In this document: piece by piece, positions 1 to 64,000 of the stretch
How positions within the stretch are numbered: the stretch's first letter is position 1
Layout: each line of letters opens with the position of its first letter
Source: Lytechinus pictus
Lineage: Eukaryota
Reading direction: 5' to 3'
NCBI RefSeq assembly: GCF_037042905.1
Contig: NC_087251.1
Location: 37,202,001 to 37,266,000 of the forward strand
Length of the DNA stretch: 64,000 nt
Position numbers and translations under genes: made by a program
Notes under the pieces: generated by a model
The model's database searches: none
What the model was told of the DNA's origin: nothing
What the model saw: the letters and a program-made list of their open reading frames with translations, nothing else

Positions 1-109
1 AATATAAATCATACTTTATTCATGATTGTCATTAGGCCTACAACACACAATCTTCTAATTACAATCGAGACATATCACTTTGGATATTTACACGTTAATA
101 CTTATATGT

Positions 110-215
110 GGAGGCGCCGCGGCCGAGTGGTCAAGGAGCCTGACTAGACGCATGACAGTCCGGGGTTCAATCACTGGTCATATCATTGTATGCCCCAGAG
201 CGAGGTATTTGACCT
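110..215 (+). mobile_element. tRNA-derived SINE head (degenerate)
   Basis: Pol III A-box-like GGCCGAGTGG and B-box-like GGTTCAATC at tRNA spacing, with no complete cloverleaf. Confidence 0.55.
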
Positions 216-2942
216 TTGATCATACTTTAGAAAATGAATGAAAAGATGAAAATCCGTATTTTATTGTTCGAAATAGACATAAAATGAAATACTCCGAAAA
301 TTTGCTTTGCCCATTGGAATGCTATTAATGTATCTGTGTTTCTATTTCTTTAATACGGTATTTAATACTATATGGAAAAAAAAACAGATAGAAAGAAATG
401 CACTTAGTCGAGAGAAACCCACCAATCATTTTGGATGAGATTTTCAAATTTAAACTTTTTTGTAATAGTACACCTTTCGAAATTTCAGACGTATTTCCCA
501 CGAAATCTAATTTTTGTTTCTGCTTTGATTTCGGTCTATTAACACATTCATGCATGCACAGTGTAATTTTGAGGAAAAAAAAGTAAATCAAGCTATATAG
601 TTTTTGAAAGAACAGCAATAGTAGCTTGTATCATTTTGTCCAAAGAAACAGAATAATAGAAAAAAGATAATGTTGAGATACATTGGAAAAGTCACAGGTA
701 GTGACGGAAAACAAGGACAGCCAATGGGTATAAAAGGTTAGTAGACTCTACAAGAGGATTGTCTTAGAAGGGCCCGCATGCCTCTGGGCAATAGTACTGA
801 ATTTTACTTTTGCGAGCCCTGGCCCATGGAAAATGATCTCACTCTCTTCTTCTTTTCTTTATATTTTACTTATCTTTATTTAATTATTTAATTTCAAATT
901 GTATTTTTGTATTTATATTATACATTTTTGTATGTTTTTTATGGCCAAATAAATAATAAAAATAATAATAATGATAAATATAATTGGTTAAAATGGGATT
1001 TTATTAATTAAAACTGTGATGCTAAAGCAATTTTATATTGTGGTCTAACGAGTTGAAGCATAGTCGTTGAATACGGGTTAGTGTGTTTTAAGAAAAAATC
1101 TTGTCAGTATATAATTTGAACATGATTGATAGATCAGTTTTTATCATTATTATTATCATCATTGTTACTTATTCTGGACTTTTCGGCAAAAAAAAGCGTT
1201 TACAATTAATAGACTGAATAGAGTTATGACCACAAGACTACAAACTACGAAAAAGATGTTTTTAATGCCTTTCTATAAATTGCTAGTGATTGACATTCTT
1301 ATACAAGGAGTTCTTGAGAACGTGCTGTCTGCTGAAAATTGTGGGAAGATACTCCCACCCACTTTACAAAGAATATGCCAAAGTGAAGAAGACGAATTTG
1401 GACGGTATTTATCTCAACAAGCTGTCTTCAAAGATTGAAATTCAATAATGAGAATTGCGAAAAAGCACAACGCAGCAGTCAGTCAATGCTGGGTTTTGGT
1501 AGAATTTTTAATTTCTTTTTGGAATTACATGCGATGAAATATGTCAACTAATATTTCATGAAAATATTATGTAATGTGTTGGCACTGTACTCTATAATGT
1601 GTGACTCCATTTGTTTACTTCGGAGGATTTGGCGTTCACTTTTTTCACACAGGATTGTTTCCGTTGGGGTCTGCAAAGCAGTATGTTGATTTAAAAAAGG
1701 GGACCTAAGAAGATTCCATGTGGTACTACAAAACAATAGATTTAGTGTATGAGTAGCATAGTAGTTAAATCAGGGTCAGACAATCCAACATCTTTTGGTC
1801 TGCCCCTTCCTATCAGAGCCGTGCGCTGCCAAGGAAATCGAGTATTTTAATGTATATACATGAATAGAAAAATCAAACAAGCATAACGCTGAAAATCCAT
1901 CAAAATCGGATGTAAAATATGAAAGTTATGACATTTCAAAGTTTCGCTTATTTATAAGCCTAACCAGTAGCGTAATAGTTCAATATTTTTGCAGGGATCA
2001 GACATGTCGAAGGGGGAAAAATATCTAAAAGACTTTGAACTTTTTTTATATAAAAATCGTATTTGTGATAGATTACCCATATTAATATTCAATAGATGAC
2101 ATCCTTTTCACCTTTTTTGCTTTCCCTTTCTCCCGTTTTTTTTTTCTTGTTCTCGAAAAATTTGGGGGTCCATGGCCCCACTAGCTCCCCCCTTCCCCAT
2201 ATGTACGCCAGTGAGCCCAATCCATTATTTGTTGACGACGTATAACCAGTTTAAGGGGGGGGGGTCCACGGGCGACTACATAAAGAATGCTAAGGCAAGT
2301 ATACTGATTTGGAAGCCATATGAAATATTACTTTGAGCCGAAATGTAGATCAATTATGAAACTACACCTCTAATCCTCTATCACTAGAAAAGTTTTATTT
2401 TTACTCGTTAGCTGTGCTTCCTCATTTATCAAAAGAAAAAAAAAATCATTTTTCAAACAAAGGTAGGTAGAGGGGAGAATGATAAGACGGGAAATATAAA
2501 GTACAGTTTCGGAAAGCTTGGTGAGCGAGAATATTTGATGACAGAATCCATTTTGCTTTCACACATCGCTCGCTTATACGACAATGTAAACAATTCCTAT
2601 TGACGAATCCAGGTGCCAATACATAGTCACAATTTTTTGAAAGATACACTGACCATTAAAAAAAAAAAAAATTTGGCTCTGTCCGCCTTATCTGACCCCC
2701 CATGCTTGGTTCATTAAGCCACTATTTTATACCATAACATGAATATATCTGTGGCCCAAACAAAAATAGTTACCTTTCATAATAGGAAGTGGTGATGTGG
2801 CACAAAAACAACATAAATCAATACAATCCACAGATATATTGTTTAAAAATTCAATTTCCTAAAATGCTCACGGTAAGGTTGAGCAGGGCGGGGTTCAAAG
2901 ATAATTGTTGGAACCATCGAAAATTTTGTCACCGAAACCTAA

Positions 2943-3262
2943 GGCCTGTATTCTAAAGTCGGGTTTAATTCAAACTCCGGTTTGAATTAGGTTGTGGTTT
3001 AACTATGGATAGCCAATAGTGGCATAAATCTCTTTAACAGTATAATAAAAAAATACACGGTTATTTTTCTCTTAAATCATTTTTTAACTGTTTCGGAAGG
3101 ATAAATAAGATAGCTTCATTGACCACTCACGAGTTAGGAAAGAGCACAGAAAACATAGGAAACATACAATGTAGGGAAAATTTTGACATTTTTTAACTTT
3201 CCATAATTTAAGCACATAGTAAGACCATGGTCTGTGTTAAACTTGACGTCAGTATACGGACC
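2943..3262. mobile_element. MITE, PIF/Harbinger-like
   Basis: Imperfect TIRs GGCCTGTATTCT.. / ..AGTATACGGACC flanked by TAA on both sides. Confidence 0.55.
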
Positions 3263-3265
3263 TAA

Positions 3266-3517
3266 TACCTCTTTCATAAACCCAATTATGCGGATAATAT
3301 CCGCATAATTTGGTCGTAAAATCGGAGCGGGACCAGAGTTATCCGCATTATTTCGGAGGGGGTGTGTGCAGTTGCCATGACAATTATCCGCCTTTTCAGG
3401 TCGGGCGCTCGTAAAAAATAGTGCAGATTATTTTCGGAGTTTGTGAATGCATGTTTTATTGAATTATCCGCATTATTCTTAGGCGGATAATTGGAGGATG
3501 AGTTTATGAAAGGGGTA
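3266..3517. mobile_element. Palindromic MITE
   Basis: TIRs TACCTCTTTCATAAAC / GTTTATGAAAGGGGTA with internal GCGGATAAT/ATTATCCGC repeats. It abuts the previous MITE. Confidence 0.6.
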
Positions 3518-4074
3518 TTATAGTTTATACAGATATTGAATGAAGGGGTGTGTAATATAAACATTCTTTGGACCGCCGGATTTATATTTTCCCGAGGGGT
3601 TATATTTTCCCGAAGCGCGCAGCGCTGAGGGAAAATATGATCACAGTGCAGAATGAGACAATGGAAGTAGTTATCTATGACGTTTGGAACACTCCCGAGA
3701 GCATTAAAACAATATATAAGTAACCTTTTCTGCTAAAAAAATATTCAAAAGATTTTTTTTATTTTAAGATTATTTTAAAGTAAAAAAGCATATCGTGTAA
3801 AATTGAAAACCAGTCGGATGACACGACATTTGCTCCTGCAACATTTGCTCCGGTCTTAATATCTCAGAGGGTACAGGGTTAGAATTATAATTTTTGGTTC
3901 AGAATAATGCAAAGATGACTGGATTAGGGTTTATTTAGTTCTATAGGTTAGGTTTTATGTTTGGCTTAACGTGCCGATTTTCCATCGGAGCAAGTGTCGC
4001 CAGAGAAAATATCATGGAACCGATAATCGCATTCACTGTACCCTGGTAGTGTTACTGTTATCATTGGATACTAT

Positions 4075-4079
4075 CTTTA

Positions 4080-4145
<66 letters not shown>
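4075..4145. repeat. (TA)n microsatellite
   Basis: Direct observation. Confidence 0.95.
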
Positions 4146-4329
4146 CTTTTTAAGTTTCTATTAAAATATACCATCAGAAAACACCATAATATTTACAATG
4201 GATTTACAAGATTGAAAACATTGGATACAATGGAAAAAATGAAATTACGAACACATATGACAAAGCAGTTGTAACCATTGTGAATGGGTTATCTACGCAC
4301 CCGCCGTTTTATTGCGACAATGATAATGG

Positions 4330-5290
4330 GTGTGTTGTGTATCAGTGTTATAAATATGATAATGTGGGGGCCTACTGTGCGTCAGTCGTGACTAGGATAA
4401 TTCAGGTACACAAAGAGTGTGTCTTGACTTAGATAATGTGGGGACCCAATATTGTGACTTCGATAATGATATGTGAAAAAGTTCTTACTAAGATAATGTT
4501 AATACACTCTGTGTATCAGTGTTGTAACTAGGATAATGTTGGGATCCAGTCTGCATAAGCTTTGAGTAGGATAATGTGAGGACCCATTGTGTATCAGTTG
4601 CTATCGTTGGTAACCGCTGTATATGTATTATGGTTTGACTATACATGTGTGTACCCATATGCAGCATTTGTAACAACAACTTTGTAACTTTTGCCACCAA
4701 CTACAAGTATGATGAGAGAACCCGTTGTGTATCAGTTGTGCCTGGAGTGCCTGGGTTTCGCAGTCTATGAATTGTGATTAGGATGTGGGTACCCATGTGT
4801 TTCATAGTACTTAGCAAAGTGTGATGACCCATTCTGTATCATTCGTAAATAGGAAAATGTGGATACACACTGTATGATGTGGTTAGGATAAAGCGAGGAC
4901 CCATTGTTGTTTTGTTTTCAGTTGAGACTATAGGATAATGCGAGTGTCCTTTGCTTAATATTCGTAACTAGTAAAATGTGAGACCCCATTGTGCGTCAGT
5001 TGTGATATGAGGACCCGTATTTAAAAGTTATCATTAAGATAATGTGGGTATAAACTCTATTGAAGTTATAGGATAATTTTGTGCATCAATTAATGTAAGT
5101 AGGATAGTGTGGGAACCCATTGTGTATCAGTCGTCACTAGGATATGGGTACCCGCTGTATGTACGTAGGTTGTGACGAGCATAATGTGAGGACCCATTAT
5201 GTATAAGTTGTGACTAAGATGATTTGGGTACCGGATGTCGTGTCAGTCATGACCTATGGCTTCCCGTTATGTATCAGACATGACTAGAAT
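4330..5290. repeat. Degenerate ~35-40 bp minisatellite
   Basis: Recurrent unit resembling GACCCATTGTGTATCAGTTGTGACTAGGATAATGTG, head to tail, with no unique spacers. Confidence 0.8.
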
Positions 5291-5962
5291 ATTGTGTATA
5301 GGGATGCCAAATCACTCACGGTAAATACAACTATGTTATTCATCAACTCCGCGCAACGGTTATTGACCAGAATGTAATTGTCATCGCGCGCGTCCTCCAT
5401 CACAACGTTAAACCCAACATGACTCATCATCGCTCATGCTCATCGATTTTCATTTCATCTTTGTACCCTCATTACACCAACTCTACGTCCATGCTGTTCT
5501 CACTGAGTCAAAGAATAATGCCCTTGACTGACAGCGTACTGAGAGCGTAGCAAGAACTGTTATTGACATGGTATAGTCTGCATGATCTCCGGAGACCCAT
5601 TTTCCACTACGTGGACTTTGGACGTGATGAGTAATGTAGTGACGCAGTAAGGACTTTCAATGATCATTATACTCGAAATCTGCTCGGACTTGGCGATGAC
5701 GTAGCGGGAACCGTTTCGACGCCTCAAGGACGGTGTCAGTGCGCGCATTAATAAACTCAGTGGGAACACCACCAACGCAACATGAACTTAGCCAGGTCGT
5801 GGCGCGGACGTTGTTGCACACACGGGACGATTTCACAATTCTAGGCCTTTTTTCTCAATGTAGACGACGAAGCAGGAACGTCCCCCGGTGTAAAGGGGGC
5901 AAAACATAACAGGTTTCTTTTATTCAAATTATCATTAATGTATTCCGTGTTACCTCCATTAG

Positions 5963-6057
5963 GACCGTACAGTTTGGTCAGAGGGGGTTCCGCTTCTGAA
6001 GCACAAGAATCTATGTCTTCGGGGTCTGATGTCCGTTATTCAACTGCACAGAAACAG
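5963..6057 (+). CDS. Putative internal exon of uncharacterised + strand gene (..PYSLVRGGSASEAQESMSSGSDVRYSTAQKQ)
   Basis: Acceptor CCTCCATTAG| and donor CAG|GTGGGT. The frame is open and ends in phase 0, compatible with the exon at 6495. Confidence 0.5.
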
Positions 6058-6494
6058 GTGGGTTTGAGAACAAAGGAAGTCCCAAGTTGAGTTGAAAATG
6101 ATGTGAGGATGTTGATGATTTTAAGAGCTAAAATCATGATCATGTATAAAGTAATAACAATAAAACTAATAAAGCAATTAATAATATCAACAGCAACAAT
6201 TATACTAATTATGATAATACTAAGTATAATGATGCTGGTATTAATCATAAAAATTGTTTAAAAAATAATAACAATGCTACTGTTAAAAATAATATTCCTT
6301 TCATAATAGAAATATTATATCATGTCCTATTTCATTTTTGGTCGCAAGTATGAAGACCAATTGTATATGGTTTAGTCTACCGTCACCATCACGAGCCTCT
6401 CACTCATGTTCTTTTCATGACAATATCAATTTTGTCAAAAACTGCATATAGGATCTAACCCATGAATTATTTGTCTGACAAATTACCTTTACAG

Positions 6495-6759
6495 AGGAGA
6501 AACTCTGAAGACGACGGCGTTCCGTTTAGCTCAACATCTACAAGTAGTGACCAAACTTCAGGTTTTCCTCCAACGGTTGAACGCTCCTATAAAATCAATA
6601 GTGTTTTTGCCAATCGAATAGCCGAACTGAAAAATAATTTAGAGCGCCATCTTGAGACCACAACGAATCTCCTAGTTACACTCCAAGGTATTGATATCGA
6701 GGAGCTAGAAGATAACCAGCGATTCATAAAATGTGCCACGAAATTTTTGCCTTCCTTCA
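6495..6759 (+). CDS. Exon of uncharacterised + strand gene (RRNSEDDG...NRIAELKNNLERHLE...KFLPSF)
   Basis: Acceptor CCTTTACAG| and donor TCA|GTAAGT. 265 nt open, phase 0 to 1, with a possible amphipathic or coiled segment. Confidence 0.65.
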
Positions 6760-7655
6760 GTAAGTACTTCTGAGTCTTAAACTCCAGTTTCAATGCTTCC
6801 AAGGGAGTGCATATATTGTTATGTATACCATAACCCTAATCCCCAAGCCAAGACCCGATAACCGGGATGATAATATATTTTGAAAGTGATTAGAGACGTT
6901 ATTCAGACGCACTAAGCGTTATATAAAATCGATTATTATTATTATCATTGTTATTATTACTATTACTAATATTATCAATAGTAATAATAAGATCACTATC
7001 ATCTTCTGAATAGGCCAAATTGGTTTGAGATCCATCAAGTTTTCAACAAGAATCAAAGGGGGGGGGGATAAAGTAGTTAGAATGAAACGAAAAACTTGGC
7101 CTATAGTGATAAATTTTTAAGAATTGTAAACCAACCCGATCATGCTAATTGCTGTCTTCCTAAATAAATGGTAATGGTAATAAATAATGGTATTTTCAGC
7201 GTTCTGACACGTAACGGAACACTGAAAAGAATGAGATGAAGTCATCTGATGTTAAATGGGCCAATGTGGTTATTTCACATGCATTCTAGGTAGTGGTTTT
7301 ATCATCACGCCGCTGTAAAATCTTTTAACGTTTTGCTTGTACCCCGTGTCCTAGATATGAAATGAGATTTCAATAATAAATTAACACGGTGCACACCATG
7401 AATGTCATGAAAGCGGTGAGAGATAAACCGATTATTGTGATAAACTTTATAAATAATATTCAGTGACATTTTAAGAATTAAAAATGAGTGTGAAGTTTTT
7501 TCCCCCAACACAATTAAGATGAGAGGGCGACAGAGTGGGACAAGGGCTCTTAATGACGCACATCAGTAATCATTCATTTTTAAATGAATAGGTTATCACA
7601 TGCGTAAAGTTTTCAACCACTCTTACACTCTAAAAAAGGTTTTCAACAACTATTA

Positions 7656-7877
7656 CACTCTAAAAAAGGTTTACCCAATATTGGGTAAAATGAGAACATA
7701 TATGTTTGATGGGTAAAAAGATACTAAATGTTTTGTAAATTTTACGCAATGTTGCGTTGAAATTTACCCTTCAAACATGCATTTTGCCGAATATTGGAAG
7801 AAAAAATTACCCAGCAAAGATGAATGTTCCATTTCTTTCCAATATTGGGTAAATTTTCACTCTCTGTTTTTAGAGTG
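7656..7877. mobile_element. MITE with CACT termini (EnSpm/CACTA-like)
   Basis: TIR CACTCTAAAAA / TTTTTAGAGTG with TA flanks. The left end is tandemly duplicated (~30 bp, copy at 7626). Confidence 0.6.
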
Positions 7878-8120
7878 TAACTCAGAGAAATAAAATAAAA
7901 GCGACCCGAGTTGAACTATAATCAGAGTCATTCGTCCTTTATTTATGGATAATGATTTGAATTATATAACTAACCAAATCTGATCAAGATTTCAAACCTA
8001 GACTTACACAAATCATGCAAATTGTCTGTTGTTAAATTTCGACAAGTTTTCACAATATATTGTAACAAAATTGCAACAAAAGAAAAGGTGACTTTAAGTT
8101 CTTTCTTTTTATTCCACCAG

Positions 8121-8591
8121 GTTACAGTCGACAGTTAAATGAAGACAACGAAAAGCAAAATGAAACAACAAATTCAACTGCATTATCGACATCTAATTCA
8201 CATGAAAACCATTCAATTTGTTCAAGTCAAACTTGTCGACATGAAGAACCGCGAATAAACATCAACGACAATTTCACATCCACTACACAGAGCACAACAC
8301 GATTAAGCAGCCCACAGCGGGATCAAAATCAAACAACAATGGCATCGAATGTATCTTCTCCTACTACTTCAACGATTACGACGGCGACAAGTGCAACGAG
8401 ATCGGGGCAATTTTTTCCGCCTAGGCCAAATTTCCCCGCTCGTCCGGACTTTCCACCACGTCCAAATTTTCCTCCTCGTCCAAATTCCCCCCCGCGACCC
8501 AATTTCCCACCCGAAGGACGGAGTTCTCCTCTTACAAACGTCGAAAAGGATAATTTGGAAAAAATAGGAGACACACCAGTTCGTGCAGAAG
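8121..8591 (+). CDS. Exon of uncharacterised + strand gene: S/T/N-rich region plus (PPRPNF)-like repeats
   Basis: Acceptor TTTCTTTTTATTCCACCAG| and donor GAAG|GTATGT. 471 nt open, phase 1 to 1, in frame with both flanking exons. Confidence 0.7.
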
Positions 8592-9117
8592 GTATGTGTA
8601 TCTTTTTCTTTATTATTATAATTATCAAATTATTATTGTTATGATTACTATTATTATTATTACTATTATTCATTTATTTTTTAATTTTTAGTACAAATAG
8701 TCCCCCCTCCCCAAAAGGAGAACAAAACAAATAACCCGAATAACTCTATGAAACCATCCAAGTGTGGATATACAACATTAATTTCATAACAAAATGTTAT
8801 TAAAAAAATCGAACAGGTAACATATTTATACACGACATTACTTCTGAAAATACTTTACGCACATTGACCACTCGACAGATTGTATTTAGCGCTTTATAAG
8901 TCACATGCATTATTATTATTATTAGTAGTAGTAGTAGTAGTAGTAGCAGTAGTTACATTATCATTATAATCATAATTGTGAATATATATGTGAAAAGCTT
9001 TCAGAAAAGTTTTTAGACATGATAAACGGTTTATACTGCAAAACAGATTTATTTGAATGACCCGCTATGGGCCGAGTCTCTGCGTAGGCTCTGAAATCGA
9101 AACGCTGATAGTCTTTG

Positions 9118-9650
9118 TGGGGGGGGGGAGTCAAATGTATTGATGTATACATGACCCCATAAACGAGTTAATCTCTGTGTGCAAAATAACCCCCTAAACA
9201 AGTTTTTCGCGGGCTTCATTAACACATTTTGGCCCCTAAACAGGTTGTCGACAGATTATGACCCCAATTTTTTTTTTTTGTCTACTTGCTAGCAATAACC
9301 GTTTCCCATTCCTGGGTCGTTGCTTACAATCGGGAAGAACACGAACACTTTTCAGAAACGAGGAGGAAAAAATCCCGGGGAAAAAGCTTGGGGAAAAAAT
9401 ACCGTAAACACGTTTGGCTAGTCTTTAAAAAAGCTTTGGAAAAAAACATACCCTTAATACGTTTCACCCCGCTATTGACCAGTCTTTCAAAACCACCCTT
9501 TAAAAAAAAAGTTTGTTTTTGATACCCTTAACGAGTGCACGCGCGGTCCGCGTCCAAAACTGAAAAAACACCCCTTTATCATGTCTAACACGTTTAAACG
9601 AGTTTTTTGGGGTCACGAATGTGTACAGCAATATATATGACATTGCTGGA
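9118..9650. mobile_element. Degenerate copy of the G-rich-TIR non-autonomous DNA element also at 11505-11954
   Basis: Shared blocks such as CTCTGTGTGCAAAATAACCCCCTAAACAAGTTTTTCGCGGGCTT and GATACCCTTAACGAGTGCAC. Confidence 0.7.
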
Positions 9651-10105
9651 AACGATTTGATGGAACATATTTCGCAGGGCCGACACATTTCCTTATGTTT
9701 GTGTATTAAATTTGCAGATTATCACCAAAGAATGGGATGATATTTAGGACGTAAAGGAACTTCTATTTATACGCTATCCATGAGAATTACCGTTTTACAA
9801 GTAACATTTTAATTTCACCATTGGCCGAAGGTACAGTTTGCGTAAAACGATATAATTTGTCCCCAGATCGTGAACTAATAAATCGATTGATGTGATTGAC
9901 ACGAATTCATTTCACGATTCATTAATTTCTTTTCTGCATAAAGCTTATCAGTTGACTAGCTTGCCTGAATTATATGACTCGATGCATGTGTTGACTACTG
10001 TGATGGTCATTCGTCAAAATCATCCCCGTGAATAGATATATTTTACATTGAAGAAAATTAGAGTATAATTTTTAAATCGACCTTTTCCCCTCTCTTCTTT
10101 GACAG

Positions 10106-10347
10106 AGTCACTCAAAGTTTTCCGGGAGCATTTGTCTATCGAGGACTACATGAGATTAATGGAAAATCGACCTCAGTTACCGCCATCCTCAGGTTCACAA
10201 ACACCCCCCTTTAGAGGTAAAAGAAAACAACGATCGTTGTCAAAACCATGCGGCTCGTATGAGAGTTGCCTTCACATCTTGACCTCATTAAAAAGAATGG
10301 AAAAAGTAGACATTTCTCGTTCAGCATACCTCGAAATTGATACATAA
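10106..10347 (+). CDS. Terminal coding exon of uncharacterised + strand gene (ESLKVFREHLSIEDYMRLME...AYLEIDT*)
   Basis: Strong acceptor CCTTTTCCCCTCTCTTCTTTGACAG|. Phase 1 matches the previous donor; ends in TAA, followed by AT-rich 3' sequence. Confidence 0.7.
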
Positions 10348-11504
10348 AAAATCTAGCCAATAATATCTACTTCTATCATATTTTATGTTAAATCTTGAGA
10401 AAATATTTTTACTCATTAGTCAAGATTATATTTTTGATGAAGATGATTCGGCTTTGTGAATTGTATATTTTGTATATTGGTAAACTATTATATATTTATG
10501 GAAACATTTTATTAACTGAATCGGATCTGTGATACGAATTCTCACGTTATGTGTTTTGTTGTTGTTGTTGTTGTTATTGATGGTCTGGAGAGAAAAGAGC
10601 AAAAAAATTATTTTTATTCGTCAAGAGAAAATGTAATCTAGACATAACACATGTCGTTGCAGCTTATATATCACCTTTGTTGCACCTCATGTAGAATGAA
10701 ACTAGAACCTATCTATATTTCTACATAATATTGTATAGATATGTACATAATTTTTTCGTATCACAAATAATATTATCATTAATGTATTATTTACTATCAT
10801 TATTTCAATATATTATCATTCATCTTTAGTGTACTGTTTGATTATTATCCACTTAAAGTGTTTGTTTTTATAGAGATGTGCTCGTTTATTGGATGCGTGT
10901 GAGCGTATCTTATAGATCATAATTATGCTTGTTGGGGAGAATACGCCGACGGTTGCATTAATTTTGATTGGCTTAAAACCAGGTTGTTTCACCCCTCCCC
11001 CCTTGAGTTTAACCCCAAATTTCAGGACACATGCCCATTGCATACAATCTCACTAGTTTTTGTATTATTAAAAAATAAAATGATAATTTAAATGCCAAAG
11101 ATGGAAATTGTGGGTACCAATATAATTTATCTCGACAACACTTTTAACAAGAAAATAATCCGCTCCTGCGTAATTTACAGTATTCGAATCACCGATGGTC
11201 TCATCCAGTCGGATAACCGCTTTATCCGACGTTTCTTGTAAACGTTTGTTCTGGGATGACTGTATTAATTCGGCTTATGCCATCGCGTCGGGTAATCGCT
11301 TAACCCGACCATTCGGGAAAACGTAACCCCTAATTTCCTGAAACAGCAGATCCAGTTTTCCCGACCTTTCGTATATTTTTCTAATAATTTTCAAAAAACA
11401 TTGGGTAAAATGGACCCGATCTTTCGGGAATTTAGGGGGACCTTTTCTCGAATGGTCGGGTTACGCGATCGCCCGACCGGACGCGATAACCCCATGTGAT
11501 GGCA

Positions 11505-11954
11505 CCGGGGGGGGGGGCAGTCAAATCCATTGCTGTACACACGCGTGGTCAAATTATTTCCAAACACCCCAATAGAGTTTTTTTCTCTGTGTGCAAAATA
11601 ACCCCCTAAACAAGTTTTTCGCGGGCTTTATTTACACATTTTGGCCCATAAACAAGTTGTCGCCAGAATATGACCCCGTGGAAGAAGCTTGGGGAAAAAA
11701 CACATACCCTAAACACGTTTGGCTAGTCTTAAAGAAAAGCATTGGGAAAAAAACATACTCTAAATACGTTTGACCCTGCGATTGACCATTGACCAGTCTT
11801 TCAAAACTACCCCCTTTTTTGAAAATCGGTGTGTTTGATACCCTTAACGAGTGCACACGCGGCCCGCGTCCAAAACTATAAAACACCCCTTTAAACGCGT
11901 TTTATTTTGGTCACGCGTGTGTACATCAATATATTTGACTGCCCCCCCCCCCGG
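11505..11954. mobile_element. Non-autonomous DNA transposon with CCGGGG.. TIRs and 6-bp TSD
   Basis: TIR CCGG(G)nCAGTCAAAT..GTACACACGCGTG mirrored at the right end. ATGGCA is duplicated on both sides (11499-11504, 11955-11960). Confidence 0.8.
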
Positions 11955-12925
11955 ATGGCACAAGCCATTAATTCGACCTATATTGACCCCCCCCCCCCCC
12001 CTTCCCCTCGACCTGGGAATGAAATGAGTATCAAATATTGCTTACAAAAATTCTCTCCTAAAAAGGCGAAGTGAGATGCCCAATACAAGTTTTAAAAAAT
12101 ACTATTCGATGTAGTTCTTTTTCCCCCTTTCATGCTACAGTCGACTAAACCCACAAACTGTTGTTTGCTAATAATGAAAAAATCGATAAAATCGATTCCA
12201 CACACCTTTTCCTGTTACCTTAAAATATTTTACCTGAGTAAGCTCAGATGATAAAACAATAAAAAACCTCAGGTTAGTCGAAATTATGCTATTAATCGGT
12301 AAAACAGGATCCAAAACTGGTAAAAACAAGAGGAGCTTTTTCAGGTAGAAAGTTTTACGCAACAGGCCCATATTATACTTTAGGCGTACAATCTTTTCTC
12401 ATATTTACTTCTAGTACTCTAGTTGTATTTGATTGATTTATTGATTGACTGCATGTGCAATTGATTTTTCTATTAGATTTCTGGAAATCGAAAGAGAAAT
12501 GACAGAGATAAAGAAACCTACATCACTTATTGTATACAGTTGTTCAATATGGGTATTCTTGTCACTCTTTATACTACAAGTTATTTATACTACAATACAA
12601 AAATGTAAAATCCAGGTGTCATCATTATTATTACTATACTAATGTACTCTGTACAGGCATTTCGGAATTTGTGGATTTTTATATGACCTACATGTATGTT
12701 ACTGTAAAAAAAGTGTTTTGCGTTTTCGTTAGTGCACCTCACAATAGCTATACGAAGTCATATGCATAAAAGTTGCAATTGCTTTTGATCTGCTTTCACT
12801 TGATCTCGTATGTATAAAAAAATTGCTTAAGAGCAATATCTTTTGCTATTAAGCTCAAGCAATTGCCGATTGCCTATTATGCTTCACATTTTGCTTGTGC
12901 GTTTAAGCATTTGCTCGCGTTTGTG

Positions 12926-13164
12926 CACTGTAAAAAATGTGGTGTTAAAACTGACACCACTTGGTACTAATAGAGGACCACACCCTGAGGTGTTCAAATA
13001 ACACCCTAGATATTGAACATAACACCAAAGAGTGCAAATGAAACAACAAAAGGTGTTGTAATAACACTTATCGGTGTTAAACTAACACTTTCAATTTAAC
13101 ACCGGTGTGAAATAACTGGTGTGGTCCTCTATGTACACCGGTTAACACCACAGTTTTTGCTGTG
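12926..13164. mobile_element. MITE with CAC termini
   Basis: CACTGTAAAAAATGTGGTGTTAA / TTAACACCACAGTTTTTGCTGTG, with internal AACACC repeats. Confidence 0.65.
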
Positions 13165-13601
13165 TAAAGCTCTGAAATAGCAGCTAGGGCTTTCGCTTGT
13201 TTCCGGATGCATGAAGACGACAAATTGCTTAAAAGCCAAAGTTTTGCAAAATTAAGATTGCTGATAGCCGAGCTGCTAGAATTTGACCATTTCCTTGTGC
13301 ATGACAGAATTGTTGCTACATTCTTTCCATTCCACTACGTCTATGCTACGTCGTTGGAACTGTCAGTAGGTCCTTACGAGGTCCTTACTGCGTCATTACT
13401 ACGCATTGTACTTGAAGAGACGGCGCTCCTGCCACGTGAACTTTGAACATGTTCAAAATCAAAATGGGTCTCCGGAGATCATACAGACTATGCCAAGGCA
13501 ATAACATTTCTCGCCACGCTCGCGGTACGCTGTAGCAGTTCTGCGTCATGGTCATTTTTGTTGATGTAGCGAGAACTGCATGGACGTAGCGTTCGTGTAA
13601 A

Positions 13602-16600
13602 TAGACGGGTCAATAATATATGGTTTAACCCGGAACAAATTGCAACAAATAGTATTTCAACTCTTACTGGCAGTATTTGACTTCTGGGGGGCGTTTCATG
13701 AAAGGACTTGTCGGACGTTTTATCCGACAAGTCCCACTTTATCCGATAGTTACCATAGGAACAGTGCCTGTCAGCCAATCAAAATCATGAAAAGATGTCA
13801 GATCTGACAACTTGTCGGATGAAGATATTGATGAAACGCTCCCCAGGAATAACATACTAAAAATCTACCAAAATCTGCATTCGGGAAAGTGGTTATTTTT
13901 AAGATCGCGTCCAAGATGGCCGCCATTCACTGAAAATCGATAAAACTCACTCATTATCCACCCTAGAATCCTATTTAGGTTCATATTCCATGGTCCAGGG
14001 GGTAAAATGATTTGTTGATACAAGTTAGAGTGAATATAAGCACTCAAGGCTACCTGGAAAATCCATGATGGCTGCCGTAGGCTAAAAATCTACAATTCAT
14101 CTATTACTTACTTAAGTGGCTTAAATTTGGTTTAAGGTGAAGTAGTACATTGAGATAAGTTACAATGACAGTCAGTGGTCCGGTATGTAAAAAAAATCAA
14201 GATGGCTTCCAAAATTGGAGTCTAGAATTGCAGTTGCAACTTAAAAAACCCCAACATAGTTTGTTCAACATCCGGGAATATGATTTGTGTGTATCCCATG
14301 GTTACATGGCTCAAATAATACATTGGGATAAGTTACAAGGAAAGTCGGTGGTCAAGTATGTCCAAAAGTCCACGGTGGCTTCAAAATGGAGTATAAAATA
14401 GCCGCTGTTATTTTCAAATGGACATAGCTATGTAATATCCGTCAAGGGCATATGGTTTTGATGTCTAAACCAGGGTTTTAAAAGTCAGAAAATTAGTTAC
14501 AAGGACAGTCAATGGTCCAGTATGTCGAAAATCCAAGATGGCTTCCAAAAATCTGAGTCTAAAATGACTGATGTTACTTAAAATTGGACATAGTTCATTT
14601 TAAAATCCACCAAGGTGATATGATTTCCGTTTCCACACTATGGTTTAATGGTTAAAATACTACGTTTGGACTGGTTTCTATGATATGCAGTTGTACATTT
14701 TGCCTAAAAATCCAAGAGGGTTTTCAAAATGCCATCTAAAACGACACATATCACTCAATAATAGTCAGAGCTCATACAATATAAAACTGTGAGAAATAAT
14801 TTTGGTGTCTACACTGTGGTATGAATTGTCAAATAATGCATTTGGACAAGTAACAAGGAAGGTTAGTTTTCTATTTTGTTTAAAATATCCAAGGTAGATT
14901 TTAAAATTTCATCATAATGGGTGCTGTTACCAACTCATTAAACAATCCCCATGTATTTAAGTGTAGGGACTAAAATTATTTCTCACAGGTGGATATTGTA
15001 TGAACTATGTCCACTTTTATTAAGTAACAGCAGTCATTTTAGAACCCATTTTTGACTGAAGCCAACTTGGACTTTAAGGCAAAATGAACAACTGCATATC
15101 ATTGTAACCAGTCCAAAAGTATTTTTCGCCCTTGAAACCCTATTGTGGAAACCAAAATAATATCCACAGGTGTATTTTGAATGTTCTATATCCACTTTTA
15201 TGCAACAGCACTTCACAGAAGTCATTTAAGACTCCATTTTTCAAAAGCCATCTTGGATTTTTGGACATACTTGACACCTGACTGTCCTTTCAACTTGACA
15301 CAATGTATTAGTTGATCCTTTAAACTCTAAACATAATCCCTAAAATCATATCCCCAAGGTGTATTTCTAATGAACAATGTATACCTTTTAGTAACAACAG
15401 TCAATTTAGACCCCATTTTTGGAAGCCATCTTGGATTTTTTTTTAACTTGCCAGATCACGGACTGTTCTTGTGACTTGCCCTAGTGCATTAATTGACACT
15501 TTAAACCTTGGTTTATACACTAAGCTCATATTCCCCAGACAGATATTGAACAAACCATGTCCATCTATACTAAAATGAGGCAATTATTTACTCCATTCTT
15601 GGAAGGCATCTTGGAATTGTAGACATACTAGACCACTGACTGTCATTTTAACTTGTCGTAATGTATAATTTGACCCCTGAAACCACAGTTTAGACACAAA
15701 AATCATGTCTCGCAGGTGCATATAAAATGAGCTATGCCACCTTCAAGTATCAGCAGCCATTTTAGAATCAATTTTTGGAAGCCATATTGGAATTTTGACA
15801 TACCAGACCACTGACTGTCCTTATAACTTGTCCTTATGTATTACTAGTATTTGACCCTTGAAACCAGTGGTTTAGACACCAAAATCACATCTCCCAGGCC
15901 TATATGAAATGAGCTATGTCCGCTTTAAGTATTAGCAGCCATTTCAGAATCAATTTTTGGAAGCCATGGTGGATTTTAGGACTTACCAGATGACTGAATT
16001 TCCTTGTAACTTGCCCCAATGTATGATTTGAACCATGCTATAGACACAAAAATCATATTCCTGGATATTAAGCAAACTATGTCAGTTTTTTTTTAAGTAG
16101 CAACAGCAATTTTAGACTCCATTTTTGGAAGCCATCATGGATTTTTTAACATAATGGACCCCTGGCGGTCCTTATAACTTGTCCAAATGTATTTTCATCA
16201 ATAAAACTATGGTCTGGACACCAAAATCATATCTCCCTGGCGGATATGAAATGAACTCCATTTTAAGTATCAACAGTCATTTCAAACTCCATTTTTGGAA
16301 GCCATCTTGAATTTTTGGACCCACCAGACCGCTGACTGTCCTTGTAACTTGTTCCAATGTACTACTTCACCCTTAAAACAATTGAATTGAAACCAAATAA
16401 ATTGTGGATTTTAAGCCAACGGTAGCCATTTTGGACGCCATCTTGCATGGATTTTACAGGTACTCTGGAGTGCTTATATTCATTTTAGCCTGTATCAACA
16501 ATATTATTCTATAGGATTCTAGGGTGGATGAGTTATATTCATTTACAGTGAATCTTGGCGGCCATCTTGTTGGACACCTTCTTGAAAATAACCGCTTTCC

Positions 16601-16735
16601 CGGATGTGGATTTTGGTAGATTTGTAATAATTATGTTATGCCTGAGGTCAAATAGTACCAAAAATCGTTGAAAACCCATATTTGTTGCAATTTGTTCCGG
16701 GTAAGGGTAATTTTGGTCGTATATCGACCTGTCTA
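13602..16735. mobile_element. 3.1-kb non-autonomous foldback-like DNA transposon, Academ-like termini
   Basis: Begins TAGACGGGTC and ends GACCTGTCTA. Long imperfect inverted arms (ACCCGGAACAAATTGCAACAAATA mirrored at ~16680-16703), AAA on both flanks, and internal ~150-bp CCAAGATGGC-type repeats. Confidence 0.7.
13684..13846. mobile_element. MITE with CWG flanks (PIF/Harbinger-like) nested in the 13602 element
   Basis: CTG|GGGGGCGTTTCAT.. / ..ATGAAACGCTCCC|CAG. Confidence 0.65.
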
Positions 16736-17745
16736 AAAGGTGGTATTAGACGTGGGGTCAAACTACAGTAACTTGTTTCTTTTCAAAAAATTTATATTTT
16801 TTGCATTTTTTTTGCACTTACTAGGAAGAAAATATGTACATGTAGGCTACTGTACACCTTTTAAAAAATAATAAGTATGATTAAAATACACGAACGCCCT
16901 GATCAAGCAAATGTTCAAGCTGCTCTGACGGAGCTTGAAAAAAATACAAGCAAGTGCTTAACCACACGAGCAAAATGTTCGCAAGGAAGTGCTAGCAGTC
17001 AGTTAGCGATTGCTTGAACTTACTAGCATTTGCTCGCTCATTATGCATACAGGATAAAGCAACAACCAAGCAAAAGCAATTGCTATTTTATAATATGCTT
17101 CTGATCTATTTTGATTGGCTAGTAATTGCTTGTGCTTAAAGCAATTGCTTGCAAGTAATTGCTTATATTCATGCATCTGACCTAATCTAAATATTGGCCT
17201 TAAAACAGTTACGCTTACGAAATAAGCAATTGTCAAGGCTTCATCGTTTGCTTGGCTAGCAATCTCTTCTGTTCTTGAATCAAGCAATTGCTACTTTTTA
17301 TGCATCTGACCCAGAGACTAGAAGCCCAAATATCTACAAAAGTTTCTAGATTATTATGCGTATTGTTTTGTTTTTTCATTCGATACTTCTATTTCACAAT
17401 ATGCCAAATAAAATGTAATTTTAACTGAGATTTATACATTTAGTCAAGCGCATCGAATTCATAAACTTGACATGTATGGGAATATATATATATATATATA
17501 TATATATCAAGCATGAAATTTCAACTGACATCAACTTTAGTCAAGCGCATCGAATTCATAAATTTGTCGTGTATGGGAATATAATTTCTGAAGCCTCTGT
17601 TTTTTCATGGCGTGGAATATCAAATATATCTCTATTTTTGTGAACAAATTGATGGATTAAATATGAATTGAATTCTTACGATGAACCCCGTTTCTAAATG
17701 TGTATTTCCTTTATCCTCGTTAGTATAGCCTTGATCAGACGTGAT

Positions 17746-18087
17746 GGGATCCAAGTCGGAGTCAAATTATGCATGGATTCAAAGGTATTTCTCTTATCAC
17801 GACCATAAAAAAAGGCCGTTTTGGTCGAAGAGTCGGAGGAAAGGTCCGAGTAGTACCCGTCTGGACGGAGCTCCTCCGAACAAGACACTCTTTGAAACAG
17901 GTAGGAGTATCTTGGTCGGAGCATGGACCTACTATGGTCGGAGGGATTGTGTCTCTGTCCTCCGACTGGGCTTCCTCCCTCCGACCCTTCTTCCGACCAA
18001 AATAGCCTCGTCTTGGTCGTGATAAGAGAAATATCTTTCGAAACTTAATCCATGCATAATAGAATTTTCCTCCGAACTGGATCCCCC
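17746..18087. mobile_element. Palindromic MITE-like element
   Basis: GGGATCCA..TTATGCATGGATT..TTTCTCTTATCACGACCA mirrored by TGGTCGTGATAAGAGAAAT..AATCCATGCATAA..TGGATCCC. Confidence 0.65.
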
Positions 18088-19759
18088 GCATCTCTAAACG
18101 ATGCTTATAATATACAACTTTCCACTGTATACAAATTATAAAAAAAACATGAAAAGCACTGTTTTCCTGTCGGGTGGATAATCGAGAGAAATAGCATGAA
18201 GGCTTTGAGAAAGAGTGATATTGCAAATCCGACCATCAGACGCGCTAATCCGGGAGGGGATGAAAATCGATAATACATATATTATATAAAGGTAATATGT
18301 AATGCATATTTGATTCTATTAAAACTATAAACCCTAAAGCCTGGCATAAAAATACTATTCTTTTTTAAAAAACAGATACAATTAGAATTTTTCGGTCATA
18401 TGTACTGAAAATTTTGAATATTTTTCCCTCTGCCCCCCCCCCCCAACCAATCGGTAAACAGCACTCCCAGAACCACGTTTGCGATCGGCGTTCTGAAACA
18501 ACGTTTAAAAACGCTGATTCTGTATCCGCAATGGACACTGATGGAATCACACCCTAAACCTAGTTGATCCATACCCACTCTGGTGCAAAATCTAGAATAC
18601 TGACTGACCTACTGTTTTATTTCGCTTGGCGAGGGTTAGCATTAAGATCAGACACTTGGTTGCTCAGCGTGCCCCAGGGATTGCATGATCAGTGACGTCA
18701 ATGATGATATAGTGCATTATTCAAAGGATTAATCCACAATTTTCCAAAAGATGGGACATTTCTGTTCAGAAAATTGTTAACAATAAGAAAAAAGAAAAAA
18801 CAAAGGTCTTGACGGTGATTTATGCCAAGAAAAAATTGACAAGCAAAAAGAAAAGTCACTACCGTGTGCACGATATTTTCCTCAAACAAATATTTATCAT
18901 AGCTCTCAAAGTGGGGGGGGGGCAAGGGTCGAATGTGCCCCTACTTGGATTTGCCACTGCATTATTCTATTATTGACGTCACGTCATAGCAAATTTTAAA
19001 TATAGGCATTTATATTTTTCAACACCAATTACATCATAGCTAGATTTTTGGGGTCACATGATACTATTTGAACCATTCACTTGACAGAATTTGATCTATG
19101 TGTAGTATAATACTGTATAATCACCCCCCCCCCCTGATGGCACAGGGGTTTTAAAACAAATAATTTCAGATATATAACTCATGGCAGATACAAGGATAAA
19201 CATTTATCTTCAAAATTGCCCCGTCTTCAAATTGAAACCATTAATATTTGGTTATGGCACGGCATCTCTAGATCAACAAGACATATCCTATTAACTGAGT
19301 TAATAAAACAATTATTAACAAAATATTCAATTTCATTTATTCATTTATTTCAATCAAAAAGACAAAAATATACATGATTCATAGGTTAAAGGACCAATAC
19401 TTAACAATTGACAAAAATAATAAAGTAATAGATTCCTTCCAAAAAAAATTGACAGAAATAAATGTATTGAGCAACTAGACAAACTCGAGAGATTGCGATA
19501 GGAGATAAATTATAAAGATTTTCCATATGAATATACCAGTGTAGATAATGGCAACTTAGAAATCAAGTTAAGGAAATTCTACACAGATATAAAGCCAGGG
19601 ATAGGTCATCAAGGAACATATTTCAATATCAAACCAATTCTGGGAATCCAGTAAAGGCGCTGATGAGCCTTTACAAAAATGGCATACCCCAAAATTTCTA
19701 CAGTTGACTTTAAAAGAATACTGGGTCAACAGATTACTAAATTTTAAAGACACTGAGTA

Positions 19760-21150
19760 AATATGGAGGTTGGATGTAAAAATATCAGAGGTAAAAATGA
19801 CGGGGGTAAAAAAAATGCAGAAATAAAAGTGGCTAAGGCAAAACTGGCAGACATGTCTTAAGCAAAAATTGCATTGAATTTGTGAGCTCTGACATATTTT
19901 ACCTGACACCATAATGGAAAGAAGATGAATCACACAGAGCATGATTGGTAAAAAAGGCATCCTGGGTAAAAAAATTGCAGAAGTAAAAGCGGCAGAGGAA
20001 AAAACTGCAGGGGTAAAAATGGCAGGTGTATCTAAAGAAAGATGGCATAGATTTTTACTTCTGCCATTTTGACATGTGACATTTTTTACCTGATGCCAAA
20101 AAGGAAAGAAGACGAATTGGACAGAACAAGGGTTATTAAAGTGACAGAGGTGAAAATTGGAGAAGTAAAAGTGGCATAGGAAAAAATTACAGGGGTAAAG
20201 GTGGCAGGTGTATATAAAGAAAAATAGAATTGATTTTTACTTCTGCCATTTTGACCTGTGACTTTTTTACCTGATGCCAAAAAGGAAAGAAGATGAATTG
20301 GATAGAACAAGGGTTAGAGTGACAGAGGTAAAAAAAAATTGTAGAAGTAAAAGTGGCAGAGGAAAACATTGCATGAAGGAGTAAAAATGGCAAATGTATT
20401 AAAACAAAAATGGCACTGTATTTTACTAATGCCATTTTTGACCTCTGACATTTTTACCTGATACCAAAAGGAAAGATGGATTGGACAGAACAGGGGTTAA
20501 AGTGATAGAGGTGAAAATTGCAGAAGTAAAAGTGGCAGAGGAAAAAACTGCAAGGGTAAAAATGGCAGGTGTATCTAAAGAAAAATGGCATTGATTTTTA
20601 CTTCTGCCAATTTGACATGTGACATTTTTACCTGATACCAAAAAGGAAAGAGGACGAATTGGACAGAACAAGGGTTATTAAAGTGACAGAGGTGAAAATT
20701 GGAGAAGTAAAAGTGGCATGGGAAAAAATTACAGGGGTAAAAGTGGCAGGTGTATATAAAGCAAAATGGAATTGATTTTTACTTCTGCCATTTTGACCTA
20801 TGACTTTTTTACCTGATGCCAAAAAGGAAAGAAGATGAATTGGACAGAACAAGGGTCAGAAAGACAGAGGTTAAAAAAAATTGCAGAAGTAAAAGTGGCA
20901 GAGGAAAACATTGCATGAAGGGGTAAAAATGGCAAATGTATTAAAACAAAAATGGCACTGTATTTTACTAATGCCATTTTTTACCTCTGACATTTTCACC
21001 TGGCAACATAATGGAAAGAGGATGTATTTGACAAAGCAGGGTAAAAAGAGGCAAGTATAAGTGGCAGAGGCAAAAATGGCAGAAATATCTAGAAACAAAA
21101 GTCATTTAATTCTAATTCTGCCATTTTCATCTGGCACCATAATGGAAAAA
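19760..21150. repeat. ~180-bp tandem satellite array with 542-bp higher-order unit
   Basis: TTTTACCTGATGCCAAAAAGG-like anchors recur about every 172-188 bp. Blocks 542 bp apart (e.g. 20086 and 20628) are nearly identical. Confidence 0.85.
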
Positions 21151-21360
21151 AGGATGAATTAGGGGGATTTGAAATAAAGGGAGAGGAAAGAGCGATATAG
21201 GAGGAAAGAAAAAGAAAGAAAGAGAAAGTTGGAACAGAGAGATTAAAGAGTAAATCCACCCTTACATCAAGTAGCTTTTGAACACAAGCAGAAAATAAGA
21301 AAAATGTATAAATGGAGGTTTGATGAAAACGTAGCAACAGTGACAGATTTTTACATTATT

Positions 21361-21957
21361 AGGTCAAGTCCACCCCAGGAAAATGCTGACTTGAATAAAT
21401 AGAGAAAAATTAAACTAGCAAAGTGCTGAAAATTTCATCAAAATCGGATGTAAAATAAGAAAGTTATGACATTTCAAAGTTTCGCTTATTTGTCACAAAA
21501 CAGTGATTTGCACAACTAGGTGAGTCAGTAGATGATGTCCATCACTCACTATTTTTTTTGTTTTTTATTGTTTGAATTTTACGATATTTCATTTTTTATA
21601 GATTTGACAATAAGGACCAACTTGACTGAACCATGCAGTATAAAACAATGCTAATCACACATGTTCAGGGAGGAATTAATCGTTGTATCACTCGACAATG
21701 ACGAGAAAATTAGAATATTTCATATTTCATGTAATAAAATACAAAAGAAATAGTGAGTGGATGACGTCATAGTCTCCTCATTTGCATACCAGCCAGGATG
21801 TGCATACTTTTATATCTGTTTTGTGAAATTAAGCGAAACTTAAAAATGTCATAACTTTCTTATTTTACATCTGATTTTGATGAAATTTTTAGTGTTATGC
21901 TTGTTGGATTTTTCTCTATTTATTCAAATCAACTTTTTGTTGGGGTGGACTTGTCCT
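21361..21957. mobile_element. Kolobok-like MITE
   Basis: TIR AGGTCAAGTCCACCCCA / TGGGGTGGACTTGTCCT followed by TTAA, with long inverted arms. A related copy is at 28582 and a fragment at ~1865-1955. Confidence 0.75.
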
Positions 21958-22503
21958 TTAAGGATGGTTCATCACATGTGAGCAGCTCTTCCATCTACCA
22001 TGCTATTTAAATATTGTAAAGTGTCACTTACTCAGAAAGTTTCAAATGATTTTCTTTGTACATTTAATCAAGAACAATTTTCATATTCAAGAAAAGATGA
22101 TGAGCATTAAACATTAGAAATATATTGCTGCAGTATGGCAAATAGGAAGGGCTGCTTGCATGCGTTGTCACAAACTCAAATTCAGAAATCTTCAATGGGT
22201 GTTGCCATATCTTCATTTATATGTCTCTCTCCAACTGAATTTTCTACCAATACCTTTTACATGATAAAATGAGTTCTATTCATTAAATAGTTATCTTTGT
22301 AAAGTGCTTTTAATTTGTTCTGGTGTATCTCATGCTACACACAAGCAGAATATTATCACAAAGTGATTGCAAATAAAAATAGCTGAAAATACTAATTGTT
22401 GGAAAAAGTTAAATGCTGAAAAAAGCAGAAGGCAAAAAGATGAAAAAGAACTCTTTATTTAATACATCCCTGCATTACATATATTGAAATGTCGGAAGAG
22501 CAT

Positions 22504-22677
22504 TCATAATAAACTAGAAGGGAGGTTTTGTTTCCAAGGAAAGCTGGTTTGAGTACCAGGAGCTAAGACACTAATTGATGCTATTGCACATGATCTTTTT
22601 ATCATCTCACCGAGATCCAGAGAGGGATGGTTTGCGAGATAAAACGCCAGAGAACCAATGAACGCATCACCAGCTCC
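22504..22677 (-). CDS. RBKS: Ribokinase, last coding exon (GAGDAFIGSLAFYLA...GTQTSFP...*)
   Basis: PfkB signature 2 (DTT|GAGDAF with the catalytic Asp), acceptor TATTTTCAG|, 174 nt ending in TGA. Confidence 0.95.
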   Translation of the reverse strand, partial: GAGDAFIGSLAFYLANHPSLDLGEMIKRSCAIASISVLAPGTQTSFPWKQNLPSSLL

Positions 22678-23234
22678 CTGAAAATATAAGACATGGGAAG
22701 TGTAATATGAGATACGCTTGCCTTGATATTTACAGTTGATTACAGTTGGAAACCTGTTGCAGTTACTTTTCAACAGCCCAGTATGTTTAAAGGTATACCT
22801 AATCATGAAAAAAAAAATTGAGGAATAATTTAGGGTATGGAAAACACTTGTTTGAGTTGATACTCAATGTGAATATGGTAAATTAAGTTCAATAAAATCT
22901 TTACTTTGACTATACCAACCTCCATGAATACACTTATATGTAATTGAAAAGCACAGAAGACAAAACTATTTTCGCACGCACGTAATAAACATATGCTTTC
23001 CTTGTTCCAACACCAGTAATAATGTAATTTGTAATTTGAAATACAATGTTAAAAGAAATGATTTTAAGAAATTAAGGATATGTAATTTGGTACGGTCACC
23101 CCCAAAGCTTACTTTTCCTTACATTTTAAATTCTACTTTATTTCATAGAGACAGAGAACCAATTTTTGTTTTCATACAACCAAAACTTGAATTATACTTG
23201 AATTTTCAATGTAGTATATTTTTGTTTTACTCAC

Positions 23235-23423
23235 TGTAGTATCAACTGCTGTTACAGCATCAGTGGGAACATGTATTGGAGTTCTTGATTCTGCGGTGGC
23301 ATAGACGGCCCCCTCACTTCCCATTGTTATAACAGCGGTCTTACAACCCTTATCAAGAAGAACTAAAGATGCTTTCTTAGCTTCTTCTACATTGGATACT
23401 GAGAGACCTGTCAGGAGTTGTGT
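23235..23423 (-). CDS. RBKS: Ribokinase exon 7 (TQLLTGLSV...AVITMGSEGAVY...AVDTT)
   Basis: 189 nt open, acceptor GTGTTGTAAG|, donor ACA|GTGAGT. Contains the ITxGxxG motif and DTT. Confidence 0.93.
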
Positions 23424-23599
23424 CTTACAACACGATAGATGAGATTAATCTGTTTTTGCTCAAAAAATTAGCATTGATCGATGATTTTATATTCATTTTC
23501 ATGCTCTGGAAAATTAAAGTACTGATATGATAGCAGCGGAATTGTGATGAAAGTTTGCCAATTTGCACCTTTAAACAGTGATTTTGTTGTTTTCTTCTT

Positions 23600-23735
23600 T
23601 CAACCTTCATTAAAAAGAACTGTCTGAACTTCTTCTACACTGGATGCATAGAGACCTGTCCAGAGTTGTGTCTTATGATATGACATGGAGGTACTCCGTT
23701 TTCATAGAGTCAAGATTAATCTGTTTTTTGCTCCT
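23600..23735 (-). pseudogene. Degenerate partial duplicate of RBKS exon 7 5' end and its upstream intron
   Basis: After TAAG| it reads TQLWTGLYASSVEEVQTVLFNEG* versus the true TQLLTGLSVSNVEEAKKASLVLLDKGC. The intronic AGATTAATCTGTTTTT block is also duplicated. Confidence 0.8.
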
Positions 23736-23870
23736 TAAACTAGCAATTTCTAATAATATTCATACTTTGCATTAAAAAAGTTAATATGGACAGAAGACCA
23801 GTCAAATTGTATGGTATAATTTTGTGTTCAAACGAAAATTTGGTTCACAAACAGCTCACCTAATCATATA

Positions 23871-24730
23871 CTGTAGAAGCTGTTATTTTCGCGTACAGAA
23901 TTTTTCGCGAATCACGGGGGTCCCGACATTTTCGCGGGTTGTTAAATTCGCGATCGGAAGATGTAGAAAACATTTCCACAGCATTTAAAAGAAGCAAAAC
24001 TAGTGCTAATCACGTGCAAATCTCTACTCCTCAAAGTATCATGCTGATGTGTTATTTGTACATAAATATGTCCCTGTAAAAACAGTTACAAACTGTGGAA
24101 AAAGGTGGTTTAAATTTCATTTTTTTTACCTTTAGATCTGAAAATTCATCATGCCACAGTTTGATCTGTAATTTATAGGGTTAGCAATCTTTAGAATTTG
24201 TATTTTGTTCTATTAATTTTTCAAAAAAATGGTAAAACTGCAAAAATGTGGAATTTTGTGAACAGAATCTTCAACTGTAAAAGCTCTGGTCATGTGACTT
24301 ATGAATATTAATGAGTATGCAAATAGCTGCCAATACGTGTGTAATAGAGTCAATCAGATGACAATAATATCAAATTATTTCATGGAAAATACATTTTAAT
24401 ATTACAACGAGTGTATAGATATTGATAAAATAATGTTAGAAAATACTTTAGGCTCTGATTTTGTTTGAGAAATTAAAAAAAGTGAAATTCTAGCTAACTT
24501 TTTGAATCACTAACTGTACTTTCTAAGCCTTATTTTTTGTACATATAGAGGTGCATATCTCCCTTTTCTCACTACACAGTATGTTTTCAATAGCAAAGCT
24601 TTGCTGTTGGGGACATTGGCACTGACTAACAAGTGTGTCAATATCTTCGCGTGTTGTTAAATTCGCGGCCGATCGGCAATTCGCGAAATCCGCGAAAATA
24701 AAACCCCCGCGAAAATTACAGCTTGTACAG
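23871..24730. mobile_element. Non-autonomous DNA transposon with TA TSD (Tc1/mariner-type)
   Basis: TA|CTGTAGAAGCTGTTATTTTCGCG.. / ..CGCGAAAATTACAGCTTGTACAG|TA, with subterminal TTCGCG repeats. Confidence 0.7.
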
Positions 24731-25017
24731 TATATAGACTAAGTGATGATAGACTGGGTGGATATTAGATGAAACAGGTATAGCCTAACTGGAAATTGGA
24801 TGAAATGGCAAATGGGCTAGATGACAATTAAACCAAATGGTTTTAGGAGATAAAATTGTTTGAATTTGAATTTGAAAAAAAAATATTACAAAGCACATGG
24901 CAGCTCGAGGCAGAATTGGTTGGAATTCACATCATATAATAAAATACAATACAGCAAATAAATCATATACATATAAAAATCATCTTCAAATCATGACACA
25001 AGATTGGTAAAAATGGA

Positions 25018-25373
25018 AATAATAATAATACGCTATTATACAGCGCTTAAACCATCAGAACGATATGTCTAAGCGCTTTACAGATATATTATTAAACCGG
25101 TCATCGGATTCAATCAGTCATTCCCGCACACGATGTGTGCACATCCTCAACTCCCTGTGGAGTATTCCAGTCAGTCGCTGGTGAAACGCACACAGTACTG
25201 GACAAGCTTAAATGACTGTCACATCCTACCGTGTACCCATTTAGCACCTGGGTCGAGAGTGGCAAAGTGTGGATTCACGCCTTGCCAACAGGACACCAGA
25301 CCATGGTAGGATTCGAACACGCGACCCTCTGTTTACAAGGCGAGAGTCCGAACCACTACACCATGGCTATTCC
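25018..25373 (-). mobile_element. Full-length tRNA-derived SINE
   Basis: On the - strand: A box TGGTGTAGTGG, B box GTTCGAATCC, central GACCCAGGTGCTAAATGGGTAC block, and a LINE-like tail AAGCGCTT..AAGCGCTGTATAA followed by (TAT)n. Confidence 0.8.
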
Positions 25374-26385
25374 ACAAGGAAAGACAGAGAAAGACATGAA
25401 GAAAACTAAGAAGGAATAAGGGACAGGTAACACACAAGGGGGGGGCGGTATAGGCAGGTAAAAAAGCTGATAGAGATATAGGGAGAGTACTATGAAAGCT
25501 GGAGGTACTTGAGGGATATAATGGAAAGTGAAATATGAAAAAAAGAAACAAAGGCATAGCAGCATCAAGAAAATGCAGGAGTCGTTGGAGCGTAACCCTT
25601 ACTCTTTAGTTTTGATACTCCCCCCCTAAAAGTGTATGTCACTATTCTATTTCAATACTAGATCATATTTATACATGTGCCCCAACCTGTTGTGGCGTGA
25701 AGCATATAATCTAAAAACACATTTTATTGGATATATATTTATCATGATTTCACATCACAATTAAATTTGATAGGGAATCATATTTGTCAAAAATTTCTGC
25801 TTATTTTTTTGGTTTAAAGACCTTCTCAAGCATGGAATGTGATGGAAATTTCAGGATATTTTAATATCAAATAACTAAATATATAAACTAAGTGCTCAAA
25901 CAGATATTTAAACAATATAAAAAACAGTACCAAGAGAGGGTGACAGAATTAATGGCTTGAAAAGTGCAAATATTTGAATTCTGACTGTAATGTTCCATGA
26001 ACGAAGAGTATATTTCACATTACTGACCATTTACAAAAGCTTCAATTGACTATTAGTACTGTCTACCAGACAATCGACAGGAAAAAGAAAGTTTTCAGGT
26101 GACTCACGCAACATTACTTTTTCCTCCTATATTATCAAAGCTTCAACAAGTTTGCAAGTGTACTGCAGATGAATGTAATAATAGTAAATTGATATCATGT
26201 ATCTAAAAATAAATAAGTAAATAACATCTGAAGTAGTTCCTTGACAACAAACCCTTGATATTTAAGTTTACTTTAACACTTTCTTCCTTTAAAATATATG
26301 GCACGAGTACTCATCAACCAGACAGAAAAAGTACCACTTCGCTACTTGGATCAAGAGAGCAATTAGAGGGAGGCTTTGTGGTCTA

Positions 26386-26653
26386 CAGCCTGAATATATT
26401 TCACCTTCATAATAAGACTGATATGTTTTTCTTCATTTGACATTAAGAGAGGGCATCAAGACCCAAGGTCAGTCTTTGAAAAGGTCATCTCACTGATAAA
26501 ACTCAAAGACATGACAAGTACGTAATCTATATTTGAGTTTTATCAGTGAGATGACCTTTTCAAAGACTGACCTTGGGTCTTGATGCCCTCTCTTAATGTC
26601 AAATGAAGAAAAACATATCAGTCTTATTATGAAGGTGAAATATATTCAGGCTG
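26386..26653. mobile_element. Perfect-palindrome MITE with TA TSD
   Basis: Arms 26386-26507 and 26532-26653 (122 nt each) are exact reverse complements around a 24-nt spacer. TA lies on both flanks. Confidence 0.9.
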
Positions 26654-27175
26654 TACATAACATTTGAAGTATTTTCCTACTAATAGCATGGAAAACATTA
26701 TCCATGACACGGGTAGAAAAAAAACCATCCAAAAAACAACCTACAAACCCATTTTTTTACCTTCATTATGGCAAATAAACATTTTTTTAGGCCTGAGCAT
26801 TAATGGTGGGTGGGGCGATGAGTATAAAAGTGTTCATCCATAAGCTCTTTGCCGATTGGAAAGGATCAACTGAAACTGATTTAAGCATGTCATGGCGGTT
26901 GCATTTCCTGACTGAAAGCAGGAGCAATCCGCATGAGCAGGCAGATACAGGCAGATACTTAGTTGTTTTGATTTTGCATATTGATAATATCCTAGCCTTA
27001 CCAATTTTTCTATTCTCCTCTGGGCCCTATAACTCACAAGCTATGCTTTCAACCTAGGCCCCTCCATTCTTTACTGGTTTCAATTCTTATTTTGTATAAA
27101 CTCCTATTTGTCTCAAGAACCATTTATTTCATTTCATGATATGTTATACCCATGTCAACCGATGTAACATGTTTG

Positions 27176-28326
27176 TATATAAACCCCTAAAAAAGGTTTG
27201 GAAATCTGTGTTTGGCCATTAATTTCTCCCAACTCCCAATTTTACACAATGCATATTTTACATCATTCAAAAGATCATTTAATTCTCTTTAAAATGATAC
27301 CATGCTTGTTATGATCATGTCATCACGAAAAGAGCAGGATTCAAAAGTGTTGGATGAGGTCTGAATTGAAAAGCTGCAAAACGAGCAAAAAAAGTTCGGA
27401 AATCTGAGTTTGGCCATTAATTTCTCCCAACTCCCAATTTTACACAATGCATATTTTACATTCTTCAAAAGATCATTTAATTCTCTTTAAAATGATACCA
27501 TGCTTGTTATGATCATGCCATTACGAAAAGAGCAGGATTCAAAAGTGTTGGATGAGGTCTGAATTGAAAAGCTGCAAAACGAGCAGAAATAGTCATGAAG
27601 GGTCAATACAAAACATGATTCTTTTGTCTGTGTCATTAGAGATTCAAATCCATTCAAATCAAGCCCCTGCTTCTTTGTAGTGATGGTTCTGTGAGATAAC
27701 ATGGTTTGAGTCGTGGTGTGAAATACCCATGCATGTTTGTTTGTTATGTGTTTGCTTGGGCAGAGGTGTGTTTGATTCCATGTTAATGCTGATGTTAAGG
27801 TGCATGAAAATAATAAAAAGAAACCACTGAGAAACTCACTCATCACCCCTGAAAAAAAAAGTGACTTTATTGTGCCATTTTGCATCTTTTGAAGTTTGAC
27901 CTTGCCCCATATTTCAAGGCAATGCACCTCCATGTGAATGATAATCACATCATGTAGGGTATCATTTTAAAGAAAATTAAATGATCTATTCATTGATATT
28001 AATTACATATTGATATTAACTAAAACTGATGAGGAATTATCGGTCAAAGTCAAAAGAACCCGCTGAGAAACTCACTCATCACCACGGAAAAAAGAACAGT
28101 TACTTTCAATATTGTGTCATTTTGCAACTTTTGAATTTTGACCTTGCCCCACATCTCAAGGCACTGCACCTCCATGTGAACCATAATCATATCACGTAGG
28201 GTATCATTTTAAAGAGAATTAAATGATCTATTCATTTATATTAATTACACATTGATATCTACTAAAACCAAGGAGGCATTATCGATCAAAATCAGATTTC
28301 CAAACTTTTTTTAAGGAGTTTATATA
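27176..28326. mobile_element. TIR element with internally duplicated subterminal blocks
   Basis: TATATAAACCCCTAAAAAAGGTTTGGAAATCTG mirrored by CAGATTTCCAAACTTTTTTTAAGGAGTTTATATA. Tandem ~200-bp (27198/27397) and ~235-bp (27826/28063) duplications. Confidence 0.7.
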
Positions 28327-28581
28327 TGTGAATTATGGAAATCAACTGAACTGAACTGAAGATTTGCTTGCAGCCTCAGTAAGCAATCAAGATTTTTGCT
28401 TACACACCACTGTGCAGCAATTTACAGCAATCAAAATTTTGAAATGTAACAACAGAGTGACAGGTGTCTATGAATCTCCTTTTGCTAAAGATATATTTCT
28501 GACGTGAAAAAAATAACACTTTGAAGGCAACAACTTTGTCACTTGTAGACATGCTTATCAAAAACTCATATATATCCTTAA

Positions 28582-29172
28582 AGGACAGGTCCACCCCAAC
28601 AAAAAGTTGATTTAAATAAAAAGAGAAAAATCCAACAAGCATAACACTGAAAGTTTCATCAAAATCTGATGTAAAATAAGAAAGTTATGACATTTTAAAG
28701 TTTCGCTTATTTTCACAAAACAGTTATATGCACATCCTGGCTGGTATGCAAATGAGGAGACTATGATGTCATCCACTCACTATTTCTATCGTATTTTATT
28801 ATATGAAATATGAAATATTATAATTTTCTCCTCATTGTCAAGTGATACAACGATTAATTCCTCCCTGAACATGTGAAATTAGCATTGTTTAATACTATAT
28901 GGTTCATTCAAGTTGGTCCTTATTGTCAAATCTATAAAAAATGAAATAATGTATAATTCAAACAATAAAAAAAAAAAAAAATAGTGAGTGATGGACATCA
29001 TCAACTGACTCACCTAGTTGTGCATATCACTGTTTTGTGAAAAATAAGCAAAAATTTAAAATGTCATAACTTTCTTATTTTACATGCAATTTTGATGAAA
29101 TTTTCAGCACTATGCTAGTTTGATTTTTCTCTATTTATTCAAGTCAGCGTTTTCCTGGGGTGAACTTGACCT
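28582..29172. mobile_element. Kolobok-like MITE, opposite orientation to the 21361 copy
   Basis: TTAA|AGGACAGGTCCACCCC .. GGGGTGAACTTGACCT|TTAA. Confidence 0.8.
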
Positions 29173-29818
29173 TTAAGGAATCCAAAGGAACTCTTGTAAT
29201 ACATGCTGGAGATTTTCTATGGTGGGCAGGAAAAAAAAAGAGAATGAATTCAGCATTAGGTTAGTTTATTAAAATTCCACAAAACAATAGATGAATATTG
29301 TTGCAATTCATTATGAAACATGAACAGTTTGCAAGACATTCAAATAAATAGCAATAAACAGGAGAAGTACATGTCATGTGGAAGGGAATAAAAAAGCAAA
29401 CTTGTATAATAATATTTTGCTTGTTTAGCTCCAGTAAATGAAACCATCCCATTTTGGATGTCAAACATCAGTCAAAGTGGCACTGTAGAGCAGACTCGAC
29501 ATCAGTATGGGAGCAGTGGGAGTCTGTATTAAAATTCAACTTTGTTTGTATCAAAATGGTGTCGCAACATTTACTCCTGCAACAATTGCTTCGGGCTTCA
29601 TTTCCTCTAAGATGTAGGGATAGGGTTAGGCCTATGGTTAATGCTAGGGTTAGGGTTGGAATTGCGTTTCATGTTCGGTTTAGAGGAGAAAGGTAAAGTA
29701 TTACACATCCAGGGTTGAAATCAGTTGTTCACTTAGGGTGTGGAATTGACAGTGGGAGTAATTATCATGGAATCAATGAAACATCAGCCACAAAAATAAT
29801 CCTAAAATATAATATCTA

Positions 29819-29980
<162 letters not shown>

Positions 29981-30998
29981 TTAACATGCATATTGCAACA
30001 GTTTCCGGAGTCCGGCTTACATCATCATGTCAAGAAATATAAAGAAATTCATTTCATTTTCATGAAAATACAAAACAAATATAATCTACACTGAAATGTA
30101 TAATTATGTTACTGTACATGTGTCCAATTTCAGGCAATTAATATAGCTCCCCCAGTCCAGAAAATCATATACTTTTCACTTTTCTTAACAAGAGCCAGGT
30201 GCTTAAAGGAGAGGGGGTCAGTCGGGAAAAGTAGGGGATAGGTTGATTCTTTTAAGTAAAACTTCCTGAACAAGAATTTATTTCTAAGAAAATTGACAAA
30301 TTCTGCACCCGCACTCCGCATACAGTAGGTGGGTGAAAATATTGATACCCTTTCTCAGTGTTTCCCTCTTCCCCTCCGTACTCCCTTTACCTTTGAAAGA
30401 ATTCATTATTCCTTGGAGTACTAATATGAATTCTGTGCATGACCTCTGTGACCTTTGACCTTGATACCCCTAAAACTATTCAGATAATTGTCACTCCTAA
30501 AGTATAAATGACCCAAGTTTGAATTTGATTCGTCACATGGTCCTTTAGTTATCGCAAGAACGAAAATGGAACAGAAAGACAAAAAAAGAACACAATGACT
30601 CCAACAACCAAGGTGAATCGATCCAAGGCAAAAAAGATTGATGTCACCCTCATCTTTTATTTAATTCTTTCAAATAAAGTGAAATAAATAGAAATCTTAA
30701 ATCTAGTGTGATAAGAAAGGGCACTTGCTTGATGAAGATATACATGTATGCAGGAGATTATTAAGAAAACTTAGAATTTCTTAAGCCGAGGGGATAGCGA
30801 TCCAAAGTAGTCTCTTGATTTTTATGGAGGAAAATGTCAATTGTAATGTTATTTTTGAAAATGTAATCTAGAAATTAGAATTTCTAGAGTAATGGTAATA
30901 AGACGGATATCCTTTTTATTCCAGTCTAGCTCGGATAAAGTTACACACAATTTCAGAATTGATCGTTTCATATGGCCATACACACATCCATAACAACA

Positions 30999-32034
30999 AA
31001 CAAGTGGAGCACCTCTAACAGTCTCGCCTGCATTACGCCATTCAATAGAACAGCAGTGCTGACTTTGTAAAACAACTATTAATAGTTATTTTGAAGAAAA
31101 AAAATCATATGATAATAAAGTACTACGTTCATTGACCCTAGACGATCTTTGACATTGGTCATGTGACCTGAATCTCCAGCAGTATGTTTCATGATACTAG
31201 ATTACTCTAATGTCTAAGTTTCATGAACACGATCTATTAACTTTCAAAGTTACATGTATGATGGTAATTTGGCAAATACATGTACCTCTAACATGCCTGG
31301 CCAAAGTTCATTGACCGTAAATGACCTTTGACCTTAGTCATGTGACCTGAAACTCACAAAGGATGTTCAGTGATACTTGATTACTATTATGTCCAAGTTT
31401 TATGAACCAGTTTTATGAACCAGATCCTTAACCTTTAAAGTTATCATGGAAATCACCAAATACCCTCAACTCAGGCAGGGTGTTCAGTAATACTTGATTA
31501 ATCTTAGGAAGTAACGAACTAGGCCCATATACTTTAAAGTTATGATGACATTTCAAAAGCTTAACCTTCGGTTAAGATTTTGATGTTGATTCCCCAACAT
31601 AGTCTAAGTTCATTGAACTAAATGACCTTTGACCTTGGTCATGTGAATTAAAACTCAGGCAGTGTGTTCAGTAATACTTGATTACTCTTATGTCCAAGTT
31701 TTCAAACTAGGCCCAAATGCTCTCAAGTTATGATGACATTTCAAAAACTTAACCTACATGTATGGTTTATATTTTGATGTTGATTCCCCCAACATGGTCT
31801 AAGTTCATTGACCCTAAATGACCTTTGACCTTGGTCATGTGACATCAAACTCTGGCAGGATGTTAAAGTAATACTTGATAACCATTCTGTCAGAATTTCA
31901 TGAACTAGGCCAATACACTTTTAAAGTTATGATGACATTTCAAAAACTTAACCTTCGGTTAAGATCTGGTGTTGATGCCGCCATCGGAAAAGCGGCACCT
32001 ATAGTCTCGCTCTGCTATACAGGCAAGACAAAAA
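30999..32034 (+). mobile_element. Helentron-type non-autonomous element (HINE/DINE-1/pearl-like) with internal TGACCTTTGACC tandem array, family A copy 1
   Basis: 5' AACAAGTGG..GTCTCGCCTGCA subTIR, 3' hairpin GTCTCGCTCTGCTATACAGGCAAGAC plus A-run, and internal ~120-130 bp repeats. Confidence 0.75.
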
Positions 32035-32551
32035 CAGTATCTGGATTCCATATATAAATTATGTAGATCTTTGTGTCTGAAGAAATTTTTTAATCAAGGA
32101 AACAAAGCTCTGTAAATATAATTATAGTAATAATACATTTTGTACAGCATTTTCAACAAATTTGGAAATAGTGAAATACTTAATATTTCAAACGAGCAAT
32201 CCATCACAAAAATATTAATAAAACATTTAAGAATTCATAACCTAACACACAATAGTTCCATGGAGGAGACAGAGAAAAAAATATTAACCATAAAGCTCAT
32301 ACCCACGATTGAATTCTTGGTAAAATTACTAAAATCAAATTCCGATTGAATTCTTGGTAAAATTACTAAAATCAAATTCATGAACCTCCCCCATCCCCTT
32401 AAAAAAGTTTAATAAAATGAATTAATAAATAACATAATTAAGTACCAATTTAAAGGATATTAATAATAAATATCAATGAATGAATAATAACAGCAACAAT
32501 AATGAAACTATTGAAAATAAAAATAATGAGAATAATAATAACAATGATAAT

Positions 32552-34851
32552 AACTAAAAATATCACTGAAAGTGATTAATACCCCCACCCTATGTCATTA
32601 CCAATGCAAATCATTTATAACACACTTGGAAAGCGAATCTTGAGTGTCGTTTCCCTAGATGAATGTTTGTACCAAATTTCTGGAGCAAAGGTAAAACAAA
32701 AACCGGAAAAGTAGCTTCCCAGGGTTTTGCTGTTACCATGGCAACACACCTTGAAACACATTCAGAAAATGGAATTGCCATTTCTTTACCCAAAGACCAA
32801 TGTCGGTGCCAACTTTCATGAGCACTGGCCAAAAACTGGGGTAGTATTTAGGAGTATTTTAGGAGTTTTCTTTGTTTTTTTACCATAATATACAGATACC
32901 ATGGCAACACAATTTCTAACAAAAGTGAAAAAAGTTTCGTGCACTCCTTAACTCAAGACCTGTGCTATGGAAGTAATTCAAACCACAAGGGTTTTAGCCA
33001 ATTTTTGCCATATAATATGTGGTTACCATGGCAACATGATTTTGACACAAACAAAAAAATTGTCATGCATATCTTTACCTCAAGACGAATGTGAGAGCAA
33101 AATTACATGAGAATTAGTTGAAAACTGATGAAGTAGTTTGAACCACAAGATTTTTACATGATTTTCGCTAGATAATGTTAGTACCATGGCAACACAATTT
33201 CTGACACACACACAAAAATGTGTCTCCTGCATCTTTACCTCAAAACCAATGTACGAGCCAAATTTCATGAGGATTGGTTGAAGACTGATGAAGTAGTTTA
33301 AACCGCAAGATTTTTATCCAATATTCGTCATATACCTTGTTTCCATGGCATCACGATTTCTGACACATGCAAAAAGTATGTCTTGCACATCTTTACCTCA
33401 AGACCAATTTGTGTGCCAAATTTCATGGGGATTGATTAACAAGTGGAATGCCTCTAGCGGTCTCACCTGCATCATGAGATTCAATATAGCAGCAGTGCTA
33501 TCGCATCAAGTATCACATTCCAGTTTAGCTTTTTGGAGCTGCAAGAGGAATTATCGCATCAAGTATCAAGTGCTGACTTTGAAAAACACCATTTAACTAA
33601 TTATTCACAAAAAAAAACCATTCATATAATGATAGAATACTGTACGTTCATTGACATTGGACCTTGATCATGTGACTTAAAACTGGTCAGTGATACTTGA
33701 TTACCCCTATATCCACATTTTATACACTATATCTATAAACTTTGAAAGTTATGACAGCAATCTAATAATTACCTCTAAAATGGCCAAAGTTCAATGACCT
33801 TAAATGACCTTTGACTTTGGTCATGTGACCTGAAACTCGCATGAGATGTTCAGTGATACTTGACGACTCTTATGTCCAAGTTTTATGAACTAGACCAATT
33901 TTATACATACGGAGTTATGATGGTAATTCAACAAATACCCCTAACATGGCCAATATCCATTGACCTTTGACCTTGGTCATGTGACCTGAAACTCGCACAG
34001 GATGTTCAGTGATACTTGATTACTCTTATGTCCAAGTTTCATGAGTAAGATCCATCAACTTTCAAAGTTATGATGGTAATTCAACATATACCCCCATTAC
34101 AGCCAAAGTTCACTGACCTTTGACCTTGGTCATGTGACCTGAAATGCACACAGGATGTTCAGTGATACGTGATTACTCTTATGTCCAAGTTTTATGAACT
34201 AGACCAATATACTTTCAAAGTAATGATGGTAATTCAACAAATACCCCCAATTTGGCCAAAGTTCATTGACCCTAAATGACCGTTGACCTTAATCATGTGA
34301 CCTGAAACTTGCACATGATGTTCAGTGATACTTGATTACTATTATGTCAAAGTTTCATGAATCAGATCCATAAACTTTCAAAGTTATGATGGTAATTCAA
34401 CAGATACCCCCACTTTGGCCAAAGTTCATTGACCCTATATGTCCTTTGACCTTGGTCATGTGACGTGAAACTCATGCAGGATGTTCAGTAATACTTGATT
34501 AACCTTATGGCCAAGTTTCATGAACTAGGTCCATATACTTTCTAAGTTATGCTGTCATTTCAAAAACTTAACATTCGGTTAAGATTTGGTGTTGACGCCG
34601 CCGCCGTCGGAAAAGCGGCGCCTATAGTCTCACTCTGCTATGCAGGTGAGACAAAAACTGAGGAAGAAGTTCGAAATGCAATATTTTTCCTAATTTTTGC
34701 CATAATATACCATAACCATGGTAACACAATTTCCTAAATTTCCGAGAATTGATTAAAAATTGAAGAAGTGGTTCGAAGCACAAGATTTGCAACGAACCGA
34801 CCGTACACTGATTCCTATATACCCCCTCAACTTTGTATGGCGGGGGTATGA
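32552..34851 (+). mobile_element. HINE-like element family B (CCATGGCAAC internal repeats), interrupted by a family A copy
   Basis: 5' hairpin ATCACT-GAA-AGTGAT plus subTIR ATACCCCCACC; 3' end TATACCCCCTC..GGCGGGGGTAT. Confidence 0.6.
33438..34657 (+). mobile_element. HINE-like element family A copy 2 (nested)
   Basis: GTCTCACCTGCA .. TGCAGGTGAGAC subTIRs and a tandem array. Inserted in an A-run of the host repeat (GATTGATT|..|CTGAGGAAG). Confidence 0.8.
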
Positions 34852-35008
34852 TAATGAATAATAATTACAATAATTACACTAATATAAAATAAGTTACATA
34901 TATATACGTGTGTGTGTGTGAAGACTAAATGATCGTCAAGGATAAAACAGAGTAATACACTGGGTTGCAAAGCTTTCAGCCCCTGGCCTTCTTCAGTTTT
35001 TATTTGCT

Positions 35009-35695
35009 AAACAATGCATAAGCGATGTTGCGTCTCGCCCACTTGTGAAAATAACCAGAAATATCGCAACAGTATCAAAAGTTCATTATGAAATAACTGG
35101 GATGGAATAACACTTGTCATAAGAGAGTCATGCACGTAATCTTTAACGTTGACCTCAAAATGACCTTTGACCTTACCATGTGACCTCTGGCTGCATCATA
35201 ACATGCAGGTCTCCTAAGTATATCTACAACCCATGTTTGGTTCAAATAGACTTTAATACGGTTGCAGATTTATTGTGTCATAACAGGGTCTTGCATATAA
35301 ACTTTAACATGAAAATGACCTTTGAACTTACCATGTGACCTTCGACTGCAGCATAACATGCAGGTCTCCTAAGCACCTTTACAACCCAAGTTTGGTTAAG
35401 TGACTTAAGGTTGCAGAGTTATGTGTGTCATAGGAGTCTTGCACATAAACTGTAACGTTGACCTGATCGTAAACATTAACATTGACCTCAATATGACCTC
35501 TGACCTTACCATATGACCTCCAACTGCACCATGCACAACATGCAAATCCCATAAATGCATCTACAATCCAAGTTTGATTGAAAAGGACTTATTGTTGAAA
35601 AACTATGTGTCACAATGTTTGTGATGGATGGACGACGGACAAACGACATTTGGATCCCTTAGTCTTGCCTTCACCTCTGGTGGGCGAGACAATAA
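35009..35695 (+). mobile_element. HINE-like element family C
   Basis: SubTIRs GTCTCGCCCAC / GTGGGCGAGAC, a GGAT/GGAC micro-repeat before the 3' hairpin, and three internal tandem repeats. Confidence 0.7.
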
Positions 35696-35791
35696 AACAA
35701 ATAAAGCAAATTATAGAATAAGTAACAGAACAAACATAATGGTAAATAACTATATATAATTATATACATGTGCATCTATATATAAACTTAC

Positions 35792-35956
35792 TTCCAAAGG
35801 ATCTTGCTTCCTTCAAAGCAGCTAGAACAGTACCTTGCAAAATCTCAAGCTGACACACCAACACTTTAGGGTAATCCATCTGAGCCATAGCTTGGTTCAC
35901 ATCTGCTGGCGTGATTTCAAAGTTGGCTCCGCTTATGATCACTATAGAGTTTTGAC
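35792..35956 (-). CDS. RBKS: Ribokinase exon 5 (GQNSIVIISGAN...VLVCQLEI...ARSFG)
   Basis: G-x-N-x-I..GAN and QLE ribokinase motifs, acceptor TTTTAAAAG|, donor GAA|GTAAGT, 165 nt. Confidence 0.95.
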
Positions 35957-36004
35957 CTTTTAAAAGATGGGTAGACAGATTTATATGTTATTATAATAAT
36001 AATA

Positions 36005-38502
36005 ACTAGATTTTAATTCGTCATGCGGACGAATTAGGTGGTCTGTCGTATAGATAGATAAACAGGAAAAACATATTTAAACAGATATTAGATTGAAAAA
36101 TAGATAGACAAACAGATTTACATAATCAAACAGATACATACAAGAAAGATATATAATTATAGTAGATGGATGGAGTGATGGATGGAGAGATCAATTATAG
36201 GTGGTTATATTAATAAAACATAGACATATAGATAGATAGAGACACAGACATATAGATAGATAGAGAGACAGACTTATAGATCGATAGATTGATTGATAGA
36301 TATATAGATAGATAGAGAGAGAGAGAGATGATTGGTGGTTATATTAATAAAACATAGATAAACATATAGATAGAAAGAGAGACAGACAGATAGATAGATA
36401 GACAGATAGATCTAGACAGACATATAGATAGAGAGACAGACATATCATGAAGCTATTACGAGCTATCTCGTAAGAGACAGACATATAGATTGATAGAGAG
36501 ACAGAGATAGATAGAGAGACAGACATATAGATGAATAGATAGATAGCTAGATAGAGAGACAGACAGACAGATATATAGATAGATAGATAGATAGATAGAT
36601 AGAGACAGGCAGATATATAGATGGCTAGATAGATAGACATATCTAAACAGATAGATACATATATATAATAATTAAATATAATTATATATCATAATGTATG
36701 TACATTTTCTCATGTTAATTTTATGTTTATAACAAGATATATTGTGATTGTTTTTTTAATATGCAGGACCCCAAGGGAGAGCAATTTTTTGTTGATTGGG
36801 TATCCTGTTGAAATATTGTTAATAAATAAATAAATAAATAATAAATATAGCGTATTAGACACACAGAGAGAGAGATAGATAGATAAACAGACAGAATAGA
36901 TATACAATGTAGGTAGATAGACAGACAGACATATGGATAGATAGAGAGAGAGGGACGTATTCAAACAGAAAAATATATATTAGACAGAGAGATGTGATGT
37001 AGGTAGATAGACAGACAGATAAATAGATATGATATAAAAAGTAATTATAATCTGTTTTATTTTGCAATATTTTAGCTATTATTTGTTAGAATTCTTATAA
37101 TTGATCGGGGGCAAGATAGCTAAAAAAAAAAAAAATCATGTTCACCCGCGGACTCGAACCCCTGCCTGCATGATGGAATGAGAAGTAAGTCTGACGCCTA
37201 ACCGATTGAGCTAGAATATTTCCCATAGACTTTACACGTAAGCAAAACACGAGAATCTCAAATCCAATCTTGCAAGTAAAATACGGGCATGATCCCGGCA
37301 TCTGATCGAAAAATAAAGGGACACAACCGAAAGCTTAGAATCTCAGCTACACCATACTAAAAGCTCAGGGATAACTGGCAACAAAAATTGGAGATATGGC
37401 TTATGAAATAGAAGAATGTAGAATCTAGTTTTGAGAAAAAGTCATGTCCCATAGAGATTACACGCAAAATGAGTAAAAGTGACATGCCTTTATTATTTGC
37501 AATTTTTGAGGATGATCTGTTTATCAAAATGAAAAATAAAGGCAATAACTCAGGAAGAATAAGACCTAAGCTACAACATATCAAAAATTGGGTGAAAATT
37601 GACCAATATTCACGGAGTTAGAGCCAGATTTGCATAATTATAATGACGTCATAATACGCAAAATGGATATTTTGACTTCCGACGCCATTTTGATGACGTC
37701 ATAATATAATTGAGGGTCAAATGAGACATGAAATTATAACTCTAGTTCATACTCTATCAAAATATGGAAAAAAAATTGGGGGTCCCCATGCGTTCTGAAG
37801 AGCTACAGCGGATTTTCTATAGGCATGTTTTTGCCCATATATGGCCTATAGTGAGAGCTCGCGCGCACACGTGCTGCAAACTTTAACGGGTGTTAATTTC
37901 CTTATTAATGATCGTAGAAGGTTGATCAAGGCATCAAATTACTCAAAATTATATTATCAATGCAATGATATAAAAAAAACGGTGTTTCTGAGTTGCATTG
38001 AGGCGTTACGCGCGGAAACGCGCGCGCATACGTTTGCGCGCGCAATTTTTTGAAATGCTTAAAATGACCTAAAACGTACTCTGTTTTGGTCAAAAAATGA
38101 TTTTGAGCATTTTAAATTTTTTACGCGCGCGTACGCGCGCGTCGTGACCTACAGGTGACCTTTGATGACATGACCTGATGACCCTTAATCTGAAGTTTAT
38201 GTCATGTGAATTTGATTGATTTTTGATAATTGATAATGGAGATATGATTGATAATGTGATTTTACAAAATGGCGTCTAGATGACGTCATGATGACGTCAT
38301 GACATTAAGATTCTTGCAGAATTGAGGTCTTAATGATGTTGATATGTGGTGATATTTTGATGATTATTGAATATGAACTTTCTGAGATTTGCTGTCCACA
38401 AGAAATGGAGGAAATAAAAATAAGAAATAATAAATAATAAATAATAAAGAAAGAAAATTCGGACAAACATAAAAGGTGATCTGTCATAGACAGACCACCT
38501 AA
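36005..38502 (+). mobile_element. HINE-like element family D (~2.5 kb) with GATA/GACA microsatellite
   Basis: Hairpin AATTCGTC-ATGCG-GACGAATT plus subTIR TTAGGTGGTCTGTC at 36034. The other end is AGGTGATCTGTC-ATA-GACAGACCACCTAA (subTIR with partial inverted copy). Confidence 0.7.
36048..37035. repeat. Compound (GATA)n/(GACA)n/(GA)n microsatellite
   Basis: Direct observation. Confidence 0.9.
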
Positions 38503-39322
38503 TAATAATAAGGACATCTATTCAGGGCACAGCACCCTGGCTAAGCTAGCAAGCCTACTGATTCCGGTGCTCACAGCTTTTTAGAAATTGCTTTTAGAAC
38601 AGGAGATATGAAGTCTGTCTTAGAAGATTACTCAACTTTGAAGCTGTTGCAATTTTGTTTGTATTGTTTGAATTGTCTGCAACTGATGTTGAAAGAGTTA
38701 GGAGGGATGAACACATTTTACAATCTTACAAATCTTCCTAACGTTGCATAATGATTTTGGATCTTTCTCATTTGATCGAACACGATCAGGTCTAAGAACG
38801 TTTTCGATTTATTTCATTGGAAAATGAAATCGCAGACAGTCGTTAGGTGAGTGATGGCCGCAAGTCAAATGCTTACCAAAGTTGAAGCAATTTCTCACAA
38901 CAGATTGTGCAAGCAATGTGTTTTTTTCCTCTTCTAAGGTAAATTTCACTGTCAATGTCAAACAGATTTCTGTGATACAAAACAATTAACCCCTAACTTA
39001 CTTGTATGTTATTATCCCCTGTTAATTCTAGAGTACTTAACTTTTTTTTGCATTTCAGTGTTTTTGATACCATATTTTGGTAGAGCATAATAAAGTATCT
39101 CCACAACCAAAATTTGGTGGGAATCAATCCATGGGATATGACCTCATGAATACATAATTAGCCCCAATGAAGTCAATGTATTATTCAAAGTTTATTAAAA
39201 ACTTTACTTTTATGAATTTTTCAGTGCTTTGCATATTTGATTTTATATCAAATTTATATGCTTAGCCTGGAGTACCATTTCGAAGCTAAATAATTATTAC
39301 TTTCATGGCCCTGTGTACTTAC

Positions 39323-39385
39323 CGCTGTCTTCGACCAGTATCGGGGCAACCCCTGTAGAAGCTTCTTTGGTGATGCTAAGAAAAT
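39323..39385 (-). CDS. RBKS: Ribokinase exon 4 (DFLSITKEASTGVAPILVEDS)
   Basis: TGxAxI motif, acceptor TTCTTTTTGCAG|, donor GCG|GTAAGT, 63 nt, in frame with neighbouring exons. Confidence 0.93.
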
Positions 39386-39814
39386 CTGCAAAAAGAATGG
39401 TTTTCACATCAAATTTTGAACAGGTACAATATCCACAAGGTCAAATAAAGGCCTATTATTTATTTTCTAAATCTAATAGAGAGAGTAGGAAAGAGAGAAA
39501 TAGTATGTGTGGGGGAGGGTGATTATGTGTGTGTGTGTAAGGGTGAGGGTGGGTGGGTGTGAGTGTGATGCAGTTTTCTCTATAAATTAATTCATTAAAA
39601 TTGGCAAAATCCAATGATAATAATAATGATATCTTCTAATTCGCTTCGTTAAAAGCTCAATCACATACAAACCGCCTAGGCAGCCCAGCTAAAGCCGGGG
39701 TAATAGTAATAGCATTGCCCGCTGGGAGAACAGATTTCAGAACTGAAGTGGCTTCCCTGGGTAAATATACCTATATTATTATTATTATTATTATTATATT
39801 ATTAAACATAATAC

Positions 39815-41369
39815 TGTAACGATCCTGCAACTAGGATCGTGACGTAAACAATCAGCCCTGCGCATGACCATTGTTTACTCATTATTCATAGCTGTTGCGA
39901 GAATTTATTCAACCGTGAGTATTATGTCTTTCGGTTATTATTAGAAATTACTTAAGATTTCATATTCCAAAATGATTAATGTATAGGTTTTAATATGAGA
40001 CCTCTATTTTTAATGAAGATATGTTAGGAGATAAGTTGTTTTGCAGAATTGGTGTAGATATAGATTGAATACCGGTAATTCATCACTGGCTGTGTTTATG
40101 TACGTACATGGTAATTTGCATAAGAGCGCAGCCGCGGCGTATTTGCATAAGTGCGGATGAGCGTTTGGAGTGCACACGTCCGATCGCAGCGCTGGCAGGT
40201 TTTGATAGATTTTTGACGAATTCATATCTTTTTAAGTACTGATATGAATGGTTCTGTATATATTTCATTGCAAAAAGATATATTCTTTTGGAAACGTATC
40301 GACTTATTGAATGTTTTGTAGTAATGAACGAGAAATTGAGAATAAACCGGCTTCAATAAAACACAGTTCGAGTTCTCTGTACATTATACGCTGCGCGTAG
40401 ACGTGTGTGTGCTATCCAAACTCGCTCGGCGCACCGTTTTCACCTACGTCCGCAACTTGTCCATATAAATAAGAGACGTTTAATCGCGGGGCTGGCACAA
40501 ACAACGGAAATCTGACTGCAGAAGACTTGCCACGGGGAAGACGTTGGAAAACTTGGAAAGGTAAACAGACGCAGGAAACAAGCCTATAGCCAAGGCCTAT
40601 AGACGCTGGAAACCTCGATATGAATTTAATTAAGTCCCTATATTAACCCATATGTATGAATATGAGAATTCCCCAATAGAGGTCCAAATTAATTAGAGTA
40701 TAGATCTTGCTATGATATAAATTTTCTTAATAATTATTTTGGGCGAGCGACCTGAAGTAAATAGTCCAGGAATCAATCTCTTCGTATATATCAACGCCGG
40801 AATTAACAGACGTGGAAACGAATGTCGAGACTGGGAAGCTGGAAATAGAATTTTTCTCTTAACAAGCTAGACGCCGGTTAGATTTGGAAAATTCTTATAC
40901 TTGGAGGCCCAAAATAAAAGTTTAATAATTATCCATTATATTTCTCTGATAACAAATACATCTTAGAGCTTATTTGTAAATATTAGACATTGTTTACCTG
41001 TAACAGTGGCGAGTCAAGTAAAGTACATGTATATATATTTATGCAATTTGAATAATAAAGTGCACCATTATTTTTCTTTTTGCCATTGAAACTAAAATCT
41101 GAGTCACAAACCCGTGTCTTTCTTTGCTGTGTACCCCCGTAGTCATATATTTTGACGAAACGACCCTTGATTGCAAATAATCTATAGCGAGCCGCTCTAG
41201 CATTTTCTTCCACTCTTATAATAATTCTCTTGGAAACTGCATGCTCGGAAGATATTGAGATAGACAAGAATGGAAATAGAGGAAAGCTCAGGTGATCCAC
41301 CAAAGACTGAACACCATCCTGACGTAGAGGTCGGAATGGAAGAAATAAGCGAGAGCGGCGGCCGCTACA
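39815..41369 (+). repeat. 5' LTR (1555 bp)
   Basis: TGTAACGATC..GGCCGCTACA, directly repeated at 48094-49650. Confidence 0.97.
40464..40470 (+). promoter_or_regulatory. Candidate LTR TATA box
   Basis: TATAAAT within a CpG-richer part of the LTR, ~90 nt upstream of a splice-donor consensus. Confidence 0.4.
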
Positions 41370-42712
41370 AAATTGGTGTCAGAAGTGGGATAAACATGGA
41401 GGGGGTACCGCACAGAGAGAGGGAAATAGATGAACTAAGTTGTTCCTCTGAAGAAATAATGTCTAATGCAATAAGCTCAAAGATAGATAATAGAACAGAG
41501 AAAACACAGAGTCGCATTATGAAGCAATTATCAAACTTAATGGCCCAAATGATGAATCTGAGTAAGAAGACAAAAAGAAGAAGAAGACGTGCAGGTCCAG
41601 AATCTACCACAGAGGAAATGTCAGACTCCTTGGACGATAGTGAAGTGGAATTCGTTTTCAAACCAAATAGACGACCGGAAATCGTCCAAAAACTAGATAC
41701 CAAACACGAGGAAGGAAAATCAGATGTCGAGAAAATGCCGGAACTGGAAGAAACTAACAAACCACAGGCAAATAACAAATCTAGCTTCAAGGAGATGAAA
41801 GCTCAGGAAACTAACACCCGTCCACTGATCATGCCAGACAAGTATGATGGAAGTACGGACTGGGAAGATTACAGCTCGCATTTCGAATCTTGTCGTGGAA
41901 TCAACAACTGGAATGATGAAGAATCAGCTAAGTATCTTGCCACAAGCTTAAGAGGACCAGCCCTGAGACTTTTAGGAGAACAGAGGGGGACAAAGTGGAA
42001 CTTTGAAGAAATAAAGGATGTATTATCATTCAGGTTCTCTTCTGCAAAGCAAGCAGAAAGCTATTTGATGGAACTCAGGAATCGTAGGAGACGTCAGGGA
42101 GAATCACTCCAAGAATTAGGTCGTCACATTAGAGAACTAACTGCCAAAGCATACCCAAACTTCGACAGTCAGGGAATTGATAGGTTGGCTAGAATTCATT
42201 TTACGGATTCTATTCGCAGTAGTGAGATTCGCATGGGGATATTTCATGCTAAAGCAACTAGCCTAGATGAAATGATTCGAGCAGCAATCACAAGTGAAAC
42301 GTTTCTACAGACGGAAGCTGAGCGAAATGGGTGGAAGAAGCCTGCCTATAATAGAGGGATCGTCTCTGATGTTGATCTAGAAAAGATAATCAAAGATGAG
42401 GTTGCCAAAGCCATAGGACAAGCTATGGAAAACCGACCTGGGAATGAGAGAGTAGAGGAAGATGTCAGGAAGATTAGAACCAAACAGATACCAAACCAAC
42501 CAACGCGTGATGAGAAGATGAGATGCTTCTATTGTGATCAACCTGGCCACTTTGCGAGGGAATGTCGCAAGAAACAAAGAGATGTACAAAGACAAAACTT
42601 AAACCAAGTTGATTCGCCTTGGCCAAAACAAACAGGAGCTAATCGTTATCACCGGTCAAACGACCAGTGGTCGTCCCAACGGGTCATGGGTCGGCCAGAA
42701 GCCCAGAATTAG
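41270..42712 (+). CDS. gag: Gag (480 aa from the first ATG; alternative start at 41396)
   Basis: Capsid-like PDKYDGSTDWEDY..F segment, CCHC knuckle CFYCDQPGHFAREC, and basic cluster KKTKRRRRR. Confidence 0.93.
   Translation: MEIEESSGDPPKTEHHPDVEVGMEEISESGGRYKIGVRSGINMEGVPHREREIDELSCSSEEIMSNAISSKIDNRTEKTQSRIMKQLSNLMAQMMNLSKKTKRRRRRAGPESTTEEMSDSLDDSEVEFVFKPNRRPEIVQKLDTKHEEGKSDVEKMPELEETNKPQANNKSSFKEMKAQETNTRPLIMPDKYDGSTDWEDYSSHFESCRGINNWNDEESAKYLATSLRGPALRLLGEQRGTKWNFEEIKDVLSFRFSSAKQAESYLMELRNRRRRQGESLQELGRHIRELTAKAYPNFDSQGIDRLARIHFTDSIRSSEIRMGIFHAKATSLDEMIRAAITSETFLQTEAERNGWKKPAYNRGIVSDVDLEKIIKDEVAKAIGQAMENRPGNERVEEDVRKIRTKQIPNQPTRDEKMRCFYCDQPGHFARECRKKQRDVQRQNLNQVDSPWPKQTGANRYHRSNDQWSSQRVMGRPEAQN
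41374..41391 (+). promoter_or_regulatory. Primer-binding site complementary to tRNA-Leu 3' end
   Basis: TGGTGTCAGAAGTGGGAT, 4 nt after the 5' LTR, is the reverse complement of ATCCCACTTCTGACACCA, which I recall as the 3' end of metazoan tRNA-Leu(CAA). Confidence 0.88.
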
Positions 42713-45700
42713 ACAAGACCCACAGAAATCAGAAGACAAGTTTCGTACCAAGTATAAATCATAACATTGATGGTCTATATGTACCAATACATATTCAGGA
42801 TGAAGAATACAAGTTTTTAATTGATACTGGTGCGTCAGACTCTTACATTTCAAGACGAGTCTATGAACAATTAGATGAAAGGAAAAGGCCTCCACTGCAA
42901 AGTCGAGATGTCATTGCATTTTTAGCAGATGGTTCGCCATTAGCCATATATGGAGCAATAACTCATGAGATGACGATAGGCCCTAACAAAGGACTAATAA
43001 CTGTATTGGTAGCAGATGTTAGTAGTGATGGCATACTCGGTTTGGATAATCTCACTAAGATGGGAGCCAGCATTGATCTTAATAATTTCCAACTAACTAC
43101 AAAATGGGGAAAAGTCGAATGCAGTAATGAAACTGGCAAGAAGTTATTCTGTCGTATAGTTGCGTCAGAAACCACTACTATCCCAGCTGGTAACGAAGCT
43201 GTGATCCTTGGAACAACGAAAGAAAGAATAAAACCAAACACATTGGGCTTAATAGAGGCTGGAAACGCCCAACATCAACTTATGAAGAAAGGTATCATTA
43301 CTGCAAGGACATTAATCACAATGGGCGAGGATTTGGTGCCTGTTAGTGTTAGAGTATTTAACCCTTCTTCATCAAACAAAGTCATAATGAAGAATACACC
43401 TATCGCTACCATGACAGAAATAGATAGGAATGAGATTCAAGAAGTTCCCAAATACACCACTGTTAGTGATGGAAAGGTACAAGACCACTTAAGAGACCTA
43501 TTAAACAGAAGTACAGAAGGAGTGGCAACTGAGTATCACCACGAAATAGAAAAGTTGTTGATAGAATTTCAAGATATCTTTTCCAAGGGAGATGACGACA
43601 TTGGAAGAACAAATCTGGTTCAACACAAGATTGATACTGGAACTCAGAGACCTATCAGACAACGCCCACGCAAACACCCATTTGGACAAAGAGAAGAAAT
43701 CAAGAAGCAAGTAGATGATCTACTTGAAAAGGAACTTATCGAACCAACTGACAGCCCTTGGGCTTCAAACATTGTGCTCGTCAAGAAAAAGGATGGATCC
43801 CAGCGATTCTGCGTAGATTATCGACAGCTGAATGCTGCCACAATCAAAGACGCATATCCCTTACCTAGGATAGACGAAACTTTGGACGCTCTGTCAGGAG
43901 CAAAGTGGTTCTCAACCCTGGACTTGGCAAGTGGGTATTGGCAAGTAGCCTTAGATAAAGATGCAAAGGCAAAGTCCGCCTTCCTGGCTGACGGCGGACT
44001 CTACTCATGGAATGTGATGCCTTTTGGTCTTTGTAATGCCCCAGCAACATTCGAGAGGTTAATGGACAAAGTTCTAACTGGACTTCACTGGCAGACGTTA
44101 CTTGTATATTTGGATGACTTGATCATATTTGGAAAGTCCGTAGAAGAAGAACTCTGCCGACTACGAGAAGTATTTCACCGACTACGACAAGCCAACTTGA
44201 AGTTAAAACCGAAGAAATGCCATCTGTTCGAACGGAAAGTCGACTACTTAGGACATGTAGTCTCAGATGAAGGTGTTTCAACACAAAACGAGAAGATTGA
44301 TGCTGTGCGATCATGGCCTACACCTCGGAATGTGAAAGAAGTTCGAAGTTTCTTAGGACTTGCATCCTATTATAGACGATTTGTTGAGGGTTTGGCAACC
44401 ATTGCTAAACCGCTTCATCAATTGACAGAGAAGGGTCGTGCCGGACAGTTCATATGGAGCTCTGTCTGCCAGACCGCTTTTGATGAACTCAAGCAAAGAC
44501 TGATCTCAGCACCAATCTTAGCATATCCAAGTACCGAAGGAGAGTTCATACTGGATACTGATGCAAGCAAAGAGGGAATAGGTGGGGTGCTGTCACAAGT
44601 ACAAGACGGAAAGGAAAGAGTGACCGCTTATGGAAGCAAAGTTCTTAGCAAGGCGGAACGCAATTATTGTGTCACCCGTAGAGAACTTTTGGCGGTTGTT
44701 ACATACTTGAAGCATTTCAAGCAATATCTGTATGGTAGACATGTTAAAGTAAGGACAGACCATGGAGCTTTAAGATGGCTTACAAACTTTAAGCAACCAG
44801 AGGGACAGTTAGCCAGATGGCTAGAGGTTATATCCACTTATGACACAGAAATAATTCATAGAGCTGGAAGAAGTCATGGCAATGCTGATGCGCTTTCAAG
44901 GCGTCCATGTAGACAGTGTGGAAGAGAGAATGATTGCGGGATTGAGCATTCAGACACTAACTGCAGACGCACTTGTGTTATTCAGATGTCAGACGTAACA
45001 GGTAATAACAGAACTGAGATGAGGAAGGCTCAGCTTGAAGATACAGGTATTAAGCCGGTAATAGAAGCATTGGAACAAGTCAGGAAACCTACCAAGGAAC
45101 AGATGTCTTCTTTGTCTTTCAGAGCGAAGGTATTACTTGGGCACTGGGGGCAGCTTGAGATGGTAGATGGGGTACTTTATCGGAACTGGGAGTCGGGAGA
45201 TGGAAAAACTTCTAGACGGAGACTTGTGTTGCCCAAGCAAAGAGTACAAGAAGTACTGGAAGAAATTCATGGTGGCAAGTTGGGTGGACATTTAGGGTCC
45301 ATGAAAACTTTGAGAAGTGCCCAAATTCGCTATTACTGGGTGGGAATGAAGGCAGATGTGAGATCTTTCATTCGACAATGTTTGATGTGTGGGAAAAGGA
45401 AGTCCCATGGAAGAAAGAAAAGAGCGCCGTTACAACAGAGACGATCTGGTGGTCCGTTGGAGAGGATTGCACTTGATATAATGGGACCCTTACCAACTAC
45501 TGAAAATGAGAACAAGTACATATTAGTTGTGGCAGACTATTACACAAAATTTGTGGAAGCATACGCCATCCGCAATGAACAAGCACATACTGTGGCAAAT
45601 AAGCTAGTTGAGGAATTCATCTGTCGTTATGGGGTACCAAAGGAAATACATTCAGATCAAGGTCGCAATTTTGAGTCTAAGTTATTCAAGGAAGTCTGCC

Positions 45701-46464
45701 AAATTCTTGGTATTAAGAAGACTAGAACCACCGCTTATAACCCAAAGTCTGATGGGATGGTGGAAAGATTTAACAGGACCTTGCTAGGGATGATCGGAAC
45801 AATGATAGATCCTGACAAACATCAGAAAGATTGGGACAAATATGTTCCCTTTGCGACAGCCGCTTATAGAAGTGCGGTACATGAAACCACTCAAGAGACG
45901 CCAAATATGATGATGTTTGGGCGAGAGGTTACTCACCCAATGGACTTGTATGTTGATCGACATAAGGAAAATGAACTTGAAACTGACTACGCAGCCAATC
46001 TTCGAGACAGAATGGAGGAAATGTATTCTTCTGTGATGAAGGAAGGGGAAACTAACTTGAGAAGACAGAAAAGGAACTATGATGCAACTATGTTTGGGGA
46101 AACCTTTAACGTTGGGCAATATGTTTGGCTACGGAACGATGTAAGGAAGAAGGGAGTGAGCCCTAAACTCGCAAACAAATGGGAAGGTCCATTTCGTGTG
46201 ATGAGGAAGATGTCGGAGGTCACGTTTCGCATCCAGAAAAGTCCTAGATGTCGTGCAAAGGTGGTCCACTTCGACAGACTAAAGAAGTATGAAGGAAATG
46301 AACTATGTAACTGGAACCAGGTCACCGACCAGACTAATGATGATGAAACCACAGACCAGAGTACAGAACGAGACGAGGGAAATGACGAAGAACCAAATGG
46401 AAGTGAGGAAGGATCTGGTCGCTATCCAAGACGAAGTCGCCGCCCTCCTAATTATTTTTATTGA
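42643..46464 (+). CDS. pol: Pol polyprotein (protease, RT, RNase H, integrase), -1 frame relative to gag
   Basis: FLIDTGAS (PR), LVYLDDL (RT), ILDTDAS (RH), HHCC, ALDIMGP / HSDQG / GMVERFN (DDE) and WEGPF (GPY/F). Uninterrupted; the frame is open from 42643 and overlaps the gag 3' end. Confidence 0.97.
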   Translation, partial: SLSPVKRPVVVPTGHGSARSPELDKTHRNQKTSFVPSINHNIDGLYVPIHIQDEEYKFLIDTGASDSYISRRVYEQLDERKRPPLQSRDVIAFLADGSPLAIYGAITHEMTIGPNKGLITVLVADVSSDGILGLDNLTKMGASIDLNNFQLTTKWGKVECSNETGKKLFCRIVASETTTIPAGNEAVILGTTKERIKPNTLGLIEAGNAQHQLMKKGIITARTLITMGEDLVPVSVRVFNPSSSNKVIMKNTPIATMTEIDRNEIQEVPKYTTVSDGKVQDHLRDLLNRSTEGVATEYHHEIEKLLIEFQDIFSKGDDDIGRTNLVQHKIDTGTQRPIRQRPRKHPFGQREEIKKQVDDLLEKELIEPTDSPWASNIVLVKKKDGSQRFCVDYRQLNAATIKDAYPLPRIDETLDALSGAKWFSTLDLASGYWQVALDKDAKAKSAFLADGGLYSWNVMPFGLCNAPATFERLMDKVLTGLHWQTLLVYLDDLIIFGKSVEEELCRLREVFHRLRQANLKLKPKKCHLFERKVDYLGHVVSDEGVSTQNEKIDAVRSWPTPRNVKEVRSFLGLASYYRRFVEGLATIAKPLHQLTEKGRAGQFIWSSVCQTAFDELKQRLISAPILAYPSTEGEFILDTDASKEGIGGVLSQVQDGKERVTAYGSKVLSKAERNYCVTRRELLAVVTYLKHFKQYLYGRHVKVRTDHGALRWLTNFKQPEGQLARWLEVISTYDTEIIHRAGRSHGNADALSRRPCRQCGRENDCGIEHSDTNCRRTCVIQMSDVTGNNRTEMRKAQLEDTGIKPVIEALEQVRKPTKEQMSSLSFRAKVLLGHWGQLEMVDGVLYRNWESGDGKTSRRRLVLPKQRVQEVLEEIHGGKLGGHLGSMKTLRSAQIRYYWVGMKADVRSFIRQCLMCGKRKSHGRKKRAPLQQRRSGGPLERIALDIMGPLPTTENENKYILVVADYYTKFVEAYAIRNEQAHTVANKLVEEFICRYGVPKEIHSDQGRNFESKLFKEVCQILGIKKTRTTAYNPKSDGMVERFNRTLLGMIGTMIDPDKHQKDWDKYVPFATAAYRSAVHETTQETPNMMMFGREVTHPMDLYVDRHKENELETDYAANLRDRMEEMYSSVMKEGETNLRRQKRNYDATMFGETFNVGQYVWLRNDVRKKGVSPKLANKWEGPFRVMRKMSEVTFRIQKSPRCRAKVVHFDRLKKYEGNELCNWNQVTDQTNDDETTDQSTERDEGNDEEPNGSEEGSGRYPRRSRRPPNYFY

Positions 46465-46590
46465 TTGTAGAAGTTTTCTGTTCAAAGTCCAATCAACCAA
46501 GATATTAAAAAAAAAAAAAAATAGATAAATAATAATAATACCCGCACTATTGGAAGCGCTGATAATATGTTCTTTTCATTTCCTGCATAG

Positions 46591-47464
46591 ATGAACCGCC
46601 ACGTGAGACGCCTGGTAAACTTCCAACGCAGGCCATTGAGCTTCCGATGTCGTTACTGTGAATACCGAAGTACGATACAAGAGATGGTAAAGTTCCATGA
46701 AAAGGATATACATCGGCAGGACAGAGCTCCATTAACAAAGCCTATCCCTCCTCGCTACCATTCCTCATCGACTTCCAGAAGGTCTGATCGACGCAAGTCC
46801 CCAGTGAGAAAGATCGAGCTCACCCATACCGATCTCGAGATGCCAGCCATCATTTCTCCCCTTGCCTCGCCCTTGAGGACGGATAGAGCTGATGAGCCCG
46901 AATCAGTGTCGACTAAAGGACTAAAGCCAGTCTTGGCTGAGGAATCGGTCTCGGCTGAGGAATTGGGGCCAGTCTCGGCTGAGGGATCAGGAACAGTCTC
47001 GGATGAAGAGCCAGGACCAGTCTCGGATGAAGAGCCAGGAACAGTCTCGGATGAAGAGCCAGGAACAGTCTCGGATGAAGAGCCAGCTAGGAACAGTCCC
47101 GGATGAAGAGCCAGGAACAGTCTCGGATGAAGAGCCAGGACCAGTCTCGGATGAAGAGCCAGGAACAGTCTCGGATGAAGAGCCAGGACCAGTCTCGGAT
47201 GAAGAGCCGGGATCAGTCTCGATCTTGGAAGAAACCTGGGAGGAAATTCTCTCCAATAACCAATCGACACAGACTGAGGTGGATTACCTTTTCTCCGAGG
47301 CCCATACCATCCGATCGGCAGGTGGAGCCACGACGATGAGCCACTCTTGGGATAGAGCTGTAAACCACAACGTACGACACACCGTAGAGACTCTAGTTCT
47401 CCCAGATGGGACGAGATATACCCGCTTCTCATACGAAGAACTTGGACGTGGAACAGAGGAATGA
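46591..47464 (+). CDS. Retrotransposon ORF3: C2H2 zinc-finger / acidic-repeat protein, frameshifted by a 4-nt insertion at ~47087 (289 aa if repaired)
   Basis: N-part FRCRYCEYRSTIQEMVKFHEKDIH, then (SDEEPG[T/P]V)n continuing in another frame to a unique C-terminus. 874 nt minus 4 = 290 codons. A splice acceptor abuts the ATG. Confidence 0.75.
46931..47222 (+). repeat. 24-bp coding tandem repeat (~12 units)
   Basis: Unit TCGGATGAAGAGCCAGGA(A/C)CAGTC; one unit carries 4 extra nt. Confidence 0.95.
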
Positions 47465-48079
47465 TTTTATGTATATTCACGTTGTATATTATATATTTCT
47501 CTTGCATCTTTCATCTATTCCTAATGTTCTTTCTCTTTCTCCTTCTACTACTTTCCCACTCTCTTTCTCTTTACTCTATCCTTCTATTTCTGTATAAAAA
47601 TGAATTTGTAAATATGTTCACTTTTGTAACGCCACTGAGTAGAGTAATTAATAAACTTATAGTAGGAATTGGATACCAATGATTTCTTCCAAGTTCTAAA
47701 ATTAATTCAGAAAGATTCACCACTGAAATGAGTGGAGTGAAATTGGTTTTATTTGGCAGAGTCAGACGCTGCTTCTTGAACTATAAGTATAAGTGCTGAA
47801 AATTTAAAGTAATGTTTGATTGATCGGATGATGATGGTGATTGTATGGTGATGCCAATTTTAGTACAAAAGATTAATGAGAGAAGAGGTGAGCTATCAGA
47901 GTATTAAGAGTTAAGAAGCAATTGCTGACAATCTTCCAAATACCAACTTTTCTTTTGTTTGAATCTTTGTGACTATTTCTGTTGATAAATAAATATGACT
48001 GATGTAATGCTTAATATCTTACTTGGAAAAAGGACTTGGTTATCCATGTAGGTTTTGAAAATGCGAGGACGCATTTCGT

Positions 48080-48090
48080 AGAGAGGAGGG
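48080..48090 (+). promoter_or_regulatory. Polypurine tract
   Basis: AGAGAGGAGGG, 3 nt before the 3' LTR. Confidence 0.85.
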
Positions 48091-48093
48091 CTG

Positions 48094-49650
48094 TGTAACG
48101 ATCCTGCAACTAGGATCGTGACGTAAACAATCAGCCCTGCGCATGACCATTGTTTACTCATTATTCATAGCTGTTGCGAGAATTTATTCAACCGTGAGTA
48201 TTATGTCTTTCGGTTATTATTAGAAATTACTTAAGATTTCATATTCCAAAATGATTAATGTATAGGTTTTAATATGAGACCTCTATTTTTAATGAAGATA
48301 TGTTAGGAGATAAGTTGTTTTGCAGAATTGGTGTAGATATAGATTGAATACCGGTAATTCATCACTGGCTGTGTTTATGTACGTACATGGTAATTTGCAT
48401 AAGAGCGCAGCCGCGGCGTATTTGCATAAGTGCGGATGAGCGTTTGGAGTGCACACGTCCGATCGCAGCGCTGGCAGGTTTTGATAGATTTTTGACGAAT
48501 TCATATCTTTTTAAGTACTGATATGAATGGTTCTGTATATATTTCATTGCAAAAAGATATATTCTTTTGGAAACGTATCGACTTATTGAATGTTTTGTAG
48601 TAATGAACGAGAAATTGAGAATAAACCGGCTTCAATAAAACACAGTTCGAGTTCTCTGTACATTATACGCTGCGCGTAGACGTGTGTGTGCTATCCAAAC
48701 TCGCTCGGCGCACCGTTTTCACCTACGTCCGCAACTTGTCCATATAAATAAGAGACGTTTAATCGCGGGGCTGGCACAAACAACGGAAATCTGACTGCAG
48801 AAGACTTGCCACGGGGAAGACGTTGGAAAACTTGGAAAGGTAAACAGACGCAGGAAACAAGCCTATAGCCAAGGCCTATAGACGCTGGAAACCTCGATAT
48901 GAATTTAATTAAGTCCCTATATTAACCCATATGTATGAATATGAGAATTCCCCAATAGAGGTCCAAATTAATTAGAGTATAGATCTTGCTATGATATAAA
49001 TTTTCTTAATAATTATTTTGGGCGAGCGACCTGAAGTAAATAGTCCAGGAATCAATCTCTTCGTATATATCAACGCCGGAATTAACAGACGTGGAAACGA
49101 ATGTCGAGACTGGGAAGCTGGAAATAGAATTTTTCTCTTAACAAGCTAGACGCCGGTTAGATTTGGAAAATTCTTATACTTGGAGGCCCAAAATAAAAGT
49201 TTAATAATTATCCATTATATTTCTCTGATAACAAATACATCTTAGAGCTTATTTGTAAATATTAGACATTGTTTACCTGTAACAGTGGCGAGTCAAGTAA
49301 AGTACATGTATATATATTTATGCAATTTGAATAATAAAGTGCACCATTATTTTTCTTTTTGCCATTGAAACTAAAATCTGAGTCACAAACCCCTGTGTCT
49401 TTCTTTGCTGTGTACCCCCGTAGTCATATATTTTGACGAAACGACCCTTGATTGCAAATAATCTATAGCGAGCCGCTCTAGCATTTTCTTCCACTCTTAT
49501 AATAATTCTCTTGGAAACTGCATGCTCGGAAGATATTGAGATAGACAAGAATGGAAATAGAGGAAAGCTCAGGTGATCCACCAAAGACTGAACACCATCC
49601 TGACGTAGAGGTCGGAATGGAAGAAATAAGCGAGAGCGGCGGCCGCTACA
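48094..49650 (+). repeat. 3' LTR (1557 bp)
   Basis: Copy of the 5' LTR. The only difference I saw by eye is 2 extra nt at ~49393 (CAAACCCCTGTG vs CAAACCCGTG). Confidence 0.97.
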
Positions 49651-50073
49651 ATACTATACACAAGATACATGCGTTTGAGTTGGGCCCATTTCCGTTACAA
49701 CTCAAATTTTCCTCCAAAATCGCACCGTACGTTTCATACAATTGCATTTTTTTTTAATGTTTGACATCCTATACCCATAAAAGTATTCTGAAAGGAAATT
49801 GTCTGAGGAATTCAAAAATGCAATCAGAAAAGGCATAGGGTAATGTCATAAAAAGTTAAAGGTCAAATCATGTGGAAAACTGTGAAAAATATATACTTCC
49901 CAATAAATCTGAAAATCAGATAAATCTTACACCCTATAGGAAAATAACATGCATATTTCAACTCTTTAGAAAGAGACCTTTCCAATGATATATAACTTGG
50001 CAAAAAGAAGCTGCTGAAAACTGCTTATCTAATAAAAGAGAGCCAATGGAGTAAATTATAAAGTCAAAAAGGG

Positions 50074-50112
50074 GCCTAAGCTTTCGATCCTAGCAGAATC
50101 TTCGTCGGAGGC
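50074..50112 (-). ncRNA. Minimal type I hammerhead-like motif (Penelope-element type), U4C variant
   Basis: - strand GCCT-CCGACGA-A-GATTCT-GCT-AGGATC-GAAA-GC-TT-AGGC gives stem I, core, stem II, GAAA and a palindromic stem III (AAGCTT). Confidence 0.5.
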
Positions 50113-53100
50113 AAAATGACTTGTTAGGGATATATAACTTGTTAGGGATAACTCTTACCAAAATAATTTTGTGCGATCATCTTTTAAGACAAAATTTCTC
50201 ATCATAATTTTTGGGGTAAATATGTAACAATGCTTGATTTACCCCCAAAATATTATGTAGTCTTGCCTTTAGTTGCATAAATACAATTGCAAACACCAAC
50301 CAGTATATTATGATATATTTACTGTGGTTATAATGAATAAGAAATTATTTCATTTGACTCAAATCGTGGGATTTGTCATCTCTTGGCTCAAAGACCAGTG
50401 GACCAAAGGTTGACAACTGAGAGTCAGGTTCAACATAAATATAGGCAAAATATGAATGCACAGTGAAAACTTTTCATAACTGCTTTAGCTTATTTATACT
50501 TAGTGTGAACAAAAACAACATTTTATAAATAAATCCATACACCTGGCAAAAATACTTTGATTATGTTATTTTATAGTGTTATATCTTAAATATATCCTCT
50601 TGCTCGACATTCTGCAGGAAATGGTCTCTTGGTACTGGAATGCACAAAACACATTCTATGGGTACAATTGCCTCTGTTTAGTGTAATCTTTGTACCAGTT
50701 TCGTTCTCAAGTACATTGTATTTTTTTTGATAATTTGGAAAAATATTCTCTGAACACTTTTGTGCCAGCCAAATATGTGTCATCTACTGATTTATAGACG
50801 CAGTGTGATGTAACATTAAGAAAAAAGAGTAAATAGCATCAGATGAGGGCTTTATTGCTACAATCAAGTTTTCAGCAATCAAAATTGCATAAAAGGTGTA
50901 CTGGCTATCTGCTATGTTACCAGAATAATCTGAAGATTCGGACACATTAAAGTCATCACTTTCAGTCTACACTGTCAAAATTGAAACCATGAGGTCATAA
51001 TTAACAATAAATTGATTTATCTCTGAAGTCTTTAATTAGTTTGTGCTTTTCCTTTTGAAATTTTTGCAGCTTCTAAATTTTATGAAGGTGTAACCTACAA
51101 CTATATTTTATCTCTCCTCATTTTCTATACATCAGACAGCCACTATTTCAATCGTGTTAATTTCATGATTTACATCAATTAATTATACTAATTAGCTTAA
51201 TTAGGTATCCTTTAAACTTAAAAGTTCAAATTTGACCCACTTATGATTAAAGAATAAGCCAGTGAGCCCCAAAACTATTACATATTTAGGTACTTAGTTT
51301 CTTAATGAAATTTTTATGCTCCCCTCGTCATGCTCCCCTTGTCTACCACCATGCAAAAATGGCCAATTGATGTTACATAATTGCTAATTACTGGTAGATG
51401 AAGTAATTTCAGGCATTTCTTTTTCTTTTAAGTAATTGGTATAAAGATTCCCTTTAATGTGATACCAAATATACCCATGTAGCATATGTATTTCAAGTTT
51501 TATACCATTAATCATTTCTTTGCTTGTCGCGCAAATGTAATGATGCCACCTATTTGCGGGCCAAACACAAAACGCATGGCCAGATAAAAACACAAGTACA
51601 AGAAAGTACAAAGAAGCAGTCCAGTGAAATCACAAAATTATAGCAATATCATACAAAAATTACTGCCCACTCACCCCCCTCCCCCTAAGACAGAAGTGAG
51701 AATTCTAAGATGTTAATTGCTCCAACATAAAGCAAGGTACACTGTACGCAAGAGTCTTTCCATGAAGTCACAAAATTTCCATGCAAATCACAAATTTGCA
51801 CACACATTGACTATAAAATGTCTGTAATTGTGATACAGAGGAGTGAAATACTGTCTGAAAACATGATTTTTGACACAATCTCTGTTTTCTTGATATTCAA
51901 AATGGCTGCCATATACAACGCACAGTTCATGCCACCTCTAGCATGAACTGCTATGGGTAGGAGGAGCAAAGTAGCATGCATTTTTAGATTTAAAAAAATA
52001 GATCAACTCCCACACATATTACGCACTCTTTTAATAGAGTCTTTCACCAATTACCATAAAGTTTTAGCCCAAGGCAATTACAAATCTGCGGAAATCTACT
52101 TTTATTTTTTAAATCCTATCTTAGACTTGAGGATGAGAGCTGCATTTAGAAGATTACACTCTCAAGTCTACAGATGAATATGAATTACATGCATTAAAAT
52201 TGGAATATAAGAAAACATACAAGGATATGCATGCAGTAGGAATTTACAAAAAAAATAGTGGATCCCAATATGAACTCTGATATTTTTGGGAAAGTTATGT
52301 GTTCCTTAAATGTTTAGTGAACTTCTTTTGTTTCCCTACTTTAATGGTAAAGACTAAAGGCAATCCCTATTTTTATTTCATACTTTCGTCAGACAATTTT
52401 AAGAAATTTGACTTTTGAAAATTAAGATGATGCTATTTTTCAAATCCAAATTGACTGTCTGGAAATAAATATCAAATCAATGATACAGTATATATAATTG
52501 AGATTTTGATTTGATTTGACTTATTGTTTCACATGGAAATGGTTTGTTGAATCAGATACTATGTCTAAATAACTGTGGATGTGTGTGAAAACATCAATTA
52601 GTGTTGCATTAGCACCGAAAATGTGAGTTGGCTTAGTGATGCAAGGAGTAAAAGAAATTTGAGATCATTTTATCTTTAAAAAATCCTGGCACGCTGGCTT
52701 TTTGTGGTTGTGAAGCAAGTCAATGTTAATATCAACAATCATAAAGCAATGTTTGTTCTGCAAATATGGTGAATCACAAAAGGAATCTATATTGCAAAAG
52801 TATTCAATAGTTACCACTAACAATTAAAGCATGTCTAAGTTTTTTTTAAGCGTCAGTAATAGAAAAATATACTTATCATTGAATATTACAATATTACAAA
52901 AATGCACTGAATGTATTCTTTACCTATTAGAATTCAAACATGGCATTTTTACGGCCATTAAATTCAAATCTAGCGCCCTCTCTCACGTTTTATTCTTTTT
53001 CAAAATACATGTAATAGCTGTTACAGCACATGCTGTACATGTTTAAATGATAATGGAATATAGTTACTGACGAATATTATGTCTGGAAATTTTCGGCCCA

Positions 53101-54281
53101 TCCAATGCTTGAGAAGTTTTTATATCAACAAGACAAATATATATATATATATATATATGCAGATATTCAAATTTGATCAGGAACCCGATCAAATTAAATT
53201 CTAATGCAAAATCTGTAAAACACATTTTTAGTTTTTGGGTAAAGTGAACCCTACCTTTCGAGAATTTAGGGGGCCCTTTTCTTGAATGGTCAAGTTACAT
53301 GATTGCCCAAATCGAACGTGATAACCTGATGTGATGGCACAAACTGAAAAAAAAAATTCATCTACCTAAATTCACTTAGTTTTTATACCAAAATAAATTA
53401 ATCAAATGTTCAAGTCCTACATGTAGAAATTTGAACTTCATCAACAGTCATATGAAGAATGGCGGATATGAAGAAAAAAATGAAATAGAAATGAACAACA
53501 ATTGCCTTTTTTTATTCGATTCCATACACTTTATCAATTATCTTAAGTGAATTCATATTCTGATTAATTATTTTTATTTAATCTGTTTTGGTTTAGATTT
53601 TTGTATTTTCTGCATTTTTTGTTATAACCAAAGGTACATGATTGCTATATTTTGGGTTGTACGTTTACAAATCCTTTAATTCTGTCAGCAATCCTGCTTT
53701 TAATGCAATATAAAATCTAATTTTTTATTTCTATCGTATACCAGATAAATATCTAAGCTTAATAGGCAGGTAAAATTCCAAATATCCTTCATCTTCTCTA
53801 AAATGACGTACAGAAATGGTCAATTATAAACTATAAATACTTCCCTGCTTACAACTACTTAAAGAATAATGAAACCTTTGGAACAAGATAGCCTGCGTGA
53901 AAACAGAAAAAATCAAAGAAACAGATCAACAAAAGTTTGAGAAAAATTAAAATAAATAATAAGAAAGTTATGAGCATTTGAAGTTTAGATCATTATTGTA
54001 ATGTAGATCCTCCTATTGGCAATGCGACAAAGATGCGTGATTTCATCATTACTTTTCTATATATATTTCACTTAAACTGCCTCTTTTATCACATCTATCA
54101 GTAGATCATGCATTCTTTCTATAGGAGGGCATGTAATACAGATTTTTAAAGAATACATTATGGATATAGAGTTTGTATCACCATTAGAGCAAAAAGAGAA
54201 ATTTTGGGGGTATTTTATTGTCCATCAAAGGGAAAGTTGTTCACACGTAATATCACACATCTTTTCACATTGCCAATAAGA

Positions 54282-55178
54282 ATGGCTAAAGTTCATTGAC
54301 CTTAAATGACCTTTGACCTTGGTTATGTGACCTGAAACTCGCACAGGATTTTCAGTGATACTTGATTACTCTAAACCTTCTCCACGTTAATTACTCTTAT
54401 GTCCAAGTTTTATGAATCAGATCCATAAACTTTCAAAGTTATCATGGTAATTCTACAAATACCCCGAACTTGGGCTTTGACCTTGGTCATGTGACTTGAA
54501 ACTCACGCAGGATATTTTGTAATATTTGATAACCCTTATGGCTAAGTTTCATGAACTAGGTCCATATGCTTTCTAAGTTATGATGACATTTCTAAAAGTT
54601 AAGCTTAGGTTAAGATTTCGATGTTGACTCCCCCAGCATGGTCTAAGTTCATTGACCCTAAATGACCTTTGACCTTGGTCATGTGACCTGAAACTCAGGC
54701 AGGGTGTTAAGTAATACTTGATTAACCTTATATTCTAATTTCATGAACTAGGTCCTTACAATTTCAAAGTTATGATGACAATTCCTCAAATAACCCCAAC
54801 ATGGCCAAAGTTCGTTGACCCTAAGTGACCACCCTTATGTCTAAGTTTTATGAACTAGGTCCATATATTTTCAAAGTTATGACAATATTTCAAAAACTTA
54901 ACCTTGGTTAAGATTTTGATGTTGACTCCCCCAGCATGGTCTAAGTTCATTGACCCTAAATGACCTTTGACCTTGGTCATGTGACCTGAAACTCAGGCAG
55001 GTTGTTAGGTAATACTTGATTAACCTTATATTCAAGTTTCATGAACTAGGTCCTTATACTTTTTAAGTTATGCTGTCATTTCAAAAACTTAACCTTCGGT
55101 TAAGATTTGATGTTGACGCCGCCGCCGTCGGAAAAGCGGCGCCTATAGTCTCACTCTGCCATGCAAATGAGGCAAAAA
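54282..55178 (+). mobile_element. HINE-like element family A copy 3 (5'-truncated)
   Basis: Same tandem array and 3' end GACGCCGCCGCCGTCGGAAAAGCGGCGCCTATAGTCTC. Confidence 0.8.
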
Positions 55179-56925
55179 TGAAGGTCATTTTCATTCCAAG
55201 AAAATTGACAAGCAAAAAAAAAAGGGGGGTGGTTCACTACAAAATGAAGGTAATTTTCTTCAGAGAAAATTGACATGCATAAAAAAGGCTGTCACTACAA
55301 AATGTAGGTCAATTTGGTAAAATTTATCCATTTTCTCCACATCCCAGGGCCATGCATGACTGGTGGAGACAAGGCCATGTTTCAGGGGCAGATCCAGCTT
55401 TCGTTAATAGGGGAGAGGGGTGCCATAAAAATATTTTCATCCACATTTTCCCAGTTAAGCTGCTGAAATCTAATTTTGTTGTTGGATCTTGAGGGGGTAG
55501 TCCTAACTAAAGATTGAAGTTTTAAGTACATTTTAGCTTTATTCTCACAAACACAGCACTAATAGGTTATGTGTGCTTTGCACAAGTTCAAATTAAAACA
55601 AATACTTCATGCATTTATACTTGAAAATTGAAAATTCAGAGCAGTTTTTGCTTAAATGTCCGAGTTTCATGATGATATTCCAAACTTAACCTTGGTTAAG
55701 ATATCAATATTGACAATGCCATTACCACCGCTGTCAGAAAGCATTTTTTTTTTCTCTATCTGCGATGCGGATATCAGTCTTTTCTTTTTTTAAATGAAAA
55801 ATAACAATCCCTGTGTTTCTGTGTACCGGTATTGTTTTTTTAAAGTAAACTTTGCTAATAACACAATCAATTTTCTTTTTCAATTATGATTTGGGTCATT
55901 ATTTTTACTACTTTAATCCATCATAAACGACTGATATAAAGCTCCATTTTTTTTTTCAATCTGAGCAATCAGCTCCAAGTATCAGCTGATTTTACCAAGC
56001 ATCTGCACTCTAACAGCAAAACATTATATTATTTTACAAAGCTATTAGCTGAAAATAATCTACGAACCAACTTTTTAAAAGCCTTTGCCTCTTCAGAATA
56101 CTTTACTCTGCAGTGCTGTGAAGTATGACGAATATGACCGCATTTTTGTGTTTTTAAAAGCACATTTGCTCCAACAAAAGTGTGTATTGTTTAAAAACAA
56201 GCACATGAACCCACAATTTTAGTGTTCACACCTTTTTAGTATACCTTTCTCTATGACCATGCAAAATTTGGTGAAAATGACATGGGTTTTGAATTAAGTG
56301 CAGCATTTTTTTGTACTTAGATTTGTTGTAAAAATTTCAATTTTTTTAAGATATGTTTTTCTTTCACACCTTATTTTCAAAATTGAAGGTGCCCCCACTA
56401 CGCATTTGCATTTTTTTATATCCTCTTCATGCATTCCCACAAACAGTCCTTGAATTGTGCTTTTTTCAGGTCAGTAAACATTTTCAGCTTGCATTTTGCA
56501 CATTCACATTAATTTTGAAAAGTCTGTTGCCTAGTTGGTCTAGTGAATATTATACAAAATGGGTATAGCCTAAATGGAAATAAGAAACCATAATGGGCTG
56601 AAATTTGAAGATGAAGTATGATTAGACCATGTGAGATGAAACTAAATGGAGTGAAGACAAAGCTAATGTAGATCAATCAGCAATATACTCACAAGCTAAG
56701 TATTAGAATTGAGTTATAAAACTGACTGCTTAAAATATTCTCAAATTACCACCTGAAACATACCTGTTTAAGAGTGCTTTTTGATAGACATTGACATATT
56801 GTTCAGACAAGTATTATATGTAGACAGTTTTTGTTGTTCTGCTCTGAAGCGCCTTGAGCATCTAATCAAGATGGAAAGTGCGCTATACGAATCTCATGTA
56901 TTGTCATTAATATGATCATATTTAC

Positions 56926-56989
56926 CTGTAATGACATCGTTATCTTTAAAGTTCTTTATTGTATCTCTGCCATAAGAATCATCTCCAAC
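56926..56989 (-). CDS. RBKS: Ribokinase exon 3 (VGDDSYGRDTIKNFKDNDVIT)
   Basis: VGxDxxG motif completing PfkB signature 1, acceptor ATTGTAG|, donor CAG|GTAAAT, 64 nt. Confidence 0.93.
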
Positions 56990-57766
56990 CTACAATATAA
57001 TATGTTGAGATAAGGAAACAAATTACATTTGAGAAAATACATGTACCTGTTTTATGAAGAATAACAAATAGACAATTTCTATAACAAGTTTCCAATCAGC
57101 CAATCAAATTGAATGATTTCAGTAGTTTATAACTTTCATTGCAAACTTATCATCGCAAGTTCTGTGAAATGGGCCACAGTTCAACAACAGCTTTTTCACT
57201 TTTTAAAAAGCAATGTTTAGATTTTTAGAAAGCCAGAATGAAACTTGAAGTCTTCAAAGAGGAAGTTCACACTGACAATAAGTTGCCTGTTGGTTTTGAT
57301 AAAAGCAGAAAAGTGTGAATGTAAATCCATCTAAGCAGAAGAGATTTATGATTTTTTTTCTTCTTAATTTGTGATGTCATATATGTAAGCAGCTCCCCCT
57401 ATAATGTAAATTACAGAAATTCGATTCTTTACAATGAAACATGATCACTAAAAATATTTCTTATCGAATTTGGTATGAAATGATGAGTCTGGTAATATCA
57501 CCGCACAAATGAAATCCCTTTCCCTTTTTTTAAAGAAAAATGGCACATTTGAAGAATTTATATAAAACAACATGGAGCTGCTTGTGTAAGACAAATTCGA
57601 AACTTGAAAAAAATTAATGACTCTATTCTGTTACAGATATTCGTAAAACCTTCCATTTTCCACTTTCAATTTAAGTGAAGAGTAGGCAATATTTGTATCC
57701 TTCATTAAAAAAATGCTTTAATTCAGTTATTAAGAAAAATATACATTATCAAAACATAATGGCCAT

Positions 57767-58120
57767 TTACCCACGTTCAAAGAGGCAAATCTTGACAATG
57801 TTAAGAATTTCTATCTCATTTTCAATAAATTTGGATTGTAGTTCTGTTAACTTTTCTATATTCATTTTATTCAAATGATTTTTAACAGTTAATAGATATT
57901 TCTCTGTTTGTATATTCTGTTTAAAAAGTTTATAAGTTCTCAATTTATTTTGTTCAACATCATTTGCTCGATCATTACGTAAATCCAATAAGAACTGGCA
58001 ATTGAAAATATCTTCAACTTTGCTTTTTATTTCTTCTTCTACTACTCTATCACTATCGACTATCTCACCTAGTTCTAAACAATTCTTATTCACATCCAAA
58101 TATATGTTAAATCCCTTAAG
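57767..58120 (-). mobile_element. Degenerate non-LTR retrotransposon ORF2 C-terminal fragment
   Basis: NKLRTYKLFKQNIQTEKYL resembles the KLRTY..FK..E.YL motif downstream of RT in invertebrate LINEs. No RT core is visible. Confidence 0.55.
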
Positions 58121-58681
58121 ATTGTCCAGTAAAGAATACTTTTACCACATACTCCTACACAGTCAAACAAAATCGTGTTTAAGGAAATACTTTTTTTTCA
58201 CTATGAAAAGGGATGACAATTAGATCTTGCAGGCATTACCTTTGGGGAAAAAATAAGCAGAAAATTTTGCAGATCTGAGAAAAGGGAATTCCCACATGTC
58301 AAATTTAGAATTAAAAAAGAGCTATGTCTACAGGGACGGGTACTGTGGAATTAGAGTTTCCAGAAATAATCAGGTCAATAGCCCTATTCATATGGATAAA
58401 CAAATGCATGACCCCCTAGACTAACTGACCACATTTCCAGTCTCTCCGGAATATCTTGTAAATTAGATGATTAATGTTATTTTTTTAAACAAAAAATCAA
58501 ATATCAAAGTGAGCATAAGGACTCAAGAGCAGACAGGAGTCACAACCCACAAGCTGAATGAATAATGAAAAAATAAAAATAAACAAAAAAAACAAGAAAA
58601 AGGAAAAATGAAACTAGGGAAAATGGACACATTCCCCCCCCCCCCCCCACACCAAAATCTAAGTCCCCTTTTATAATATAG

Positions 58682-61590
58682 AACAAGTGGAATACCTCTG
58701 GCGGTCTCACCTGCATCACGCGATTCAATATAGCAGCAGTGCTGACTTTGAAAACTACTATAGAATAATTATTCACAAAAAACACCATTCATAAAATGAT
58801 ACAATACTACATTCATTGACATTTGACCTTGATCATGTGACCTAAAACTTGTCAGTGAAACTTGATTACCCCTATATCCACATTTTATACACTAGGGGAG
58901 ACCGGGATTAGTTGGAACGCTGGGTAAGTTGAAACATTGTAATTTTCTTTAACGTCTTTAAATAAATTTCTGCAATACTGCCCTCAATTTATTGTCATTA
59001 TCAACAGCCATCCACCATATTACAGACAACACATGTGCAACAAGCCTGGTGAAGTTAGAAAGAAATTTTTGTTTTTTTACCTTCTGGGTAATTTTTTCTC
59101 TTTCAGAAATGTTTTATTATCCCAGAGAAGTTTAGAGATCAAGTTGGCCAGTTTGGGGGTATAATAGACACTTGTACCAAGCTACAAAATGGGGTTATTA
59201 ATATGCCATGGTGAAGTCCCTTTTTTGTGCTGTAAGCTTATAAATGTCAGATGGGCCTCCGGGGTTAGTTGGAACAAAATTGAAGGGGCTAGTTGGAACA
59301 TGTTCCAACTTACGCCAAACATAATTATGAGAAAAAAATATAGAAAGTATTTCACACTCTTCTGAACATGTATTGTATACCATGCTTGTTTTGTTTATCA
59401 GTTAGGTCTGAGTGTGCATTTAAGACCTAATGTAGGCCCCTAATGCAATATTAACCCTTATCAAACTGGGGGGGTCAATTTGAGCCCCCCCCCCCCCCCT
59501 CGAGAAATTTAGTCACTACGCCGTCGCGCGATTTTTTTTTACTACACTGCTCGCTGATTTTTTACTTTCAAGTCATCATTTGAGACCAAATTTGCGATGC
59601 CTGTGTGCGCAGTTTCGAAATTACGCAACATTTTGTACGTGCATATCGGACCCAAAATTGCTAAAAAACGTGATTCCATGTACAAAGTCAATGCAAGTTG
59701 TGTTTTTCAACCAAAAGTCATAAATGTATGATTATTTTTTACTTTTGTTGATTCAAATAGATTTATTTTATGCTAATTATGATCGCAAAAGTGTCCCGAC
59801 AAAGTTCATCGGAAAAAACAAAGGTTCGAATCGAAAAAACAAAGAAATAAAAATAAAAAAACAAAAAATAAATAAGACCAAAAATTAGCATTCTACTAGC
59901 TTAATAAATAGAGTTAAAGGCAAAAACATACAAAAAAAAAAACAAATTTAGGGCAAATTTCATATGCTTATTTGCATAATTAATTAATGAAAAAAATATA
60001 AACAATTATTCTTTATCTTGTAAATTTGATGCAGAAGTACATGAAATTGCTGATAGTACACTTAATTGTATGTAAAATCAAACACACCCAAATATGCGGA
60101 ATTCTACTCACAGTCTGCTTGCGTGAGTGGCTGTATAATAGAAAACAGAAAGTTCAACAAATCCACACTTTAAATATTTTGAACTTGAAAAAAATAAAGC
60201 AAATAGGCTTAAACCATGTAATATTACAGTTTTAAGTAGTTTTAGTATAATTCTTAATTGATCATGCAGTGTTCCAACTTACCCCATACCATGTTCCAAC
60301 TTACCCCGTATTGTGGTAGTTGGAACGTTGGTCTTGTTCAAGGTGGATTTTTTTCAGTACCATAATAGAGTTTAATATTTTATGGGGTACATTTGAAGCC
60401 CTTAGATATATGCTTCAAGCTGATATATTGATTGTTTCTCGAATAAAATCTATTTGGATTTTACAGCAATTTTTTTCAAAAATGTTCCAACTAACCCCGA
60501 TCTCCCCTATATATCTATAAACTTTGAAAGTTATGACAGCAATCTAATAATTACCTCTAAAATGGCCAAAGTTCAATGACCTTAAATGACCTTTGACTTT
60601 GGTCATGTGACCTGAAACTCGGACGAAATGTTCAAAGATACTTGATAACTCTTATGTCCAAGTTTCATGAATCAGATCCATAAACTTTCAAAGTTATGAT
60701 GGTAATTCAACAGATACCCCCCACATGGCCAAAGTTCATTGACCTTTGACCTTGGTCATGTGACCTAAAACTCGCACAGGATGTTCAGTGATACTTGATT
60801 ACTCTTATTTCCACGTTTTACGAACTAGACCAATAAACTTTCAAAGTTATGATGGTAATTCAACAAATACCCCCAACTTGGCAAAAGTCCATTGACCTTA
60901 AATGACCTTTGACCTTGATCATGTGACCTGAAACTCGCACAGGATGTTTAGTGATACTTGATTATTCTTATATTAAAGTTTCATGAATCAGATCCATAAA
61001 CTTTCAAAGTTATGATGGTAATTCAACAGATAAACCCATTATGGCCAAAGTTCATTGACCTTTGACCTTGGTCATGTGACCTGAAATGCGCACAGGATGT
61101 TCAGTGATACTTGATTACCCTTATGTCCAAGTTTTATGAACTTGACCTATAAACATTCAAAGTTATGATGGTATTTCAACGAATACCCCCAACTTGGCCA
61201 AAGTTCATTGACCTTGATCATGTGACCTGAAACTTGCACAGGATGTTCAGTGATACTTGATTACTCTAATGTCCAAGTTTCATGAATCAGATCCATAAAC
61301 TTTCAAAGTTATGATGGTAATTCAACAGATACCCCCAATTTGGCCAAAGTTCATTGACCCTAAATGACCTTTGACCTTGGTCATGTGACGTGAAACTCAA
61401 GCAGGATGTTCAGTAACACTTGATTAACCTTATGTCCAAGTTTCATGAACTAGGTCCATATATTTTCTAAGTTATGATGACATTTCAAAAACTTAACCTT
61501 CGATTAAGATTTGGTGTTGACGCCGCCGCCATCGCCGCCGTCGGAAAAGCGGCACCTGTGTCTCACTCTGCTATGCAGGCGAGACAAAAA
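58682..61590 (+). mobile_element. HINE-like element family A copy 4, interrupted at 58895-60507
   Basis: Both termini are present, and the sequence on either side of the insertion is collinear with copy 2. Confidence 0.85.
58895..60507. mobile_element. Non-autonomous DNA transposon with TA TSD
   Basis: TA|GGGGAGACCGGGATTAGTTGGAAC .. GTTCCAACTAACCCCGATCTCCCC|TA. Comparison with the empty site in copy 2 shows the TA duplication. Confidence 0.85.
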
Positions 61591-62064
61591 TAAAAGGAGG
61601 AACAAAGATTAAGAAAAAGAAAGGAATGAAGATAGCTTGGTCATGAAACTTTTTAATAAACTTTATACTGAATTATATCTTTATTCAGGTTTATTAAGTC
61701 ATCTTGCTGATACTGTACTCCCCATTCCCAATCAAACTACCCCTTTATTAGCGCGATAAAGGACTTAAGGACAATAATTCAGTCAAGAACCATTGTAATT
61801 GACGGGACCAAAAAGTGATGAGCAACAATGTTTGCTAAAATTTTGGCGGCAAAGAAGCGGTGTAGCAGCTGCCTCATACATAACTTCAGTCTTTAGCGAG
61901 AAAATCAAAGATTTTTAATTTTTGCTTTTGACCTTCAATAACAGACTGTTTGCACATCTTCATGAATATTCAATGAGCAAACTGATGATGTCATACCTCC
62001 ACTTGTTATTTAGTATTTTACTATATGAAATTATGTTTATCCAAATTTTGTCTTCCAAGAACTA

Positions 62065-62707
62065 AACAAGTGAAATGCCTCTGGCAGTCTCACCTGCATC
62101 ACGCGATTCAATATAGCAGCAGTGCTGACTTTGAAACCTACTATAACTCCCACAAAATGTTCAGTGATACTTGGTTACTCTTATGTCCAAGTTTCATGAA
62201 TCAGATCCATAAACTTTCAAAGTTATGATGGTAATTCAACAAATACCCCCAATTCGGCCAAAGTTCATTGACCCTAAATGACCTTTGACCTTGGTCATGT
62301 GACGTGAACTCATGCAGGATGTTCAGTGATACTTGATTAACCTTATGTCCAAGTTTCATGAACTAGGTCCATACATTTTCTAAGTTATGATGACATTTCA
62401 AAAACTTAATCTTAGGTTAAGATTTTGATGTTGATTCCCCTAACATGGTCTAGGTTCATTGACCCTAAATTACCTTTGACCTTGGTCATGTGACATGAAT
62501 CTCAGACAGGATGTTCAGTAATACTTGATTAACCTTATAGCCAAGTTTCATGAACTAGGTCCATATACTTTCTAAGTTATGCTGTCATATCAAAAACTTA
62601 ACCTTAGGTTAACCTTAGGTTAAGATTTGATGTTGACACCGCTGCCGCCGCCGCCGTCGGAAAAGCGGCGCCTATAGTCTCATACTGCTTTGCAGGTGAG
62701 ACAAAAA
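62065..62707 (+). mobile_element. HINE-like element family A copy 5 (internally deleted)
   Basis: Both termini present with a short array. It is embedded in a Kolobok-like MITE remnant ending CCCCT|TTAA at ~63056. Confidence 0.8.
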
Positions 62708-63131
62708 TAGATTGACAAGTGATTTAATGCTTTGATCTAATTATTTCAATTAATAATTAAATTTTATAGATATTTATTGCTGCAACTTATCTTATTATAT
62801 GGGAGACATACACACATCATTGAAAATATGAAGTAATTATGACATCATGTAATAACATAAGAAAACGAAAAGCGAGGATGTGACAACATCAGCCAACCTA
62901 ATGAAGATTCATGACAATGTAAATATAACTGTTTTCCCAAAATATTGATGAATTTTAGTCAGTTACCTGATTTTGATGAAATTTTCAGTATTTTGCTCGG
63001 TGAATTTTACTCTATTTATTTTGATATAAAAATTTTCTCATTCCGGAGTACCCCTTTAATGGTATCTCTGTCATTCATGATGACTTTCCGGTAAAGCAAA
63101 CTCAAAGTTTGAATTGTCTAATATCATTTCA

Positions 63132-63317
<186 letters not shown>

Positions 63318-64000
63318 TCAATCAAAATTCCTCCAAAGACGAAAAACAAAATTTTGACTAACTGACATACAACTTAGATATTTCATTTTCATTATGATGG
63401 GTCATGACCTAGGGCTACCTTAATTTTATGATGCTTTGAACATACAGACTTTGTAGTTTTTTTCCATTATAGTAATCCTAATAATGTGATATCATATCAT
63501 TCTAAAAGTCTAATATTTGGATACATTTAAATAAAACATTTTTTTTATATTTCTGCTTATAACTTCTTCCAATGCCTGTTCTAAGCATAGGTAAAGGGCC
63601 TGTAACATGAATTAGACTTGAGTATCATTCCGTTAGAGTTTGAATGTGGCATCTAGTGCCCTCTTTCCGCAATGTTTCTATATTTACTCAAAATATGCCT
63701 TTGAGCACTTACTTTGATGATTGAGTAATTGGATATTAGAAAGCTACTGACAGATTATATCCTGAAATTTTCAACAAATTACACACTTGAGAAGGGATTT
63801 TATTTATTTTTTTTAAACACACTTATTTTATTTTGATGGGGCACCCGATAAAATTGAATTTGATGTAAAATCATTATATCAATTAAATAAAACAATTTTT
63901 ATTTCATATCCTTCACATCATGTTTTATAATTAAATGCACTTTTACTAAGATTTACCAAAACTAAAGATGCTTTAAAGGATTGGTGGTTAAAAAAAGAAA

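Follow-up and report, generated by a model that had tools for sequence, protein, structure and literature searches.

The stretch of DNA analysed (64,000 nt; hereafter, the window) carries on its forward (+) strand a 9.8-kb Ty3/Gypsy element (39815-49650), which is the carrier of the third open reading frame (ORF3) considered here. The element is flanked by the target-site duplication ATAC, read directly from the sequence (39811-39814 on the 5′ side and 49651-49654 for the 3′ copy), and is bounded by paired long terminal repeats (LTRs) with TG...CA ends, delimited by self-alignment and by their termini, corresponding to a 5′ LTR of ~1556 nt (39815-41369) and a 3′ LTR (48094-49650). The alignment of one LTR with the other (39815-41370 versus 48094-49651) comprised 1558 columns, with no mismatches and a single gap. 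A primer-binding site (41374-41391), presumably tRNA-Leu-like, begins with TGG 4 nt past the 5′ LTR. The gag gene is an open frame of 438 codons (41396-42712) with a CCHC zinc knuckle (PF00098, E 5.3e-6), and pol (42643-46464) is found in the -1 frame relative to gag, which it overlaps by 70 nt. Pfam matches in the open frame of pol included Asp_protease_2 (residues 47-135, E 2.4e-7), RVT_1 (380-539, E 1.4e-36), RT_RNaseH_2 (E 4.2e-35; RT_RNaseH at 605-733), Integrase_H2C2 (864-921, E 9.5e-18) and rve (938-1034, E 1.2e-14), an order (PR-RT-RNase H-IN) that fits Ty3/Gypsy, and the Pfam search returned no chromodomain match for the integrase. Downstream, an AT-rich 3′ non-coding region (47465-48093), recognized by its composition and sequence, ends with a polypurine tract (48080-48090); this region was found in the three young copies of the element and partially in two older ones, which together make up a small family in this genome. 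The carrier is, in this way, a young Gypsy-type element with near-identical LTRs.

ORF3 lies after pol and before the 3′ LTR, in the position of env, and the earlier note was right in describing it as the third ORF of a Gypsy element, since it is placed inside the LTR-bounded element, 3′ of pol. The spacer that separates it from pol (46465-46590) contains an A15 run (46507-46521), a branch-point-like CTGAT and a pyrimidine tract ending in an AG that abuts the ORF3 ATG at 46591, besides a 7-codon uORF (46567-46590) whose terminal TAG also abuts this ATG. The acceptor-like context was kept in three diverged copies, and the last ~35 nt of the spacer were kept in the copies at C3:28.55 Mb and C3:42.44 Mb. 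No splice donor with at least 8/9 consensus positions was found across 39815-46590, and the sole 7/9 site in 40600-42000 was at 41292. None of the 18 sequencing runs found is on record as RNA, and in the contigs from four runs over 39815-48093 the eight joints listed included none at 46590 and none of the GT..AG type, a result that is uninformative on expression and splicing. The AG at 46590 may be a splice acceptor, a candidate recognized as a sequence motif.

It was claimed in the earlier note that ORF3 was intact over 46591-47464, which was not confirmed. This interval comprises 874 nt, which is not divisible by three, and the ORF list and its translations showed that the first part of ORF3 (46591-47106, frame 1) has 171 codons up to a premature stop at 47104-47106. 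The comparison of repeat unit lengths located the frame-shifting event in the unit at 47068-47095, which has 28 nt rather than 24 nt, thereby bringing frame 1 to its stop at 47104-47106 and placing the tail of the protein in frame 2; all other units of the window copy, and every unit of the sibling copy C18, have 24 nt. The ORF3 of the window copy is therefore broken. In the sibling copies C18 and C10 of the same assembly, ORF3 is open, with 297 and 305 aa, respectively, which means that two of the three young copies have an open ORF3 and that the window copy is the frameshifted one. The claim that the GC-richer composition ends at the stop was borne out, as the GC content of 0.48-0.56 within ORF3, which is also higher than that of gag-pol and the flanks, drops to 0.30-0.33 immediately downstream. 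An antisense ORF of 251 aa (46755-47510) was considered as an alternative gene and rejected, since it owes its openness to the absence of stops from the repeat in that frame, and the best-conserved N-terminal part of ORF3 (N-part, 46591-46926) lies mostly outside it.

Four parts make up the ORF3 protein: a basic N-terminal region that includes a C2H2 zinc finger, a basic linker, an acidic array and a tail. The earlier note had described a C-x2-C-x12-H-x4-H motif, an Arg/Ser- and SP-rich stretch with ISPLASP, ~12 acidic 8-aa repeats and a unique ~75-aa tail, and all of them are present, the tail being non-repetitive. The single finger (residues 17-44; 46639-46722) was recognized by its motif, conservation, profile match and predicted fold. 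Its spacing, C20-x2-C23-x12-H36-x4-H41 (residues 20-41), agrees with the C-x2-4-C-x12-H-x3-5-H rule, and the ligands C20, C23, H36 and H41 were invariant in the four aligned rows, down to 37% identity; in a five-row comparison, four rows kept the finger spacing, which was altered in a decayed C2 fragment. The best Pfam match for the finger was PF23225, with 17.2-18.3 bits, below the gathering cut-off of 27. The ORF3 profile matched the solved ZFY finger 5znf (E 0.0033) with the whole finger aligned, and the likeness to the ZFX/ZFY fingers (5znf, 1klr) included the C-x-Y-C-E-Y-R-S start and the H-x4-H end. In contrast to ZFX/ZFY, ORF3 has one finger instead of a tandem array, its score stays under the Pfam cut-off, and the remaining protein is unrelated. 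An AlphaFold2 model, built from an alignment of only four sequences and with a mean pLDDT of 51.9, predicted a beta-beta-alpha finger (strands 18-19 and 26-27, helix 29-40) with a moderate pLDDT of 60-70. In the open sibling protein, residues 1-50 have a pI of 10.8 and 13 K+R.

The linker (residues 51-112; 46741-46926), delimited by composition, is basic (pI 10.4) and Ser/Arg/Pro-rich, with three SP sites, and carries KSP and ISPLASP, the motif ISPLASPL being invariant in alignment A2. It is followed by a tandem array with a period of 24 nt and 11.5 copies (46940-47221), encoding acidic 8-aa units of the type SDEEPGxV. In the open sibling, the array (residues 113-216) contains 35 D+E and no K+R and has a pI of 4.05, and ORF3 as a whole presents nine SDEE motifs and 24 S/T-x-x-D/E sites; the array was predicted to be disordered (AlphaFold2 pLDDT <50). 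The C-terminal tail domain (47228-47464, in frame 2 here according to the ORF list) ends at the stop at 47462-47464 and comprises ~80 aa, for which AlphaFold2 predicted, with pLDDT 70-85, two helices (223-229 and 234-240) followed by four strands (243-248, 254-261, 268-276 and 282-290). Foldseek against the PDB gave no matches for this fold at E <=0.001, and a wide VIA-align search gave a best Z of 6.4, with none >=8, an absence of match that is no proof of a new fold. The prediction of a tail homodimer scored 0.00 and carries no weight either way.

ORF3 is not Env, since it has no hydrophobic segment: in the open sibling, the maximum Kyte-Doolittle mean over 19 residues was 0.62. With this value and a basic N-terminus, neither a signal peptide nor a membrane anchor was found, and ORF3 had no Pfam match to any Env or fusion-protein family at E <=1, which upholds what the earlier note had argued in this respect.

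The distribution of ORF3 in its own genome follows that of the element. The earlier note had asked whether homologues lie 3′ of Gypsy pol, and in this genome six of the seven groups of ORF3-like loci have ORF3 downstream of a same-strand Gypsy pol, namely the three young copies and those at C3:28.55 Mb, C3:42.44 Mb and C2:18.68 Mb. A search of this genome at E <=0.01 gave 62 matches, all of them known loci or repeat-only, and no paralogue of either the N-part or the tail that is not part of an element. Non-coding DNA at C3:42.44 Mb and C14:9.06-9.11 Mb also contains pieces of ORF3 that have been multiplied or dispersed. For the next-closest Gypsy family, with 64% aa identity in pol and at least 30 copies, neither the single copy read (a 5-kb region) nor a six-frame genome search revealed an ORF3 homologue, which indicates that ORF3 is dispensable for Gypsy elements generally.

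Beyond this genome, an unnamed database protein, P0028, was 39% identical to ORF3 over residues 1-134 (BLASTP E 1e-21) and has the finger and ISPLASPL in common with it; the tail is poorly conserved in P0028, as it is in the C3:42.44 Mb copy. When P0028 was used as query against the genome, only the five known loci were recovered. Among the best 150 of 272 BLASTP matches (E <=0.001), 148 aligned best with the acidic repeat or its surroundings, and the two non-repeat ones were P0028 and the multi-finger protein P0124; eight of the 150 were inspected individually. A word-indexed protein search gave no match for residues 1-125 (71 candidates) or 217-297 (10 candidates), and with P0028 as query it returned only P0028 itself (328 candidates). 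A scan of metagenome contigs with alignment A2 yielded 196 pattern matches, none of them confirmed. In the ESM Atlas, the neighbours of the N-part, which were either unnamed or small C2H2 clusters, shared no more than 97-136 of 256 features with it, and there was no usable match for the tail. The relatives found were, altogether, diverged same-lineage copies and P0028.

The earlier note had suggested examining dN/dS, which was estimated by NG86 between the window-lineage ORF3 and the diverged copies (dS 0.3-0.7). In the comparison with the C3:28.55 Mb copy, the N-part presented 19 synonymous versus 10 non-synonymous changes (dN/dS 0.13, Fisher p 3.5e-7), and the tail a dN/dS of 0.27 (p 0.0058). 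In the comparison with the C3:42.44 Mb copy, the values were 0.26 for the N-part (p 1.5e-6) and 0.53 for the tail (p 0.07). In the N-part, the remaining two sense frames yielded 0.92 and 2.7. Judged from these substitution patterns, with dN/dS of 0.13-0.27, purifying selection acts in the ORF3 frame only, and the behaviour of ORF3 is that of an element gene under selection.

It is quite probable that the element has in ORF3 an accessory gene that is under selection and does not encode Env. As to what it does, the ORF3 protein would be a nuclear regulator of the element that binds nucleic acid. Its basic N-terminal helix and ZFY-type C2H2 finger would bind element DNA, in the LTR, or element RNA, nucleic-acid binding being suggested by the one finger; the Ser/Arg/Pro linker would supply proline-directed phosphosites together with clusters resembling an NLS; the (SDEEPGxV)n array, rich in CK2-type sites, would be a disordered acidic module for activation or recruitment; and the small beta-rich tail might dock a partner protein. 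For the translation of ORF3, splicing to the AG at 46590 would probably produce a subgenomic mRNA. The reading preferred here is that of a DNA-binding transactivator of the element's own LTR, although a specifically transcriptional role is possible rather than probable. Taken as a whole, the statement that ORF3 is a genuine non-Env accessory gene of one Ty3/Gypsy lineage and a nuclear regulator working by this mechanism falls somewhat short of being probable.

A second reading, considered rather unlikely, is that ORF3 is a post-transcriptional regulator like CERV of the Cer1 element or retroviral Rev, in which the finger and the basic regions would bind unspliced genomic RNA and aid its export, stability or packaging, while host factors for export or chaperoning would be recruited by the acidic phospho-repeat together with the tail. 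The CERV study (PMC10309623) provides a precedent, with a Cys-rich putative finger and proline-directed phosphorylation, and in ORF3 the SP sites and basic clusters adjoin the finger. Moreover, Pur-alpha repeats, which are single-stranded nucleic-acid binders, were among the best small-domain fold matches of the tail (Z 5.6, with rmsd 2.2 A over 50 residues, and 5.5; PBF-2 at 4.8). However, all these scores are below background (typical best Z 7-8), and the order of helices and strands differs, since the PUR/Whirly-type fold has a four-stranded sheet and then a helix, whereas in the tail model the helices precede the strands. In addition, ORF3 has 297 aa against the 517 aa of CERV, no leucine-rich export signal is evident in it, and the arrangement of a finger with an acidic array behind it is classically that of activators binding DNA and not of an export adaptor.

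It is quite unlikely that ORF3 is instead a chromatin tether, an integration-targeting adaptor or a silencing antagonist, in which a chromatin or silencing factor would be bound by the finger or the tail, with the acidic array serving as a DNA mimic or as a binder of histones. Long acidic S/D/E arrays are known in histone-binding and nucleolar proteins, and the integrase without a chromodomain match makes a separate targeting factor conceivable. Against this, ORF3 had no Pfam match to chromatin readers.

Several observations would also suit a passenger, that is, a captured host-gene fragment (e.g., one ZFX/ZFY-like finger plus a repeat) that renders no service to the element. The GC content of ORF3 exceeds that of gag-pol and the flanks, ORF3 is confined to one small lineage, the window copy is already broken, the finger resembles host-type ZFY fingers and the multi-finger protein P0124, and pieces of ORF3 have been spread as non-coding DNA, as described above for C3 and C14. 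This reading is nevertheless improbable, because the purifying selection is frame-specific over dS 0.3-0.7, the same architecture is found in the 39%-identical P0028, and the genome search at E <=0.01 gave no non-element paralogue of the N-part or tail. Finally, two features only, the place downstream of pol and an acceptor-like motif reminiscent of the way in which Drosophila gypsy expresses its env, would be expected of a degenerate or highly reduced envelope gene. This possibility is almost certainly wrong in view of the missing signal peptide, membrane segment, fusion-protein features and Env family match (maximum hydropathy 0.62, basic N-terminus, E <=1), of a zinc finger and acidic disorder that suit a nuclear or cytoplasmic protein, and, provided that the host is an echinoderm, of a survey which reported no env-carrying Ty3/gypsy in Echinodermata (PMC13524379).

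Comparison with known systems places ORF3, read here as a probable accessory gene and possible LTR transactivator, among several kinds of extra genes. Like ORF3, the errantiviral env, with that of Drosophila gypsy as an example, is flanked by pol and the 3′ LTR and has a pyrimidine tract plus AG before its start codon, which would suit expression from a subgenomic mRNA made by splicing; in contrast to it, ORF3 has no signal peptide, membrane anchor or fusion-protein similarity. Regulatory accessory genes are an accepted hallmark of complex retroviruses, and one of these, the DNA-binding transactivator Tas of spumaviruses, is encoded near the 3′ end and has a nucleic-acid-binding region followed by an acidic region. 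The gene position and this binding-then-acidic layout are similar in ORF3, a likeness that would be a functional analogy only, with no relationship in sequence to be expected, and Tas is not known to have a C2H2 finger.

Non-envelope ORF3s were also described in the LTR retrotransposons Juno and Vesta of bdelloid rotifers, where they are absent from the earliest branches and show how LTR elements can take up additional genes as modules (PMC5408684). Those ORF3s, like the present one, are lineage-specific, located after pol and not env, but they are enzymes (GDSL esterase/lipase and DEDDy exonuclease; PMC5408684), whereas this ORF3 has no enzymatic domain, nor any recognized family beyond one zinc finger.

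The closest parallel is CERV of the C. elegans element Cer1, the only experimentally studied extra regulatory gene of a Ty3/Gypsy element that a literature search showed. CERV is a spliced, nuclear, non-Env protein of 517 aa, whose five exons are in frame with gag; it comprises the domains H, M and G and a Cys-rich, C4-type loop, and is controlled by proline-directed phosphorylation (PMC10309623). Both CERV and ORF3 are extra non-Env proteins of LTR retrotransposons, diverge fast, have no relatives beyond a narrow host group, contain a Cys-containing putative zinc-binding element and are made of structured modules on flexible linkers; CERV is regulated at an S-P site, and ORF3 carries SP sites. 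They differ in that CERV is made from a spliced mRNA, whereas ORF3 has only a conserved acceptor-like motif, and in that ORF3 is a single ORF of ~300 aa located 3′ of pol, whose protein combines a C2H2 finger of the classical type with acidic tandem repeats and a small beta-rich tail.

The earlier note had not recognized a protein of this type as described for Gypsy elements, which stands in part: since non-envelope ORF3s have already been described in LTR retrotransposons (PMC5408684, PMC10309623), the category is known, and only the protein family looks undescribed. If ORF3 were only a lineage-specific passenger, it would amount to the routine annotation of an additional ORF. If the proposal is true, it would be a second, unrelated selected non-Env gene, indicating that LTR retrotransposons repeatedly evolve their own regulators, and a small, tractable protein for studying how elements control themselves and evade host retention or silencing. 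We tentatively propose, in this sense, that this sea-urchin-like genome harbours a complex Ty3/Gypsy element that would have its own sequence-specific regulator, in which a single DNA- or RNA-binding finger is combined with a phospho-acidic effector array; made from a subgenomic RNA generated by splicing, this regulator would boost the transcription or export of element RNA, as an invertebrate counterpart of Tas/Tax/Rev-type genes from a family without a described member.

ORF3 (46591-47464, forward strand), a third open reading frame located after pol, is part of its carrier element and very probably represents a selected, non-Env accessory gene of a small Ty3/Gypsy lineage. The complete LTR retrotransposon enclosing it (39815-49650) is bounded by a 5′ LTR (39815-41369) and a 3′ LTR (48094-49650), both starting with TG and ending with CA; their 1558-column alignment is free of mismatches and contains a single 2-nt gap. 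A 4-bp duplication (ATAC) was found on both flanks, the primer-binding site opens with TGG 4 nt past the 5′ LTR, and a purine run lies directly ahead of the 3′ LTR. The gag gene (41396-42712) encodes a CCHC knuckle, and pol (42643-46464), in the -1 frame, shows the Ty3/Gypsy domain arrangement of protease, reverse transcriptase, RNase H, and integrase. AT-rich non-coding sequence of 629 nt separates ORF3 from the 3′ LTR. An earlier note had placed the ORF where env is expected, and this setting, between pol and the 3′ LTR of a complete Ty3/Gypsy element, was confirmed.

It was also observed that the gag frame has no stop in the 44 codons preceding its assigned ATG (41264-41395), reaching back into the 5′ LTR, and that it includes an earlier ATG at about 41270. 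In one sequencing run, contig depth was ~450 for the LTR (39815-41392) versus ~5 for the internal part, and contigs of two runs departed from the element at 41391-41392, just 5′ of the gag start codon. A far more abundant element may have the LTR and leader in common with this one, or many solo LTRs may exist. Upstream of the element, an imperfect GATA/GACA-type 8-nt repeat block occupies 36147-37029.

The finger motif, the Ser/Arg/Pro-rich stretch, the 24-nt array, and the non-repetitive tail noted earlier were all present in the window, and GC content fell after the ORF3 stop, as claimed. ORF3 is not Env, and its protein has no hydrophobic segment, as had also been stated. What did not hold was the continuity of the ORF: the interval measures 874 nt and is frameshifted in the window copy. 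All repeat units are 24 nt long except that at 47068-47095, which is 28 nt; as a result, frame 1 runs for 171 codons to a stop at 47104-47106, and the tail moves to frame 2. Regarding the 5′ context, an A15 run (46507-46521) lies between pol and ORF3, and a 7-codon upstream ORF (46567-46590), whose TAG abuts the ORF3 ATG, is retained in the copy at C3:28.55 Mb and not in that at C3:42.44 Mb.

The 812-Mb assembly (368 contigs, the window being on contig C7) yielded 37 matches to 46470-47700 in a DNA search and, among 115 candidates, 62 matches at E <= 0.01 in a six-frame protein search, which sort into seven groups. Groups 1-3 comprise the window copy and its siblings on contigs C18 and C10, which are 96-97% identical to the window in the ORF3 stretch and 99-100% in the pol 3′ end. 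In both siblings, gag and pol precede an open ORF3 (297 and 305 aa, respectively), and the number of repeat units differs from that of the window. Group 4, the C3:28.55 Mb copy, is 95-97% identical in the pol 3′ end and 82-92% in ORF3, with three in-frame stops in ORF3 and a 4.3-kb insertion within the 3′ non-coding part.

Group 5, at C3:42.44 Mb, comprises a frameshifted pol fragment, behind which lies a 189-codon ORF3-like frame with an altered start codon and 62% identity in residues 1-119; next come a tandem amplification of ORF3 pieces of ~8.5 kb and then the 3′ non-coding region of the element. In this array (C3:42442461-42450990), which lies within an old decayed copy, ORF3 residues ~25-52, 60-140, and 216-261 recur in head-to-tail arrangement at least 15 times, with a higher-order period of about 1.8 kb, up to the usual 3′ non-coding region; a retrotransposon accessory gene has here given rise to a satellite-like array.

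Group 6 (C2:18675000-18684999, around 18.68 Mb, minus strand) harbors a Gypsy pol of far greater divergence (46-83% aa identity), with a decayed N-terminal ORF3 fragment about 4 kb downstream (54% over residues 1-52). A second decayed ORF3-like stretch directly after pol resembles the database protein P0028 (tblastn E 2e-5) and carries its own 8-aa repeats, QPQPVELQ, followed by a WEE(Y/I)L motif, which suggests that the ORF3 architecture may be older than the lineage of the window. Group 7 (C14:9.06-9.11 Mb) consists of four fragments containing only the repeat, with 16-aa acidic units PVSDEGPESVSTEVLG, and the first ~30 residues of the tail. The surrounding sequence is duplicated and includes bits of pseudogenes resembling DDE transposases and helicases, and no pol was found in the 10-kb pieces examined. 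Thus, Gypsy pol lies upstream on the same strand in six of the seven groups. The next-nearest Gypsy family (pol 68% identical in nucleotides and 64% in amino acids) accounted for at least 34 loci (66-71% identity) among the 40 pol matches listed and has the pol end motif RYPRR..PP.Y.Y in common with the element. No ORF3 homologue was found in the one copy read, and the six-frame search gave no ORF3 match beside any locus of this family.

Outside this genome, a full HMMER scan over 1.84 billion representatives retrieved 272 matches at E <= 0.001. In 148 among the 150 matches listed, the best-matching stretch coincided with the acidic repeat or its surroundings (residues ~71-270), and the six of these inspected were unrelated proteins with acidic or other simple repeats of their own; P0124, also among those listed, is a multi-finger protein matching only through its finger. 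P0028, an unnamed 256-aa protein from a single 2.6-kb ENA contig, is a true homologue (39% identity over residues 1-134, BLASTP E 1e-21). Both proteins have C-R-Y-C-x-Y-R-S-T-I-Q-E, (I/V)ISPLASPL, an acidic stretch, and Q-T-T-E...L-F, and the called frame of P0028 extends upstream of the shared Met via pyrimidine-rich codons. Word-indexed protein searches, a metagenome scan, and the ESM Atlas provided no further relatives. In runs assigned by label to a second organism, contigs of 90-96% likeness span two stretches, one reaching without a break from pol to 217 nt into ORF3 and the other from the end of the repeat across the tail and into the LTR, indicating that a close relative with the same layout is present there.

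Selection was assessed codon by codon (Nei-Gojobori), taking the open C18 ORF3 as reference against two older copies. Against C3:28.55 Mb, dN/dS was 0.13 for residues 1-112 (19 synonymous and 10 non-synonymous changes; Fisher p 3.5e-7), 0.44 for the repeats, and 0.27 for the tail (11 and 11; p 0.0058), and against C3:42.44 Mb it was 0.26 for the N-terminal part (32 and 39; p 1.5e-6) and 0.53 for the tail (20.5 and 47.5; p 0.07), values that take in the neutral decay of old copies after insertion and therefore overestimate omega. In the N-terminal part, the two remaining sense frames, which served as a control, gave 0.92 and 2.7, so that the constraint is confined to the frame of ORF3; ORF3 is selected in its own frame. 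Moreover, when 46591-47464 was contrasted with 45295-46461 and 47571-48093 against the C3:28.55 Mb copy, synonymous divergence was 0.30 in ORF3 and 0.08 in the pol 3′ end, an almost fourfold difference, and the 3′ non-coding region (47571-48093) was 93-96% identical. This suggests a mosaic history, in which the ORF3 segment of one copy would derive from another lineage, for example by recombination.

In the open 297-aa sibling, residues 1-50 are basic (pI 10.8), and AlphaFold2, using a 4-sequence alignment, modelled a helix (3-13) and a beta-beta-alpha unit (17-40) at pLDDT 60-70. The C2H2-type finger is conserved: its four zinc ligands are invariant in the family alignment, and the family profile aligned across its full 28 positions with a solved ZFY finger (E 0.0033), the Pfam match being sub-threshold only. 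Residues 51-112 are basic (pI 10.4) and Ser/Arg/Pro-rich with three SP sites, and residues 113-216, predicted to be disordered, contain 35 acidic and no basic residues and nine SDEE motifs. The tail (217-297) was modelled as two short helices and four strands (pLDDT 70-85). Foldseek returned no tail match at E <= 0.001, and an exhaustive structural scan reached a best Z of 6.4 with none >= 8, a background level for the tool; the novel domain proposed earlier is therefore not contradicted, nor proven, and stands as a candidate.

The layout, in which a basic head bearing the finger precedes a long acidic array with many CK2-type sites, is that expected of a nucleic-acid-binding regulator, the array then serving as effector or activation region. 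CTGAT, a pyrimidine tract, and AG are conserved directly before the ATG, which would be compatible with ORF3 being expressed via splicing, from a subgenomic RNA. From this layout, we tentatively favour ORF3 as a possible transactivator of the element's own LTR. By analogy with CERV of Cer1, it might instead be an RNA export or packaging factor, which we consider unlikely, and a role as chromatin or targeting adaptor, or as silencing antagonist, is more doubtful still. The least probable of these four readings takes ORF3 as passenger sequence. Against all of these, including the favoured transactivator, stand the very small size of the family and a donor-site scan of 39815-46590 that found no good consensus.

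In the full-text literature, with few subscription journals or Repbase reports covered, no description was found of a Gypsy ORF3 combining a C2H2 finger with an acidic repeat, and the protein family appears to be undescribed. As a category, non-env ORF3s are already known: bdelloid rotifers have LTR retrotransposons with such genes (PMC5408684), and CERV of Cer1 has been studied as a spliced, nuclear, non-Env accessory protein (PMC10309623).
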